A DNA stretch of 64,000 nucleotides from Rhizodiscina lignyota (taxonomy: Eukaryota). The position numbers and the translations under genes were made by a program. Under the pieces are notes generated by a model, which did no database searches, had not been told where the DNA came from, and worked only from the letters and a program-made list of their open reading frames with translations. Of this stretch, positions 1 through 64,000 are shown piece after piece (the first letter of the stretch is position 1; each line of letters starts with the position of its first letter). The stretch lies in NCBI GenBank assembly GCA_010015805.1, contig ML978122.1, forward strand, positions 3,072,453 to 3,136,452, written 5' to 3'.

Positions 1-2
1 AA

Positions 3-266
3 GGTGGACTGGGGTTCGCAGAGATTGAGCTCGCGGCAAGCACTATTGGCGATCTGGGCGTAACGTATGCGATCACGAGCATCCCGACGTTGCTAGCGTT
101 CAGTAGAGGAGAGCCACAAACCGAGACACGCGTGAACAGATTGGAAGATTTGAAGAGTAGGGACTTTCTTGAGAGATGGTTGAGGGTGGAAGCAGCAAGG
201 GGAGGTGCTGGTGGCGCCGGGGGAACTGGAGCAAGTTTGCTTGGGAAATGGTTTGGGAATGGTTGA
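3..266 (+). CDS. 3' end of a thioredoxin-like protein (partial, runs off window start)
   Basis: Frame 3 open from the window edge: GLGFAEIELAASTIGDLGVTYAITSIPTLLAFSRGEPQ...DFLERWLRVEAARGG...GNG* (TGA 264-266); the Y-x-I-x-S-I-P-T-L-L-A-F segment resembles the cis-Pro loop of the thioredoxin fold. Confidence 0.7.
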   Translation, partial: GGLGFAEIELAASTIGDLGVTYAITSIPTLLAFSRGEPQTETRVNRLEDLKSRDFLERWLRVEAARGGAGGAGGTGASLLGKWFGNG

Positions 267-1014
267 TTGGGTGTCAGCGAAATCCTCCGAGACCCGCTTG
301 CCTGAGACTGGTGCAATGATCGTATTCCTTACTGAGCTTGGCCTCCAGCGGTGGACCTAGGCTTGGAGCTTCGATTTGATTACACACAGAGCTTCTTCTC
401 TATCGGGACCCTGACATTTGGGCTTTGACTTGATCCGTTGGAGACCCTCTTCTTCCACCGTAAGCCTGGGAACGGAGCTTCGGCTAACTTTGTTGGAGAT
501 GATATTCTTCCACCCCGGGCCTAGGATCGATCATCGATTGTATTCCTTGGAAAACTTCTTCCTCAACTGCGGCAATGAGATTGGAGCTTTGGCTAGACTT
601 CTCGGAGAGATTCTTCTCCACTCGAGAGCCTGGCGTTAGATCTTTGATTAGCTTCCTTGTGAAGCTTCTTCTTCATCCGCAAGTCTGGGATTAAAATATC
701 GACTGGTGCCCTCAGAGACTATCTACTAGAAGCGGTGGACCGATTGTGTGCGACGACTGTGTGACTAGGAGGCCTTTTCGCAATGCAGATCGAAGCACCC
801 TGAGTTTCTACGTGTCCAAGACGAAGATAGTCTTCTATAGCTGCACCACTGCACGGGGAACCACGTTGGAGAGCCTCAAAGTCATACAACACCGGCAAGC
901 CACCTGATCGTCGAGCACGTATTCAATTATGCATAGGATTTGCCTATTGCGTTTACGATTGACTCGGGAAAATGCATAATACTTTTGATTAAACCATCGC
1001 TATCTCTAGATCTC

Positions 1015-2601
1015 TCACATCGTAAACGAACGCTGAATGTCCTCCGCCATCAGCGCGTCCTCGTATCTCTGCTGCAGAGTCTCCTCGCCATCCATCTTCA
1101 CGGATCTCGCGAGCCTGCGAGACTCCGGCACAGCGCCTGCTGTTGCTACCACGTAGCCTGTCCCAGCAAGGAAGCTGTAGACGATCTCCCAGTTTACCCG
1201 GCCAGCCAAGGCGCCATTCACGACCTCCTGCGCGCCTTGGTAGAATGTCTTGTCTGGCTCGAACTCTGGATGTAGCTCGAGGTCGAGGGCGTGCGACCAT
1301 GCATTCAAGATGACGTGCATGCCGCACTCGACGCCGCCAGCCTGGGTGCAGCAGGCCTTGTCGATCGTCGGGAGGAACGGCGCGTCGCCAGGGCGGTATG
1401 TGCTGTGGCCCCCGTGCCACTGCAAGGCTATTGTCACCTCCACTGCTTGCCGTTCGATGGCCTTACGATGTCCCGCGAGGAAGCCTGGCATGCTGTCATA
1501 CCAACAGATCTGGGGAAGCTCCAACAAGTTCGGCGCCCCGTCGACGGCTTTAGCGATCTCTACGACGCAGAGGAGCCAATGTCCAGTTCTGTCGGCCTTT
1601 TCCATGCTCTTCTGGAAATCCTCTCCGGAGATCTTCTCCGCTGCCTTCGCGTCCTCATGATATGAATGCCACAGCCACGGCAGGTACAGCGTTCTACGTG
1701 GCCGAGCAGCGCGGTTATTGAGAACACCCAGACTGGGCTTCCAGGACTCCTTGCCGAAGTCCGGCTCCTGGCGGGTGACGCGGGCGACATATAGGGCACT
1801 CTCAGAGATGAGGCTGATGATGCTTTTGTTGGCCGATTTCTGCTGCAGCTCCTCGATTGCCTCAGTAACGCAAGCAATGCTCAGGAAAGTGTCAGTGGGA
1901 TTCATATATCTGTCCCACTCGACTTTATGAGGAGAACCTTCGTCGTCATCTATGGGAAAGAGCTCATCCACATCGTTGAGGAGCCGTTTGAGGTGCTCGA
2001 GCATAGCGTCCGGGTCGGCCCAATCAGGTGTCGAGTCGGACTCGGCGTGGCTTGGATCGTCATCTTGCTCCTCGCCTTCTTCTGCCTTTTTCGGTTCCTC
2101 GTCCGCCTTGGCCTCGATGGCTCTCAGTTCCTCAATAGCCGCTGTCAACTCTTTCTTGAGGACCTCTTTCAATAACTCTTGTCCGGTGCTCACAAGATCC
2201 GAGCACGATTCCGGGGCAGGCTGGTCGACGTTCTTGCTCTCATCAATGATCTCTTGCAGAGCTCCTTTGAAGAGAATTTCCAGTGCCTTCTTGCGCTTGT
2301 CGGTCACTGCGGAAGACTCGTCTTCCGATGGAGTGGTAGTAGCTACCTCTTCAGACTTGTCTGCTTGTGCTTTTGCAACACCACTTGCTTTCTTCTTTGC
2401 TGTCTTTGCCGGTGTCTTGCTGTCCTTGGTCTTGGCCTTCTCTTTCTCGGACTTCTCCTTCTCGGCTTTGCGGGAGCTCGATCGCAGAACGCGATCTGAC
2501 TGCGGTGCAAGCGGAGGAGTCACAGACTTGGACTTCTTTTCAACGTGGCCAGGTGCATCTTCGGTCGACTTTCTCTTCTCTGCCGCTTTCTTGGGTGCCA
2601 T
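1015..2601 (-). CDS. Ulp1/C48-like cysteine protease-fold protein with long Lys/Glu-rich disordered N-terminus
   Basis: 528-aa intronless ORF; motifs GHWLLCVVE, WYDSM and TQAGGVECGMHVILNAW match the His/Asp/Gln/Cys order of clan CE (C48) proteases. Confidence 0.75.
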   Translation of the reverse strand: MAPKKAAEKRKSTEDAPGHVEKKSKSVTPPLAPQSDRVLRSSSRKAEKEKSEKEKAKTKDSKTPAKTAKKKASGVAKAQADKSEEVATTTPSEDESSAVTDKRKKALEILFKGALQEIIDESKNVDQPAPESCSDLVSTGQELLKEVLKKELTAAIEELRAIEAKADEEPKKAEEGEEQDDDPSHAESDSTPDWADPDAMLEHLKRLLNDVDELFPIDDDEGSPHKVEWDRYMNPTDTFLSIACVTEAIEELQQKSANKSIISLISESALYVARVTRQEPDFGKESWKPSLGVLNNRAARPRRTLYLPWLWHSYHEDAKAAEKISGEDFQKSMEKADRTGHWLLCVVEIAKAVDGAPNLLELPQICWYDSMPGFLAGHRKAIERQAVEVTIALQWHGGHSTYRPGDAPFLPTIDKACCTQAGGVECGMHVILNAWSHALDLELHPEFEPDKTFYQGAQEVVNGALAGRVNWEIVYSFLAGTGYVVATAGAVPESRRLARSVKMDGEETLQQRYEDALMAEDIQRSFTM

Positions 2602-2844
2602 GGTGACAGGTTCAGTATACGTATCTGGCCTGCAGATGTTTGATAGGAGAACGACAATATATGCGACGGTGTTTGAAATACAGATGAACAGAGCGGCACG
2701 AGTTCAAAATGTGATATCGAAAACAGTGCGCATTCGACAGTGGAAAGAGAATCTGGAGAAGAGAGAAACTGGTAGAACGAAAGCAGCATATATCTGCTCA
2801 CCCCGAGGCTCCATTGCTGAATGGGAGCGGCGGGCATTGCCATT

Positions 2845-2970
2845 CATTGTTGGATGAATGGGCTCTTTTTATTGTTGCCGTGGCTTTTGACAATAAAGAA
2901 CGGTTGTCCGCTGTAATTGTGAATAAAATGCACGGCTGCCACTCATTGTTGCCCTCTCAATAGAACAATC
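2845..2970. promoter_or_regulatory. Cluster of HMG-box-type ACAAT/ATTGT motifs upstream of the Ulp1-like gene
   Basis: Six cores in ~125 bp (2846, 2871, 2890, 2916, 2945, 2965), several in CATTGTT/AACAAT context. Confidence 0.5.
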
Positions 2971-3501
2971 AGATGGCACATCAGCAATGCTCTAGTGGTA
3001 CTCCGTCATTGCACACTGGAAACAGAAAATCGAGAATCTGTGTCCGAATACAGCGCTATAATTTTGGATTCTACGAGAAAATAATTGTGTTTCAGAGCGT
3101 TGTACTGAACGACCGGATTGGATAGTAACATGGACGGCGATAATGGCGGAGTACTACTTAACTCCGCACTTTGAGCGCGTCTCTGCTCATTTGAAAGTCG
3201 CGGCAACCCCTTCACGAGTAACAAGTATCTGCAAAGCAACATTTAAAGCAAGAAGCGTTTTTAGCGTGATTTCTCACCGTTCGGACAAATGATCTACCGC
3301 ACAGATAACGCCATGCTGTCCCGTCGATGATGCAAGATTGGTTGTCGGCGATTTGAAATGGAGTTGAGGGGTTCAGCAGTATCGTAAAACACTACATGTA
3401 GGCCTTGCATCCTCACTTCTACGGCCTCAAAGACCTTTTTCCTCAAGTCCTCCGCTCTGCACCATTTCACGGTCAGTTCGGATTGCATCTAGACAACCAT
3501 C

Positions 3502-4255
3502 ATGGGTTCAATTGATGAGAAAATCATTCTGTACACCAACCATCGCTGCCCTTGTGAGTTCCAGCACGACCCCACTCGAAAGTACTCTTATTGACTCTCT
3601 AGGGGCCCACCGCGCACACATTGCGCTCGAAGAACTCAAGCTTCCCTTTGAAGAAGTCATCATTGACCTGGACACGCCGCGCAAACCCGAATACCTCGCC
3701 ATCAACCCGCGCGGCCTGGTACCATCCATCGAATACAATGGAGAGATTGTATACGAGTCGGCCATTGTGTCATGGCTGCTTGCCGATGCGTACCCATCGC
3801 ACCTAGTGCCAGCGTCCGACACCAAAGGCGGCCCGTTGCGCCGCGCCCGCATCGCTTTCTTCGTCGACACCTTCTTTTCTAAATTCCAGAGCGCCACGAT
3901 GAAGATCATTGGAGCCAAGTCGGATGCCGAGATCGAGTCGTTCATCGATGCCGCCGTCGACCAGGTCGTCAAGGAGCTGGAGCCGCTTTCGAAGGATGCA
4001 AAGCCGTTCTTCGGAGGCAGCGATAAGCTCACGATGGCCGAGGTTCTCACAGGCCCGTTTGTGCTTCGCCTGGTTTCATTGACGAAGGCCGACGTCTATC
4101 CGAGCAGGTTGGGAAGCTCGATTGCAGAGAGGGCGCCCAGCTTTTGGAAGTGGGCTGAGGCGGTGGCGAAGCATCCCAGCGTCACGTCTATCTATGATGA
4201 AGCGAAGATTATTGAATCTACGAAGAAACGTATTGCAAAGGCCAGAGCTTCATGA
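3502..4255 (+). CDS. Glutathione S-transferase (CPW active-site type); exons 3502-3553, 3603-4255
   Basis: MGSIDEKIILYTNHRCP-W-AHRAHIALEE after removing GT-AG intron 3554-3602; INPRGLVPSI and VYESAIV GST N-domain motifs; PFFGGSDKLTMAE C-domain motif. Confidence 0.92.
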
Positions 4256-4536
4256 CTAAATGGTCGCACTGCTTCAGTTCGGCTGTGATGCTGAACTTCA
4301 TGGCCTGGACGAGTTGAGGGAGATATTTATCGGAGCCTCTAGTATGAATGTTACGAAATTTCAGCTCAGCTCTCTGTTGACTTGCAAGAATGGAACTGCA
4401 GCAAGTTTCCCTTGCACATATCCTTCGGTTCTAGGAACGATAGTGATCAAGTATCTATGCCGAGGCCCTGTTAAACAATGGCTACATACATGTACGCATC
4501 TAGACTACTGCTCCCAGTTCGCAGAGAGACTCCATG

Positions 4537-6156
4537 TCAAAACTTGGTGTCTGGTCCTGTTCGAATAATAGCTGTGGCACCAGCCATCACATCAGGATCA
4601 TTCAGAAGCTCCACAGCCATCTGAGCAAGTGCGCGGCCGACTTTCTCAGTTTCCCTAAACGCAAATTCTGTAGCAGCAAGCAATCTGAAACCGGGTTCAT
4701 GGTTAAGTGGACAGGGAGTGACCGTTCTGTTGTAATTACAAATGTTGAAGGTTGGATGTACGGTGGCTTTGGCGACGCTTTGAAGAGTGTAGTTCCCGCC
4801 TTGTTTGACCACATCCGCTCGTTGTACCCAGGATGTATCCCCAGCAGCGGGCGGTGTAGTGGAGAAGGGGAATGTTTGGTTTCCGTACTCAGGTAACGTC
4901 ATTGTGTCGATGAATAACGACCCAAGATACGGCTCGACTTCAACTGCCGGATATATGACATCCAGACTCCAGTTATTAGTTGGCAGCAGGCTAACCACGA
5001 TGTCTATGAGACTGTCCATGTCGAGAGTGTAGCGAGTACGAAGATCGATCGTAAAGTCGAGCTCAGTTGAAGTGGAATTGTCGGGCAGATAGAATTTGAG
5101 ATTGGGGTTTGAAGCGTTAAGTGTCCGAAACGAATCGACAGACAGAGTAAGAGATCCAAGGTTGTCTGTGGCAGTATGGCCGGAGTTCCCAACAAAGCTG
5201 ATTGCTACTCCACCCTTAATATTTGGATCATCCGTAACCGTAAAGTTGGTTTGCGCATAGCCCGCATTTGCGGCCTTGATAGCATTGATAGTGTTGTTCA
5301 CTACGGTGACATTCGCTCCTACAACTCCAAGTGCAATGTCGGCCTGGACAACATTGCAAACAAATAGCCCGACATCTTCAATCAGTGACACGGTCGAGAA
5401 GGAGCCAGGTAACGTCCCCGTCAAGCTCAAGTTTCTAAGCAACACAAGAGTATTGTAAACCTCCTTGACAGCTTCAAAGTGGGTCGCTCTCTTGATTCGG
5501 ACAACAACATTTTGTCGTGCTGACAGCGGTGGAACGGCGCTTGAGCTAGCCGGATGAGCCATCATCCAAATCTGACTATCTTCAAAGGCGCCGGCGAGGA
5601 AGAGATCATGTTTTCCACAACTCTCCTCCTCGTCTGGAGTGCCAACGACAACAATGCGGCCAGGGATGTTGTAATGGACTAAAGCTTCACGGGCGAGACT
5701 AGCAGCGTATACCCCAACGAGATGGATGAGGTTATGGCCGCAAGAATGGCCAATTCCTGCAAGAGCGTCGAATTCGCAAAGAAAGCCCACGGCGGGAAGA
5801 ATCTTGTTCCCCTTCCCATGCCAATGAGAGGGCTTGTGAGAGGACTCCAGCTTCCATGCTGTCGGGAGAGTTTCTAGAATATTCGGATACACGTTCCAGT
5901 CTCCAGGCGCTCTGTTTTGGAAGTAGTCAACGGTGATTGCGTGTGCAAAGGTCTCATTCCGACCAATCTCAGGATGGTGGTAGATCTGTTTAGATATCTC
6001 CCTGAGGTCAGGGTAGATTCGATGTTCCAAGCTTTGAAGATATTTTGGCAGTGTAGAGACATCTTCCGTAGGAATACCAAAGCTGGATCCGCTCAGAAGA
6101 GTGACTAATATCAAGCCAAACCAGGCGCATCTCCATTCAGTGTAGATACGCGCCAT
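4537..6156 (-). CDS. M20 family metallopeptidase/amidohydrolase (ACY1L2/PM20D2-like) with signal peptide
   Basis: 539-aa ORF; HPEIG..E, EFDAL..IGHSCGHNLI, GTPDEE, MMAHP and NHEPGF motifs; hydrophobic N-terminus. Confidence 0.88.
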   Translation of the reverse strand: MARIYTEWRCAWFGLILVTLLSGSSFGIPTEDVSTLPKYLQSLEHRIYPDLREISKQIYHHPEIGRNETFAHAITVDYFQNRAPGDWNVYPNILETLPTAWKLESSHKPSHWHGKGNKILPAVGFLCEFDALAGIGHSCGHNLIHLVGVYAASLAREALVHYNIPGRIVVVGTPDEEESCGKHDLFLAGAFEDSQIWMMAHPASSSAVPPLSARQNVVVRIKRATHFEAVKEVYNTLVLLRNLSLTGTLPGSFSTVSLIEDVGLFVCNVVQADIALGVVGANVTVVNNTINAIKAANAGYAQTNFTVTDDPNIKGGVAISFVGNSGHTATDNLGSLTLSVDSFRTLNASNPNLKFYLPDNSTSTELDFTIDLRTRYTLDMDSLIDIVVSLLPTNNWSLDVIYPAVEVEPYLGSLFIDTMTLPEYGNQTFPFSTTPPAAGDTSWVQRADVVKQGGNYTLQSVAKATVHPTFNICNYNRTVTPCPLNHEPGFRLLAATEFAFRETEKVGRALAQMAVELLNDPDVMAGATAIIRTGPDTKF

Positions 6157-6370
6157 TGCTTCCGGCAGTACGGTAAAGAGTGCCCGATAGCGAATTGAGG
6201 TGAAAGAGGATACTCAATTGGAGATCCGCATCGGTCTACGCGCATATTTGAAGGCCAACTCACCGGTTGATGGCTCGCTCTACTTTTTGAAGTATTGGTC
6301 ACGCAATAGAAGAGATCCATTAGGTGATAGGTTAAAATCATAAAGCAGGGGATACATTGTTGACCTAACG

Positions 6371-6561
6371 ACGTCGTTCATCGGCTTCTTGCTTCCACCA
6401 CCGTTCTGCGGCTCTTAAAGAGATGGGGACACTACCCCTACAAAGTAACACCGATTGATGGCCGAAAAGTCCTTACCAGATTAAGGATAAGAACACGCTA
6501 AATCGAACCTTTCGAGTTAGCTGCAAAGTGGTGGTTGAAGCAAGAAGCCGATGAACGACGT
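6371..6561. mobile_element. MITE-like element, ~190 bp with ~31-bp terminal inverted repeats
   Basis: ACGTCGTTCATCGGCTTCTTGCTTCcACCAC (from 6371) is inverted at 6531-6561 (GTGGTtGAAGCAAGAAGCCGATGAACGACGT); TA follows the right end; no internal ORF. Confidence 0.65.
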
Positions 6562-6989
6562 TACTTCTGGCATGGATAACTCCCCGGGATTGCTTAATAA
6601 GAAAGAAGGAAAGCCTCGATACTGAATCAAAAGTCATTTCGGACACTCACGAATTGTACTTTATTTTGGCAGCCAGTAATCTAACTGGTCCTCTCTTGAG
6701 ATATCATATGTGAGCGTACCATTTGACGAAATCACAGCGATTTGCAGGTGCTCACTCTCCGGAATGCAGTCTTCCGCATATCGTATACTCCAGTCGGGAA
6801 AATCGATCTCGCGGCGATGCTTATTTGAGTTAGAGTAGCACCATATTATTTTTCCGTAGGCGAAATGTGGCTGAGCCCAGGGTTCCAGGGTTCGGCCCAG
6901 CCTCAAGCCAACCTACAGGAAGGCAATGATCTCTTTTTCATCTCAGTACTGCGCACATATACCAACCAAATGAAATCTCAACTACGAGG

Positions 6990-8969
6990 ATGACTAGCTA
7001 CCAGTTCTCATACACTGCAACAATGTGTGCCGCATGCCAGCGCATCTTCCAACTGGAAGACCCTTCCGAACCAGGCATCCATCATCTCAATGCAGAAGAC
7101 ATGTACGCAGCAGCCACCGCTGGGTGCTGGTATTGCTCTCGCCTGCTGCTTCGATGGTCCTCAAATGGCAAAGTTGACTTGAGAACGCAATCACTGCAGC
7201 CGTTCAGCAAATTTATATTGGATTCCAATTCTGTTGGTTTTTGCATGAATGACTCTACTAATCCAGAGGACCCGCAATGGCCTACCGATGAGTTCTACTG
7301 CGCTGGTCAGTCGAAATTTTTCGTATGAAGAATCATATCTTTCGTAATTTCAGTAGTGGTACTCATCCATATCATCAACGTAGATGGTTATGCGGCATTA
7401 CGTGATGTGCAAATTGATCCTAATACAGGCTCTTGCATGTCTCTTCGACGAGTTTCCAAGTGGTATGAGGAATGCACCCGAAATCATCTAGAATGTAACA
7501 ATCTAATCGCCATGGACTGGCAGCCGACACGACTATTAGATGTCCAGCATTCGGAGACGTCAGTTCGACTCTGGTTGCGGGACGACGGTGTGGCGTCAAG
7601 TTACATGACGCTTTCACATTGTTGGGGAGGCACACTGCCGCTTAAGTTAATAAACTCAAGGATCGCAGAGTTCCGAACAGGAATCGAGATCCAGCAACTC
7701 CCTCGAACGTTCATTGAGGCTGTGCATGTTGTACGCAAGCTTGGTGCCCGATTTCTTTGGATCGATGCCCTTTGCATTGTTCAGGATAGCGAAGATGATT
7801 GGAGACAAGAGTCACAACGGATGGGAAAGATCTACGCGAATAGCCTCCTCAACATCGCCGCCACGGCATCGCGTGACGGCTCAGGAGGTCTCTTTCGAAC
7901 CAGAGACCCGCACGTCGTGGAACCGTGCGAATTTACTCGTCGTTGGAACGACCGAAAAAGTGAGGTCACTGCTCTTTGCGAGAAAGATCTTTGGATCCGC
8001 GATGTGGAAGACGCGCCGCTGAATCGTCGCAGCTGGGTCATCCAAGAGAGATTCTTAGCCCCGCGGATCATTCATTTTGGGGAGACGCAGCTCTTTTGGG
8101 AATGTAAGCACTATGAAGCGTGTGAAACGTTTCCGGACGGGTTACCTGTCCCTGGGAGACAGTTCGATCCTTTCAAAGCTGACCTCGAAATACACAATCC
8201 CGTATTTGACGGGAGAGGAAGCAGCGAGTCAAAAGAAATTTACAGAAGGCTTGAGACTTGGCGTGGAATACTTAAGCGCTACACTACTTGCGGACTGAGC
8301 TATGAGAGGGACAAACTCGTCGCAATATCTGGTGTTGCTAGGAATCTTACTTCTGATGCGGACAACGATATGTATGTCGCTGGGTTGTGGCGTGACGACA
8401 TCGTCTCAGACCTGCTCTGGTCGACCGTTGGACATGATGAAAAAGATCGTTCTGGATACCACATGGCACAATCGTACAGAGCGCCTTCATGGTCATGGGC
8501 ATCGATCGACGCTAGTATTTCCTATGTGTACAGCGGATACAATCCGAAGCGTCTCACAGAGATTATCGCCATCAAGCTGCAGCACAAACACCCTGGAGAT
8601 CCCTTTGGTGAACTCGTCACTGCGTCTCTCACTATTCGTGGCCGCCTCGTTTTTGTGAAAGTGACTACTGGTTACCCCGGCGGTATCACAATATCGAGGA
8701 AGAAGAAGAAGCCTGTCGAAGTGGAACTTCATCCAGACGTAGGTTCGTTCGAAGAGGGTCGGATGGTGTTCTGCTTGTACGTTGCCCTGGATTCGCTTTC
8801 GGTGCCGCGTGTCCAAGGCCTAGTGCTCGATCATGCTCCCAATAAGCCGCAGGGCCATTACTTACGGCGTGGGTTCTTTCGGATCGACCAGTATGACCCT
8901 AAGGCAGTAGACTTTATCGATCATAAGTTTCACATCGAAGGGACACGAGATGAGCTAGTCATATTGTGA
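6990..8969 (+). CDS. HET (heterokaryon incompatibility) domain protein; exons 6990-7305, 7384-8969
   Basis: PTRLLDV, YMTLSHCWG, FLWIDALCIVQD, MGKIYANS..NIAA, LNRRSWVIQE, APSWSWAS motifs; GTCAGT...TAG intron restores frame with the Cys-rich first exon. Confidence 0.93.
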
Positions 8970-10306
8970 GCATGTACTGGCGACGGAAGGATTCTGAAAT
9001 CAAAGCGGTACTCGTGAAGGTAGAGCTCGGGGGCTTGACGTGATGCTCGGGAAGTCGTACGCTTCTCGCACAGCATTGATGCTGTGGTGGAGACCCGCAA
9101 AGTTCAATCGTATCTCACGAAGCGGGTGCAAAAGCCTAGAAGAGAGAGAGTCCTAAGGATGAATTTCAGGTGCTAGTGAGACATGCGCAGGATGACACGA
9201 GAAAGACCTTGTCGAATCTCATAATACATCCGCTAAACAGCGCACACAACTCCGGACAAGAGTCCCGTACTGCTCCATATACGTGCCTGGGCAACCGGAC
9301 AGCACTTCTGTTACTCTCCAGGCGTATATCATGCCGACGGTGTGGCTTGAGGGCAGACCGTGCAGCTGTGACAGTTCTCAGTCGATACGGGCACTGTGTT
9401 GGAACGATCTGTGCTTATGATTGCAGCAGCTCCTTCGAGAGACTCATCAGATATGGTGAAGTCGGAGCGTATTACATTCTCTGTGCTCTCGCTTCGGAGG
9501 TTACGGAGGTGAGGGGAGCGCCCATACCGCTCCAGTGTTTCGTTTCAAGCCGTGTCAGGATGAATAGAAAATCCTCTGCGCTTTCTGAATTGGGTTCATG
9601 GACGGCAAGGTAGAACGCCTTTCTAACAGACTTTTATGCGTTAGCCTGCTACAGTGAATCAGCTGCTGGCGATATTGGGGTTTCGCAGCATGATCACTGC
9701 CTGTCATAGAGGAACGGTTCGCTGCACATGGCCCCCTCTCTGAGCGGAGACATTATCACGACACAGGAAGAGCAAGCGCAACAACCGTCGTAAGGCGACC
9801 AAGAGATGTCGAGAGGCCAGGACTGATGAAGGCTTCACTTAGGTTATTCCGACCACCTCAATCGATTCATCGAAAAGATGCAGAATTCATCCCCGCGCGA
9901 TTCTCAAGTGCCGTCCAAAGCAAGTCGAACTGGACACGGAATAGATCCCGAGCAGATGGGACCAACGCTCCTCTATGTCCTCGTGGATATGTCGCATGTC
10001 CCTATCGAACATAGGCAAAAGGCGTCGTCGAAACAAAACCGGGAGCTAATCGTGCTAGCCTCCGGGCCGATCAGCGCATAAACGCGCGTACCCTGCAGGT
10101 CAGCATCATCCAGTTACTAGCATGGCGGGTAAAGCGCTGTTCCGTCTCAACCGACCCGTCGATCACTCTGGGGTAAAAAGTGCATTGGATAGATGACGAT
10201 TTTGGGATTCATGATAGACGGGCGGAGTTAGGGGAGAAGTCCGGAGGATTTCAGGATTGGAAAGAGAAGGATGGAAGTTGAATTGGGAATGGACAGTTCA
10301 ATTGGA

Positions 10307-11182
10307 CTATCTCGATCCTCTCTTTACGAATGTGCCTCTCTGCCGGGAGACTTCATCCAGGGCGTCCTGGGCCTTCATGTCTCGTCGATTGAAGGCAGTA
10401 TTAAAGAAGGGTCTGAGTACTCGCTTGGAATCTGATTTGATAGGTTAGCATTCCGTGCCACGCGGCAATGATGCAATTGAACATATTTCGGGACTGAACG
10501 TACTCGCATGCTCTTCCGCAAAATCAATGCCATCACCGCCCTTCTCGTTCACGATTCCTACGGCCTCTTCTAGCAATCCAGTGCCAACGCCCTTGCCGCG
10601 ATATCGTAGTCTGACTGTCCACGCTCGGATTAGACCTCTACCTACTCTTTTCCTCCGACTGCCCCTTCCATCTCCTGCTACCCATCCGAGTACCAGTGCC
10701 CCAATAATTTCCTCGCCAAACTTCGTGACCAATATTCTATCATCATCCAGCCAATCCCAATTAATATCTTCAGCATATATCAAATAGTCTTTCGTCAAAA
10801 ATCGTACAAGCAATAAATAGGCCATGATCAGGCCAGCCCAAGTAGTGATAACTCTTGCCAGATCCGAACGGGTTTTGTAAATCCATTGCGTGACAATGGC
10901 CAGGACCACGGAGAAAAGTGCCAGACATAGAGGATGGAAAATAAGGATGCGAGATGCGGTCTGGCGTTGCTGGGCGACAGAGTCTGCGACCAATTTCAGG
11001 CCAGCGACTTTGTCATCTTCGAATTCGGCAGTGTAAGTGGTCAATTCGGGGATTCCAGCCAGTGGATCGGCGGGGGCACTCTCGTCATCTTGCTTTTTCG
11101 CAGACAGCTCGCTGTCGAAGTTCGAAATGTCGTCGTGGGATGCAGAGAAGGAGGCCAGGGGGGAATTGGCCGACGCGGACAT
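10307..11182 (-). CDS. GNAT-family acetyltransferase with two TM helices; exons 11182-10504, 10431-10307 (start could be upstream at 11509)
   Basis: IRAWTVRLRYRGKGVGTGLLEEAV acetyl-CoA motif A; LKLVADSVAQQRQ N-motif; spliced C-terminus HANSKRVLRPFFNTAF... Confidence 0.85.
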
Positions 11183-14100
11183 CAGATCGCATGGGCGCAA
11201 GCTGGGCGTGCTCAGCGGCGAAGGAATGTTCAAGTCGTCGTCGGTTATGCGCAGGTTGGCGCCAAGCGAACTGAAAAAGGCTGCTCGTGTGACACCGAGG
11301 CTCGTCAGCCACACATTTCTCTGGCAGATGCTGCGGAATTTGCAAATACTTTTGTTTGCGCAGATCAAAGGAAAGGCGTTCAGTCTCTCACCAGCGCTGG
11401 TTCTGAGGCCTGGAAAAGCAGGAATGGCGGCGGAGGAGTAGGAGGAGGAGTAGGACGAGGTGGACGACGGTGGTGGCTTTATTGCTGTGGGCACGAGTTG
11501 CCGACGCATGGCTGCCGATTCGGGGTGGGATAGTGGGTGACGGCGTGTGCTGCTGGCGGGCCGGGCGGGGAGTAATTACATGATGCTCGAGAAAGTCGAG
11601 CACCTCTCGTCGTGCCCGAGCCTCGCGGGACGGGCACGATATAAAAACGTGGGCGTGGTGAGGGCTGTTGATAGGAAGATAGGGTAGAGGCGGGCTGCCA
11701 AGCCGCCTCGCAGGACTATGGCGCTGATTGATAGCGGCGTGATTCGCTGTCGATGCTCCAGACCGCCGCAAACAGGCGTGTGGCACGCGGGCAGAGGGAG
11801 CTTGGGTGCAGACGAGCGACAGTCTTGCAATGCTGAGAGCCACGCGGACGGGTCCTCTATATTTTAAGGGGTGGGTGGGCTATCTATACAGATATGTCGC
11901 CGCGATGCAATTGGACTGCGGGCGTGAGGCGCAGAGAGGCAGATAAAGGGCCCAAACGCAGCGTTTCGAAGGCAGCATGTCGTGTGCTTTTTCGGCTTTG
12001 CGAAAGGATGCGCTCCAGAAGCAGCAGCACGCACGCGCAGATCGCTGAGCAGACTGAGGTCAGAATTGCAGAGCAAATGCTGCGCCAGTGGCCACTCAGC
12101 GCGCCGGCCTCGCGTAGCGTGGGGAGAGGGCATTTTGGCAAAGACTCGGAAGCGTAGCGACTGGAGCAGCGCCGGCGGGGGCGAGTTGCAGACGTCAACG
12201 TGCCAACCGGCTGTGCCTCCGCCTTCCCCACTGTATCTGAAACTTTCACGCCGTTTCAGCGAGTAAGCGTTACATACTCGAGAGCGCCTGTGCGAGGGTG
12301 GATGACGACGACCAGCCCGCTGCATGGGGACTACGAATTGGAAGAAAGACGCCGGGCGTGCACGCTTCGTTGCAAGAGCAAGCACTCAGCTGCGGCATGG
12401 CATGCAGGAAGAGCGAGAAGAGGCTGGAGATGCAGAGGTGCAGCGAGCGAAGGAATGCTGCGCTCGATTGGTGCTGGCCGCCGTCCAATGTTGCTTTTCG
12501 GCGATACGTCGCTCCAGCGAAGTAACAAGCGTTCAGGGAAAGGACCACTCTTCGCCCCGGACTGCCCTGAGATACATTGAGCAGAATTGCGCAACCGCGT
12601 CCACGAATTCGCGTCGTGTGGATGACATGTTTCAATCGGCACATCCGACGACCGCCGTATTCCAGCAAGTCATCCTACACGTCAGGGGCATCGATCGTTC
12701 ACGCACCCCATATCAAATCGCATGCATCCCTTTTTGTCAACCTCGCACGTCTCGCATTCCTCGATTGAGCAAGGTCAGCTTCGTCCTAGAAGCGAATTGA
12801 TGTTCCTCTCCGACGTATATCTATAAACGTCTCTGCCACAGGATTCCTCTTGCACTGATCCTACCATTGTGCGCCGAAATGTCCCGAGACGAAGAGACGA
12901 AAAAGTATCCCGCGCTACGCAGGATGGCATTAGAAGAGCCAGCCAAAGAACGCTCTTGCAGTTACGTTTGCTATTCTTTCTAGAATGGATCCCCTAGCCA
13001 TTGACATTGTCCCAATGCAGCTCGGAGCTGCCGTCATAAGCTGATCAGCTTCCGGATCAGCTTCCTCAAGGCGCAGTTGCTTGCAAAGCCCCGAGGTTAC
13101 TGCACCAGCTTCCCTTCGCTTTCTCGCACGACAGCGCACCATATTACTCTCGCAGTAGTTACAGTCAACGTTTCTGTTCTTCATTCTCTTCACACAATTC
13201 CTACTACCTTTTCATCTATCCTCAACATTTTCTTCCATAAGCAGCGTTTCCGAATCCCAGAATCCCAACTTCTCAACGCCAAGCCATGTATACCCTCCCA
13301 CTAACATCCTCCGCTCTTATCTCAAACCCTACCCACCTACGCCCAATTCCATGTATAAGTGCATGGCGGTAGTCCACAAAAGCCCCCAGCTGACCCACCA
13401 GGATCGCTATACTGGGCACACAACCACTCCCGCCCACGAACCACGACCCAGTCCCCAGGTTTTGGGGAGCGGCCAGACCGTGCGCGAGCCCGGGATGCTC
13501 GTTGGCGCTAAGTTTCAAACGTATCTCGTCATGCAGCACACAGCCCTTCACACACCCTCAGAGGCTCCGCTTCGAGCTGCGCTGGCTTATACATACAGCT
13601 GTAGAGCCCCAGCCAGCGCTGCCTGCAGCGCCGGATAAAGAGGCGCCTGGATCGGTTGAATGCTAGTGGTGGGATAAACTCGCCTTTTCATGCGGCCAAA
13701 AACCTCGTGCTTGCGGCCCAGCTTTTTCTTGCAGCGCATTTCGCCGCTGCCTTTAAATGCTCAATGCTAGTTGTTGATTGCTGGTGCGCTTTGAGTCGAA
13801 TTGGGCCCACTCAAGACGCCGTAGCTCCGTCTCCTGGCATGTTGCCAGAAGCAATGATTTCGCCCCGAATACCTTTCGATACAACGAATTGCAGGACAGT
13901 CAAGATCGCAGAAGTCTCTTCCTTTTGTGCTGGGGGCTCAAAGAGCAATCGAGATATGCTGCATTCAGCAAAAGGCCATGCTCGTGCAGTGGAGACTAAT
14001 ACGATCTGTGCCGCTCGAGCATGTCTTCGTTAAAGATGCATGTTTCTTTGTAGCAATATCCAGATCGAGATGGAAATGGTAGCGATCTGATGAGTGATCA

Positions 14101-14564
14101 CATGGGTAGCAGTGGTTGCTGTCAAAGCGGGAGGTTACGTCTGTGTCGTCAACAGCTTCATTGCACGATTTCACCAGGTTTTGATATCACTTTCCTCCAG
14201 CTTGAACCGAGTGCGTTTATCCATTGAGTCACCAGCCAAGCCGTCTCAAGTTGCCTCAAAAATATTGGGAGGAGATGTGGCTGGTGTTCGTAATCCGCTG
14301 TTTTCATGGCGCCATCGTGACATTGGAACCGTCGCCATTTCTTCGCCAGCCTTCGATCCCTCGACCCTCATCCCTCGACGCACCACGGTTCACACGAATC
14401 TCTCACAACTTAATTGCGGGCATAGCGTCATTACACATTAGAAGTCTATCTAATATCTGCTAGTCTACAGCCAGACTGGTATAGCCATTCTATCACTTTC
14501 CAAGTCGCCAAGCTCCTACCCGTTATGCTGCCACTCGTAAAGCTCCCGCTCGTCAAGCCCCCGA

Positions 14565-15863
14565 TCATGAGATAAAGGTTGCCTCGGTGAATAACTGGCC
14601 ATCCTCCTCCTTCTCTTCATCGCCAATCTTGATCTTCAGCTTTGTCTTAAGGCCGTACTGCTACGAGTCAGCAAGTTGTTTCGAATATACTGGCAGAGGA
14701 ACTTCTCACCTGATATATATATGGCTTTGTACCAGCGGCCCCAGCAACGATCTGCTTCACGAACTTCGGCACTTCAGCCATGACGTCGATCCGGTCCAGT
14801 CTGTCGCCCAGTGGGGCAGCCAACTCGGCGGTCACCTCTTTGCCGTCCTTCGTCGTACCGTGCCACGTGTATCTTCCAGCAGTCGGGGCAGGCCATTCGT
14901 TCTCCGCGTCTTGGCTTGTCTCGGTATGCTCCGCCTTCTGCGGCGCACCAGCGAACAGAATGGTGTCCTGGGTAGTAATACCACCCACATTGACAACGGT
15001 GGTACCATACGATGCGGGCGTGGTGAATTCCATCATGATGGCGTTGTAGCTCGGCGACTTGAAGTTGGCAAAGTTCCACCTCGCAGCAGCATGGTGCGGC
15101 TTCATACCCTGAATTGCGTGAATATACACGCCCTTTCCACTCATGTCCAGGTCGCCGCCTTCAGTCCTGTATCTCCCAGTGACCGTGCATGCCGGCCAGA
15201 AGCCGTGGTACATATGACCCCAAGGATTCGCGTGGTCGGTGCCAAAATACGACGTCCCGTCTTTGCCGACCTTGAAGCCAGGCGTTGTGCGCGTGAACGT
15301 GACATCCACAAGGCATTTATCACTCGTGGACGACTGGATGTGATATGCGCTGCCGTCTTCCGACAGCTCGACGGAGCATTTGTCGGCGAGGAAGGAGAAT
15401 TTGTCCTCCGACGCGGTGTGGTTGTGTAGCGGGTTGGAGCTGAAGAGGTTAGGTGTCTTGCCGTCTTGGTAGAAGACCTTTGAGCAGAACTGCACGGTCA
15501 CGTTGAGGCTCCTGCGGGCGTGGTCGGTCAGTAGTGCCCTTGTGAAAAACTGGCGAAAACTCTGAAACGCACATCACGTTGCTGTATATCACCTGCGCCA
15601 TTGCGATTTTGCCGTCGTTGGTGAACACGTAGAACGTCTGCGTCTCGACGTTCGTGTAGTTGAGCTGCCGCCATTTCAGGTCGTCTTTGGTGAGCTCGGT
15701 GTATGGCGTGTCCTTGGCTTGAGCCTCGACGGACTGGATGGCTTCGGGGCCATAGTGCGGCTCCTGAGTGCCCGCGACGTTGGCAAGTCTGTTGTGTAGT
15801 AAGCGTCTACTGTGAGGGGAGCCAGGCGGGCGTCGCTCACGTCTGTTGCGCCCACTGGAACAT
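14565..15863 (-). CDS. SVF1: Survival factor Svf1-like protein (4 exons)
   Basis: [62 protein letters not shown] and terminal EATFIS* are characteristic of Svf1. Confidence 0.92.
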
Positions 15864-16870
15864 TTTGTTATGATGCGTGTGGTGCTGTTCACCGCTGGTG
15901 TTTTTCTTGTGGAGGTGCATGAGGATGGGCGTTGGCGGGTGGTATGTATGACGTCGATCCGGTGCTAACTGCTCGTGGGTGAGGGGAGTGCTAGAGGCAG
16001 CAGTCGATCGGCAGGAGATGGAATCTCGCTCGCTGTCGCCCAGACGACAGAGTGCAGCGCGAGCATATATGCGGATGCCGCGCGCTTTGAATGCGACGCT
16101 GCTCGCCGTGTTGACGCATCTTTAGAAGCGTCTTTGTTGATTCCGCAGCGCCGTCGGGCCTTTCTTGCGATCTGCTGTGCTGGGTAATCGGCATGCCTAC
16201 CCCCCCACCCCCCGGTCGTTCCTGAGCACGCCTCACATTCGAACTTTGCAGCCAGCACTCTCCTCTCCTCTTCAACCTCACACGTCGTATTGCCCTTTTC
16301 ATACCCACGGCCAATTCTTGGAATACGCGCTCGCTCTGCCCTCCTCAGGCCGAGCAGGCCTTCATATCCGAGCAATTCCTTACTCACCGCCCATCATCGC
16401 GTCACGTCAGCTAGCCGCACGCCCCGCGAGCATCCGCATCTAGCTCCCTCGTCCGGCCATTCTGCACACGCCCGCGTCACTGCTCGTGCAACATCATCGT
16501 CACTGTCAAAAGGAGCTGCCGTGCTCCTCCATCTTCAGCACAGCAGAGCGTTTCGTAGCCCAGCTCGAGCGACGTTGAACCGCGCCGTCTCGCTTTCACG
16601 TGGCGGCCACTCGCGCCTCCGAAGCCGCGCCCCACTATATCAACCACAAAACACTCGATCAATTTTTCGCGTCTAGCGCAAGCGCGCCTGCTGCCTTAAG
16701 AGGCCAGAAGGCCTCGTATAGGCATCACTTTCACCACGTCCGCTCTAATCCAGGTGCGTGTTTTCACTCGTTATTCAGCCTGACTCACTGGAGATCTCAT
16801 CAGATTGCAGATCGCGGGGTGCTGATTTGAAAGTCTTGGCTCGCAGATATCGCTCTCCTACCCTAACACA

Positions 16871-19282
16871 ATGGCTACAAAACAAGAAGACAAACCAGCA
16901 GCCTCGCCCGGCGTCCGCTTCAGCTCGCACGACGAAGAGATTGAGCCCACCGCGAGCTTGGAGCAGGTCGACACCATCACCGGCTCGGATAGGCGGGAGA
17001 GAGACGACATCGATCCTGAGGCTCAAGAGGAATTGAAGAACCTGACAATGACGCTGCAAAAGTCACGACAAAAGCAACGCGCTGAGAACTTTCATTTCGA
17101 GCCAGTTTCCCTTCCTGCTTCGAGGGTGAGTCATGCACATCGGCCTTGGCTCGGATTTTGTATTTGAAGCAGCTCGCTGAATGTTAAATCGCGCAGGTCC
17201 CGTCCAACTCCTCCGGCCAAACGCCAGCACACTCGAACAAAGCGTCTCCCAGGACCTCTCCGCCCGTCTCTGCCGCACACACACCCCCTCTCACTCCTGC
17301 TGCTTCCGGTGATCGTCCCTCCTCCTCCTACGTACAACAACATGATCGAAGATCTGTCACGGACGCTGGTCCGGTTACTCCACAAGACTCCCCACCAGCA
17401 AATGATAGTAGACCATCGGCTGCCGCTCAGGCGAGGATACCAAGAGGTGTCAGGCCAAGATCTATGGTAGACATGCCCGGACCAGTAGCAGCTCATCCAA
17501 AGCAAGGCCCTACTTTCACCCTTGGACCTGCTGGAGACTCTCTGCCTGGCTCACAAGAGGCAAGTCCTGCAGTCACTCCTGGCACGACAACTCCACCTGG
17601 TGTTGCTACTCCGGGCTCTCCGTTCAGTCGGCCGTTCACTCCTGCTGGCGATGCCAATGACCCATATGCTCGCGGCAAACGCCCACCGCAGGCAAAGAAT
17701 CTCGAAGGCATTGACCCTCGATTCGTCTTCACGGGAAGGGATCCTCGACGCAGCCATGTTTTCGGCAGCACCGGCTCATCTGCCTCGCTGCCTCGGTCTG
17801 CGGCTGGTAGCACTACCGACGTCAGCACCAAAGAGGACAAGCGGCGTTCTTTGTTCGGCGGCAATCACTCGGAACTCTCGGACCAGAAGCCGCACGGATC
17901 AATGTCTGAGCTCAAGCGCTTCTTCCGCCTCGGCGGCCATAAGAAGGACAAGGAGAAGCGAACTCGGTCGCCGGCACCTGCCTCGCGTACCGTGAGCAAG
18001 GCAGGCACCCGAACGCCGCCGTCGACCCCGGGTTCTGTCAGCCTTCCGTTTGCGGATGACCACGGCCTGCAGAGCAAATACGGCAAGTTTGGCAAGGTGC
18101 TTGGCTCTGGCGCTGGTGGTTCGGTGCGCCTCATGAAGAGGAGTAGTGATGGCGTCACGTTTGCTGTCAAGCAGTTCCGCGCTCGACACTCGTATGAGAC
18201 TGAGAAGGAGTACAGCAAGAAGGTCACTGCCGAGTTCTGTATCGGATCAACTCTCCATCATGGCAACATCATCGAGACCATGGATATCGTTCATGAGAAA
18301 GGCAGTTGGTATGAAGTCATGGAGTACGCACCATACGACCTGTTCGCAATCGTCATGACGGGCAAGATGTCGAGGGAAGAGGTTACATGCTGTACATTGC
18401 AGATCCTCAGTGGCGTGACGTATCTGCATGGCATGGGTCTAGCACATCGAGATCTGAAGCTCGACAACGTCGTCGTCAACGACCAGGGCATCATGAAGAT
18501 CATCGACTTTGGCAGCGCTGCTGTCTTCCGCTATCCCTTCGAGAATGAGCTTGTGCTCGCCAGTGGTATGTACGCTCTCTTCATTAGATACTGTTATTTC
18601 TAATATTCCTCTAGGTATCGTTGGTTCAGATCCCTACCTCGCCCCCGAAGTCTACGACCTCCCCAAATACGATCCTCAGCCAACCGACATCTGGTCCCTT
18701 GCCATCATCTTCTGCTGCATGACGCTTCGTCGCTTCCCTTGGAAAGCGCCTCGCCTCTCTGATAACTCCTACAAGCTCTTCGTTGCCGAGCCCGATGAAG
18801 ATACAAAGCGGCTCTCGGTCGCTTCCCGTGCTCCGCAGTCCGAACCAGCCTCACGTGCTACATCTGGCGACTCGGACTCCGGACATCACCACCATCATCA
18901 CCACCGACACTCCGACGATCAGACCCACAGCGCCTCCGCCCGGTCCGACCCAACGGTAGACAAGACCAATGGCGAGGCTAACGGCAACGCAAGTGCTGCT
19001 CGTCCCACCACCTCTGGCGGCAGCCAACAGCAACAACAACAGATCAAAGGCCCATGGCGCCTGCTCCGCCTTCTCCCTCGCGAGACGCGCCATATCATCG
19101 GCCGCATGCTCGAGATCGACCCGAAGAAACGCGCTACGCTCGACGAGATCCTCGCAGACAGGTGGGTTGCGAATAGTCTTGTCTGTCGTCAAGAAGAAGG
19201 AGGACAAGTCATCCGCGCGCCTGGACATGAGCATACGCTGGAGCCTGGATCGGGAGCCACACCCGCACCAAGTAAGAAGTAA
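16871..19282 (+). CDS. SAT4: HAL-family Ser/Thr kinase (Sat4/Hal4-like); exons 16871-17125, 17197-18565, 18615-19282
   Basis: [47 protein letters not shown] motifs; canonical introns keep frame. Confidence 0.92.
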
Positions 19283-20708
19283 TCCAACGTTACTGTGAGA
19301 ATTGATATATTCGTCCATAGGTATGTATCTACTTGACTATCAGATGAGCAACAACGCGATTACCCTTACGGAACAAGGTCGACGACTCGGTCATCATCGG
19401 AGGACGAACGCGATTGACTTTTCGGCTGGTACAATGAAGGAGATCATGATGAAGAAGTTTATCGAAGCACTTGTGCGGCAGAAGGCTAAGCTGTTGAGGG
19501 ATCACGGGGTTCACAATGTCCTGGACCAAATCGAAGAAATCCCTGGGACTTGGTCTATTCGTGCTGCTGTCCATCGCAGATTGGCTCTGTTGAAATTGGA
19601 GGGGAATTGATTGTGATAAGTGGACAAAGGGGGTCTTCAATGGCTGGTACATAGTGAGGAGGAATTCCCTCGATCGTACTGCTATCCGTGCTAGCCATTT
19701 TCGAAGCAGTAGTTTAGGTGGTTGACGATGATGAGAGCTGAATTCTTAACGGGCACTTGAGTGTCTTTCAACAATGCCAATGGGCATGCTTTTTGTACCA
19801 ATGCTAGATTTTCAACTCTCCTCTTTTTTCCTTGCGGCAAAAATAGTAGTCTTCGGATGTTAATTGCTTGTCTGTCAGGCGCTCGCGGAATGGTATCTCG
19901 GCAGAACTTTGAAGAAACGGCCCTGCGTGCTGCCTAGTGTTTTTGCTGGAAGTTTCTGCGGATAACTTATGTATATAAATACTTACGACCGGGTGCAATT
20001 CATCTTGACATCATCTCTATGCGTATTGTCATGTGGCGTCTAAGGACACACTGCGATTGGCACTGCTGAAACTTATCTGTGTGTAGATACAGGGCTGCAA
20101 AGGCTTCTACACGAATTAAATGCAAAGCTGTGACACAGGCTAAGGATGGTGATTTGGTGTTGTGGCACAGACGCGGCTGACCTCCCTGCTGCTCGGCGGA
20201 ACATGCCGAGTCGCGTCTCTTCATCTCACGGTCAAGCTAGATAGCAAGTCTCTCTCGCTAAGTCAAGACTCCTGGTATGATCTAAAACGAACTCAAACAT
20301 TGAGCGGCAAAGGCCCCGTGCATGGGCTTTGCGAGTTAGTGATGCCCTTGTTGGCTCTGTGCCAGAGCTCTGGAGCCGGCTTCTCTGAATATTGAACGCG
20401 TCTCTGGGTGCAGCCCAGGTAGGTTTGGAGTCTCCTTTGCGTTTTCTGTAGCATGGTCTTAGGATCTGTGCTGTTTTGGAGAGATCCTACTCATGACTAG
20501 CAACACGAAGCTCTCACTGCTAAAAGAGCTTACATGAGAACGCATGCCCTCGGTATTTACCCCGCTGGGATAGACGTCCCGTTCGTCAGATTTGCCACCG
20601 TGTATCTCGTACTGTGTTCTAGAATACTTCAATTCTAGATATCGCGGCTCTCTATTTTCGTTAATTATATTGTGCCTTCAGCTCTCGTATCCTATCAACA
20701 CTCCAATC

Positions 20709-21908
20709 ATGGTACCACACGCTGAGACGATCATCGACACTCCCGTCGAAGCTCACAATGGCTTAAAAGAGAAACTCAAGAGCGACGTATGTTTCCCTAT
20801 ACTGGAAACTGTTGATACCCCTGCCGCTGATCTGTTCAATATCTTAGGCACTGTGGACGTCTTACGGCAAGGACACGAGCGAAAGCGTGCAGTCCAAGGT
20901 CCCCACAATCCCCAAATTCTCAGACTTTGCTTCGGATCGCATGTATCAGAAACAACACGCCGCTGCGGCTTTCCGGTATTTGTCGGCACAAGGGTATGTT
21001 GAACTCTTACAAGGCCCGTTTCAACATAGCCTGGTTTCCTTACTTATTTTGTCGTTTTAACGCGCGGATAGCTACGACGAAGGGTTGGCCGGGCACATCT
21101 CACTACGCGATCCAGAGCATCACGACCGTTTCTGGATCAACCCGCTATGCAAGGCATTCTCGACAATGAAGGCATCGGATTTGGTGCTCGTGAGCGAGAA
21201 GGGAGAGATTCTAGCAGGTGGCAATCAGGTACCGATCAATCCAGCGGGCTTTATGATCCACTCCGCGATCCATAAGGCGAGACCGGACGTGAATGCGGCG
21301 GTGCACACGCACTCGGTGTATGGGAAGGCATTCTCATCGCTGGGAATCGAGCTCGATATGATCACTCATGATGCCTGTGAGTCGTGCCTGCCTCTTTCTT
21401 TGAGAAAAGGAGGAGAGAAAAGGAGGCTGTTTCGATGATTGTAGTGTCAAGATTGGAGCTTGTGCTGATGGCTGTGACACAGGCAACTTCTTCTACCAAG
21501 ATCACAGTGTCTACCCCAATTTCGGCGGGACGGTACTAGATGAAGAGGAAGCAAATAACATCGCAAACGCCCTTGGCAACAACTCTGCTGTCATTCTGCA
21601 GAACCATGGTCTCGTGACCGTCGGTCATACTGTGGATGAAGCCACATACCTATACGGTGCTTTGGACAGATGCTGTCACGGCAAGTCTCCCTAATTCTCA
21701 AGCACGTTGGTATAGGACTAACATGCATATAGCACAACTGTTGGCCGATGCGGCGGCGGATGGAAGAGGGATCAAGCCTAAGATCGTCGGCCACGAGGAA
21801 GCGAAGTTCTGCCATGAGAAATTGGTCAGCAAGGACATACGCTGGATGTTCTTTCAACCTGCGTATGAAGAAGTGCTCGAAAAGACTGGCGGTGCATTCC
21901 TATCATGA
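20709..21908 (+). CDS. Class II aldolase/adducin-head family protein (multi-exon, includes GC-AG intron 21681-21732)
   Basis: AGHISLRDPE, FWINP, GFMIHSAIHKARPDVNAAVHTHS, ILQNHGLVTVG metal-binding motifs. Confidence 0.9.
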
Positions 21909-21967
21909 TCGAGGATGGCCACGCTATTACAAAATGGTTTAATTATATGCCCTTCTCGCCTCTGCGA

Positions 21968-23177
21968 TTATTTTCCGTTGGCCTGCGTATTGGTATCATA
22001 CGCTACCTTGCCCGCCTTCCTCGCCGCAATGCTAGCCGGATGCTTATATCTTGCACTGTACAGCCTCATTTTCTGCCATTGATCCGCGCTGATATCTTCA
22101 TACTTCTTTGGCCTGTCGGGTCCCCAGCATGTCGGGAACGTCTCAACCATGGTGTCCATCGTCGGAGTCAGGAAGAACGGCAGGCTGTACCGCTCCTTGC
22201 CCGTCTTGTTCACCACGCGGTGGACCGTGCTCACGAACTCGTCATTCGTTGCCCTCTCCAAGAAATCGCCCACGTTCACGACCAGCGTATTCGGCACAGG
22301 CACGGCGGACACCCAGTGCGCGTTCGCGTTGAGCACCTCCAATGCTGGGTCGGGCGTGAGCTGGTTGACCAGCGTGAACCAGGTGTAGTCCGCATGTGCG
22401 CCGATGCCCACGTCGTTCGACACTTCCTGCGGCGGGTAGCGTAGTAGGCGGCACGAGCTGTGTGGGTATCTGAGGTACTTGTCGAGATACAGTTCGTCAA
22501 GGTCCAGTGCCAAGGCGATCATGTGCACGAGCGTTTTGGAAAAGGCCAGAAGTGCGTTGCGGTATTCGTAGATGGTCTTGCGGAACTCGGGAAGTAGCTC
22601 GACGGGCGGCCATTGGTTACGGACCTGGCCTGGTGGGTAGATTTCCGGGTCGAGATCCTTGGGAGCATCCTGTTCTGGGTCCTTCGGGTCGGTGCCCATC
22701 AAGAATGCTTCCTTGAGATCTAGCTTATTGTTAGATAATAAACCGAGAGTGGTATTTGAAGATGACGAACGCACCTCCACGAGTAGTCTCATCGAGCTTT
22801 GTCTCTAGCAGTGCCTCGTAACCCATAATCGCCGGTGAGTTGTTGATGTGTAACTTCACCTTTTCCTCGGTCGGCAGCGCGAAGAACTGCTTGACGGCCT
22901 CCTTCGTCCTCTCCTGCAAGTCCTCTGGAATACCATGTCCCTTGGCGTACAGGAAGCCAACATTGCGGAACGCGTCTCCTACCTCCTTGGCAACACTCTT
23001 CCGGTCTTCAAGTGATGACGAAAAGGCCTTGGTGAAATCCACAGTCGGAATAGTCTCGAAAGTGTCCTTCATCTTGTCGCCCTTGAGCACGAGACGCTTG
23101 CCTCGGCCCTTGGCCGCGTGGAACGTGACATACTCAGGCCCGGTCTCAGTGACGGTTGCGATTGCGGATGGTGCCAT
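21968..23177 (-). CDS. 2-oxoglutarate/Fe(II) dioxygenase, IPNS/DIOX family; exons 23177-22775, 22719-21968
   Basis: IPTVDF, VGFLYAKGHGI, NQWP, RLLRYPP, HADY (HxD), HRV and RYS motifs. Confidence 0.93.
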
Positions 23178-23985
23178 ATTGACTTTTTGATGCTGCAATT
23201 GAAAGTGAACGGAAACGATAGAAGGAAAGATATATACCTACCACCTAATGACCAACAATATGAATGTAATGTAGATATCCGGAAGAGCGCTGCCGAGTCT
23301 ATGACCTTATCGAAATCGCCGCGTCGGAGAAGAGCGCGCAGGATGGTGATGCGGGGAGCTGCCGCAAGTGGCAACAGAGGGATCACCGCGTACTTATTCC
23401 GACATGCTCTTCTTGAGACATGGAAAGAGTTTTGGTTGTGTAATTTCACCCAAGGCTGAACAGTTCTCTTCTCCCGCTCGAACCGGTCGACACTGACGCG
23501 TTTGAACCGTTCGGGATCCACCTCGACGAATCTCCTCCACCTGCACAGGCTTGGCGCAAGTCAGTTGCAGAATGTTTGAGGCACTTCCTGGATACGATAT
23601 TTATTTCTCCGCGATATCCCAAAGGGCCCGCAAATATAGCTGGACTGTGCAGCAACGAAACATCTTGTCAGAGGCGCAATGTAGAGAGATGAGGCCTGAA
23701 TTGGCGCGCAAGGGGCTGAATTTATTGAAGCTACCGAAGAAGTGAACAGGCACGTTCAGGATTCCAGGAACTCAAAATATATCAGATGAATACAAGCCCT
23801 GAACGTAAGGTAGAAAAGGGGCTCTTGGGACGCCACACGTGCCAGGGTCGGCGATCGGTGAGCTCGGAGATTACGTCGCCCTCTGCATTCAATACTCTCC
23901 TATGAACGCCTTCGCTTCAAACTCCGTAGTCTCTCTTGAAAGGCGATCGCTTGTAGTGCCTCAAAACTCCAGAATGGTGTGCCAT

Positions 23986-25969
23986 TCAATATTCTGCTTC
24001 GACAGCACCATATTCTTTGCCGCCACATTCGAAGGTAAATACCATCCGCGCGCCTTCAATCTTGACAATCAGGTTAAAGTCTATTCGAAGATACCATCGT
24101 CCATCTGACGCTCGCTGCACCTTCTGCACCATGTCCTTGTCGACGACGCTCAAATCGATTTTGAGCAAACAGCATGTCTTGATTTCTGAATACCCGGTCA
24201 GCAGGTAAAGCAACTTCAAAAGGGCAGACCCGGCGCATACCTTTGGTAGAATGGACTGGAGCAGTGTCTGAAGCGCACATCTGAAGCATGTACATTTGCT
24301 TATATTCCTTCAGCTGCGGATCCAGTGAAAAGGTATTGTGAAACGGGAATTTGATGTGGCGGCTTCGTTTCAAGTCGTCATGCTTCGCCAGATCAGGCTC
24401 ACACTCTTCCTCAATATCGACGGCTAGACACATACCTTGTGGATATACCAGGCCAATGTCCTTATGCGATACACCTCCTCATACTTGTCCCAGAACTTCT
24501 CGTTCTCACGTCCTTTATCACGATAGTAATCCCATTCAGCGCCAGCCGACACACCGTAATGTCTCTCCGCAACACTGCTCACAACTAACGCTTCCTGAGG
24601 TAGTTTGCTAAGCACTGCGCCCCGAACGATCGCAGACCATCTACGATACTGATAAGCACTCTTGTAAACGTCAAGTATTACCAAACTTACGCATCATTTG
24701 GTTGTATGACTTGGATGTCTTTATGCGCAGCTACAACTGCGTCTCTGAGGTATGCATTTGCACCAAATCCTCCGACCAGGAAAATTGCTTTGATCTCGGC
24801 GCCTTTCGGATGTCCTTCCTGCAGTCGTTTGATACGTACTTGGGCGACTTGCCTCGCAATCAGCTTGTCAATGTCCTTGAACACTGGTTCGAATATGCCG
24901 TGCATTGCCTCCCCTGTCAGTGTCAACGTGCTCGCCTTGATGTACTTCAGTGGCTTGTGTTTGATCTTTGCCATCGTAAAGGTAATGTATTGATCATCAT
25001 CTTCCTTCGATCTGAAACCTGGTTTGATCACCTCATCGAACTGTTTCATTGCCAGCCGATATCCATTCGTTATCTTCAGATCCTGGAATGAACGCTCACC
25101 GACGGTATCCTTGATCCACTGTTCGAATCGTTTGTTGATAATCATTGACCCAGCAATGCCGCCTGTAGGTGGGACGAGTTCCTTGAGTTCAAGAGGGCGG
25201 AGCTTCAAAATTTCATAAGACACGAGGTCAACCGTGCCGCCACCGGCATCACAGATCGTAATGGCATCTCCTATACTGAGTCCATGATCCTTGAGGTCAT
25301 GTAGTGTTGACATTGCTGCGGCTTCCGGCTCCTTGATAAGCTGGATGGGACCAATCCCAGCATGACGGGCGGCTCGCAGAGTTGTATCTTTGGCCTTGTC
25401 GCTCCACACAGCGGGCACCGATATAACGAATTGCTTTGCCAGCGTCTCAAGATAGTGCTTGGGAACTTTCCGCTCTATTACATTCAGTGCATGCTCGTAT
25501 ATTGCCCCAATATAATCGGTCGCAATGTCTATTGGGGTTTGCCGAGTTTCTGGATTTCAGCCTTGGTCGCTCCAGCGCTCGTAGGGTCATAGAGTGGCCT
25601 GGTCTGGTCTGGATCAAGAAGGAGCTTTACTCCTTCAATTTTCTCCTCAACAGTGCGGTCGAGTTCATAACCCCATTTAAAGTTACCGTCAGTATCGTAT
25701 TTCAATATTGTTGGCGCCTTCGGTACGGTTCGTCCCACTGCCCCAGGCCACTCCGTCACGGAGTATACTTGGTCTGGTCTGGTTGTGAAAGCATATGCAA
25801 CTCTACTCCTTTCAGTTCCAGTGAATGTCCATCATAAGACAGCAACAATGACATACCCGCTGTATGTTGTGCCAAAATCAAGGCCAATAATCAGACGATC
25901 GGTATTCTCATTAGGCAAAATGCTCCGTATGCTTAGCGCACTGAGATTCTTTGATAACTCCTTCGCCAT
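23986..25969 (-). CDS. Atypical fungal Hsp70-like (HSPA12-type) ATPase, 5 exons, apparent 1-nt frameshift at ~25534-25537
   Basis: IIGLDFGTTYSG, SVPAVWSDKAK, EPEAAA, ICDAGGGTVDLVSY, FLVGGFGANAYL, WSAIVRGAV motifs; reading frame breaks at KLGKP. Confidence 0.88.
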
Positions 25970-26882
25970 CGTGGTATTCCGACCATTGCCAGGCTGAGAA
26001 ATAAAATTGAAACTGCTGAGAGACAAAGTGGGATATAATATGCACCGTCAACTGCTTAGCAAGGCTGAGAGAGCTACATCTTCGGTCTGCCGATCTGTGC
26101 CTGCATGGGCCTTCTATACGAGAAATCCAGAGCTGTGGTGCATTTTATCGCCTGGATCCAGAAGCTGGGCAGACGAGGCTGTCAGAGAGCAGGCTCCGCT
26201 ATGCATTGAAGAGCACGAGAGGGAATCTCCCATTCGGCACAACGGCAATGCCAGGACGCGACGAGCTGCAAGAAGGTCATTAGCTAGCTACAGGGTTTCG
26301 AGAATAGATTGCGATTGGCCTACTCTGTAAAATGCGCCTCATTCTCAGGAATAAGGCAACGAGGCAGCGGCGACGGTCCGCACCGCAAGCAAGGCTGGAA
26401 CTACTCCCTGCGGCCCGATAATATGTCCAGTCTTGCGTTATGACTTTCAAAGGGATAATAAAACGCCGACGTTTGCATCTGTCTGTGCCTAAGAGCTCTG
26501 GAGGGAAATTTGTGAGTTCAGTGCTGGCGTGACTTTCTGGTTGCGGAGTTGACCAATCAGCTAATCAAGTCACAGGGTAGCTTTCATCATTCGCGACTCA
26601 CTACTTTCATTTCGCAGTTTACTGTGTTGGCTAGCGCGGCTAGTGTGGACTTCGTTGATTCGTAACAGAGAGCGTACTTGATTCCTAGCTGAGCCGCATC
26701 TTGCAAAGCTGTCTAGTCCTACTCAGCCTGATGGAATGCGACAACTCTCCCCCACCCAGCATCGGATGAACTATGCTTAGCGTTTATCTATGAGACCTGC
26801 CTATAATTCGTTGGTATAGTATTCAACATTCTCCATACACGCTCATTATGCTGACACGACAGACAGCGCATCAGCCGACGTC

Positions 26883-28107
26883 ATGCAGCGTAAAATGGGC
26901 AAAAATTGGACTAGCGAGCAGCTCACCACGCTGAAACAGCTCGTTGCCGAAGCTGTTGAAGATGGTACCCGTAATGCGATTGAGACAGCTTTTGTTAAAG
27001 GACAACAATCTACCGCCAGTGTTGTCAAGCCATCATTGGCATCGTTTATGGAACTAGAGCAGCCAGATGTGCGTCGCATCATGCCTCTATTTCCAATCCG
27101 CACTCCTATATCCCTGCTGAGACATCAAAATTCTGACTAATTGAACAGGCGCTTAATCGAAATGAATCAAAAGCGGGAAACAAGACTCTAGAAGAAGAGA
27201 ATGAGCGATTGCGGCAAGAAATTCTCCAGTGGAAACAGAAAGACTTAGAAAAAGATTTAAAAATTACAAATCTTCACAAGATCATACAGGAGAGTTCAAC
27301 ATTAGATGACAACGCTCCAAACGATGATGACGTGGAGCGGCGATTCAGCGAGCTTCGAAACCGTATCCTACAAGTAGTGAAGAAACACTTTAGCAGAAAG
27401 TGGAGGAGACATGGCAGTTCGTCGTCTGCCACTATAGACGACTTATGGTCCATGGCCATAATCGCGGACGCCTTGTGGTCTAAGTTCTTCAGTCCCAAAG
27501 CGACGTGTTTCGGATTTAGTCCGCACTCGGATGAGTGCCTTGGAGGACTTGAGAACGAATTTGAGAATGTACTCGATGGTGAGTGACCCAGCCTAGGTAC
27601 GCGCACTAAAGGCTTAAATTTCCTAATCAATCAATTTGCACAGTACCTTTCGCCAGTGTCGTAGAATGGCGAGTGAGGGCCGTCCAACTTGCGGAGCTTT
27701 CTAAAATCGATGATGAGACAGCGTTCGGTAGTTCAACGCAGGAATTCGTTCGCAATCTTCTCACCAACCACCTTTTAGCCAAGCATCCACTAAAAGAACC
27801 GAATGCAGCAGTAGCAGCATTGACCGAGATACACGACAAAGCTTTCCGCCTGTCGTTGCTCTTCCGAGCAAACAAGACAGAGTACGTGTGGCTGCAGAAC
27901 CAGTCAGGGTCGATTGAGATTACGGAAGATCAGGTTGAAATTGTAGGAACCGCAGGATTCAGGAGCATAGGAGAAGCAAAGGGTCGATTCAAGATAGTCT
28001 TTGGTGCTGTCGGTAAAGCTGCGGCGCATGGTGGAAGATGTAAAGACGGCTTGTTCCTTCTGAGGAACGCGGAGATCATGCTGGGACCTTTCAATAACCT
28101 GACTTGA
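26883..28107 (+). CDS. Coiled-coil protein divergently paired with the Hsp70-like gene; exons 26883-27068, 27149-27578, 27644-28107
   Basis: Three exons joined in frame by GTGCGT/GTGAGT...CAG introns with CTAAT/CTGAC branch points; coiled coil then DDDVERRFSELRNRI; beta-rich C-terminus. Confidence 0.75.
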
Positions 28108-31019
28108 TCATCAGATGCTTCGGTAGAGTGTGTATATGTTGTTATTGTTGTTATTGTTGTTGTACAGCGTGGTTGGGGCCTTCGGCTAAGGAGGGAGGAA
28201 ACCTCCAGCTGCTCTGAGTGCAGTCTCAGTGCCTCAGAGGCTCACGTGACTTAGCCTGGCTGTGGCGGCTTACCTACCTATATGGTTAAGCAGACTTGGA
28301 GGGGAAAGCCACGCTTGGAACATGCTATATCGCAACTCTTCAACCGAGACAGCTGACAGCAAGGGAGTTATCATAGGGCTTACTCTATGCACGACTTCTC
28401 TAAACTAAGCCCTATTCAGCGGGGATCGGCCCATTACCTGTTTCCCGTACTCCGGTCTATGATCCTCGCTTCTCTTTCCAAATCATGACATCGAGGGCGA
28501 CCCTGGAAGTCTTAAAATCGACAACATAATACCTATGTCCACAGATCTACATGGGGCGTCAAACTCACAACAGGAAGGAGAGCAGCCGCTCTCCATTCAG
28601 CTTATTGTCCCGACTGCCGTGGAGCTCCGAATCCCCCGCATAGTTATATTGCCCCGTTGTCCAGATTGCCTCGTCCTTCGAGTTAAAAAAAGGATCATCG
28701 AGGCAGACGAAAGGATTACCCAAGTTCTATAACAGTTTGCATCCTTCTTTGATGAGTAGATGCCAGAGTAGATGTGGATAATGGTATGGTAAGGCTATCT
28801 TTCAATGTCAGAAATGATTTCTGTCTCCAGATTCTAAATACTTGTTTAGTAGGAAACAATGAAGCATCTGAATACGTCCATATCTCCGAGCTATCAACTT
28901 TTGAAAATCCATTTCTAAATCCATTTCTGCTGCACATATCCTTGAGCAAGTCTTTGAATGTGCAGGGGGCTCTTATCCTCATGTGCGATGTCAGATATTT
29001 GCTATTACGATTCCGTATTACCTTCACTGTCAGCTCTATAATTCCGTGTGAAACAGACAAACAGTTCCACAACATTCTACTAAGCATGCTCAATGTCGTC
29101 AGAGAGCCGGAAGCTCTATAAGGGCCCGCCCGCTCTTGAAATTCGAGTTACTTCTGTACAGCTCAAATACTGCAGTCCAGCTTCCAAGACCCGCAAGTAC
29201 AAATTGAAGTCATTGAGATTGATAAAGAATAAGAGACAGGATGGGCTTCTCAAAGATCGTCTCCGGCGCTCTGCTCGTTGCGTAAGTGTCGACACATGTC
29301 CGCTTTCAAATATATTGTATTGATTTTGCTGACTCCCTATCGAAGGTTTTTCGGTGTCCAAACAACAGCTCAGACGACATGCGGAACGGAAGGGTTCAGC
29401 GCCGCGGCTTGCCCGACGCCATTTAATCCTTGCTGCTCTTTCCTCTGCGCCGAGGCTCAGGTTCCGTTCCTCGTGTGCCACGAGACCTCTGTAACGGCTC
29501 TCGCAAGCTGCACCGCCTGCCCAACTGCCTAACTGGAGCACACCTCATCAACTGGATGCATCAATGAGGTGTTGGATATGTGATGGTATGAGAAGGTTGT
29601 GGTGCCGTCGTTGACTTTGGAACTTCACCTACATGTAAAGACAATTGCAGGGAGTACACGGGAGACGTCAATCATCGTGTATTTAAATTGCTGCATTCTT
29701 TCGTCCAGAAATGAAAGTTCAAAAAGCGGTTCAACCTCATCATCCCATGCCCTCTTCACTATTTCGCTTCACGTACTTCGTCCTAAACGTCGCTAATCGT
29801 TAGGGCGTCTCGTTGCGCGTGGTGGTAAGCATATCCAAATCGAGGTGCTCTGTTAGCCACTCATTATGCAGTAGTTCAAGTACTCATAGATGTGCTAGCA
29901 TAAGTTAATGCTCGGAGGCTGCGGTCAGACTTTAAAAACTGTTAATGTCAGAGCACGAGGAGAATCACCGTAGCAGATGTCATTGGAGAGAGAGAAATGA
30001 GAAAAGTATGTGCGCTACAGGTCACTCACCGTAGCATCGTTGACGTTACGAAGCACCTGAGCTGCGACTGGTAATTGCTTCCTCGAAACCTGCTCCGGCA
30101 TCAGGTGCAGCCACCTTTGATATGTGAGGAGCTCCATCAATTCTGTGCGACTTGAGGTTGTCCTGCCAGGGCGCTAGCGATGGGGCATAATTGACGCAAT
30201 AAATATCCCACGGCGCCAGCGATTCCACTAGCGTTTAACTAGGTTTAGCGTTAATTTTCCAGCAGGGATGATGTGAAACTGATAGACAGAGGCAAGTGAC
30301 CTCGACGAGTGGAAATGGAGAAGTAGTGCACTCTCTGGGAAACACTGAACAGCAATACAGTGGTACGCTCTGAAGAATGTATAACTGAGCTTTCAGAGAT
30401 ACTTTCGCTCACCTTGGGGTAGCTTCCTCAGATTTAGAGTCATGGACTGAAAGTCTTGAGCACATGAATGACATAGTCCACACTCCATTGCCATTATGAT
30501 TAGACACTATCAAACCAGTTTTGGGCTGCGGAACTTCTACGTGAGTACGAGCACTGTTCAGTGAACCACAAGTGCCGAGAACATCTCGAACAAGGCCGGC
30601 ATCTGGGTGCGACACTGAAGTGGCGTTCCCTTTCTGACGCGTGCTGGTAACGGGGTTCAGATTGCTATCATCCTAAAAGCGAAGCTATTACAAATTCTGT
30701 TCATCGGATGCACACGATCCTCCATCCTCATGTGTGCCTGCAGGCATCCCAGTCCGTTGCAGCAACCCATACCCCCCGCACAACAGAAACGACAACGAAC
30801 GCCAAAACTGGGTAAACAGGTGGTGGTATCGATAAGGAATACAGGAAGGGAACGCCAAACGCACAGGCTGGTTGGGTGTTGCCATGAATGGGCGTAAGCA
30901 CCCAAAGTGCGCGTCGAAGCAGCCGAACGTAAGTCTTCAGATCCTTGACAAGCGCCGGAATCTAGTGCTAGTGTCGTTCGCGAACACTGTACGCCTGGCG
31001 AAAAGTAGTAGGGGAAGTG

Positions 31020-32483
31020 CTAAAGGAAATAAGGAATCATCGAACTAGAGAAATATTAGCACACTTGAAGGTAATAAACGACACATTGTGAGGACAGAAA
31101 CTCACCCTACTGCGAACACGGCTATGACGCCCACCATCGCTCTGTTCCTGACTTTCTGCCTCTTCAGCTGCTGTTCCATCATCTTAACCTTCTTTGCAGG
31201 TTGCACAGGTCCAGCCTCATCGGCATCCTCCTCTTCCTCTTCTAGTACGTCCGCTTTTCTCTTGCCTTTTGAACTTGTTGGCCGTCCTTCCTCTTCCCTC
31301 GCCTTCTCAACCATCTCCCTCGCCTGCGCGATCATATCCTCCGCATTATCGGGCAAAGGCAGCTCCGGAGACCCAGCTGGCATCTCAATCCTCACAGTCG
31401 TGTGTGTTGTTTCCACATCATCGGTCCTCTCTACGGTCTCATCAACCTCTACGCGGACTTTATCCTCCATATCTATGCTCTCGGTTTTGCTCTCTGGCTC
31501 TGTGGATGGAGCAGTACCATTTTCACCATTTTCAATTATCTTATTCAGTTCTTTGCTTGCCTCTGCAGCCGGTGTGTCCTCGGTTGCCGTTTTCTTTGCC
31601 GCCCTCTTGCGCGGGCTAGCAATCTTTCTGCTTGGCGTTGCGATTTTCGAAGGGCTGGCTGAGCGAAGTTCTCTTCTCCGTGACCCACGAACTGAGTTGG
31701 TTCCTTCTGTAGGAGCGAGAGCGTATTTCTTTGGGAGGACGTACTTTGGAGGCGTTTGGATACTGGACTTATCCTTGTCCCTCGTACCCTTCTCTATCGG
31801 TTCTGGATCGAGCAGCGCAATGATCCACGATCGCATATTATATTCATCCGCAAGTTTGAGCGCTGAAATTAGGGTCAAGTTAGCAATTGCGATGATTGGA
31901 GAGTCCGGCGCTGTGCCGCATACCAACTTCCGGCGAGATCCAGACGTTGCCTGCAACCTCCTCTGGGCCCACCGAAGGAAGCTCCTTGTGATGTTTACGT
32001 TCTACTTGCTCTTCTTGGAGTGACGCCCAAGGAAATGCAGCTTTGAACATTCCCGTCGCACTGATAAAGCCATCGCTGCTGCGACGCTGAGAGGTTCAAT
32101 TAGCTTTTGCGCAATTACAAACGCTAATGGAGCAGCGCATACCATTAAGAAGTACGATTCAGGGTACTTGTTATCAGCTGGGCGGAAGATGCCTGAGCCC
32201 TTGAGATCTTTCGGGAGAGGCACGCGTAGGTGCGCGTAGTCGAATACGCCGAGACTCTCTGCCTTGGCTGGTGGCGACATGCCTTCTTCTCCAGGCTTGA
32301 CACTCAGGTCGGTAGAACCCAATCTCCTCCTCTCGACGAGGATTTCCACTATATCCGGTCAGCTGCGCTGAATCGCGTTTCTGGCGCATTACAGGCGCAT
32401 TGCGCGTGAATTGACCTACACTGTGGAGTGTGCTCCGGCTCCAAGAGCGGATTGTGACGCTCTGGGATATGTCGCTTCACCAT
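31020..32483 (-). CDS. APSES/KilA-N domain protein with C-terminal TM anchor (Bqt4-like), 5 exons
   Basis: [86 protein letters not shown]; tail [22 protein letters not shown]. Confidence 0.85.
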
Positions 32484-33526
32484 TTTGAGCAAGGAATGGC
32501 GATGAAGAGATGCGGGAACGGAGTTTTCGAGCTATCAAGATGCCTCGTTGGCGTTCCCTTGCGCGCGCGAATCAGAGCAAGACAGCGCACCAGCTGCAGA
32601 ACACGCGATTGAGGCGTGATACGGCGCGGAAACGGCGCGAATAGAACGTTGCAAAACTTTCGAGGCGGTTGACAGGTGGCTCAGACGGCGAACGCGATGG
32701 AAATTGATGCAGGGAATGAGGTGAAAGTGATGGGGAGAGGTACTTGTGAGACGGGGGTCGATTGACGATGCTTGGCACGCTAGCACGGGAGAGGCTGGGC
32801 GAATCAAAGACCCCATAAATACCATTCTTCAGATGTGAGCGTCCCTACCATATCTGCTGCTGCTGCTGTTTTGACGATAATTGCATGAGACGGCAATTCA
32901 TGTGTGTGTTGTCTCCTTTTCCCGTGGTGGTTATGGCAATATACCGTCGAGTGAATACAGCTCATTGTCTCCTCAAGCGTAGCTTCTGCCACACATCAAC
33001 ACGCAGATATCCGGCAGTTCAAGTGGATGGGGGTACTCCTTTGATTTAGCAAATATGTATAAGGAGAATATTAGCTCTTTATGCATAGGTCCCTGCATTT
33101 CAAGTACAACATCCACCTGCATGACAGATTGGGCTGCCATTATACGACTACCCCTTTCTGCCGCCGGGCTGAGATCTATGTATGCATACCCTGCAGCCTC
33201 TCCACACCAAGAGATCAGGAACGACAGCTTTTTCTGATCGCTCCCTGATTAATTGCGGCATCAACCGCGGGTCCGAGATTTTGCACCTCTTCTGCATCGC
33301 TATTGGTTGAAGCTCATAAACCCAGATCCATGTCACGTGCCTCGTCTAGACCGACTGTGGCATTCTGAAACGGCTGGACCAAACAACCTTGAAAGTCCCT
33401 TAAGCATTGGGCATCAGCACACTCAAACAAAACTTACTGTGCTACCCTCACCACTTCCTCTCTCCAAAAGTTTTTGTTTCTGAGCCTGAGCGCCCTTAGA
33501 CCCTCTTCGGGAACACTCTAGCCGTC

Positions 33527-36434
33527 ATGTCAGACCAAGTTCACGACCACGAGCTGCAGCCTGAGGCTACTGAAGGCTTCAAGGTTGGCGAGAAGAAAAC
33601 CATCGACGAATATCAGAAGTTGGGTAAGCTTTAGATTTCATGTTCAATATTCCCGAGGCCATACCTGCCACCGCTGCATCATCGGACTACTGCCTTGGAT
33701 ACCACTGCCTTTGTGGATGACCCTCGATTATGCCTTCCAACGACGAAACACTGGACCAAAACAATGTCTTCTGGCCCTCAGGACTATGCATCCTCCACAC
33801 AAATTCCCGAGCTTCAACATCCCATACTCTCGCTCTTACCAATCATCTCAAATCGTGCGATATCTCTACACATATGCGATCGTTACTAGTTGCGATCGCT
33901 TTCATCTCATATCAAAATGTCGCTTGGCGTTCCCGGAAGAGTCCCCCCTATGCGAAAGCGAGACTGGTTCAGTCCAGCTGTCATTCCTCTCGCTATCAAG
34001 TTTTTCCCACATGCTTGCCGCAAGCTGCCTCACAAGATTTCCGAATGGCGCCGAGGGGACTCGCTGTTTGCACAGTTCTGGCGCCGAAGAGCTCAATCAA
34101 CATCCACATACTTGACCAACGAAGAAGATCCAACAATGTCCGGGGCTTTGTCACCAAGAGGGCGTAGGCCTAACCATGCTCTCCAAGCCGTCGAAGCCGT
34201 CAAAGCCAAAGTCCATAATCTCAAAGGAAGAAGACGTCTACCGGCCCGGGAAAGCAAACGCGGCCGTATTTTCGGAGCGTTCAAGATCAAAACAAAACGC
34301 AAGAAAACTCGGCCACCGCTTGATGGCTACGAGCAGGAGCAGGAGGCAATACAACCATCTCCTCCCGAAAGTCTAAAAGGGTCGGCTGTCTGTCCTTGCA
34401 ACCCCAGACGTTTTCCTCGACTTCGAGACAGCAGTGATGACGACAGTGACGTTGGCGATGTGCACACTTTGCAACTGGACAGCCATTGGTCTGTTTCAAC
34501 AAAGTCACAGAAGCAAATGACAAGATTACTTCCAACAATCACTTTCCAGGGCAGGCCTATATTCAGGAATCCATTTTCGCCGTCGGAAATCCTTCCAGAG
34601 GGCCGAATTGCTGTGGACAAGCAAAAATGCGACGGAACAACAAATGTAAAATTAGTCCAACCTCGTGAGCCGGACAGTGGGATAGGGTCGACCACCAAAC
34701 TTGTCCAATTTGAGCATCCGCCGGAGACCAGCCCTCAACTGGATCATCAACTGCCCGAACGGATGTCGCCTGTGTCTCAAAATATTGCTCGGGACACCTT
34801 ACGACGCCGCATCCGACAGGATTTCCATGAGTCGGTGGTTTTTATCAGGGGAGCAGGTATGCTAACATATTTCTTTCATGTCAGATGCAAATGATGAGTC
34901 CCTTCGTAAATGGAAGGAGTCTCTTGGCATTGGCTCTGGCACTAGTGTTTCTGACCCGAATGATGCGCGCAAGGTCGTCATCTTAAGTCTAGGCTTAGAG
35001 GTGAGCACTTCATCCATTTCAACTTCTTGTCCGACTGCAGAATGCTAAGTCAACCCAGGTCGAAGGCCGTCCCGACATCATAATCGACCTGAAGCAGCCG
35101 GGAGCGGTCGACAAGCTGAAGGACCAACCGTTCACGATCAAGGAAGGATCGACGTTCAGGATGAAGGCTATCTTCAGAGTTCAACACCAGGTTCTCTCGG
35201 GCCTGAAGTACCTTCAGGTGGCAAAGAGGATGGGGATGAGCGACAAGATGCAGGAGATGATCGTAAGTTTCGCATTGATTCATATATTTGAGCAGCACGA
35301 CAGTGCCCCTCCATGGACTTCTGCCCACACTTTTCGCTCATTGCACTCTTTCATCGATCCCCGGAGACATGCTATTGCCATATCCGTTTACGTTACGCAA
35401 AGACGGCCGCGAGCTAGGGTATGTGCTGACGCTATCACAGGGAAGCTACAGTCCGAACACCACGGACAAGCCAACTTACGAGAAGAAGTGTCAGTAATCT
35501 CCTCTTCTTCTGCTGTTAAATCTACATGCTCTTCTTTTTCGTTTATTCCCACGCCGCCCGAAGGACTGCATACCAGGAAATTTCGGCCCACGTTCCGCGA
35601 GCACGAGCCCAATGTCGACGAAGGCCGCATTAACAAGATTGGCGTCCTCTTCGCCGAGGCCAATTTTATTCTGAATGGCTTGCGTCGGACTAATCCCAAT
35701 AGTCCAAATAGTGAGTATGCGGCGCCCCATCAACCGAACGGATTTCAGCGTGGATATTCAGGATTGCATCCGTGCAACTGCCCTGTGACGCCTGGATGTC
35801 TACAACTGCCGCAGGCTCAGCCATTCAACCTCCCTATTGCGGATGGCATGCAACATACGCCTGATCCAGCGTTCTATCAGCATCCACATGCTTCACTGGT
35901 ACCTGGCGTTACTGCACCTAATGGCTGGCATCCTCCACCGGCTCCACCGTTCTACCCGCCTCCATATCCCTGGCCGACTGGATACGCCCCTGGTCCCGCG
36001 TTCTACCCGCCACCATACGTCTGGCCATATGGGTGCCCCCGTGTGATGTACGGTGCGCAACACCCACTTGCCCAGGCGTTCCACCAGCCTCCTCATGGGA
36101 CGACCGGCTACCATCCCCCTCCGATCAATGGCGCTCCACACCTGGATTCCCCGCCGCTGAACACGCAGTCCCCACTCTCCCGTAATGGACATGACTACTA
36201 CGAAGATGATGTTTACAGTGATGAGGATGGATTGTTTGTGTTTTCTATCTGCATCGCAATATGGTATTGAGCCTTGAATCGCTGACATCTGTTTTTGTTA
36301 CAGTCGAACCCCAGACCGCCCCGACCGGAATGATTGCTCGTGGCCACTATAACGCGGTTTCCAAGTTCGTCGACGACGACAACGAGACGCATCTCAAGTT
36401 CGAGTGGAGCTTCGACATCAAGAAAGACTGGTAA
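33527..36434 (+). CDS. RDI1: Rho GDP-dissociation inhibitor; exons 33527-33623, 34885-34999, 35059-35262, 35441-35489, 36304-36434
   Basis: Spliced product MSDQ...TEGFKVGEKKTIDEYQKLDANDESLRKWKESLG...FTIKEG...LSGLKYLQ...MIGSYSPNT...APTGMIARGHY...FVDDD..HLKFEWSFDIKKDW*; all introns GT-AG with branch points. Confidence 0.95.
33890..34894 (+). other. Long same-strand ORF nested in Rho-GDI intron 1 (334 codons; first ATGs at 33917 and 34136)
   Basis: Stop-free for ~1 kb within intron 33624-34884; basic and acidic low-complexity blocks; stop overlaps exon 2 in another frame. Confidence 0.5.
35263..36270 (+). other. Open frame continuing from Rho-GDI exon 3 across intron 3, exon 4 (alternative frame) and most of intron 4; Pro/Tyr-rich
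   Basis: ORF 35161-36270 shares the exon-3 frame; contains repeated FYPPPY motifs and an acidic end DYYEDDVYSDEDG. Confidence 0.5.
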
Positions 36435-36835
36435 TGTACTTTGCGACACACGTAAACGAGACTCTTGAGGATGGCAGGCGCACGGAGAGGTTGTTTAGGG
36501 AGCGGCTAGAGATCGACGTGCCTTTCACTTTTCATCTGTTTGCGAACCCGAGCCTGCATGGAGCTAGCATTTGCAGCGGTTTGCAATTGCAATTGCAATT
36601 AGCATGAGATTGATATTTTCAAGTCTGTCTTTAGCCCTCTAGAAAATTCTGAATTACACGTCATTTCAGATACACGGCATAATTCATCGGGAAGTCACTC
36701 TCATCAACCGTAATAGAAAGTCCAAGCCAGGTATACGAAGCAATAGGAGATCCATCTTATGTTGCCCAAGCCAGGGATATCGAGCTGAAACGTCGTCATG
36801 TGGTAGTGATATGCGACGCGGACCAATGTCTCTCT

Positions 36836-38504
36836 TCACAAAGAGAGATATCCGAACGACACTGTCTGGCGCGGCTTGGATTGTTCGATGGTGTCGCTGA
36901 GTTTCCAGAACGCGGTTGGTCCGCATGGACCTTGGTCGTCATAGTCCCTAATCAAGAGCTTAGCGAGAACGCACAAAGGACAGATGCATTTGGGTTGGGA
37001 ATGAAGACATACTTATCAAACCACGTTCCAATGACACCACGGCTAGAACGCAAGCCGCCGACCTGGATGCCTTCGCTCTTCCATCGTTCCTCACTGCAGG
37101 AATTGTCAATGCTGCCGTTTCGCACCTCAACAGGAGACTTACCCATGGAACACGGAAATCGTCGTCCACCGGACTTCTCCCTCGGGTGTAAGTCTGACGG
37201 TGCCTTTGAAGACTACTTAGCCTCTCTTTCAGCCTGCTGCCTCCGCTCAACAAAATAAATGAATCACTTACCCCTGATAGCCGAATTGGCGTTCGGGTCC
37301 CAGCTCGGATGCATCGAGTGCGAGGACCCTCTGAAATGTACGACAGGCAGAGCAGGGTTGTCATTCGGTCCTGGTGCCTCGATTTTTGTGGGGTACAGCT
37401 TCATGGTGATGAGACGGATTGCTTCTTCCCGGTGGATCGGGTCCCGGGGTTCTGCGCGCGGGATGTCGGTGCTAAAGTTGAAGAGGTAGAAGTCATTGTA
37501 GTCGAGGAAGCAGACTACCCTTCTCCACGTTCCATGAATGTTATAAGGATCAACTTGCTGCAGATCCAATCCCGGCTCCTTCACCAAATTCATTCCGTCT
37601 CCTCTCCACTTCGCAGCCTCCATGCGGTCTCCTGTCATCCCCGCAAACGGTGTGTCCCAGACAATATCTACACCGTGATGTTCGCTGAAGTGCCGCATGT
37701 TATGTCCCAGCACCACCATGATCGCCTCCACTTTCTCCCAATCGACTATCAGCCCTCCACCCCACTCCTCGCCTGACTCGTCGAGGAAAGGCCCCCAAAG
37801 GTTGTTGTCGGTATAACCGCGGATGTCGTACACAACTGATCGCGCATAAGGGAAGGTCGGCGAGTTGCAACTTCTGCTGACATTGTCGATCTTGGTGCCG
37901 TAGAGGGAGTGCAGTTTTGCGGAGAATTGGCGCTCCTCTTTCGTGAGCTGTGACGTCGATTCTGTCGCGCGGATGAAGAGTGTGGAGCGCGAGAGGAAGG
38001 AATCCTTATTCCGTGGTTCCTGAAAACGGGAATGTAGGAATTGGACGTTTCGTGAGACATGTGGATCTGGATTGGCCGTCGCGAGTAGAGAAGACGTGGC
38101 AGACGTGACGAAGGAGATATGCGCTTGCTGTCTCATGTTCAGAATGTTGTTCTATGCCATCAATCGGTCAGCGGGAAGTCTAGACATACTTTTGTCTCGT
38201 CGTCGGACGTTTCAAGCAGCTTCTGCAGCTTCACGACCTCCTTCAGCCTTTCGATGTAGTGCGGGTCACCATCTGGTGAGCCAGCAGCGGGATCATCCTG
38301 TGTTGGTAAGCCAAAAGAGATATACGCTCGGAGGGCCTGGTTTACAAGGTGTTGTAGGTAAAGCTCCTTGAAGAGCAGCCGATTACTCGTCACATAGCTT
38401 TGTAGCGTCTTGCATGTTGCGGAGATAGCGGCGAGATCAGCGGGTTCGACCTGGATGAAGATGTGGTGGAGGATCTCATGAGCGAGTTCTAGGAGGGACG
38501 CCAT
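36836..38504 (-). CDS. F-box domain protein (multi-exon)
   Basis: N-terminal LLELAHEILHHIF..VEPADLAAISATCKTL F-box; conserved fungal C-terminus [42 protein letters not shown]. Confidence 0.87.
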
Positions 38505-39044
38505 CGCGTGAGCATCTCCTACTGCTCATCGCAGCTCATGAAGAGAAGAAAGAAAGGGACGGATCACGGCAGTGGTTTGCGTGAGGTTGCAGTGGATGAT
38601 ACCATCAGTCATAGGCCGTCTGCCCCTCTATCGGCAAATCGCTATAATGTCACAGCTATCAATTTCGCCGAGCACTTACAACAGTCCCAAATTGTTCTTG
38701 CTGGACTTCAAATTAATCTGGCTTTTGCTCTGATCTCGCTTTCAGCCCTAGATCAGTTTACAGAAGTGCAGGCTTTGGTTGCACTATGCGAAATCCAACA
38801 CAGTCAACTCGGGACTCTTCCGTACAGCAGCTTTTATTGGCGAGATAGCTTTGTCGGCGGGACATTATAACCAGCGCGCGACGTCCCCGGCCTTAACGCC
38901 TGAATAAGCTGTTAAAGCCGTATGACAGGGGATCCCGAGAAGGAGACTTTCCCTTTTGAAGACACTTCCATTCTGTACTGGAGCAAACCAACATCAACCC
39001 CTTTGTGCCAGTTCAACCCTCTAACACCCAAAAGCCTTTCGAAT

Positions 39045-39846
39045 ATGTCAACCTTGTGGACAATCGGCTGCATCTACGGCGGCGCGTCTGTCGTCCTCGG
39101 TGCCTTCGGAGCCCATGGCTTGAAGCGTCGAATTGCTGACCCGGCGCGCCTCAGCAACTGGAACACGGCGGCACAATATCAGGTATGAGCGTTTCAGCTT
39201 CTCAGACATCGGCCGCCAGCTGAATACTCCCTTTCGATGCATGTGTCTTCTCTAGTTGCTTGGAAGAGCTTGGATTTGGGAATCATGCTGCCGTCGACGT
39301 CTAAATCAAGGGTTGCTCGTGTTCTGTGCATGTGATGTCGCCGATTGTAGCTTTTCCAGTTGCGCGGAACCGTTTCGCTAGGCTTCATGTATAATGTCTA
39401 GCGTACCGGTGGAACCTACACCTCAACGGTCCCAAAGTTCTGCGTGGGAAACTGTGGGGTTGGGGATTGGTAAAACGCATCGACCACCCTTTTCACAGCA
39501 ACGTAACGGCAGCGCAGACCCCATGGAATACCAACCTCCATTTATTTCTCAATGGAGTGAAAGCGTCTGAAACAGAATCCACTAACGAAACATTCAGCTC
39601 ATGCACTCGACAGCCCTTCTCATCACATCACTGGCGCCTCAATGCCGTGCATCATCCATCGCTGGCGTGTTCTTCACAACTGGCATGACGATGTTCAGCG
39701 GCTCGCTCTACCTCCTCACCCTTGATCCGCAGCGCTTCAAGTTCATGGGTCCCGTAACGCCGCTTGGGGGCATGTGTATGATCGGAGGCTGGATTGCGCT
39801 GGCGTTTGCGAGCCGGGGACGAGTCAGGCTGCCTCCCAGCGCATAA
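39045..39846 (+). CDS. DUF423/TMEM256 (YgdD-like) small membrane protein; exons 39045-39182, 39598-39846
   Basis: LGAFGAHGL, WNTAAQYQ-LMHS, MFSGSLYLL, MGPVTPLGG..MIGGW signatures. Confidence 0.92.
39255..39500 (+). ncRNA. Candidate structured RNA inside the 415-nt DUF423 intron
   Basis: Several nested stems containing G-U pairs on the sense strand (see findings); no family recognised. Confidence 0.35.
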
Positions 39847-40091
39847 AATATATCACATCTTACCAGCGTTGGCAGGGAAATTGGAAGCGGATGGTACTGG
39901 TAATAAATTCAATTGTACGTGTTTGGGGTTTGCGAATATTGGAATCAATCGCATCTCACTTCTCGTCGAAGTTGGAACGCCGCTCTGATAGAAAGAAATT
40001 GTATGAGATATTTAAGAGATCACTTACCTGTATCATTCTCGCTGGCGCCATGCCTATTCTCCCATCTTACTGACCTTACCCTTACAACTGT

Positions 40092-42173
40092 TTACAGAGT
40101 TGCCATCCAATTCTCTCTCTGGAGGACCTGATCATACCTCTGCCTCACGTGTGCAGCCGACCGAATGTCCTCATTCCTCGAGAACCTTTGGCTTTCCGGG
40201 ACCTCTTCATTGGTAGCAATGATGTACCTGTAGCCCGCCAGGAACAGATAGATCAGGTCAGAGCCAGCATGGCCGGCAATAACATGATTGATCAACTCGA
40301 CAGCCTTGGTATAGAAATCCAAGATGGCGAGCCGACTGTTCTTAGCCGTAAAGTCGAAGTTGGGGTTGACTTCCAAGTGCAGCGCATGCGCCCAAGCGCT
40401 GAGGATAGTGTGGATGCTAGACGACGCCTCGGCCGTCTGCACCTCAATCTCTTCATTGGATTTGGCTTTGAATTTCTTTTCACGAACCTTCATGCTTTCA
40501 GTGTCTCTCTGCGCCGGACTGGGAACGTATCGCATCTTCATGAAGTTGACCGAGGGGCTATGGTGGTGAGCTTGGCCGGAGTACCAGCATAAGCTTTCCA
40601 CGATGGTCTTGACATGGTCTTCCACGTCATCTTGAGCTACACCTTCACGTAAGAGCTCAGGAGCGCTGTCGTACACGTCTATGCGAGGCATTCCAGCAGT
40701 GTTGGGCTCCGGCGGGCCTCCAACCATGGGCGGAACGTGAACCACGAAGAGGATCCAGTGCGGTCGTTGATCTTCGGAGTTATCAGTGTCCTTCGCTGAT
40801 GCTGAGCTAGCTTCTGAGGGCTCATTATCTGCAGACTCTCCTTCAGAGCCCTTGAGCTCTGTTTCCCCCTCAGATCCTTTGCTGCTTGCTTCCTTGGAGG
40901 CTCCTTTCACCTTCTTGGGGGTGGCAGGGGGCTTCTCCATGCTGAACGGCAGACGAGGTCCTGCCTTTTCTTGAGCTTTCTTCGCATCCTCCTTCTCCTC
41001 TTTCGGGTAGTTGTAGACGTACGGGAAATAGAACACGCGTCGCGGCCGACCTACCCTTTGCGGCGAGTCCACTCCGCGCACCCACTTATTCAAATTCTCC
41101 CCGTCAATAATGCTAAATTGGCATCCACGAACGGGGTCGCTGTCATATCTAATGGACTCCGTTACGGCAGCGATGGCGGTGATGATCTCCTCCCTGAATA
41201 GGCCTTCGTTAGAAATGTTGAGCCCCTCTGGCTCAGAGTCATCACTGGAGTCGTCGCTGCTGTCAGGGTCAGACTCTTCGCCGTCCTCCTCCTTCTTCTC
41301 CGCCTCCTTGCGGACCTTCTCATTCAACGCCTGCATTCGCTTGGTGTACGTGCTCTTCAACGAGCTCGGATTTGGTGGAGCATTCTTGTCCTTCTTCTTG
41401 CTCTTCTTCGGAGTCGGGTTCGCATCCGTCTCCTTCTGTGACCTCTTCCTCTTCTTACCTGATTGCTCCTCAGAATCATCCGCTGGAGCGGGCGCAGCAT
41501 CCTTTATCTTAGTCGGCATATTATCCCCCGGCTTTGTCGGTCCTTTCAAAGTTGTCGGAGTCGGCATAGATGCTACACCACCTGCTGAAACAGGCTTAGC
41601 AGGCGTCTTTGTCGGCTGTGATACATAAGAGGCAGCGCCTGGGTCCGAACCAGGCTTCTTCGTTGCCGGCGCCGGCATATTAAACTTGAACCCGGAAGAT
41701 GCTACACCTTCCGTTGAAGGAAGTTTAGCAGGCGTCCTCGTCGGGTTTGGCACATCAGAGGCTGGGCTTGGGTCTGAAGTAGGTTCCTTCGCTGGAGTAA
41801 TGGGAGTAGAGGTAGCTGGTGCCGTCGCAGACGCGACCATATCTAAATAAGGCATTAGTTCAAGCTTCCGCGAAGCCCAATAATGGACGTTCGGAAAGGA
41901 CAAATTCAACGCTAAAGATTCCGCATCCTCGACGTCCTTTGCCGTTCTGGCTTGGAAAGGAGAGTCAGACTTACCTTGTTTGGCCCCTTCTCCCTCCGCC
42001 TCTGAATGAACACTGGTGTGGACACTGATAACGTCCGAATCATATTCGTCTGCCTTGTCCATCTCTGTCTTCTGGCGTTTATCTAACACACTGTCGATGC
42101 TTCTACCATTTGCATCTGAATGAGTGCGCTTCCGCTTTCCTGCCGGGGTGTTGATTGGGGTGAATGAGCTCAT
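40092..42173 (-). CDS. Ulp1/C48-like pseudo-protease paralog with long disordered N-terminus (frame open to 42539)
   Basis: PHWILFVVH, VYDSAP, AQ...ASSSIHTILSAWAHALHLEVNPNF; aligns by eye with the 1015-2601 protein but has Ser at the catalytic Cys position. Confidence 0.75.
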   Translation of the reverse strand: MSSFTPINTPAGKRKRTHSDANGRSIDSVLDKRQKTEMDKADEYDSDVISVHTSVHSEAEGEGAKQGKSDSPFQARTAKDVEDAESLALNLSFPNVHYWASRKLELMPYLDMVASATAPATSTPITPAKEPTSDPSPASDVPNPTRTPAKLPSTEGVASSGFKFNMPAPATKKPGSDPGAASYVSQPTKTPAKPVSAGGVASMPTPTTLKGPTKPGDNMPTKIKDAAPAPADDSEEQSGKKRKRSQKETDANPTPKKSKKKDKNAPPNPSSLKSTYTKRMQALNEKVRKEAEKKEEDGEESDPDSSDDSSDDSEPEGLNISNEGLFREEIITAIAAVTESIRYDSDPVRGCQFSIIDGENLNKWVRGVDSPQRVGRPRRVFYFPYVYNYPKEEKEDAKKAQEKAGPRLPFSMEKPPATPKKVKGASKEASSKGSEGETELKGSEGESADNEPSEASSASAKDTDNSEDQRPHWILFVVHVPPMVGGPPEPNTAGMPRIDVYDSAPELLREGVAQDDVEDHVKTIVESLCWYSGQAHHHSPSVNFMKMRYVPSPAQRDTESMKVREKKFKAKSNEEIEVQTAEASSSIHTILSAWAHALHLEVNPNFDFTAKNSRLAILDFYTKAVELINHVIAGHAGSDLIYLFLAGYRYIIATNEEVPESQRFSRNEDIRSAAHVRQRYDQVLQRENWMATL
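41570..41795 (-). repeat. Internal tandem duplication (~43-aa period) in the Ulp1-like protein
   Basis: KEPTSDPSPASDVPNPTRTPAKLPSTEGVAS vs KKPGSDPGAASYVSQPTKTPAKPVSAGGVAS. Confidence 0.7.
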
Positions 42174-42540
42174 TGTTAGTGGGATATTATCAGTAAGTGT
42201 ATAGATGTGTGGGGAAATGCGTCCTCCTATGTTTGTCAACTGTGCAGAAGTCAGTTGGTAAGAATGCGGGTCTAAGATCGCAGCAAGACTTTGAAACTGA
42301 TTGTTTTCTGTCCCTTGGAAGGTGTTGCTTGTTTCTTCGCCTGATCCGCTGGTGTCGTTGGGTGAGCTGAATAGAAACCGTTGATACCTATACATATAAT
42401 CCGTGAGATGTATAAGAAAAAAGGAAATAACGTAAAACTTAATACCACAACAGTTTGTCGATGTTGAAAAAGTACTCGTCTGGTGCGAGCAGGCGCACGC
42501 GTTTTGAACCAGCGGCGGCATTGAATGTCCTGGAGCCATG

Positions 42541-42785
42541 GAACAAAGGTTCGTGAGTTATTGACGCCTGTCGTCCTTTGAGTTCTCAAAAATTCTTCAA
42601 GGACAATTGTCCCGTCCACTTGAGAACAAGACGCTTGGAGGGCCATTGTCCTCGACTCACAAACACGAACAAAGAATTAACTCCAGTCGGCCGCCAAGAC
42701 AATGGACCATCGTCTGGAATATCAACGAAACCACAGCCCCGCAATTATTCTAGTCAGCGCGGGAGGAATTAAAGAATTAATTGTC
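42541..42785. promoter_or_regulatory. Cluster of HMG-box-type motifs upstream of the second Ulp1-like gene
   Basis: GAACAAAG 42541, ACAATTGT 42603, CATTGT 42644, GAACAAAGAA 42667, ACAATG 42699, ATTGT 42780. Confidence 0.45.
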
Positions 42786-43939
42786 GAGCGACACGATTCA
42801 TACCAACCCGCTCTTAAATTATACGCGAGATGCAGCTGTAACGGACCGAGTGTCTTGAAAGGGATATGGACAAGGAGTGCTCTGTGGCCGGAGGACGTGC
42901 ACTGCGCGGCTGCCCAGTTCTGAACCGGGCAACCTGGTCGTAAGCGGAAGCCCAAGGATCGGGGAGATCGGGGACCCCAAAATACGGAGCGTAATGATGA
43001 TGAACGTGTCTCACGCTCGCGTGTGCCTGGCGGGGTATTGCGAAAGCGAGAACAAAATGGTGGTGATGCTTAGTCGATTGGTGCGTTAGATCGGCTTTGC
43101 GGTGGATCATCAGCGCGAGAACTTGCCTCAATTGCGTGGCGAGAGGATGAAGTTGACATTGGAGGACATTGCTCGCTGCGGAAGAATCTGTCACTCGGTT
43201 GACGTGAGAGGCATGTTGGAACACGAGGAAGAAATGTGTGATATTTGTCTTTCCGAACGCCTACGGTAGCGAATGGCACTACCGTCGATGAAGGATGATT
43301 CAAAGAATCTTCAGATGCCGAACTCCCAATGACTATTCTTCAAGAGGGATGACAAAGGTGCAGAGTGCATTTCTCGGGCCTTGGAATTTAGCAAAACACC
43401 ACAAACACCGCCAAAAACGCATAGAAACAAGGGGATCTCAGCCACCAAGGACCAAGAACGGGGGGAATAGTAAAAACAGGTACTGAGCAAGCAGTGCATG
43501 AAAAGGATAGTTAAATGGAGTAAGTGATGACTAGCATCCTCGACACACGGTTCTGCCGAGAGCCACGAAGATTTCCGCTGTTCCTTTTCTCCTCCATTGC
43601 AGTGAGAATGACGAGCAGATCGCAGAAATGAACAAGTGCAAAGTCTGCCTGCGGTCCCTGATAAAGTGTCCTGTCCGGCAAGGAATCCTAGACCGGTAGA
43701 AGGAAGAGAGGGCCGCCAGCCTCCATAGCATAGCCTTTGAAAGTTTTTGTTGCGAGGCATAATCGTGTCCTCCGCCTCGCATGATCCATGCACATCCAGC
43801 ATTTTGACTTTTCCATTTTCCAGAGAAGTTCTTTTTCACATTCCGTTACCCAATGCTCTTGATATCTTGACTTCGTTCGTCCACATCCACACGCTGGCCG
43901 TATCTTTGCCCCATGCTTCATGTCACACCAGAAAGCCAA

Positions 43940-44793
43940 TCACATCACTACGCAGCATCCACATCCCTTCCTCTCATTCTCGCCGTCCATCTCCATCTTT
44001 TGCGGTGCCGACGCGGGCACGCCGGAGCCGTAGCCGGACATTTCCTTGTTGTACCTTCTGATTTCGCGGACAATGTCGTAGAATGCTTGGTCGACGTTTT
44101 TGCGGGACTTGGCGGAAGTTTCGATGAATTTGCAGCCGAACTGTCTGGCAAGATCCTGGCCCTCTATAAGTGCAGAATATTAGCATCGATATGGGAAGAT
44201 GCATGGTAGAGCCATGTTGTAAGAAGCATGCTTAAGACTAACCTTGTGTTGTGACCTGTCTCTCCGACTCCAGATCGCACTTGTTGCCGACAACGATGAT
44301 GGGGAAGTAGTCCTTGTCCTTCACTCTCAGGATCTGCTGCTGGAAGGTGAGGATCTCCTCGAATGACTGCCGTGACGTTATCGAGTAGACGAGCAGGAAG
44401 CCCTCGCCGGTCCGCATGTATTGCTCCCGCATCGCAGAGTATTCTTCTTGGCCAGCAGTATCCAGTACGTCCAACAGAGCGACTTCATCGTCGATGACGC
44501 ACTGCTTGCGGTACGAGTCTACAAATCGGTTGTCAGTCCCTGTTCCTGACAAGTGCGGGCTTGGCGCCGACGGCGACGGAGAGGATACCTTCAATTGTAG
44601 GGTCATATTCGTCGACGAAGTGGCTTTGTATGAGCTGGATGGTCAAGCAGGATTTGCCCACACCACCGCCGCCCACCACGACCAACTTGTATTCCCGCAA
44701 AAACTGTAGTGAAAAGTTGCGTCAGTCCCAAAGCCCTGTGCTATGACCCAGAGTGCCGGGACACGTCCGGAATGGGCGTACCTTTGATGCCAT
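43940..44793 (-). CDS. RAS1: Ras GTPase (RasA/Ras1 type), 4 exons
   Basis: [52 protein letters not shown]-terminal CGCCVVM CAAX box. Confidence 0.97.
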
Positions 44794-46154
44794 CTTGTAG
44801 CGGTGTGAATGAGCGCGACAGGCTCTGGCAGCCGGTGCGGAGAGAGGGCGCAGAGGATATAGTAGAGATCTGGGCGGCTATCTGGAAGCTTGAAACAATG
44901 CTCGATCGAAGGGGGGAGGCGGGCAAGGGAAGCAACGGCGGCAGCGGAGGGAGGAAGGAGCGCTTTCAGCGGCTGCTGCACGGCGAAGTAAGGAGCAGGG
45001 CAGTCGAGCGGCGGCAGATGCAATTGAGGCAGTGGTGGACGCTGTGGGAGAGGGTGGCAGAGTGGTGTCGGAGTTGAGGGCGGTGGTGTGCAGGTTGTTT
45101 CTTCGGCGAGCGAGAGCGATTGTGGATTGACTGAGCTGGCCTGCGCGCCCGCTAGGAACTAGTCGCCCAGCGCCAAGACGCCGCCCCGACGCGGCCTAGC
45201 GCGGCCAGCGCCAGAGGCAAGAGCGCATCCTTAGCACACGCCGTTGGAGCCAGCAAGATGGCACGCGTCCCAGCTCCAGCTAGCCTTCTCCGAGCTGCAG
45301 AAAAAGCAGTGCGTGCAATACTGCACAGCTACAGTGCCCTCACACGCGACGACGAGCGAACTGCTGCAGCGGCAGGCATCCTCTGCACTGCACATATGCG
45401 CCAACCCGTGCCTCCGCGTGCCACCGCTGCTGCAATCAGAGGCGTGGGGAGCAATTGTCGGCGGACGCACAAGGCCTATTCGTGCCCCTACTCCCCTGCG
45501 CGTCATAATTCGACGAGCATTTCTCTGCCTTCTCTCGTCCTTTCTGCCAGAGTCAGCCAGCTGCCGCAACGGGCAGCGATCGGCGCGCAAGGCGACGTCC
45601 GTTCGTCGACGGGAATCTGCCGAGATGCACGCAGATGCTGGCGAACGGCCTGAGGAATCGAAATGCCCTCCCCTTTCCCACACATCCCCCCTATCTCACA
45701 CTGCTGTCCATCGCGAGCACTTCCGTCTCCCACCGGAGCAAGCCATCGGCGTATCGGTGACACACGCTCGCACTCGCCTACACGCGCTCCAATTTCGCTC
45801 CTCCAGTGCCCGCGTCACGTTATTCGCATTCCATGCACCTCTGTTTACACGCCGAGCCTGCCCACTCCCCCAATAACGTGCGGTCATTCCTGTCCACTCC
45901 GTCGGCGCAGACGCAGAAAAAGCAACGATCGATCTACTCCACGGCCCGCGCTACCGAGCTGGCCTGCATCTATTTTGCTGGCGCACTTTCGCAAGCTCTG
46001 ACGCTCTATCCCTTAGGACCACCGAACCGACATCTGTAGCTACCCCGGAACCTACAGTGCTAGCAACATCGCACCCGTCTACACAGCGCTGACCAATTCC
46101 GCTCCGTTGCTTTGAAATTCAATAAAAGCCTTTTCGCTTGCCGCCCGTGAAACC

Positions 46155-46729
46155 ATGCGCGGGCGCGTCGCTTCACTATCACAGACATTCCGCCACTGCG
46201 CGCCTATACCGCCCAATCGCCTACGTCACTTCACACCCCTCGCGACATCGCCAATATTCACTTTACCACGATGTCAGAGAGCCACGTTTGCTTCACGAGC
46301 TTCTCCACTAGAGGAGGAAAAGCAAGATGAATGGATTGTGGCGCAGGAGCGTACAAAGATACTCGCGTTAGCGCAGAGGATCCGTATCAAGTCGAAGCAC
46401 TTGAAAACCCTCAAGGTCTTTGTGTATGGAGCATGCTTCACAGCTCCCGCGACATGAATCACTGATTTTGTGCCCTCAGACAAGAACAGCTTCTCGACAC
46501 AGACAAACTGAACGAGAGTGACCGTCGCAAGGCGAAAGAGTTGCTGAGCAGGTTGGAGAGCGAGGAGGTCCACACCAAAACCCTCTTCGTCCAATTGTAC
46601 GGCCTCACATGAATCAATTGTCTCTCGGACCAGTGGCTAACTCTGAATTTTTGCAGTGCCGACCTTTTGAACATGACAGCCGAGGAACTTCATGCTGAGA
46701 CCGACCCTGATGGCCCCATAATTGAGTGA
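46155..46729 (+). CDS. Hypothetical 152-aa protein with mitochondrial-presequence-like N-terminus; exons 46155-46423, 46480-46596, 46657-46729
   Basis: Two GT-AG introns (GTATGG..CTGAT..CAG; GTACGG..CTAAC..CAG) join three exons in one frame; Arg/Ser/Thr-rich acid-free N-terminus followed by a helical charged domain. Confidence 0.65.
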
Positions 46730-47210
46730 TCCCGCTTTTCGGGACGGTGCTTGGAGACCCTAGTTGTGAAGAGACGACAGCCGCAATTTCGGCTATGAAT
46801 ACTTTACGAGGCATCGCATTCGAAGAAGTGCTGACACCTCCATGGGTCCATAGCGACTTCCAAGAGCACGACTGTTTTCGGCATATATTATTGGGTGACA
46901 CTAAGACAAAGTCTGAGGGCACGTGGAGTACAGCTCTACGTGGACGTCGCCAGCCTGCGCGTAGACAATGGGCGAAACGACATCCGGAGCCACAGCAGAG
47001 TTCAATAGCCCATGGAGATCCAGTGGAAGAAGACTGGAGCAGCCTGTGTGTACGGAGTAAAAGAGAAAGAAGAGCTTGCGAAAGAAGCACAACATGTCTC
47101 TTTCGGTCTATGTACGACGATATATATCACAAGTATCTCTTGATCCTCGTCTATCTTAATCTCTTATGCAGCTGCGATGTTTAATACCTATGATCAAGTC
47201 TCGTACACTC

Positions 47211-48703
47211 CTATGTATCCTGATCACTCTTCTCATCGTCATCTTCTCCCTCAATAGTAACCCTCCTCCCTTGAACCGACTTCTCCACCTCGGGCACCAA
47301 CGCATCCATAAATTCCCTGTCCGTCCCCACTAAGGTCACCGTATTCCGACTCTTCCCCCACCTTGGGTAACTCCCAACCTTCACCCCCTTACTCTCCACC
47401 TTCGCCGCAATCTCCGTCAGCGCTGGCGCCACCGCGCTCTCCGGCAGCGGCGTGCTGATCAAGATCCTGTACACCCCGCCGCCCTCGGGATCCGCCACTC
47501 TCAACTGCAGGCTGGGCTTCAATCCTTCCAACAAAGCCTCGAACAGCCGCGGTATGCCAGGCAGGATGTGTATATTTCCGTTCACGCACGCGATCGGCAC
47601 CCACAGGTTATCCTTCACGAAGATGACCTGCGCCTCATCCGATATTTTCGCGTCGTGCGGCAACTCGACCATGCGCTTCTTCGCCGAAAGAGCAGGCGAC
47701 GGCGTGTCCCAGTCGAAGTTTGGCTGCGACGGATGCGGGCGCGAAAGCTTGCGCATGCGCGCGAACGCCGCGGGGTGCAGGGTGAGCGGGAGGTCGAACG
47801 CCTTGGCTATCGAGGCGTACGTGATGTCGTCATGGCTGTGGCAGGGCTTGCGTCAGCTTGTGTCGCCATTCAGATCTGGGTGCGAGCATAAGGCTGTGAG
47901 GCAGAATGCAGAATTGCAGAAATTTGACATGAGATGGTTGGCGCGGGAGGCTTGAGGCATTTAGTGAAGGGGTGCCACGAGGTGCGCACGAGGGCGACCA
48001 CGAGGTGGGCGTATGAAGGGGTTTGGATTAAAAATACGAGCGGAACGATTCCATGGAAGCCTTTAAGGTCGGGGATGAGAATAAGAAATGCGGCGGATGC
48101 GAGAGTGCACGGCCGGGGAGTAGACCGTAAGGCGAGCGGGAGGAGAGGTGATAGGACGGGGCGTATAGTTATGAAATACAGCATAAGGTCTCGAATAGGG
48201 CAAATGCGGACAGACATACGTAGGACCAATGCCGCCGGATGTAACCACAAAGTCATATTTGCTGCTCATTCGCCGCGCCGCTTCTATTATGTCCTCCTCG
48301 ATGTCGGGTATGACCTCGACGCGCTTGAGGTTGATGCCGAGCGAGAAGCAATACTTTGCAAAGTATGCGGAATTGGTGTCGACCGTCTGCAACATGTGTC
48401 CATCAGCGAACGTGCAATACTTGCGACCTGCCTCATCGGTCAATTGATCTGGACTGCTCGACTCACCTTGCCGCCAAGAACCTCATCGCCTATGATGATA
48501 CAGCCGGCCGTGTGAATCAGTCTCCTGCCATCCGGCGCGGCCATGGCAGCGGCGGAAGGGTCTGACGTCGAGGCGCCGAGGCCAGTCGGCGAAATGCGCT
48601 GGTGGAGCGAGGAGTTTGAGGCGATGGCAACCGCTGAGCGATGCGCGTAATTTGGAAGCGGACGCGAGAGATGCCGGGCTAATTGGCTGAGGCGTGCGAA
48701 CAT
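47211..48703 (-). CDS. MoCF-biosynthesis/CinA-like domain protein (FAD pyrophosphatase Fpy1-like) with mitochondrial leader; exons 48703-48467, 48386-48220, 47835-47211
   Basis: IIIGDEVLGGK-TVDTNS, VVTSGGIGPT-HDDITY, ILPGIPRLF, VKVGSYP motifs. Confidence 0.9.
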
Positions 48704-49626
48704 CTGATGACTACAATGAGATGGGCCGGGCTAGCGGTGCAGGCAATCGTGGCATCCTCGTGGTCGAGAGCACGGAGGGAGAGAGGGGGGAAGTCAGAGG
48801 TTGGACTTGGGCTGGTGGAAAAGGGTGGTCTGGGAGCATGTGGGGTACTACCGTGGGTATGGGCGAGGTACCAAATCCGCCTAGGGCGCAGGCATGGTGC
48901 GCTGCAGCATGGACGGAGTAAGGTACAGTAAGAGGGATAGATAGCTCGCTCTGATCGTGACGATATGACGATAGCTACATTAGACGACGGAGCATTCCAA
49001 CTCGCGTGGTTGGGTGGAACGGCGCATCCGCACTCTCGGTTTCCCGAGCGGACGGACGATCGCGCAATCGGCAGTAAATTTGGCAGCCGGGCAGGGGCCA
49101 CTCGGCAGCCCTCGGCAGGCGCGACGTCCACTGATGCCAATCCTGCCCGCTGCCCGGCCGCTTTTGGTGTTGAGAGCGCAAGCTAGACCCGCGCCGCCTT
49201 ACCGCCTTCCTCACGCAGCAGCCGTGGCTGTTGCTGCTGCTCGTCGCCGCGTAAGCTTTGTCTTGGCGCCGGACGAGAGTTGGCACAAAGTCTTGCTCGT
49301 CCCAAAGCTCCCAGACGTCTCCATGCCCTCTCCTTGCCCAATGCTGCGCGACGATGCCAAGCTGAGCCCGCCCCGGCCCTCGCAGCCCTCCGCTCGCATC
49401 TCGAGCGTCTTGGCCCTCCACCACTAGACCGATCTGGCGCTTTCGAGCAATCTGGAATTTGAGTTAACTTGCGTCTTGACCACGTAATTATGTTCCCGAC
49501 TCCGCCTCCCCAGAGGACAAATTGCCCTTAATTTGCTTGGCACAATATCCCCAAAGCAATCCTATTCCCCATAAATTTGCTCCCACGCCCGCCACACATC
49601 GAGCAGAAGGTCACTTGCCCCTCAAA

Positions 49627-50581
49627 ATGACCGACTCTATGCAGGTATGCCCAACACTTCTGTCAGTTTCATCTCGTCGAAATGAGGTTGGCTGATAACA
49701 CTCAGACTCGGAAGGAAAAGGACAACCTCGCCCGCATCAGGGAGAACCAGCGCCGCTCCCGGGCGAGGAGAAAGGAGTACCTACAGGAGCTCGAGGCGAA
49801 ATGGCGAGCCTGCGAGCAGAAGGGCGTCGAGGCGACCGCTGAAGTCCAGGCAGCAGCACGCCAGGTGCTGGAGGAGAACCGTCGACTCCGAGCCTTGCTC
49901 AAAGAGAGAGGCATTTCGGACGCCGACATCGACAATGTCCACCTCTCGCCAACGACGACGACGGGATTCGCCGATGTCATCTCAGCGCCCGTGAATCTCG
50001 AGGCGATGCTCACTGCTCGTCGGCCGTGTCAGCCTTGCTGTGACGGTGGCGACTGTGGACCGGACAGTCGACGATCCAGTTCGACGAACAGACTCTCGCC
50101 ATCGCCGACAGCTACTATCCAGGAGCTGTCTCCAGTCGAAACCAGACATCCTCAAATTCAGATCCGCCCGAGACCGTCGTGGCCGACACAGTCTGCACCG
50201 GAGTACCACGACGCTCCCTTCGCCTGGCACGATCCGGGTAGTCTTACGGTGCCCAGTCTGACGTCGCAGTCGTCTTCGTCGAACTCGCAGCACTCTACTC
50301 CCATCGAAGGCTTTCAAGCGCACCACAGCCTGATGTACAGCGACAACTTCGCACCATCTTGCCCGTGGCCTCCAGCGTTCAGCGCACCTCACTCGAGCCA
50401 TGAAGCCACCTCTTACTCCTGTGCCGAAGCAGCCAACATCATCCGCAGCATGGGTGGCAACGTCGGTCCTGAGCTGGACGACGACCTGGGATGTGCGAAC
50501 ACAAGCGTCAACTGCAAGATCAACAACTCGCTCATCTTCGACGTCATCGATCGCTATTCACACGGAGTGATCCATCCTTGA
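49627..50581 (+). CDS. bZIP transcription factor; exons 49627-49644, 49706-50581
   Basis: LARIRENQRRSRARRKEYLQELE basic-zipper region; VLEENRRLRALL; C-terminal SC..AANII..LGC..CKINN..FDVID domain. Confidence 0.88.
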
Positions 50582-51751
50582 GCGGTTGTTGGCGGAATCG
50601 AGCGCATAGTACTTGCGCGTCCTATCCTTATGTGGAGTATGTCGTGACAGTTTCCGAGTGCGTTCGAGCTTGGTGGCAGTAGCGATCTCTTCGAGCACGA
50701 GAGCTTTGCACCTACACATGACTGTCACTTGACTACGGCGTACGCCTGATCCATCCTATTGCGATCGATGTCATTCGGACAGCCACAAGCTGACAGCGGC
50801 GACAAGCATCGAGTCAGATTCCAGAGCGAGTGCTCCTCCTCTTCGGCTTCAGGGAGCCGACTGCAAGACAGAGAAGCAGCGTCAGGCAAACCTTCACCTA
50901 GACCTAGACCATAGATACCATGATCCTTCATGCTCTTGGCAGTACTCAATCCGGTCACTTCTCCGCATCGGCGTTTTTGCGCCACATTGATGGGTGCCAA
51001 CAATACGCGATGCAAGGATCAAGAGGACATAGGGAAAGGTGCTAACTAGATGTAGGTGGAAGACATAAAGGTGCAAGTCTAGTCGAGATTTCGCATCTTG
51101 AACTCACTTGAAGCGAGCATAGGAGCAGTAGTTTGAAGTGAATTCAAGCAGGAAAGGGCGCTGAAAGCCGAACAAATCCCACTCATGCTTGCTATGTGAA
51201 GAGCTTCCTGAGTAGAAACTACGTTATTAGACGAAAGACACTCCGCACCTGTAGATAGCATTGAGTGTTAGATCAAATTGGAACATAATTGTTGAAGCAA
51301 TAGAACGTGCTGCACACTCCGCTCTCCGCCTCCAAGTTCGCCACGGACCCGTGCTCGGCAACTTCCGCGCTCACAGCAAGCCGCAGGAGCAACGCCAAGA
51401 AGGGCATTAATGGAGCAGCCGACGCAACTTCACTTCCAATTCGCAACAAATCACCAATCCTCCACCATCTAAGCTCGCTCGCAAAATTGCTATCAGCAAG
51501 CTCACAAAGCAATATCTTCGAGTACACAGCAACCTTTACGCTACTCCGCACACCCTCACGCGACTCGACTTTTCACTCGCTCACCCCTCTAGACGCGGCT
51601 ACCGTCACAACTTCACTTGAAGTGCTGAGCCTTTCGCGTCCCACGCCCCGTTCCCCCAACAACAGACAACCTCAGCTTCCAAACACAACTGAATTGCCAG
51701 CATACTACAATCTGAAGCATCAAAGAGGCCTTCAAGTACGTACGTCCCACT

Positions 51752-54268
51752 ATGGGACTCGTACGCTACACTCATGAGCAGTTGCTCAAGCTACAAGAAT
51801 CACCTCTCGTGCGCAAACCGGATGGCCTTCCTTCAATAGCGCAATGGATGGAGTCAGAAACCCGACGTGCAAAGGACGCAGAACAGTTACTCACATCACA
51901 CAGAGTCCCTCAGACCGACCAGAAAGACCGTAAACAACCTCGCCAATCTCTAGGCCGCAACGACGAGCAGGAGAGCGGCGAACCCATCACCCAGCGAAAC
52001 TTCTTTCAGACACGTCAGATGGGAAAGGCTGCTCTATGTGAGTTATACCCACCAATTTTGTTTCCAGACGTTCTTTATAAAAGACCGGACATCACCAACA
52101 CGATCGCAGCATCTGAAGAGCTCCTGCTTGGAAAGTTCCCCATGCCTCGACACCAGATCCGCAACCGCGACTCAGACAAGCCTACAACCCCAGACGACGA
52201 AGGAGCCAATCGACCCTACAACCGATGGTCTCGTACCAAGGACGACGAGGAGAGGCCGACACACCTGGGCCGTGAGAGGAGCAACATGCTGAATCTGCGA
52301 GGTGATAAGGATGATGAAGGTGAAGGGTGGGCGACTGTTAAGCCGCGGAAGAGCTTCGGTCACGAGGATGGCGAGCGCTGGCAGCGCAATGGCGACCGTA
52401 TTCGCGACAAATTCACACGCAACGCGGAAGGTGATCAAGACGTGAAGCGAAACGGCGCTGGTCGGGGCAGATTCGACAAGCCATGGCATCGTGATAATGG
52501 CGAGCAAGAGCCAAGAAGCGCTGGCGGCCGTACGGGTGGCTGGCGAGACAAGGAACGTCAAGATAATCGTGAGTGGGTTCGAGGTGGCCGAATGGACTCA
52601 CGAGTTGAAGAAGATCCAGAATGGATGGATGAGACACCAAAGGATGAATCTGCGCACGTTCGCACGGCAGCCGATATGGAGAAATTCAAGCAGATGATGA
52701 AAGACCAAGCAGCAGGAGGAGGGGCGAAACTTCCAGCAGACAGCCCCGTCGACAAGACCAAGCAGTCGCCATCGGATATGAACATTACAAGTCCTCTTTC
52801 TGGCATCGATGGTGGAGGTCTCTTTGGTAGATGGGGTGAGGCGCAGAAGACTGAGAATAGAGGAGCCAATGGCACTGGTAATGGCACTGGCACTGGCACT
52901 GGCATTGGCACTGGCGCGATCAAGCCCGCTACGAAGGTGAAGGCATCCAAGTTCTCAAGCTTCTTTGGCACGCAAAAGGACGAGGACGTTCGCGAACCCG
53001 AACAGCCATTTGCACAGGCATTTGCCCAGCAGCTTGCCCCTGCCAGCGCTCCCGCAGGAGGTGAACCAAACGATGCGGACAAGGAGGGCTTCAACAAGAT
53101 CCTTGCAATGTTGAGTGGAGCGAACATCGCGTCGCCGCCTCCAGCTCCCACAGCTGGCCCACAGCCGCCATCAATGCCAACTCGTACGCCGATTGACCTG
53201 CAATCACCAGAAGCCCTTCGTCAAGACATGCGCCGTCAAGAATCACGTGAAGAGCCAGGCATGTTCTTCCCAGGTGATGAGTACGGCTTTGGAGGTGATC
53301 AGTATGGCCACCAGAACCAGCACCGGCCACAGAACAAGAACCATGAGCCTCCTGGTCTACCTCCGCAACAGGATTTCCCAAGCCAGGACTATGACTTTGG
53401 CCTGTTCAGTCGCCGTCACCCTGAAAACGCTCCTTCTCGAAATGGGGCGGGTAGTGCCAGGGCAGCTGGCGGTCCATTCGGACCTCCAGAACCTCAGGGT
53501 GGACCAAAGATGGATCCGAATCACGAATTCTTGCTCAACCTCATGCAGTCGCGTGCAACACCACTGCAACGCCAAGAGCCCATCACGTCTCCGTCCGATC
53601 TCAACAACAACTTTGTGTTTCCTGAGAATAAGGTTCCAAAGCAGCCTCATCCTCAGCCACAGCAGCAGAAGATGCGCGCCCCTCCTCCAGGCTTTCCAGG
53701 CATGTACGACGAGCGCCAGCACATGTTCGAGCTTGAACAGCAGCGCCAGCGCGAAATGGACAACATGCCCGAGCTCGGCCGCAAGCCGTCCAACCGCGCC
53801 CCTGCGCCTCCTGGCTTCTTCGACGATCCTGCTATCGCTGGACTCCAGCGTCGCAACACTACCGAGGCGACTTCTCGCCAACCACAACAGCAGCACATGA
53901 CGAACATGGGCATCCCACGCCAGATGCCCCCCCAGCAGGAAGACTTCTTCATGAAGGCACAGCCTCCACCAGGAATGCGTCCTCCAAACATGCCTGAGGG
54001 CATGGGCCTCCCGCCTGGCGTGCGTCTCCCTCCAGGCTTTGGTCCGCCACCTCAAGGCCCGCCGCCGAACTTGCCGCATACCATCCCCAACACTCCGCTT
54101 GGTCATCCGGGTATGCAGCGTATGCCACCTGGCATGTTCCCTCCCGGAATGCCGCCACCACCTCAGTACTTCGGCGGCCCTGGACCAGGCTTCGGAGGCC
54201 CAATGGGTCCGCCACCACCATTCGGAGGCCCTATTCCTCCAGGCCGTGGTAGGGGCATGCCCTTCTAA
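51752..54268 (+). CDS. eIF4E-binding (Eap1/4E-T-like) protein, Pro/Gln-rich; probable in-frame introns 51853-51903 and 52038-52109
   Basis: N-terminal YTHEQLL matches YxxxxL-phi; EEDPEWMD, FKQMMK, SKFSSFF and FLLNLMQ short motifs; PPGF-rich tail. Confidence 0.72.
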   Translation: MGLVRYTHEQLLKLQESPLVRKPDGLPSIAQWMESETRRAKDAEQLLTSHRVPQTDQKDRKQPRQSLGRNDEQESGEPITQRNFFQTRQMGKAALCELYPPILFPDVLYKRPDITNTIAASEELLLGKFPMPRHQIRNRDSDKPTTPDDEGANRPYNRWSRTKDDEERPTHLGRERSNMLNLRGDKDDEGEGWATVKPRKSFGHEDGERWQRNGDRIRDKFTRNAEGDQDVKRNGAGRGRFDKPWHRDNGEQEPRSAGGRTGGWRDKERQDNREWVRGGRMDSRVEEDPEWMDETPKDESAHVRTAADMEKFKQMMKDQAAGGGAKLPADSPVDKTKQSPSDMNITSPLSGIDGGGLFGRWGEAQKTENRGANGTGNGTGTGTGIGTGAIKPATKVKASKFSSFFGTQKDEDVREPEQPFAQAFAQQLAPASAPAGGEPNDADKEGFNKILAMLSGANIASPPPAPTAGPQPPSMPTRTPIDLQSPEALRQDMRRQESREEPGMFFPGDEYGFGGDQYGHQNQHRPQNKNHEPPGLPPQQDFPSQDYDFGLFSRRHPENAPSRNGAGSARAAGGPFGPPEPQGGPKMDPNHEFLLNLMQSRATPLQRQEPITSPSDLNNNFVFPENKVPKQPHPQPQQQKMRAPPPGFPGMYDERQHMFELEQQRQREMDNMPELGRKPSNRAPAPPGFFDDPAIAGLQRRNTTEATSRQPQQQHMTNMGIPRQMPPQQEDFFMKAQPPPGMRPPNMPEGMGLPPGVRLPPGFGPPPQGPPPNLPHTIPNTPLGHPGMQRMPPGMFPPGMPPPPQYFGGPGPGFGGPMGPPPPFGGPIPPGRGRGMPF

Positions 54269-54980
54269 ACTCCACGAGTTTCACCAAACGCCCTGGGATG
54301 TATAGCTGTCGACATCGGCTCGTGCGCTGTACTTGTGGATATCGACGTCCACTGCGACACTCTACCTTCTCTTTTCACTTGCGAATGTTTTGCTAGGCTT
54401 GCCCGTCGTCGCACTGTTCAGCGGTACGAAGGGATGAATGGCAGGCGAACCTCTGCTTTTCTACGAACAGGAATCGAACACAAGGGTGTACATGGGTGTG
54501 GTGATCGTGTGGGACATGCTCGCGAGTTGGATCATGGCGGCGGTCCGGTAGGATAGCTTGCGCGATGCAAAAGTGTGCCACACAGTAGGATAGCGATCTA
54601 CCCATAGGAAAAGAACAACGAATTGGCGGAATGACTACTTTGTCTTCTGCACAAAATGTGTTGTGTTTGATTATGTGTTTTGAGTGTGAGACTTTGAGCT
54701 GATCTCGGCGCTGACGATTAAATGGTTGTGTTTCTTCAACTTCGGCTTCGAGACCATCAATTGCCATGGTGCAAATTCCCTTCGACAAACTCAACATGTC
54801 AATGTCGAAGCTGGCTATTATAGTTTGACGCAGTCCCAGGCATATATAATTGCATATTCAGGGACAGTCTCGCATGTCTCGAAGCGTGAAACTTGCGAAT
54901 CCAGCCACCCAGCCTCCACCCAACCTCCACGCCGGACCACTTGTGCCAAGAAGACACTGATTTGCCCAATACATGATAAT

Positions 54981-55994
54981 TCAATTCTCTTTTCTCGATT
55001 GTCTACTTTCGTCCAGTAGTGCCTGAATGATTTTGAACATTTCTGTCACTTTTGCCTGAATCATCTCGCGAGAAGAACTCGGACATCTTCCGAACTTGTC
55101 CGGGTGCCATTCCAGTTTCTCCTTCTCCAACAATTCTTGAAGATCATCAACACCAGATGCTTCATAAAGTCGCTTGATGGTGTGTCGGCAAGCCTTCAGA
55201 ACCTCATTATCCGGACACGCAGCTGTGCACGGCCAATCTGGAGGATCCGGAAATCTAGTCATGGCTTCGCGGCATGCAAATAAGGCTTCGCGTTGCGCCA
55301 GCCACTGCTTGTACACTTTCCGTTTATTCTCTCCAGTCTGTCGCCTCCTTTGAGCCTCCTCTCGCCGTTTTCGTTCTTGCTCCTGCCGGCGATGCTCTTC
55401 TGCCCTGCGTTGTCCTCTTTCCGCCTCCTCCCTGATCCGTGCCTGCCGCTCAGCTTCTTCTCTCCGGTGTTTTGCCCGCAGTTCTCTTTGTATCCGAAGT
55501 TGCTCCTCATGCTGGTATCTCCGATAGATCCTCACTACTGCCTGCACAGCAATGCTGAGTACCACGAGCGACAGGACAACAAGGATCCCAAACCCGAGGA
55601 CCTTGAGGAATAGTTTGATGGCAGCGAGAATCGCGTGTACACCGGTGCTGATTGCTTGAGAAGTACGATTCATCCATTGAGATATGGCCGTAATCGTGGC
55701 CTTGGGTAAGTGTGCGATCCATAAGGCTGAACTTTTCACGGCTTTGACACAGCGTAGAAAGAAGTCTCCAACGCCAAGTAGGCTCTGGTAAATAGCATTC
55801 CACGCCTGTTGAGTTCTTGTGGCTGCTTTTGCCCCGATATTACGACTGAAGATTGCGTGAGCTTGCTTAAGAGTGGAGTTATAGCCTGATGAAAGATTCT
55901 TGTATATTCGGTGAAGTCGGTCCTGATCGACCGGCAGCAAACGCTGTGCTGTCTCGAATAGCGAATCGACTTGTCGGAGTATTTGAGGTTCCAT
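54981..55994 (-). CDS. Hypothetical membrane protein with coiled coil and C-terminal J-domain-like HPD motif
   Basis: 337-aa ORF; TM segment VLGFGILVVLSLVVLSIAV; E/R-rich coil; EKLEWHPDKF...VTEMFKII. Confidence 0.7.
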   Translation of the reverse strand: MEPQILRQVDSLFETAQRLLPVDQDRLHRIYKNLSSGYNSTLKQAHAIFSRNIGAKAATRTQQAWNAIYQSLLGVGDFFLRCVKAVKSSALWIAHLPKATITAISQWMNRTSQAISTGVHAILAAIKLFLKVLGFGILVVLSLVVLSIAVQAVVRIYRRYQHEEQLRIQRELRAKHRREEAERQARIREEAERGQRRAEEHRRQEQERKRREEAQRRRQTGENKRKVYKQWLAQREALFACREAMTRFPDPPDWPCTAACPDNEVLKACRHTIKRLYEASGVDDLQELLEKEKLEWHPDKFGRCPSSSREMIQAKVTEMFKIIQALLDESRQSRKEN

Positions 55995-56427
55995 TGGATC
56001 ATACCAAGCTCACCGGAAATTTAGAGATGTGCATTGAGAGCTGTCACTGTGCAGTTGGGACTTAATTTAGGCCGTACTCCCAGGCTGTGTATGTCCAACA
56101 AAACATGACTGTAAGGAGAGACCACAAGGGTTTTCAGCATTTGCAATAAGTATCTCAGTAGGGGTGGTACGAAGTCGCGATGTTTGATCGGCTGGCTCGA
56201 CCCTCCGCGTAGGTAGTCTGTATCACCCAAAAGACGTTACACAGCATGCGCAACAGTTTCTCACATCTGATAGGCCGTGGCATTATCCCGAATCTGCCAC
56301 GTTCTAGATGCTAAGCTATATTGTTCATTTAAATCGTAAGCATAACGTTTCCTGATTATGTTTTGGAGCCATACACGGGAAATATAGTACGGAGCACTCA
56401 GCTACGCCGTACTGTACTGGTGGCCTT

Positions 56428-57219
56428 CTATTTGCCCTCCACTTTGAATGCCTCTTCTACAATATCCGTCAATTCAGCCAGATTCTTCACTCTCCAACCA
56501 TATTTCCCAACCTTCATCTCTTCACTTACATTCCCCAGAACCCCCATTCTATCGACCCAAACGCCCGTCTCCAACCCGATCTTCGTCGCCGGCACATGGT
56601 CATGGAACAGGCTCTGTGCAACATGCCAAATCTCGTCCTTCTTGGCACCCAATTCCTTCTCTGCGTATCCGATGAGATACTCAAAGTTGCGCTGGTCAGG
56701 CTTGTACGAGCCAATATCTTGTGCCGTGTAATATGCCGCCAACGGTACTCCTTTCAGTGCCCCCGCAAGAGTTCGTTCCTTTAACACATTGTCTGTATTC
56801 GACAGTGCCACTAGCTTGTAGTATTTGCTGAGCTGGTTCATTGCCGAGACGGTATCTGGGAACGCCGGCCACTTGCTCACTGCTTCTGCAAACCTTGCCC
56901 CTTGTCTCTCGATCTCTTGTGCGCTGAAGGACGACATCGGAACATTCTCAGCCTCTAAGAGGCGTGTGTACACTTCTGACAGGACTTCACTGTACAAGTG
57001 TTTCGACAATGGAACCAAGCTGCTCTCCTGTTTCTTGAAGGCCACGAAGGGGTATGCCGCGTCTGTCTTAAGCGGATGTGAGTCTGGTAGCGCCGCAATC
57101 GGCTCAAGTGAGAGCAATGCTTGACGAATTCCAGTTACCCAGTCGACAAGTGTTCCATTGACGTCAAATGAACATACTTTGAAGTGGGATGGCGATTTCG
57201 ATGGCGGTACTTGTGTCAT
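56428..57219 (-). CDS. HAD-superfamily haloacid dehalogenase type II-like hydrolase
   Basis: FDVNGTLVDW, WPAFPDT, LSNTD, IGSYKPD, WHVAQSLFHDHVPA motifs. Confidence 0.92.
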   Translation of the reverse strand: MTQVPPSKSPSHFKVCSFDVNGTLVDWVTGIRQALLSLEPIAALPDSHPLKTDAAYPFVAFKKQESSLVPLSKHLYSEVLSEVYTRLLEAENVPMSSFSAQEIERQGARFAEAVSKWPAFPDTVSAMNQLSKYYKLVALSNTDNVLKERTLAGALKGVPLAAYYTAQDIGSYKPDQRNFEYLIGYAEKELGAKKDEIWHVAQSLFHDHVPATKIGLETGVWVDRMGVLGNVSEEMKVGKYGWRVKNLAELTDIVEEAFKVEGK

Positions 57220-58281
57220 GATGGTAAATTTCGATGAAATTGTCTAATGATAATAGACGCAGGTATGGGAAGAAATGACAAAATCTCTCAACCACTGATT
57301 ATTTGGCTTCACTTTGGAGTATTGGTATCTTGCATTTGAGTCTCTGCCGAATTGGTCGCAAATGTTATTTATCCATCGCAAAGCTTTCATGGCACTATCC
57401 GCAAATGACTCGCAAGGAAGAACGGCCGTCCTGCCCTCAGCCGTGAGTTCCCCGGACCGCAGCTCTCTTCAAGCGCTCTACGCTTGCTACCTGACAGTCA
57501 GTTCCTTTTGAATTGACCTCTCGAAGCACTTTGCGCTCCGTAGAGTATCCCGTATCCCAAAGTAGCTCGACCCTCCCCGCTATTACATCGCTTCGTACTT
57601 CCAATTTTTTCTAATTCGAGTCAACACGTAGCCCTTTATTTATATCACTTAAAAGCTACTCGATGGGGGAATGCTATTGTGGTACTCAGATGAGCTGTGA
57701 ATAATTTGCTGACAAAGTTATGATATTGAGCTAACTTAAATAGGAAGGGGAGAGGGGCAGGGGGGATAAGGGGTAAATAAGAATAAGGCACCTTACCCTT
57801 TCCCACTCACCAAACTCTACTTCTGTATTTGAACTTGAGCTTGCACTCTTTTTGAACACTTACTACTGCCCATAGATCTCGTGCACTCCTTCTACGATAA
57901 TGACACTGTTGTTCTGTTCTGTTCCACCTTCCGGGGTTGGACATGGTATGGGGTACACTGCGAAACCCAGCATCTGGGTGAAGTCAAGCCCTATGTACGA
58001 CGATGGTGCAATAACCAGGAACATGAAAATTTCTGGATTTTAGTCTGCTCTCGGTGAGCTGTTCCTTCTCCAGCCTCTCCCTACAATTCGCCGTACTCAT
58101 TTCCCGCCCTGATGAGGAGCGACGTATTTGGGCCTTGGTACTGTGACCTGCTTACTGCAGCTTTCGTGAGCAACACTTTGAGTTCAAAAATACCCTTCTT
58201 CCAAGGTCATTGTATGCTCTTCTGAGTAACTCTTTGATTTCATAAACTCACTGTTCTTCTGGCAAAGAGCTCGAAGCGTGA

Positions 58282-58503
58282 TCGAGTCTTCTATCGCACC
58301 GTCCGTAAGAAATGCTTTAATATCGAGAATGCCTTCTTCCACCACAGTTGCATGCTTTCTGAGCAACTCTTTGGATTTATAAGCTGCTCATATCCTGAAT
58401 TGCCGATGCTTCACGAATATCTACAGTTCGTTGCGGGTAGTATAGTCGAGTCTTCTATCGTGTCGCTCGCGAGCAATGCTTTGACATCAAGAATAGCTTC
58501 TTC
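58282..58503 (-). repeat. Degenerate direct duplication (~58 nt), probable gene relic
   Basis: Copies at 58282-58339 and 58446-58503 translate on the minus strand as EEGILDIKAFLTDGAIEDS / EEAILDVKALLASDTIEDS. Confidence 0.55.
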
Positions 58504-58883
58504 GGTCGCCGCTTGATGCTCTCCGGCAACAGGTAGGGGCTGGCTGGACTCTCTATTCTGCCTCTTTGTCAACAGTCTATCAAGATGATATCCCCTCACT
58601 GAAGCCTGGTCTCTACATAGCTCACCTTCGCACTACTCATGAAGTTCAAATGCATTTTGTACAGAGCTCCTCCAATGGACACCAGACCACCTGCACAGGA
58701 TAGAATGGGTACTAGTACATAGGGGTATATCATCACACTGACATAGACAATGCAGAAATGCAACAGAGAATTTCTCGTTCATTTGAAGGTACATTTCCCT
58801 TTTAGGGATCGTCAATTTATGTAGAGAAATCCGATTGTTTAACCAATCAGAAGGCGAAGCAAGATCACGTGACAACAGGCTAT

Positions 58884-60066
58884 TTACATGCTGTTGTAAA
58901 GTTTGCCAAGGTCACTTAGACCCGTGCCGGCAGTGTTGATGAGGATACCATCCTCAGCCATGAAGTACGCATAGCGCTCCACGTAAGTTTGGCTGTCAAG
59001 CCATGGAAGCACCGCCCTCAAGAACGAGATCTGATCATCCGTGCCGGCCTGAAGCTGAAACTCTGGGATCCACACTGGGCGGTCGCCGAAATAGGTAGAG
59101 CTGTCGCGAACATGGTCCTTGAAGTTTGCGACGGCGGAGGAGACGGGCGAGGGCTGGTACCAGTGGATACAGATGAAATCGATGCGTCAACCTTTGCAGG
59201 ACTCGAAGAATTCGCGTAGCCAGTGAAGACCTGTAGAGCCTTCGCCATTGGTGACACACTGAACGAGCAAGTAGTTAGCACAATGCAGGAGGGCGGAAAG
59301 GAAGGATGAGCATACTGGAGAGCCGAGACGGTACTTTCCAGCGTATGGCTGCATGTTCGTCTTCCAGGCGGTAATAGAGCTTGCGACATCAGTGCAGGAG
59401 CCGCCGCTGCCACATTGATCGGGCTCTGGAGCGCGTAATATGGTGTTCCCATAGAGAGCTGAGGGATTAGGTAGACATACCATTGAAGAACATGATCGAA
59501 GCACCCGAATTCACGGTTTGCTTGAGGTTACCAGCCCAGCTCGAAGTCAAGTCGGACGCACCACTCCACAGCATGGGCACGTATTGGAAGCGATAGTTGT
59601 ATGGAGACCCAGGCAATTGAGCCCAATTGTACGCCCAGGAAACCTTTGTGTTGGCAAAGAGCTTGGTAAAAGCAGCATTATTGTAAGCTACGCCACGCTT
59701 ACGAGCGACGGTAGCACGAGTATTGAGGTAGATGCCGAAAGACTTGTTACCGGAGGAGTGGCTGCCGAGAGACAGGTTGCCGTGGGGGTGGTTACCGAGA
59801 GAGTTGTTACCGAGCGAGTGATTGCCATGGGAGAAGTCGCTAAGAGAATGATTGCCGAAAGTGTGGTTCGCGAGGGGGTGGTTACCGACGGATTGATTAC
59901 CGCTGAAGGAGTGGTTGGCGTAGTATTGAGTGATAGTTGGATACAGAGAAGGGTACGGGTCGATAGCATCGGCGACATGATTGTACTCATGGTGTTGACG
60001 ATGCAGCTCTGTGACCTGCGGAAGCAGCAAAGCAAGGCCAAACAAGGCCAAGATGATGACGATCAT
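58884..60066 (-). CDS. Secreted GH128 beta-1,3-glucanase (Asl1-like) with His/Asn-rich repeat pro-region, 3 exons
   Basis: Signal peptide; KRGVAYN, WAYNW, YVPMLW, FN-EPD (across intron), IHWY, WIPEF, YVERYAYF. Confidence 0.88.
59740..59920 (-). repeat. Degenerate 15-nt (GNHSL pentapeptide) tandem repeat within the GH128 gene
   Basis: ANHSF SGNQSV GNHPL ANHTF GNHSL SDFSH GNHSL GNNSL GNHPH GNLSL GSHSS GNKSF. Confidence 0.8.
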
Positions 60067-63000
60067 GTTGTTAATGAGCGAAGTTATGAACCAAAGAACC
60101 AGAAAGAGTGTCAGGGGCTGTGCAAGCTTAGGGAAGCAATGAACGACCGTGGTTGTTGGATGTTGTTGAGAGGAAGATTGAGGTAGAGAGAAATAGAGGT
60201 TTATCTAGGGAAAGGAATCGGTCCGTGCTAGCGCGATTGGTGGTTTGCAGCGGTATGAATCGGCACAGCGAGCAGATTCGGGAAGTCAGGGTCGGTCCAG
60301 TGCTGCGATGTGGTATACGGCATCCGGCGTCTGTCTAAAACAAGCTTCAATCTTGACCTCAACAACAACACCAACTCAAGCTCAACATCCTGCACCGCGT
60401 GCTCCTCCGCTTGAACCAATTCGTTTCGCAGAAGCATAGTGAGTCGCCTCCTGCTCAGAACAGCGCGGAGAATAATTTTACACTTTGGGAGTAGCTTCTT
60501 CGTCCTTCATGTCGGCTATGCATTACACCGGCTTCTTAGCATCTTTAACAACTAGTCAACACCAGTCATTCTCACAGCACACACGGAATCTGCTTACTGA
60601 CCTGCATAGCTTCAACAGCAACATGAACTCCTCTACTTCCGGCTACACCTCAAACAACGACATGTACCCGCCATCACGAATGGATGACTTTGTCGCCATC
60701 CAAACGGCGACCGCGGTGACGATGACAAGAGTGAGGGCAAGGGAAGTTTGGATCAGTCCGTACGTTGTTCCAGTTTCTATCCCACACGCCCTCGACACCA
60801 GGAGCAACTCTCTTCAATTGGGTCCTAACGTACGTTTAACAGTCCATACCAACCCCCATCACCTGCCAGCGACTCCCATTACTCCTGGTCCGAGGCGACG
60901 CAGTCGCGACACGGAATGAGGGACTCGAAGACGAGAAGGAATACGGCGGAAGAGGTTGCGGGAACCGGAGACGGCCTCGTCAAAAACGTCGGCCGAAAGG
61001 TCGGAGCTTGGTTTCGGCGGTTGATTGGAAGGGAATGAGGAGAGAAGGAGTGGCCTTGACGACGTAACGATGGTAGGGGGGGATGGCTTCGTGTTTGTTA
61101 ATATTGTGCTCAGGTACCCATCAAAAGACCTAAGCTTCTTCCTGAATTAAGTCACATTCTCTGCACCTTAAAGCACATTGAATCGGGGGGTCCTGTGGAC
61201 GTTAGTCATCTCAGCAAGGTAGGAAGTTGAATTTCAGAGCTTACAGGAAGGCCAGAGACGAGACAGTTAAGAACTGGCGAGCGGGTGGCAGCAGCAGGAG
61301 TGCATTCCCATCAAGCCTCAGATGCACTTCCTGACACCCACAACAATGCCCTCAATAATTGCCGACGGTGCAGCACATACGATGTGATCCAGAGTAGCAG
61401 ATGGGACAAAAGTGATCCAGGACAGCGCCAATCCTGAGCAACAGGGTATTCGATGCGACAGAATCAAGCAGTCGGCAGGAGGAGGTGCGCTTTCAACATC
61501 GGCGACATAGCTCAATACGAGCGTAATCGGTCCAACGGTACTTTAAGCAAGTACGAAGGTCGCAACAGATGGAAGAGATCCAGCGCAATGGCAAACGTAA
61601 GCTCGCAAACGCGGCGGTGTAGTAAGATTACGATACTGCCAACCGTGTAACTTGATGCCAATGTCAAGGGGTTAGCCCAAGAAGTATCGTGAGGCTGGTT
61701 GGCATGCCTCAGTAGCAGGTAGTGTCAAGGGAGCTGAAAGACGGACCAAACAAGGCTGTCCAAGCTGCAAAGGCGGCAGCAGCAGCAGCAGCTCTAGTTT
61801 CCCACAGCGCAAGGGCCTTGGATAATAAAGAGGCTAGCCAGTCCGGTCTTCTTCGCTGGACGACAACCTCCACGATCGCGTCCGCCGCCACCCCTTCGCA
61901 GCCGGTACCAAGCCCTCTAAGCGTCACCTCGCGAAAAAAAACTTATTGTCACTCCGACAAATGAGCCTCAAGCCGCAAGCATGTACCGGGAGAAGCAATC
62001 GCCTGCTCTTCTCGATGTTGATTTCACACTACCCATAGCTCTTACCGAAGCAGACAACAGGAGAAAAGAGAAAGGTTAGGAGGGCTGGTATCAGACAAAA
62101 GAAGATGGAGTTAGAAGGAAGAAAATGTTTTCAGAAAACAGACGGAGGCGGCTATGGAGAGTCGCTGAGATGGAGACGAGAGGATTGGTATACTTGAGAA
62201 AGAAGGTCTGATGATTCAAGAGCTTCCATTGGGAAGACTTCTGCCGCCAGCAGCAGTTTGAACCTCTCAGCAGTCGATATACCCAGTGTCAAACTGCGAA
62301 GCAATTACGGTAAAAAGAAAAGATGCCACACGCCGCGAGGATACATTCGAGGCTTTCACCGGTTGGAGAAGAGGCTAGTCGCAAGGATACCAGGTCTCTG
62401 GCGCCTTCCAGAGTAGCGGAAGTTGACTTACGGCCCAAGATACTGTGGGACCTGCTACCATCCACACTCCCGGCAAGCGAATGATCCGTGTGAGTCGTGC
62501 TGGTGTGCTGGGCCTCGAATAGGTAGAAGATTAGTCAACAACCTCAGTACCGTCACCTGGGAGCACGTCGCTTTATTATCGAGATCGTCGTCGCTCGGAA
62601 GAGCAATTTGTTCTAAATGCGGTGGGCCCCGTAAGACCTTTGGCTCCTTCAGCAGTCTTCCCTTCTGGGCTGGAAGTGGTACAAACGATCCAAGAATGGC
62701 TCATCCATGTCCTCAGCAGGACGCGCGCGCAGCGAGAGGCTCTTCCTCTTACGGCAATCGATTTTCCGACAATGTGATAAAGGCACAATAACGTCTCTAC
62801 CTTGAGTCTCAATACCGGTCCTACTCTTGGGCCATGCATCGCGTGTCTGATCTCCCATGTCTTGGTATCGCTGTGCCACTCATGGCAGACTGTCAATGTT
62901 GAATGTGCCATGGCCAGCTGACATCCGAACGGTGATAACCCATAGCAGCTCTATGCCAAGTGCTTCTTAAAAGGTCCGTTCACATTTCCAAAGCGTCCTG

Positions 63001-64000
63001 TCTCTGATGCTGAAGGTAAACTGTTCTGCAGTCCGCTGGCCTTATGTGAGTATCTGATGCAAAGACTGCGAAAGCCTACTCTCTCCATGTTCTATGTCAT
63101 TGGTTTACCCAGAAGTGCAGGTAGTGAGTCACATAGAGTTCCGTTGCGTAGTCATCAGGCGTTCGTAAATGTCGTGACCGGTTGATTAGACTCGGATTGC
63201 GGAACTTGCGCCGTCTTATGACCCTTGTACCAGCATCTCAAGCATTTCATGATCCATGCATTCCGGTTTCCTTCAAGTTGTGAACCGGGTCCGATCTCAA
63301 GCTTGTGCTCCATCGAGTAGTATGCGTTGTGTACAGAGCGAGCTGGGTGAAGGTCGGTCGGTCGATCGGTTTACAACGTATTTTTGATTCCTTCGCGGCA
63401 CCACGCCCTGGCCCTGCCTTAGTGTTGCTAAACCATCTCGGCTGCAGCACAAGGGATGAGAGTATGTCTTAGCATCGAAAGTCCGTCTCCGACACCATCG
63501 GCATTGATGTGCGCGCCGTGGAGCGTTGCAGGATGGCTAAGGTTGGTCGCTCATGGAGCTGAAAGTATCATAATGGATAGAGATCGAAGAGAGTAGAGTG
63601 ATAGTGATAGAAGCTTTGGCATCGAGCTCCCAGCGACCTCGTCAATTGCAATACTGAAATGTAGTTGTGGGAGAGGCCGATGGAGGTCAGGACCGGGACA
63701 GGGGCTGTATCGTACTAAACCTAAGAAATCCGTCCCATTGGCTCAAATTTTGAAAACGGCACTCGATGAGAAAGTAACGTATGTCTCAACCCTTGGCTGC
63801 ATCCTCCCTTTCACTATCACCTCGTTTCGTAGAGAGCGGGCACCAGGGGCGCATGATGCATCTACGATCGAATGCCTAAACATTTGTTGTTTTTAGGTAT
63901 CTCCTCACATGCTTTATGGTACATTTAAGCTTGGTTTCTAGATACTCATAAACCCGTATGATTTTCGGTACTTATGCACCTATTATTTGGCTACCTGAAG

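Follow-up and report, generated by a model that had tools for sequence, protein, structure and literature searches.

Long sense-strand open frames in two enlarged introns of an intact Rho-GDI gene from a Dothideomycete-like fungus: candidate nested coding sequences

Introns of the Pezizomycotina are usually tens of bases long, and finding coding frames in such introns would therefore be unusual for a conserved housekeeping gene. In the 64-kb window considered here (the whole stretch of DNA that was analysed, 64,000 nt in length), a Rho-GDI gene contains two long introns largely occupied by sense-strand open reading frames, termed ORF1 and ORF2. This raises the question of whether these frames are coding sequences in their own right or inert intron DNA. 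A first-pass annotation had read the locus as a possible multi-product one, yielding nested genes or isoforms made through intron retention or alternative starts that could tune Rho/Cdc42/Rac sequestration. If the frames are inert, the odd length of two introns is all that sets this Rho-GDI gene apart; if they are expressed, the locus is more than that: it would be a candidate site for the birth of new genes within a transcribed intron.

The host gene and its introns

The host gene, from a Dothideomycete-like fungus, encodes a Rho-GDI of the RDI1 type; it is intact and its splicing is conventional. Splicing of its five exons (Table 1) gives a 597-nt CDS encoding a 198-aa protein, and the gene and intron coordinates of the first-pass annotation proved exact, with GT..AG at all junctions. 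Exons 3 and 5 score 62.1 and 61.7 bits against Pfam PF02115 (Rho_GDI), for which the curated cut-off is 26.5. The spliced product aligns gap-free with the 198-aa Rho-GDI P0027 (177/198 residues identical) and with one single-residue N-terminal gap with three named Dothideomycete Rho-GDIs. Among the records encountered, P0027 and P0028 came closest, with 85% identity in exon 3. That introns 1 and 4 exceed more than tenfold the 50-80 nt taken as typical of the window is a comparison based on the gene's own introns 2 and 3, on introns 2-4 of 44 other Rho-GDI loci (47-131 nt) and on two Pkinase ORF pieces overlapping at 18497-18600.

Table 1. Positions, in window coordinates, of the Rho-GDI exons and introns and of the open frames
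Feature	Position	Strand	Remarks
Exon 1	33527..33623	+	ends 1 nt past codon 32; donor TTGG/GTAAGC in phase 1; matches N-termini of annotated Rho-GDIs
Intron 1, 1261 nt	33624..34884	+	GT..AG; branch-point-like CTAAC at 34862
ORF1, 325 aa	33917..34894	+	ATG..TGA; same frame as exon 1, two stops between
Exon 2	34885..35000	+	splicing, protein alignment
Intron 2, 58 nt	35001..35058	+	GT..AG
Exon 3	35059..35262	+	Pfam PF02115, E 7e-17
Intron 3, 178 nt	35263..35440	+	GT..AG; open in exon-3 frame, not significant
Exon 4	35441..35489	+	splicing, protein alignment
Intron 4, 814 nt	35490..36303	+	GTCAGT..CAG; branch-point-like CTGAC at 36282
ORF2, 259 codons plus stop within intron 4	35491..36270	+	part of a 421-codon frame, open since 35005
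Two tandem 51-nt (17-codon) units	35938..36039	+	73% identical; within the proline-rich stretch of ORF2
Exon 5 with stop codon	36304..36434	+	Pfam PF02115, E 1e-16

Openness and codon structure of the intron frames

As the first-pass annotation had noticed, long sense frames fill most of both introns: the ORF1 frame, open from 33890 to 34894 (334 codons), covers 79% of intron 1, and ORF2 covers 96% of intron 4. Its view that two such frames are improbable in neutral intron DNA was borne out by dinucleotide-preserving shuffles, as the longest sense frame within intron 1 (331 aa) was matched by 0/2000 shuffles (shuffle maximum 300) and that within intron 4 (259 aa) by 4/2000. Moreover, the depletion of stops is restricted to one frame in each case, as it is in three genuine genes from the same window. 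ORF1 shows 0, 7 and 10 stops in the three frames (about 9.5 expected per frame), and ORF2 0, 5 and 13 (about 7.9 expected). The antisense strands are unremarkable, being matched by 30/300 shuffles for intron 1 and 22/300 for intron 4.

Codon structure was scored against 12 real genes (leave-one-out, -0.02 to 0.23) and 881 chance frames (-0.08 +/- 0.06). ORF2 reaches 0.129 bits/codon, a value attained by 0/881 chance frames, and ORF1 reaches -0.03, as high as which 19% of the chance frames score. The coding signal of ORF2 is positive from about 35500 on and extends beyond the duplicated proline-rich part. Its translation is 18% proline, with three PPxY motifs. TRF found no larger tandem array than the two 51-nt units, and 6 of the 14 changes between the two units fall at third positions (hand count), the duplication being too short for a synonymous/non-synonymous test. 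The first Met of ORF2 lies at 35848, with no ATG across the first 119 codons. A cassette exon at 35564-35710 within intron 4 was rejected, since joining it to exon 4 makes a T/GA stop (hand check).

ORF1 starts at an ATG inside intron 1, with A at -3, and six further ATGs precede this start downstream of the 5' splice site of the intron. It runs across the branch point and the 3' splice site to a stop 10 nt inside exon 2, so that splicing signals shape its end. The predicted protein has a pI of 10.5, with R, P and S abundant, and its composition is like that of a random translation.

Database searches returned no credible relatives of either frame. A search of 5.8 billion protein clusters gave no ORF1 homologue, and 68 pattern matches in metagenome contigs yielded 0 confirmed ones. 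For ORF2, the sole match among 1.84 billion representatives was P0138, a 1545-aa bacterial repeat protein (E 3.8e-6), which was rejected as spurious, as a motif of about 12 residues (ILNGL..TNPN) was aligned with many repeat copies. Pfam searches with ORF1, with ORF2 and with the 421-aa frame returned Rho_GDI in the exon part and no other family, and recognition by a protein language model was low (1194 for ORF1 and 1039 for ORF2; 91% of known families reach 2300). Neither an Rfam match (E <= 1), whether to a snoRNA or to another ncRNA family, nor a tRNA was detected within 33000-37000. As to an introner-like element or a transposon-derived intron, the 64-kb window contains no second copy of the intron sequences, and the intron ends carry no transposon-like terminal repeats, inverted or direct. 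Finally, neither the intron DNA nor the ORF peptides matched anything in 45 Rho-GDI loci.

Rho-GDI introns in other fungi

Intron 1 could be resolved in 24 of the 45 loci, and its position and phase are identical in all 24 other loci with both exons resolved. At the position of intron 4, 36 of the 43 evaluable loci have an intron of 49-70 nt and seven have none, which implies that the content of intron 4 is young. Openness was tested in 18 distinct intron-1 sequences of at least 150 nt and was significant only in five from Aureobasidium; the other 13 were matched by 61 to 912 of 1000 shuffles, so a widespread open intron 1 was dropped.

In those five of the 24 resolved loci (L002, L005, L010, L013 and L014), the same phase-1 intron measures 1566-1591 nt and contains a sense ORF of 431-437 codons, the length of which is reached by 0/1000 shuffles in each case. 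Two of the encoded proteins, P0001 and P0002, are 70% identical, with a dN/dS of 0.11, and every named one of the 23 database relatives is from Aureobasidium. By these measures of sequence, the Aureobasidium ORF is a real nested ORF, conserved and under purifying selection. An AlphaFold2 model of the protein has a mean pLDDT of 49, with the central region partly ordered; Foldseek found no match to this model in the PDB at E <= 0.001, nor did a PDB sequence search with the protein return anything.

The Aureobasidium ORF and ORF1 share the host gene, intron position, phase and strand; each fills about 80% of an intron longer than 1.2 kb, starts at its own ATG a few hundred nucleotides past the 5' splice site and has a hydrophilic, basic, arginine-rich predicted product. 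They differ in that the Aureobasidium ORF stops about 90 nt short of the acceptor, whereas ORF1 runs into exon 2, and, unlike the window gene, the Aureobasidium genes lack a long intron 4. The TGA of the Aureobasidium ORF is overlapped by a conserved GTGAGC. No similarity between ORF1 and the Aureobasidium family was detectable by blastp or hhalign. In public annotations, JGI models label the Aureobasidium ORF a 'hypothetical protein' (424-436 aa), and NCBI models join it to Rho-GDI as an 'E set domain-containing protein' (557-644 aa). The fused models meet the exon-2 acceptor (..QNDESLRKW) in P0004, P0008, P0011, P0013, P0016 and P0020. As almost every model places the junction elsewhere, and L010 lacks the donor on which P0004 relies, the fusions look like predictor artefacts. 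With the nested ORF fused to Rho-GDI in at least six ways, the Rho-GDI models of this genus need curation.

Long Rho-GDI models also occur in the Trypetheliales, where P0120 (Trypethelium eluteriae, 393 aa) and P0131 (Bathelium mastoideum, 816 aa) have an upstream ORF joined at the exon-2 acceptor, and the extension is common to both genera, as seen from its sequence conservation. It is rich in S, P and K and, like ORF1, is lineage-specific, basic and situated directly before exon 2; unlike ORF1, which is known from DNA, it is known from protein models alone. A pairwise comparison of ORF1 with this extension was not significant (E 0.046), hhalign indicated no relation between them, and none emerged when the Trypetheliales pair was compared by profile with the Aureobasidium family.

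Competing readings and known systems

We tentatively favour the reading that ORF1 and ORF2 are coding sequences specific to this lineage and nested in introns of the Rho-GDI host gene. The canonical product would be the predicted 198-aa Rho-GDI inhibitor, and introns 1 and 4 would have been enlarged by lineage-specific DNA that is spliced out of the Rho-GDI mRNA as intron and carries, on the sense strand, coding sequence that is active now or was so until recently. ORF1 would be a self-contained, basic and probably disordered 325-aa frame that needs a transcript starting within intron 1. Given its long stretch devoid of ATG, ORF2 (about 35500-36270) more probably belongs, or once belonged, to a nested or alternative transcript as one of its exons. 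The frames may be young hidden genes, for which we infer both translation and the mode of transcription. The earlier proposal of a multi-product locus gains a precedent in this respect, namely the same intron with a conserved ORF in Aureobasidium, and loses its simple intron-retention isoforms. The main rival, which we regard as possible though doubtful, is that the frames are non-functional DNA, either inserted coding fragments that have yet to gather stops or composition-driven openness of long introns, spliced out with no product. It is consistent with the missing homologues in protein and, for ORF1, metagenome searches, the low language-model recognition, an ORF1 codon structure indistinguishable from chance frames, the ORF2 start lacking an ATG and the youth of the intron 4 content. 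In addition, three sense frames are simultaneously open across about 33721-34115 in intron 1, which marks this region as broadly stop-poor. However, inert DNA would not be expected to combine two frame lengths so rare among shuffles within one gene, a stop depletion confined to one frame and the ORF2 codon structure. Had a fragment been copied from a conserved gene, the protein searches should have turned up its parent.

The other readings have the frames contribute to longer transcripts or recur between lineages. The fusions in public Aureobasidium and Trypetheliales models, placed precisely at the exon-2 acceptor, together with the extension conserved between two Trypetheliales genera, would suit ORF1 as an alternative first exon, by which a promoter in intron 1 gives a transcript joining most of ORF1 to exon 2, and hence a long Rho-GDI isoform with a basic extension replacing residues 1-32. 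ORF1 does contain two donor-like GTs fitting the fungal consensus (34665 GTGAGC and 34857 GTATGC), both in phase 1 and hence fitting the phase-1 acceptor at 34885, but the former has a score in the bottom tenth among 86 real donors and the latter lies just 28 nt from the acceptor. The N-terminal region of Rho-GDI is a regulatory arm, part of which such an isoform would lose; considering also the artefactual look of the Aureobasidium fusions, we hold this isoform to be improbable. The phase-1 donors of ORF1 are likewise frame-compatible with ORF2 through an AG at 35562-35563 (hand-derived phase), which is preceded by a long pyrimidine tract and lies close to where the ORF2 coding signal begins (35500-35560). 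A same-strand gene interleaved with Rho-GDI, whose splice near 35564 skips exons 2-4, would also account for ORF2 lacking an ATG. Yet such compatibility arises by chance one time in three, the coding scores of the two ORFs differ, no precedent was found, and the acceptor (AAG) has no consensus branch point and fails the acceptor matrix. This last point is a weak one, because the matrix, derived from 86 genuine introns of Rho-GDI genes, is weak for acceptors and fails the true exon-2 acceptor too, for which reason alternative-exon scans with it were not relied on. Altogether, the interleaved gene appears very unlikely. The same low probability attaches to the original version of the first-pass annotation, in which intron-retention isoforms or NMD-linked autoregulation exploit the open frames. 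The ORF2 frame does connect back to exon 3, by way of intron 3 and of exon 4 read in a shifted frame, but this continuity requires introns 3 and 4 to be retained together, the bridging stretch has negative coding scores, and the openness of intron 3, itself negative in coding score, is matched by 454/2000 shuffles. When retained singly, intron 1 stops the Rho-GDI frame after three codons (..QKLGKL, then stop) and intron 4 after two (..KKCQ, then stop); a protein truncated at residue 139 loses about 30% of the Rho_GDI domain by profile positions. Finally, Rho-GDI intron 1 might be a recurrent Dothideomycete host site for lineage-specific ORFs, with a second unit in intron 4 here that is possibly spliced to the first. 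This fungus, Aureobasidium and the Trypetheliales would then each have a sense ORF of their own directly before exon 2, basic, fast-evolving and different from the others, through either one ancient nested gene diverged past recognition or repeated gene birth in a long, constantly transcribed first intron. We consider such recurrence unlikely.

Several known systems offer points of comparison for the nested coding sequences that we favour and for their rivals. Mammalian RhoGDI-3 carries an N-terminal targeting extension and so illustrates that an additional N-terminal segment is compatible with a working Rho-GDI core. It is a model for the long-isoform alternative, from which it differs in that its extension is short and comes from a separate paralogue, not from an intron ORF. 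Among filamentous fungi, Tbgdi of Tuber borchii is a characterised Rho-GDI gene that resembles the window gene in that its coding region is interrupted by several spliceosomal introns, of which the first is the longest (PMC2362126). Unlike those of the window gene, its five coding-region introns are all short (145, 109, 65, 69 and 57 bp), and none is reported to contain an ORF (PMC2362126). Judged from search results, the literature offers nothing specific on a nested ORF in Rho-GDI or on nested genes in fungal nuclear genomes. Intron-hosted protein-coding genes have been described mainly in animals. The window locus resembles them in placing a candidate coding frame within a host-gene intron, and departs from them in the crossing of the host 3' splice site by ORF1, in having both frames on the host strand and in its fungal setting, where these introns usually span about 50-130 nt. 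Expression of either ORF would make the locus a compact fungal example of genes nested, or even interleaved, on one strand.

The Rho-GDI gene and its open introns

Splicing the Rho-GDI gene by coordinates yields a CDS of 597 nt and a 198-aa product, with introns of 1261, 58, 178 and 814 nt, every one of them GT..AG; the lengths of 1261 and 814 nt in the first-pass annotation are thus reproduced exactly. The Pfam family Rho_GDI (PF02115) matches exons 3 and 5 separately, at 62 bits each (cut-off 26.5). The spliced product aligns gap-free with a 198-aa Rho-GDI record, P0027 (177/198 identical), and is identical at 155-158 of 198 positions to the Rho-GDIs of Patellaria atrata, Lepidopterella palustris and Zopfia rhizophila, the sole gap against these being one N-terminal residue. 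Because the protein alignments are essentially gap-free, all four splice junctions are right; they also mark the host as a Dothideomycete-like ascomycete. The protein collection does not include this gene's own product, and the best exon-3 identity in it is 85%. Introns in Pezizomycotina are mostly under ~100 nt.

Rho-GDI exons and the two open frames (window coordinates)
Feature	Position	Strand	Remarks
Rho-GDI exon 1	33527-33623	+	splicing by coordinates
Rho-GDI exon 2	34885-35000	+	splicing by coordinates
Rho-GDI exon 3	35059-35262	+	splicing by coordinates; Pfam match
Rho-GDI exon 4	35441-35489	+	splicing by coordinates
Rho-GDI exon 5	36304-36434	+	splicing by coordinates; Pfam match
ORF1 frame (intron 1)	33890-34894	+	334 open codons; stop 10 nt into exon 2
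ORF2 frame (intron 4)	35005-36270	+	421 open codons, 259 of them in intron 4

Read into intron 1, the exon-1 frame meets a stop right past the donor (..QKLGKL, then stop); later in the intron it is open for 84 codons up to a stop at 33887-33889, followed by the ORF1 frame, whose ATG lies at 33917 (context atcaaaATGtc). Just 5' of this ATG, at 33857-33899, three GCGAT(C) motifs fall within 45 nt and include the 8-bp palindrome GCGATCGC (33892-33899); they may represent a group of factor-binding sites, or a chance arrangement. The ORF2 frame passes through exon 3 in its true frame, intron 3, exon 4 shifted by one base and intron 4, ending 33 nt upstream of the intron-4 acceptor.

Frame lengths were compared with the longest sense frames in dinucleotide-preserving shuffles of each intron. 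The 331 codons of intron 1 were matched in 0/2000 shuffles (shuffle maximum 300) and the length of the intron-4 frame in 4/2000, which upholds the earlier claim that two such frames are unlikely as neutral intron DNA; splicing and shuffles together confirm the long introns with open frames. The openness of intron 3 (equalled by 454/2000 shuffles) and of the antisense strands of introns 1 and 4 (30/300 and 22/300) is not significant. Stops by frame number 0, 7 and 10 for ORF1 and 0, 5 and 13 for ORF2, against ~9.5 and ~7.9 per frame predicted from shuffles, a pattern similar to that of three real window genes (0, 18, 32; 0, 11, 40; 0, 9, 19). Total stops are below expectation (17 vs 28.5 in the ORF1 region, 18 vs 23.6 in that of ORF2), and since both regions are stop-poor overall, a naive (61/64)^n estimate exaggerates the rarity. 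The chance probability is roughly one in a thousand per frame, with both frames in one gene. A tandem array is excluded as the source of openness; TRF detected none in ORF2, where just one 2 x 51-nt duplication occurs.

Coding structure and possible products

Coding scores were taken from a three-periodic second-order Markov model trained on ORFs from the window itself, 16.4 kb in all (nine Pfam-supported and three of >550 codons). Real window genes score -0.02 to 0.23 bits/codon in frame (leave-one-out), and three shadow frames opposite them -0.05 to -0.19. ORF2 scores 0.129, a value reached by 0/881 longest open frames from shuffled intron 4 (mean -0.080 +/- 0.057); along its frame, negative scores over intron 3 and exon 4 give way from ~35500 to positive ones, which persist outside the proline-rich duplication. 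Passing on both length and codon score, ORF2 is coding-like on two independent criteria. The ORF1 score of -0.03 is within the chance range (19% of chance frames reach it), so that ORF1 is coding-like by length alone. Elsewhere, the window contains a HET-domain gene, in line with a Dothideomycete-like host, and three ORFs of 558-821 codons without a Pfam family (1015-2703, 4537-6213 and 40092-42557, all on the minus strand). These three have gene-like coding scores and are probably genes that are either restricted to the lineage or little characterised.

The ORF1 product would be basic (pI 10.5) and abundant in R, P and S; that of ORF2 has 18% proline, its first Met at residue 120, a short hydrophobic tail and three PPxY motifs, a motif that binds WW domains. 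Pfam identified no family in either. For ORF1, a search of 5.8 billion protein clusters brought up 1978 word-sharing candidates, 0 of them at E <= 0.001; the metagenome contigs gave no relative and the Atlas no usable neighbour. The Atlas search with ORF2 was without result. The one match of ORF2 among 1.84 billion representatives, a bacterial protein, was dismissed as a short motif aligned to many repeat copies. The extra intron DNA contains no RNA family, tRNA or terminal repeat and has no second copy within the window.

Rho-GDI introns at other loci

Scanning metagenome contigs with exon 3 provided 45 Rho-GDI loci, 24 of them with exons 1 and 2 resolved; the other 21 are cut short, intronless or unresolved. 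Intron 1 has an identical position and phase in 24/24, with lengths from 52 to 1591 nt. At five loci (L002, L005, L010, L013 and L014) it measures 1566-1591 nt and carries a sense ORF of 431-437 codons, a length reached in 0/1000 shuffles at each; in the other 13 distinct intron-1 sequences of at least 150 nt, openness is not significant. Intron 4, at 43 loci with both flanking exons, is 49-70 nt long in 36 and absent in 7, which makes the 814-nt intron 4 lineage-specific and without precedent. Across L001-L044, introns 2, 3 and 4 are variably present, introns 2 and 3 each missing in many; L012 and L037, whose Rho-GDI lacks any introns, are probably transcript-derived contigs. In the Tuber borchii Rho-GDI gene, coding-region introns of 145, 109, 65, 69 and 57 bp are reported (PMC2362126). 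The opening parts of abstracts on fungal nested genes, Rho-GDI introns and Aureobasidium Rho-GDI mention no ORF in a Rho-GDI intron.

Identity to named proteins, 100% for L002 and 70% for L010, places both loci in Aureobasidium. Their nested ORFs (L002:2445-3734, L010:2271-3551; sense strand, 425-437 aa) share 70% identity at a dN/dS of 0.11 (dS saturated at 1.7), and 23 relatives in the protein collection are all Aureobasidium or unnamed. JGI models give the ORF as a separate hypothetical protein of 424-436 aa; NCBI models fuse it to Rho-GDI with a junction differing in almost every model, and the donor used by one such fusion, P0004, is missing from L010. We take the fusions for predictor artefacts and, on these comparisons, the ORF for a genuine nested coding unit. 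Its protein has a predicted model with a mean pLDDT of 49, no PDB match by fold or sequence and no Pfam family. The ORF's TGA sits within a conserved donor-like CGGTGAGCGGC (L002:3727-3745, L010:3544-3562), ~90 nt upstream of the exon-2 acceptor; were this used as a donor, the nested frame would end after four codons of exon 2, leaving Rho-GDI exons 2-5 as 3' UTR.

Two annotated Rho-GDIs, from Trypethelium eluteriae (P0120, 393 aa) and Bathelium mastoideum (P0131, 816 aa), both protein records only, have basic N-terminal extensions that are alike and joined exactly at the exon-2 acceptor. Judged from these records, Trypetheliales may add a third lineage in which an ORF lies within intron 1 or 5' of it. 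ORF1 is not detectably similar to either the Aureobasidium family or the Trypetheliales extension, and window and Aureobasidium exon 3 are 78% identical. The non-similarity is compatible with common descent, because between L002 and L010 the nested ORF is at 70% while exon 3 is identical at 67/68 residues (98.5%). All these products are hydrophilic, with a pI of 9.5-10.5 except for one Aureobasidium protein, P0002 (pI 7.8).

Weighing the readings

Our preferred, still tentative, reading is that lineage-specific coding sequence lies nested in both introns of a Rho-GDI gene that is normal in other respects. ORF1 would then be the positional counterpart of the Aureobasidium nested unit, and ORF2, with its gene-like codon structure, a young addition. 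The main rival, that ORF1 and ORF2 are inert, is somewhat less likely: the chance-range score of ORF1 sits easily with it, the frame lengths and the codon score of ORF2 less so.

An alternative first exon, an interleaved gene and retention or NMD jointly share the remaining probability. Simple intron-retention isoforms, as proposed in the first-pass annotation, do not reach the open frames, since the Rho-GDI frame stops 3 codons into a retained intron 1 and 2 codons into a retained intron 4; ORF2 is joined to exon 3 only with introns 3 and 4 both retained, over a bridge that scores non-coding. Six ATGs precede that of ORF1 within intron 1, so ORF1 would need a separate transcript start. An N-terminal extension is carried by mammalian RhoGDI-3, and donor-like sites in ORF1 at 34665 and 34857 are phase compatible with exon 2; the former scores under the 10th percentile of 86 real donors, and the latter is just 28 nt from the exon-2 acceptor. 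The acceptor matrix was too weak for use in alternative-splice scoring.

Returning to nested coding sequence, the Aureobasidium ORF is a firmer result than the window's own ORFs, and the window locus is an unproven candidate for a new addition to the known class of intron-nested ORFs.

Follow-up and report, generated by a model that had tools for sequence, protein, structure and literature searches.

Rho GDP dissociation inhibitor (Rho-GDI), which is highly conserved and encoded by a single gene copy, regulates the membrane cycling of Rho, Rac, and Cdc42; its N-terminal arm alone binds weakly. The closest described proteins are fungal Rdi1 and human RhoGDI1 (PF02115; PDB 1cc0, 1hh4, 1doa), and a complete 198-aa GDI is encoded here too. 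No alternative protein forms of Rho-GDI were met in the literature searched, and no paper was found that joins Rho GDP dissociation inhibitor, intron retention, and fungi. Several annotated 'E set domain-containing' GDI models, namely those of Aureobasidium spp. (428-603 aa), Trypethelium (393 aa), and Bathelium (816 aa), read a long intronic sense frame together with GDI exons. In these models, the frame belongs to intron 1 and continues in frame into exon 2, giving an N-terminal extension on an intact Ig domain; that of Aureobasidium shows 79-85% conservation over 7 clusters. The frame described here, in contrast, is located in intron 4 and would take the place of the last part of the Ig domain. 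None of the Aureobasidium, Trypethelium, and Bathelium extensions has sequence similarity to the window (i.e. the whole 64-kb stretch of DNA analysed in this study).

PY-motif adaptors of Rsp5/Nedd4 ligases include Bsd2, Ear1/Ssh4, Sna3, and the arrestin-related ARTs. Sna3 is the subject of PMC2171029. The peptide predicted here is similar in that it has two PPPY motifs in a disordered, Pro-rich region, but it has no homology to any adaptor, its supposed substrate part would be a truncated GDI, and its motifs lie in a recent internal duplication. Introner-like elements of Dothideomycetes, which are also lineage-specific intron sequence, are short, multi-copy, and create new introns, whereas the locus described here has an old intron position holding a coding-like insert of ~690 nt that was found once in the assembly. 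Proto-genes (de novo or orphan frames) and C-terminal isoforms produced through intron retention resemble this insert (the block) in being lineage-restricted and relative-less, with a disordered product and a host in a transcribed region; the block differs from them in codon statistics that already resemble those of genes and in sharing the frame of its host's upstream exon.

Coordinates of the gene and of the features within it are summarized in Table 1. The five exons were found in order using the relative P0002 as tblastn query, with 81-100% identity per exon (84% for exon 1 against P0002 residues 1-32, 92.5% for exon 2, and 92.9% for exon 5), and exons 2, 3, and 5 each score above the Pfam Rho_GDI (PF02115) gathering cut-off of 26.5 bits. 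GT..AG junctions with consistent phases yield 198 codons, and the exon junctions agree with the intron-free P0002 protein (...MQEMI/GSYSPNTTDKPTYEKK/FEPQTAP), which itself matches human RhoGDI1 residues 22-202 (E 3e-36), the equivalence being shown for P0002. Judged from its sequence, the gene is an intact, canonical five-exon Rho-GDI of 198 aa, with the N-terminal regulatory arm and the full Ig-like domain.

Table 1. Features of the Rho-GDI locus, with positions numbered from the first nucleotide of the window.
Feature	Position	Strand	Details
Rho-GDI exon 1	33527-33623	+	MSDQVHDHELQPEATEGFKVGEKKTIDEYQKL + first base of Asp codon; donor GTAAGC next
Intron 1	33624-34884	+	1261 nt
Intron-1 open frame	33890-34894	+	334 codons; ATG at 34136
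Rho-GDI exon 2	34885-35000	+	Pfam Rho_GDI profile positions 31-69, 29.9 bits
Intron 2	35001-35058	+	58 nt; donor GGTGAGC
Stop-to-stop open frame	35005-36270	+	421 codons
Rho-GDI exon 3	35059-35262	+	Pfam Rho_GDI profile positions 69-142, 62.2 bits; shares frame of long open frame
Intron 3	35263-35440	+	178 nt; donor GTAAGT, branch GCTGAC 35425-35430, acceptor CAG
Rho-GDI exon 4	35441-35489	+	GSYSPNTTDKPTYEKK + one base; 100% identity to P0002 (tblastn)
Intron 4	35490-36303	+	814 nt, phase 1; donor GTCAGT, branch GCTGAC 36281-36286, acceptor CAG
Coding-type block	35578-36270	+	230 open codons (35578-36267) + stop TGA 36268-36270
Degenerate internal repeats	35843-36096	+	unit ~[DNY]G.QH..P.AFYQHPH
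PPxY motifs	PPPY 35956-35967, PPPY 36007-36018; PPFY 35944	+	one PPPY per 51-nt tandem copy
Rho-GDI exon 5	36304-36434	+	stop TAA 36432-36434; Pfam Rho_GDI profile positions 154-193, 61.7 bits

The gene was compared with 57 other GDI loci that have complete exons 3-5, drawn from 68 that were fetched. Intron 4 measures 0-102 nt (median 55) in all 57 versus 814 nt here, intron 3 has a median length of 55 nt and a maximum of 131 nt versus 178 nt here, and intron 1 of the present gene reaches 1261 nt. Unlike those of typical GDI loci, the long introns of the present gene carry long sense open frames. While the position of intron 4 is ancient and common to most fungal GDI loci, the insert is absent from all 57 other loci; given their intron 4 lengths, the block is lineage-specific. 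No match to the block was found in any of the 68 fetched loci.

The 421-codon frame opens behind TGA 35002-35004, which lies within the intron-2 donor GGTGAGC, and spans exon 3, intron 3, exon 4 in a second frame, and 781 nt of intron 4. This agrees with the original prediction of an open frame running from exon 3 through the 178 nt of intron 3, exon 4, and about 780 nt of intron 4, although the start given there, 35161, falls within exon 3, downstream of the actual opening of the frame at 35005. Because the length of intron 3 equals 3x59+1, the long frame passes through exon 4 in the second frame of that exon, translating it as KLQSEHHGQANLREE. The tail beyond exon 3, put at approximately 335 aa, comprises 335 codons, and its translation contains both strings reported for it (PPPAPPFYPPPYPWPTGY and PAFYPPPYVWPYG) as well as the acidic end (HDYYEDDVYSDEDG). 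The longest open run over intron 3, exon 4, and intron 4 (335 codons) was matched by none of 5000 dinucleotide shuffles (maximum 301), and the open frame as a whole is real and non-random; in intron 4 alone, the longest open run (259 codons) was matched by 3 of 5000 shuffles.

Taken piece by piece, the proximal link between exon 3 and the block is open by ordinary chance and is not remarkable. Its intron-3 part was open in 624 of 5000 shuffles and the first 29 codons of intron 4 in 1630 of 5000, and 21 of 39 distinct exon-4 sequences have no stop in their second frame; overall, the chance of the 105-codon link (35263-35577) being open is ~2-3%. The proposal that exon 4 is dual-coding is unsupported, since roughly half of all relatives lack a stop in that frame anyway.

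Coding statistics differ between the two parts of the tail. In statistical terms, the distal 230 codons look like coding sequence in exactly the long frame, with codon usage and 3-base periodicity resembling those of real genes of the window. Against a null that kept dinucleotides and removed stops, the 257-codon frame in intron 4 gave a codon-usage log-likelihood ratio (LLR) of 0.189 (z 4.9, dropping to 3.8 with Eap1 left out of the training set), compared with LLRs of 0.098-0.286 (z 2.7-8.1) for real ORFs of the window and -0.18 to 0.04 for spurious ORFs. Individual sub-blocks scored z 2.96, 1.0, 3.97, and 2.8, with 35578-35712 being the most coding-like (LLR 0.357), and 3-base periodicity of the block was strong (chi2 35.2 vs null 7.3 +/- 4.2). 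The antisense frame of the block is not coding-like (z -0.87). The proximal link, on the other hand, showed no coding signature over 35263-35577 (z -0.35 and -1.0; periodicity p 0.37), the value of -0.35 being that of intron 3 in the exon-3 frame.

The block contains degenerate internal repeats, namely three 47-nt copies, spaced by 78 and 129 nt, and a tandem pair of 51-nt copies sharing 73% identity. All repeat spacings (51, 78, and 129 nt) are multiples of 3, and the copies, at 66-73% identity, are all in frame. Comparison of the 51-nt copies by hand gave 6 synonymous and 8 non-synonymous changes in 6 codons, a trend towards constraint with counts too few for significance.

The block product consists of 19% Pro and 6.5% Tyr. 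On one view, the frame could be a product of chance, i.e. a C-rich, G-poor, low-complexity stretch that has grown by slippage in multiples of 3, is stop-free by accident, and mimics coding periodicity. The GC skew of -0.2 to -0.3 and GC content of up to 0.61 over 35700-36150, the internal repeat spacings of 51 and 78 nt, and the recurrence of a 259-codon run in intron-4 shuffles are consistent with such an origin, as are a protein-language-model recognition score (973) within the range of shuffled sequences and a single-sequence AlphaFold2 run of the block product that returned no confident fold (mean pLDDT 47.7, pTM 0.16). However, the coding signal persists outside the repeats (z 2.9 for 35578-35842 and 2.8 for 36100-36267) and against a null that is both dinucleotide-keeping and stop-free, stops or non-coding scores mark the remaining two sense frames and the antisense frame, and Tandem Repeats Finder reported no array in the Pro/Tyr core. 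We therefore regard a purely compositional origin as very improbable.

The original prediction viewed the long frame as an isoform in which introns 3 and 4 are retained, joining GDI residues 1-139 to the 335-aa tail, such that the arm would hold a Rho GTPase and the PPxY motifs would recruit Rsp5/Nedd4-type ligases, possibly for Rho degradation. The parts of this proposal that stood are the frame, uninterrupted from exon 3 to 36270 (0 of 5000 shuffles), the coding signal of the distal block, and the PPxY motifs. The first in-frame ATG of the block lies at 35848, none occurring in its first 90 codons, and the proposed route is consequently the only one that starts at an AUG and covers the entire block without interruption; sub-block 35578-35712, lying upstream of that ATG, could be reached only from a start further upstream, for which the GDI start with intron 3 retained is the sole continuous option. 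Two PPPY and one PPFY were counted where, by our own arithmetic, ~0.5 PPxY would be expected from the composition (no LPxY motif occurs), and the low pLDDT of the PPxY region makes it putatively accessible. The low overall chance of an open link, the repeats kept in frame, and the annotated models of other Dothideomycetes in which GDI exons are fused with long frames from introns also speak for an isoform.

Other parts of the proposal fared less well. The link is without coding signature, and the splice signals of intron 3 are consensus. Stops in this frame in close relatives had been named as contrary evidence, and these appear to be present: the read-through of the nearest available relative (P0003) ends after MQEMIVSF, three codons into intron 3, at a stop or contig end. 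In 57 of 57 other loci, all of them without the insert, the open run past exon 3 has a median length of 25 codons and a maximum of 137. The isoform was expected to lose the lipid pocket, but the loss would be larger: the last residue of exon 3 corresponds to human RhoGDI1 V146, and a cut at this point would remove the last 58 of ~138 Ig-like residues, probably abolishing the whole fold. The half-sandwich left behind is unlikely to fold, and the read-through product would have no intact substrate-binding module. Two of the three PPxY motifs trace to a single event, the tandem duplication of 51 nt, whose two copies have one PPPY apiece, and literature linking RhoGDI to PPxY or Rsp5, or dealing with a GDI isoform, was not found among the matches listed. 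Taken together, a read-through adaptor seems quite improbable.

Alternatively, the block may be an orphan gene nested within the intron, or may serve as an alternative terminal exon, and be translated apart from the GDI fold, either from ATG 35848 as a 140-aa PY-motif peptide or through in-frame splicing of a phase-1 donor (candidates being exon 1, 33623, and the intron-1 frame, 34856) onto the acceptor of exon 4 in a transcript that retains intron 4. While the coding character of the block and the frame preservation of its repeats are in keeping with this, a start at 35848 would leave the top coding sub-block (35578-35712) untranslated. Phase-1 donors are compatible in frame with the acceptor of exon 4 (exon start 35441), but this is a 1-in-3 event, the acceptor-like CAG at the start of the coding signal (35574-35576) lacks a CTRAY branch, and joining the canonical exon-4 donor to it gives an immediate TGA. 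Similarly, the C-terminal hydrophobic stretch of the block product is predicted to be helical but comprises just ~12 residues. Intron 1 also holds a long sense frame, its open run of 331 codons being reached by 1 of 5000 shuffles, yet its coding signal is weak (z 1.2-1.7), and no homologues were found among proteins of 138-441 aa. As no relatives of the block were detected either, we consider a separate product unlikely.

Several other splice routes were considered and rejected. An 87-nt mini-intron (35490-35576) ending at the start of the coding signal meets an immediate stop (T/GA) and has no CTRAY branch, a donor 2 nt upstream of the exon-4 donor (AA/GTGTCA) is in frame but a poor site, and splicing out the 104 nt from GTGAGT 35711 to CAG 35814 moves translation into a frame that is closed. 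Two further candidates have insufficient length for an intron, namely GTATGC...CAG (28 nt), with which intron 1 ends, and GTATGT...CAG (22 nt), with which intron 3 ends.

Searches for relatives of the block covered proteins, metagenomes, and nucleotide records. None of 425 candidate proteins of 141-450 aa gave a score, the 140-aa form from ATG 35848 falling just below this range. A search with no length limit among 1.84 billion representatives gave P0122 (1545 aa, with repeated ILNGLLKTNPND-type units) as the sole match; this was rejected as spurious, the likeness being local (20-39 residues) and summed over repeats. A metagenome scan produced 53 pattern matches, none of which was confirmed, the ESM Atlas provided no usable match, and neither the block nor the intron-1 frame matched a Pfam family. 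An intron-hosted non-coding RNA (snoRNA and the like) was not detected, with no Rfam match at E up to 1 and no tRNA over 33400-36700 on both strands. Among 15,746 records, the block was found once at >=80% likeness, in one assembly (contigs of run X1, which show presence better than absence and are possibly the source of the window). A mobile or repeated element (transposon or introner-like element) was rejected on the basis of this single record, matches only to itself within the 64-kb window, and ends devoid of terminal repeats.

The reading we tentatively favour, at somewhat less than even likelihood, is that the block is an orphan coding-type passenger in the enlarged intron 4 of an intact Rho-GDI gene. 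Intron 4 would have grown in this lineage from about 50-100 nt to its present length, the enlargement corresponding to the ~690-nt block (35578-36270), which may be now, or may recently have been, protein-coding in the sense frame. The normal GDI product would be made by removal of introns 3 and 4, and the consensus splice signals of intron 3 count in favour of this reading. The block itself would represent an orphan frame, either a proto-gene or a relocated coding fragment, with the potential to encode a disordered Pro/Tyr/His-rich peptide. Its frame continuity back to exon 3 is most likely a ~2% coincidence and not a maintained isoform. The block would thus be spliced out, with no GDI-linked function, and any translation of it would be low level, from unspliced or mis-spliced RNA, giving a product with a broken Ig-like domain.

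The passenger reading also has evidence against it. An unselected passenger would be expected to gain stops or frameshifts soon, yet the diverged repeats are all in frame, which counts against it; together with the lack of a near-identical parent copy in the one assembly, the in-frame repeats favour constraint in place, i.e. translation. The ~2-3% chance of an open link is a further point against it, as is the position of the most coding-like sub-block (35578-35712) ahead of the first in-frame ATG. Intron 4, at 814 nt and with a GTCAGT donor, may also plausibly be retained often in a fungus.

A broader proposal, to which we assign very little likelihood, is that the Dothideomycete Rho-GDI is a multi-product gene with translated intron frames and N-extended GDIs, in which the intron-4 PY-motif tail described here would tether Rsp5-type ligases to Rho GTPases or GDI partners. 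As a separate observation, intron-1 frames are conserved in Aureobasidium, modelled in Trypetheliales, and in frame in the metagenome locus L054.

For annotation, these results serve as a warning, as several Dothideomycete genomes already have GDI models in which ab initio prediction has joined frames from introns to the exons. If the block is a passenger only, it would be a tidy orphan, gene-like frame sheltered in an intron and a candidate for studies of proto-gene birth. If, instead, it is translated in frame with the GDI exons, it would represent a lineage-specific rewiring of a core polarity regulator and would show clearly how a new C-terminal coding region can be born inside an old intron.

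The window carries a complete five-exon Rho-GDI gene on the + strand (33527-36434), and a tblastn search with a relative's intron-free GDI protein (P0002) located all five of its parts in order. GT donors and AG acceptors stand at all junctions, phases are consistent over 198 codons, and Pfam Rho_GDI matches above the gathering score cover exon 2 (profile 31-69), exon 3 (69-142) and exon 5 (154-193); by family it is an ordinary Rho_GDI gene. With GTAAGT as donor, GCTGAC as branch site and CAG as acceptor, intron 3 is expected to be removed efficiently, and intron 4 kept alone after normal exon 3-exon 4 splicing gives an immediate stop (EKKCQ then stop; frame 35279..35497).

A GDI-frame ATG lies 7 nt upstream of exon 2 (34878-34886; ATGTCAG/AT..., reading MSDANDESL...), the same start as the ATG called before exon 2 in the ORF of a second relative, P0003; a transcript beginning within intron 1 could encode GDI minus its first 31 residues. 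Donor-like GTATG occurs directly 5' of the branch site in both intron 1 (34857-34884, GTATGCTAAC...CAG, 28 nt) and intron 3 (35419-35440, GTATGTGCTGAC...CAG, 22 nt); as introns, both stretches were rejected as too short. The 28-nt stretch would sit in frame between the intron-1 ORF and exon 2. Tandem Repeats Finder reported two 24-nt copies with 80% matches in exon 3 (35118-35167, over ...KDQPFTIKEGSTFRMK...), probably a chance likeness inside a conserved exon.

As first noted, the exon-3 frame stays open well beyond its exon, from 35005 to a TGA at 36268-36270 (421 codons), crossing the 178-nt intron 3, a second frame of exon 4 and 781 nt of intron 4 (814 nt in all); its acidic end, PPxY motifs and peptide strings also agree with their earlier description. 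None of 5000 dinucleotide-preserving shuffles reached the 335-codon run after exon 3 (shuffle maximum 301), and three of 5000 attained the 259 codons within intron 4 alone; the open frame as a whole exceeds chance. A codon log-likelihood score was trained on twelve window ORFs having Pfam families and compared with a null in which each stretch's dinucleotides were kept and in-frame stops forbidden. The intron-4 frame scored z 4.9 (3.8 with the disordered Eap1 gene excluded from training), as against 2.7-8.1 for real ORFs and -3.3 to 1.95 for spurious long ORFs, and the antisense frame was not coding-like. This signal is non-uniform, beginning near 35578 and persisting in repeat-free parts; from there to the stop (the block, 230 coding-type codons), 3-base periodicity, tested without a codon model, points the same way as the codon score (chi2 35.2 vs null 7.3 +/- 4.2). 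The block peptide is 19% Pro and rich in Gly, Ala, Tyr, His and Asn, and a frame held open purely by composition is, beside these scores, very unlikely. Three further long ORFs of the window (codon LLR 0.18-0.32) had no Pfam match at E up to 0.001.

Coordinates of the Rho-GDI exons, of features within the open frame and of other long ORFs in the window
Feature	Position	Strand	Evidence
Rho-GDI exon 1	33527-33623	+	tblastn with P0002
Rho-GDI exon 2	34885-35000	+	tblastn with P0002; Pfam
Rho-GDI exon 3	35059-35262	+	tblastn with P0002; Pfam
Rho-GDI exon 4	35441-35489	+	tblastn with P0002
Rho-GDI exon 5	36304-36434	+	tblastn with P0002; Pfam
Link	35263-35577	+	
Block	35578-36270	+	
Sub-block	35578-35712	+	codon score z 2.96
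Sub-block	35713-35841	+	codon score z 1.0
Sub-block	35842-36099	+	codon score z 3.97
Sub-block	36100-36267	+	codon score z 2.8
PPFY motif	35944	+	frame translation
PPPY motif	35956	+	frame translation
PPPY motif	36007	+	frame translation
ORF, 821 codons	40095-42557	-	gene-like codon score
ORF, 562 codons	1018-2703	-	gene-like codon score
ORF, 558 codons	4540-6213	-	gene-like codon score

The 105 codons joining exon 3 to the block (the link) comprise intron 3, the second frame of exon 4 and intron 4's initial 29 codons, and carry no coding signal (codon score z -0.35 and -1.0; periodicity p 0.37). Chance alone readily opens each piece: intron 3 was open in 624 of 5000 shuffles and the intron-4 codons in 1630, and among 39 distinct exon-4 sequences the second frame was open in 21. 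The joint chance is roughly 2%.

Conservation of the open frame did not hold among relatives. From 68 metagenome loci that encode relatives of GDI, we used the 57 with complete exons 3-5 (11 with incomplete matches were dropped), several of them near-duplicates of one another, and there the frame closes at a median of 25 codons after exon 3 (maximum 137), against 335 in the window. Intron 3 measures 0-131 nt and intron 4 0-102 nt in these loci (median 55 for both), so that the window is an outlier for both lengths and for the open run. Over exon 3 the two closest proteins, P0002 and P0003, show 85% identity. The junctions of P0002 are canonical, and P0003 is a gene-caller's read-through on a 7.6-kb contig, ending MQEMIVSF three codons into intron 3 (stop or contig end). 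Given the relatives' short introns and early frame closure, the insert and the open link appear, as far as the data reach, specific to this lineage.

It had been proposed that intron retention yields a GDI that keeps the GTPase-binding arm, loses the lipid pocket and gains PPxY motifs recruiting Rsp5/Nedd4 ligases. When P0002 is aligned to human RhoGDI1 (1cc0_E, E 3e-36), exon 3 ends at human V146, and crystallised Ig-like domains span ~138-145 residues reaching the C-terminus; read-through would therefore keep the N-terminal arm, as proposed, together with only ~58% of the beta-sandwich, which is more than the loss of a pocket. High-affinity binding by RhoGDI needs the prenyl pocket of an intact domain, and the half-domain would more likely misfold than serve as a clean GTPase-binding arm. 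The tail resembles PY-motif adaptors solely in having PPxY motifs within a disordered Pro-rich stretch; no other feature that defines them could be matched. We regard the adaptor isoform as quite unlikely.

Degenerate repeats lie within the block, namely three 47-nt copies (spacings 78 and 129 nt) and two tandem 51-nt copies (73% identical), the latter providing two of the three PPxY motifs; all copies share one frame. The block has no Pfam family, no homologue among 425 word-sharing candidates, no Atlas neighbour and no confirmed locus in the metagenome scan; its sole match among 1.84 billion representatives was spurious, with likeness summed over repeats. Structure prediction, weak because made from a single sequence, gave no confident fold (mean pLDDT 47.7) and helices at residues 15-35 and 215-229. 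No Rfam family or tRNA accounts for the long introns. Only one contig of an assembly-like run, identical to the window, aligned at 80% likeness or more, and the window holds no second copy; the block is therefore not a repeated element, although such contigs are better at showing presence than absence of copies.

Our tentative preference, held at just under an even chance, is that the block is an orphan coding-type passenger which would be carried in intron 4 and removed by splicing. The link without coding signature, the strong splice sites of intron 3, the lack of any relative in the searches made and the poor structural sense that a read-through product would make all speak for it. Against a mere passenger, the repeats are ~30% diverged with the frame never lost, no near-identical parent copy aligned among contigs of the assembly-like run, and the most coding-like sub-block lies upstream of the first in-frame ATG (35848); these argue for a start further upstream and for some constraint acting where the block now lies. 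A separate product from the block is unlikely, though less so than the adaptor isoform, and a remainder of probability is assigned to none of these readings.

Within the 1261-nt intron 1 of the window gene lies a sense frame of 334 codons (33890-34894, +; ATG 34136), matched by 1 of 5000 shuffles and weakly coding-like (codon score z 1.2-1.7), which stops 10 nt into exon 2 and is not in frame with that exon. Pfam gave no family for it, and among proteins of 138-441 aa it had no homologue. In metagenome loci, intron 1 is mostly 52-364 nt, reaching 1566-1591 nt in L013, L016, L020, L056 and L057 and 659 nt in L015, and in these six just 5-82 codons of the frame leading into exon 2 are open. The closest precedent is the GDI gene of other Dothideomycetes, where annotated proteins of 393-816 aa (Aureobasidium P0018, P0022-P0026, P0042, P0048; Trypethelium P0104; Bathelium P0115) join a long intron-1 frame to exons 2-5, entering exon 2 in frame. 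This frame is kept at 79-85% across seven Aureobasidium clusters and is 57% identical over the aligned part between the two Trypetheliales; a 245-codon frame likewise continues into exon 2 at metagenome locus L054 (115-849). None of the fused frames has a Pfam family. That the GDI locus makes several proteins is a bolder and very unlikely reading, kept alive by the recurrence of long intron-1 frames, which bears on intron 1 and not on intron 4. In the other Dothideomycetes the intron-1 frame might represent either a nested gene or an alternatively used first exon of GDI.
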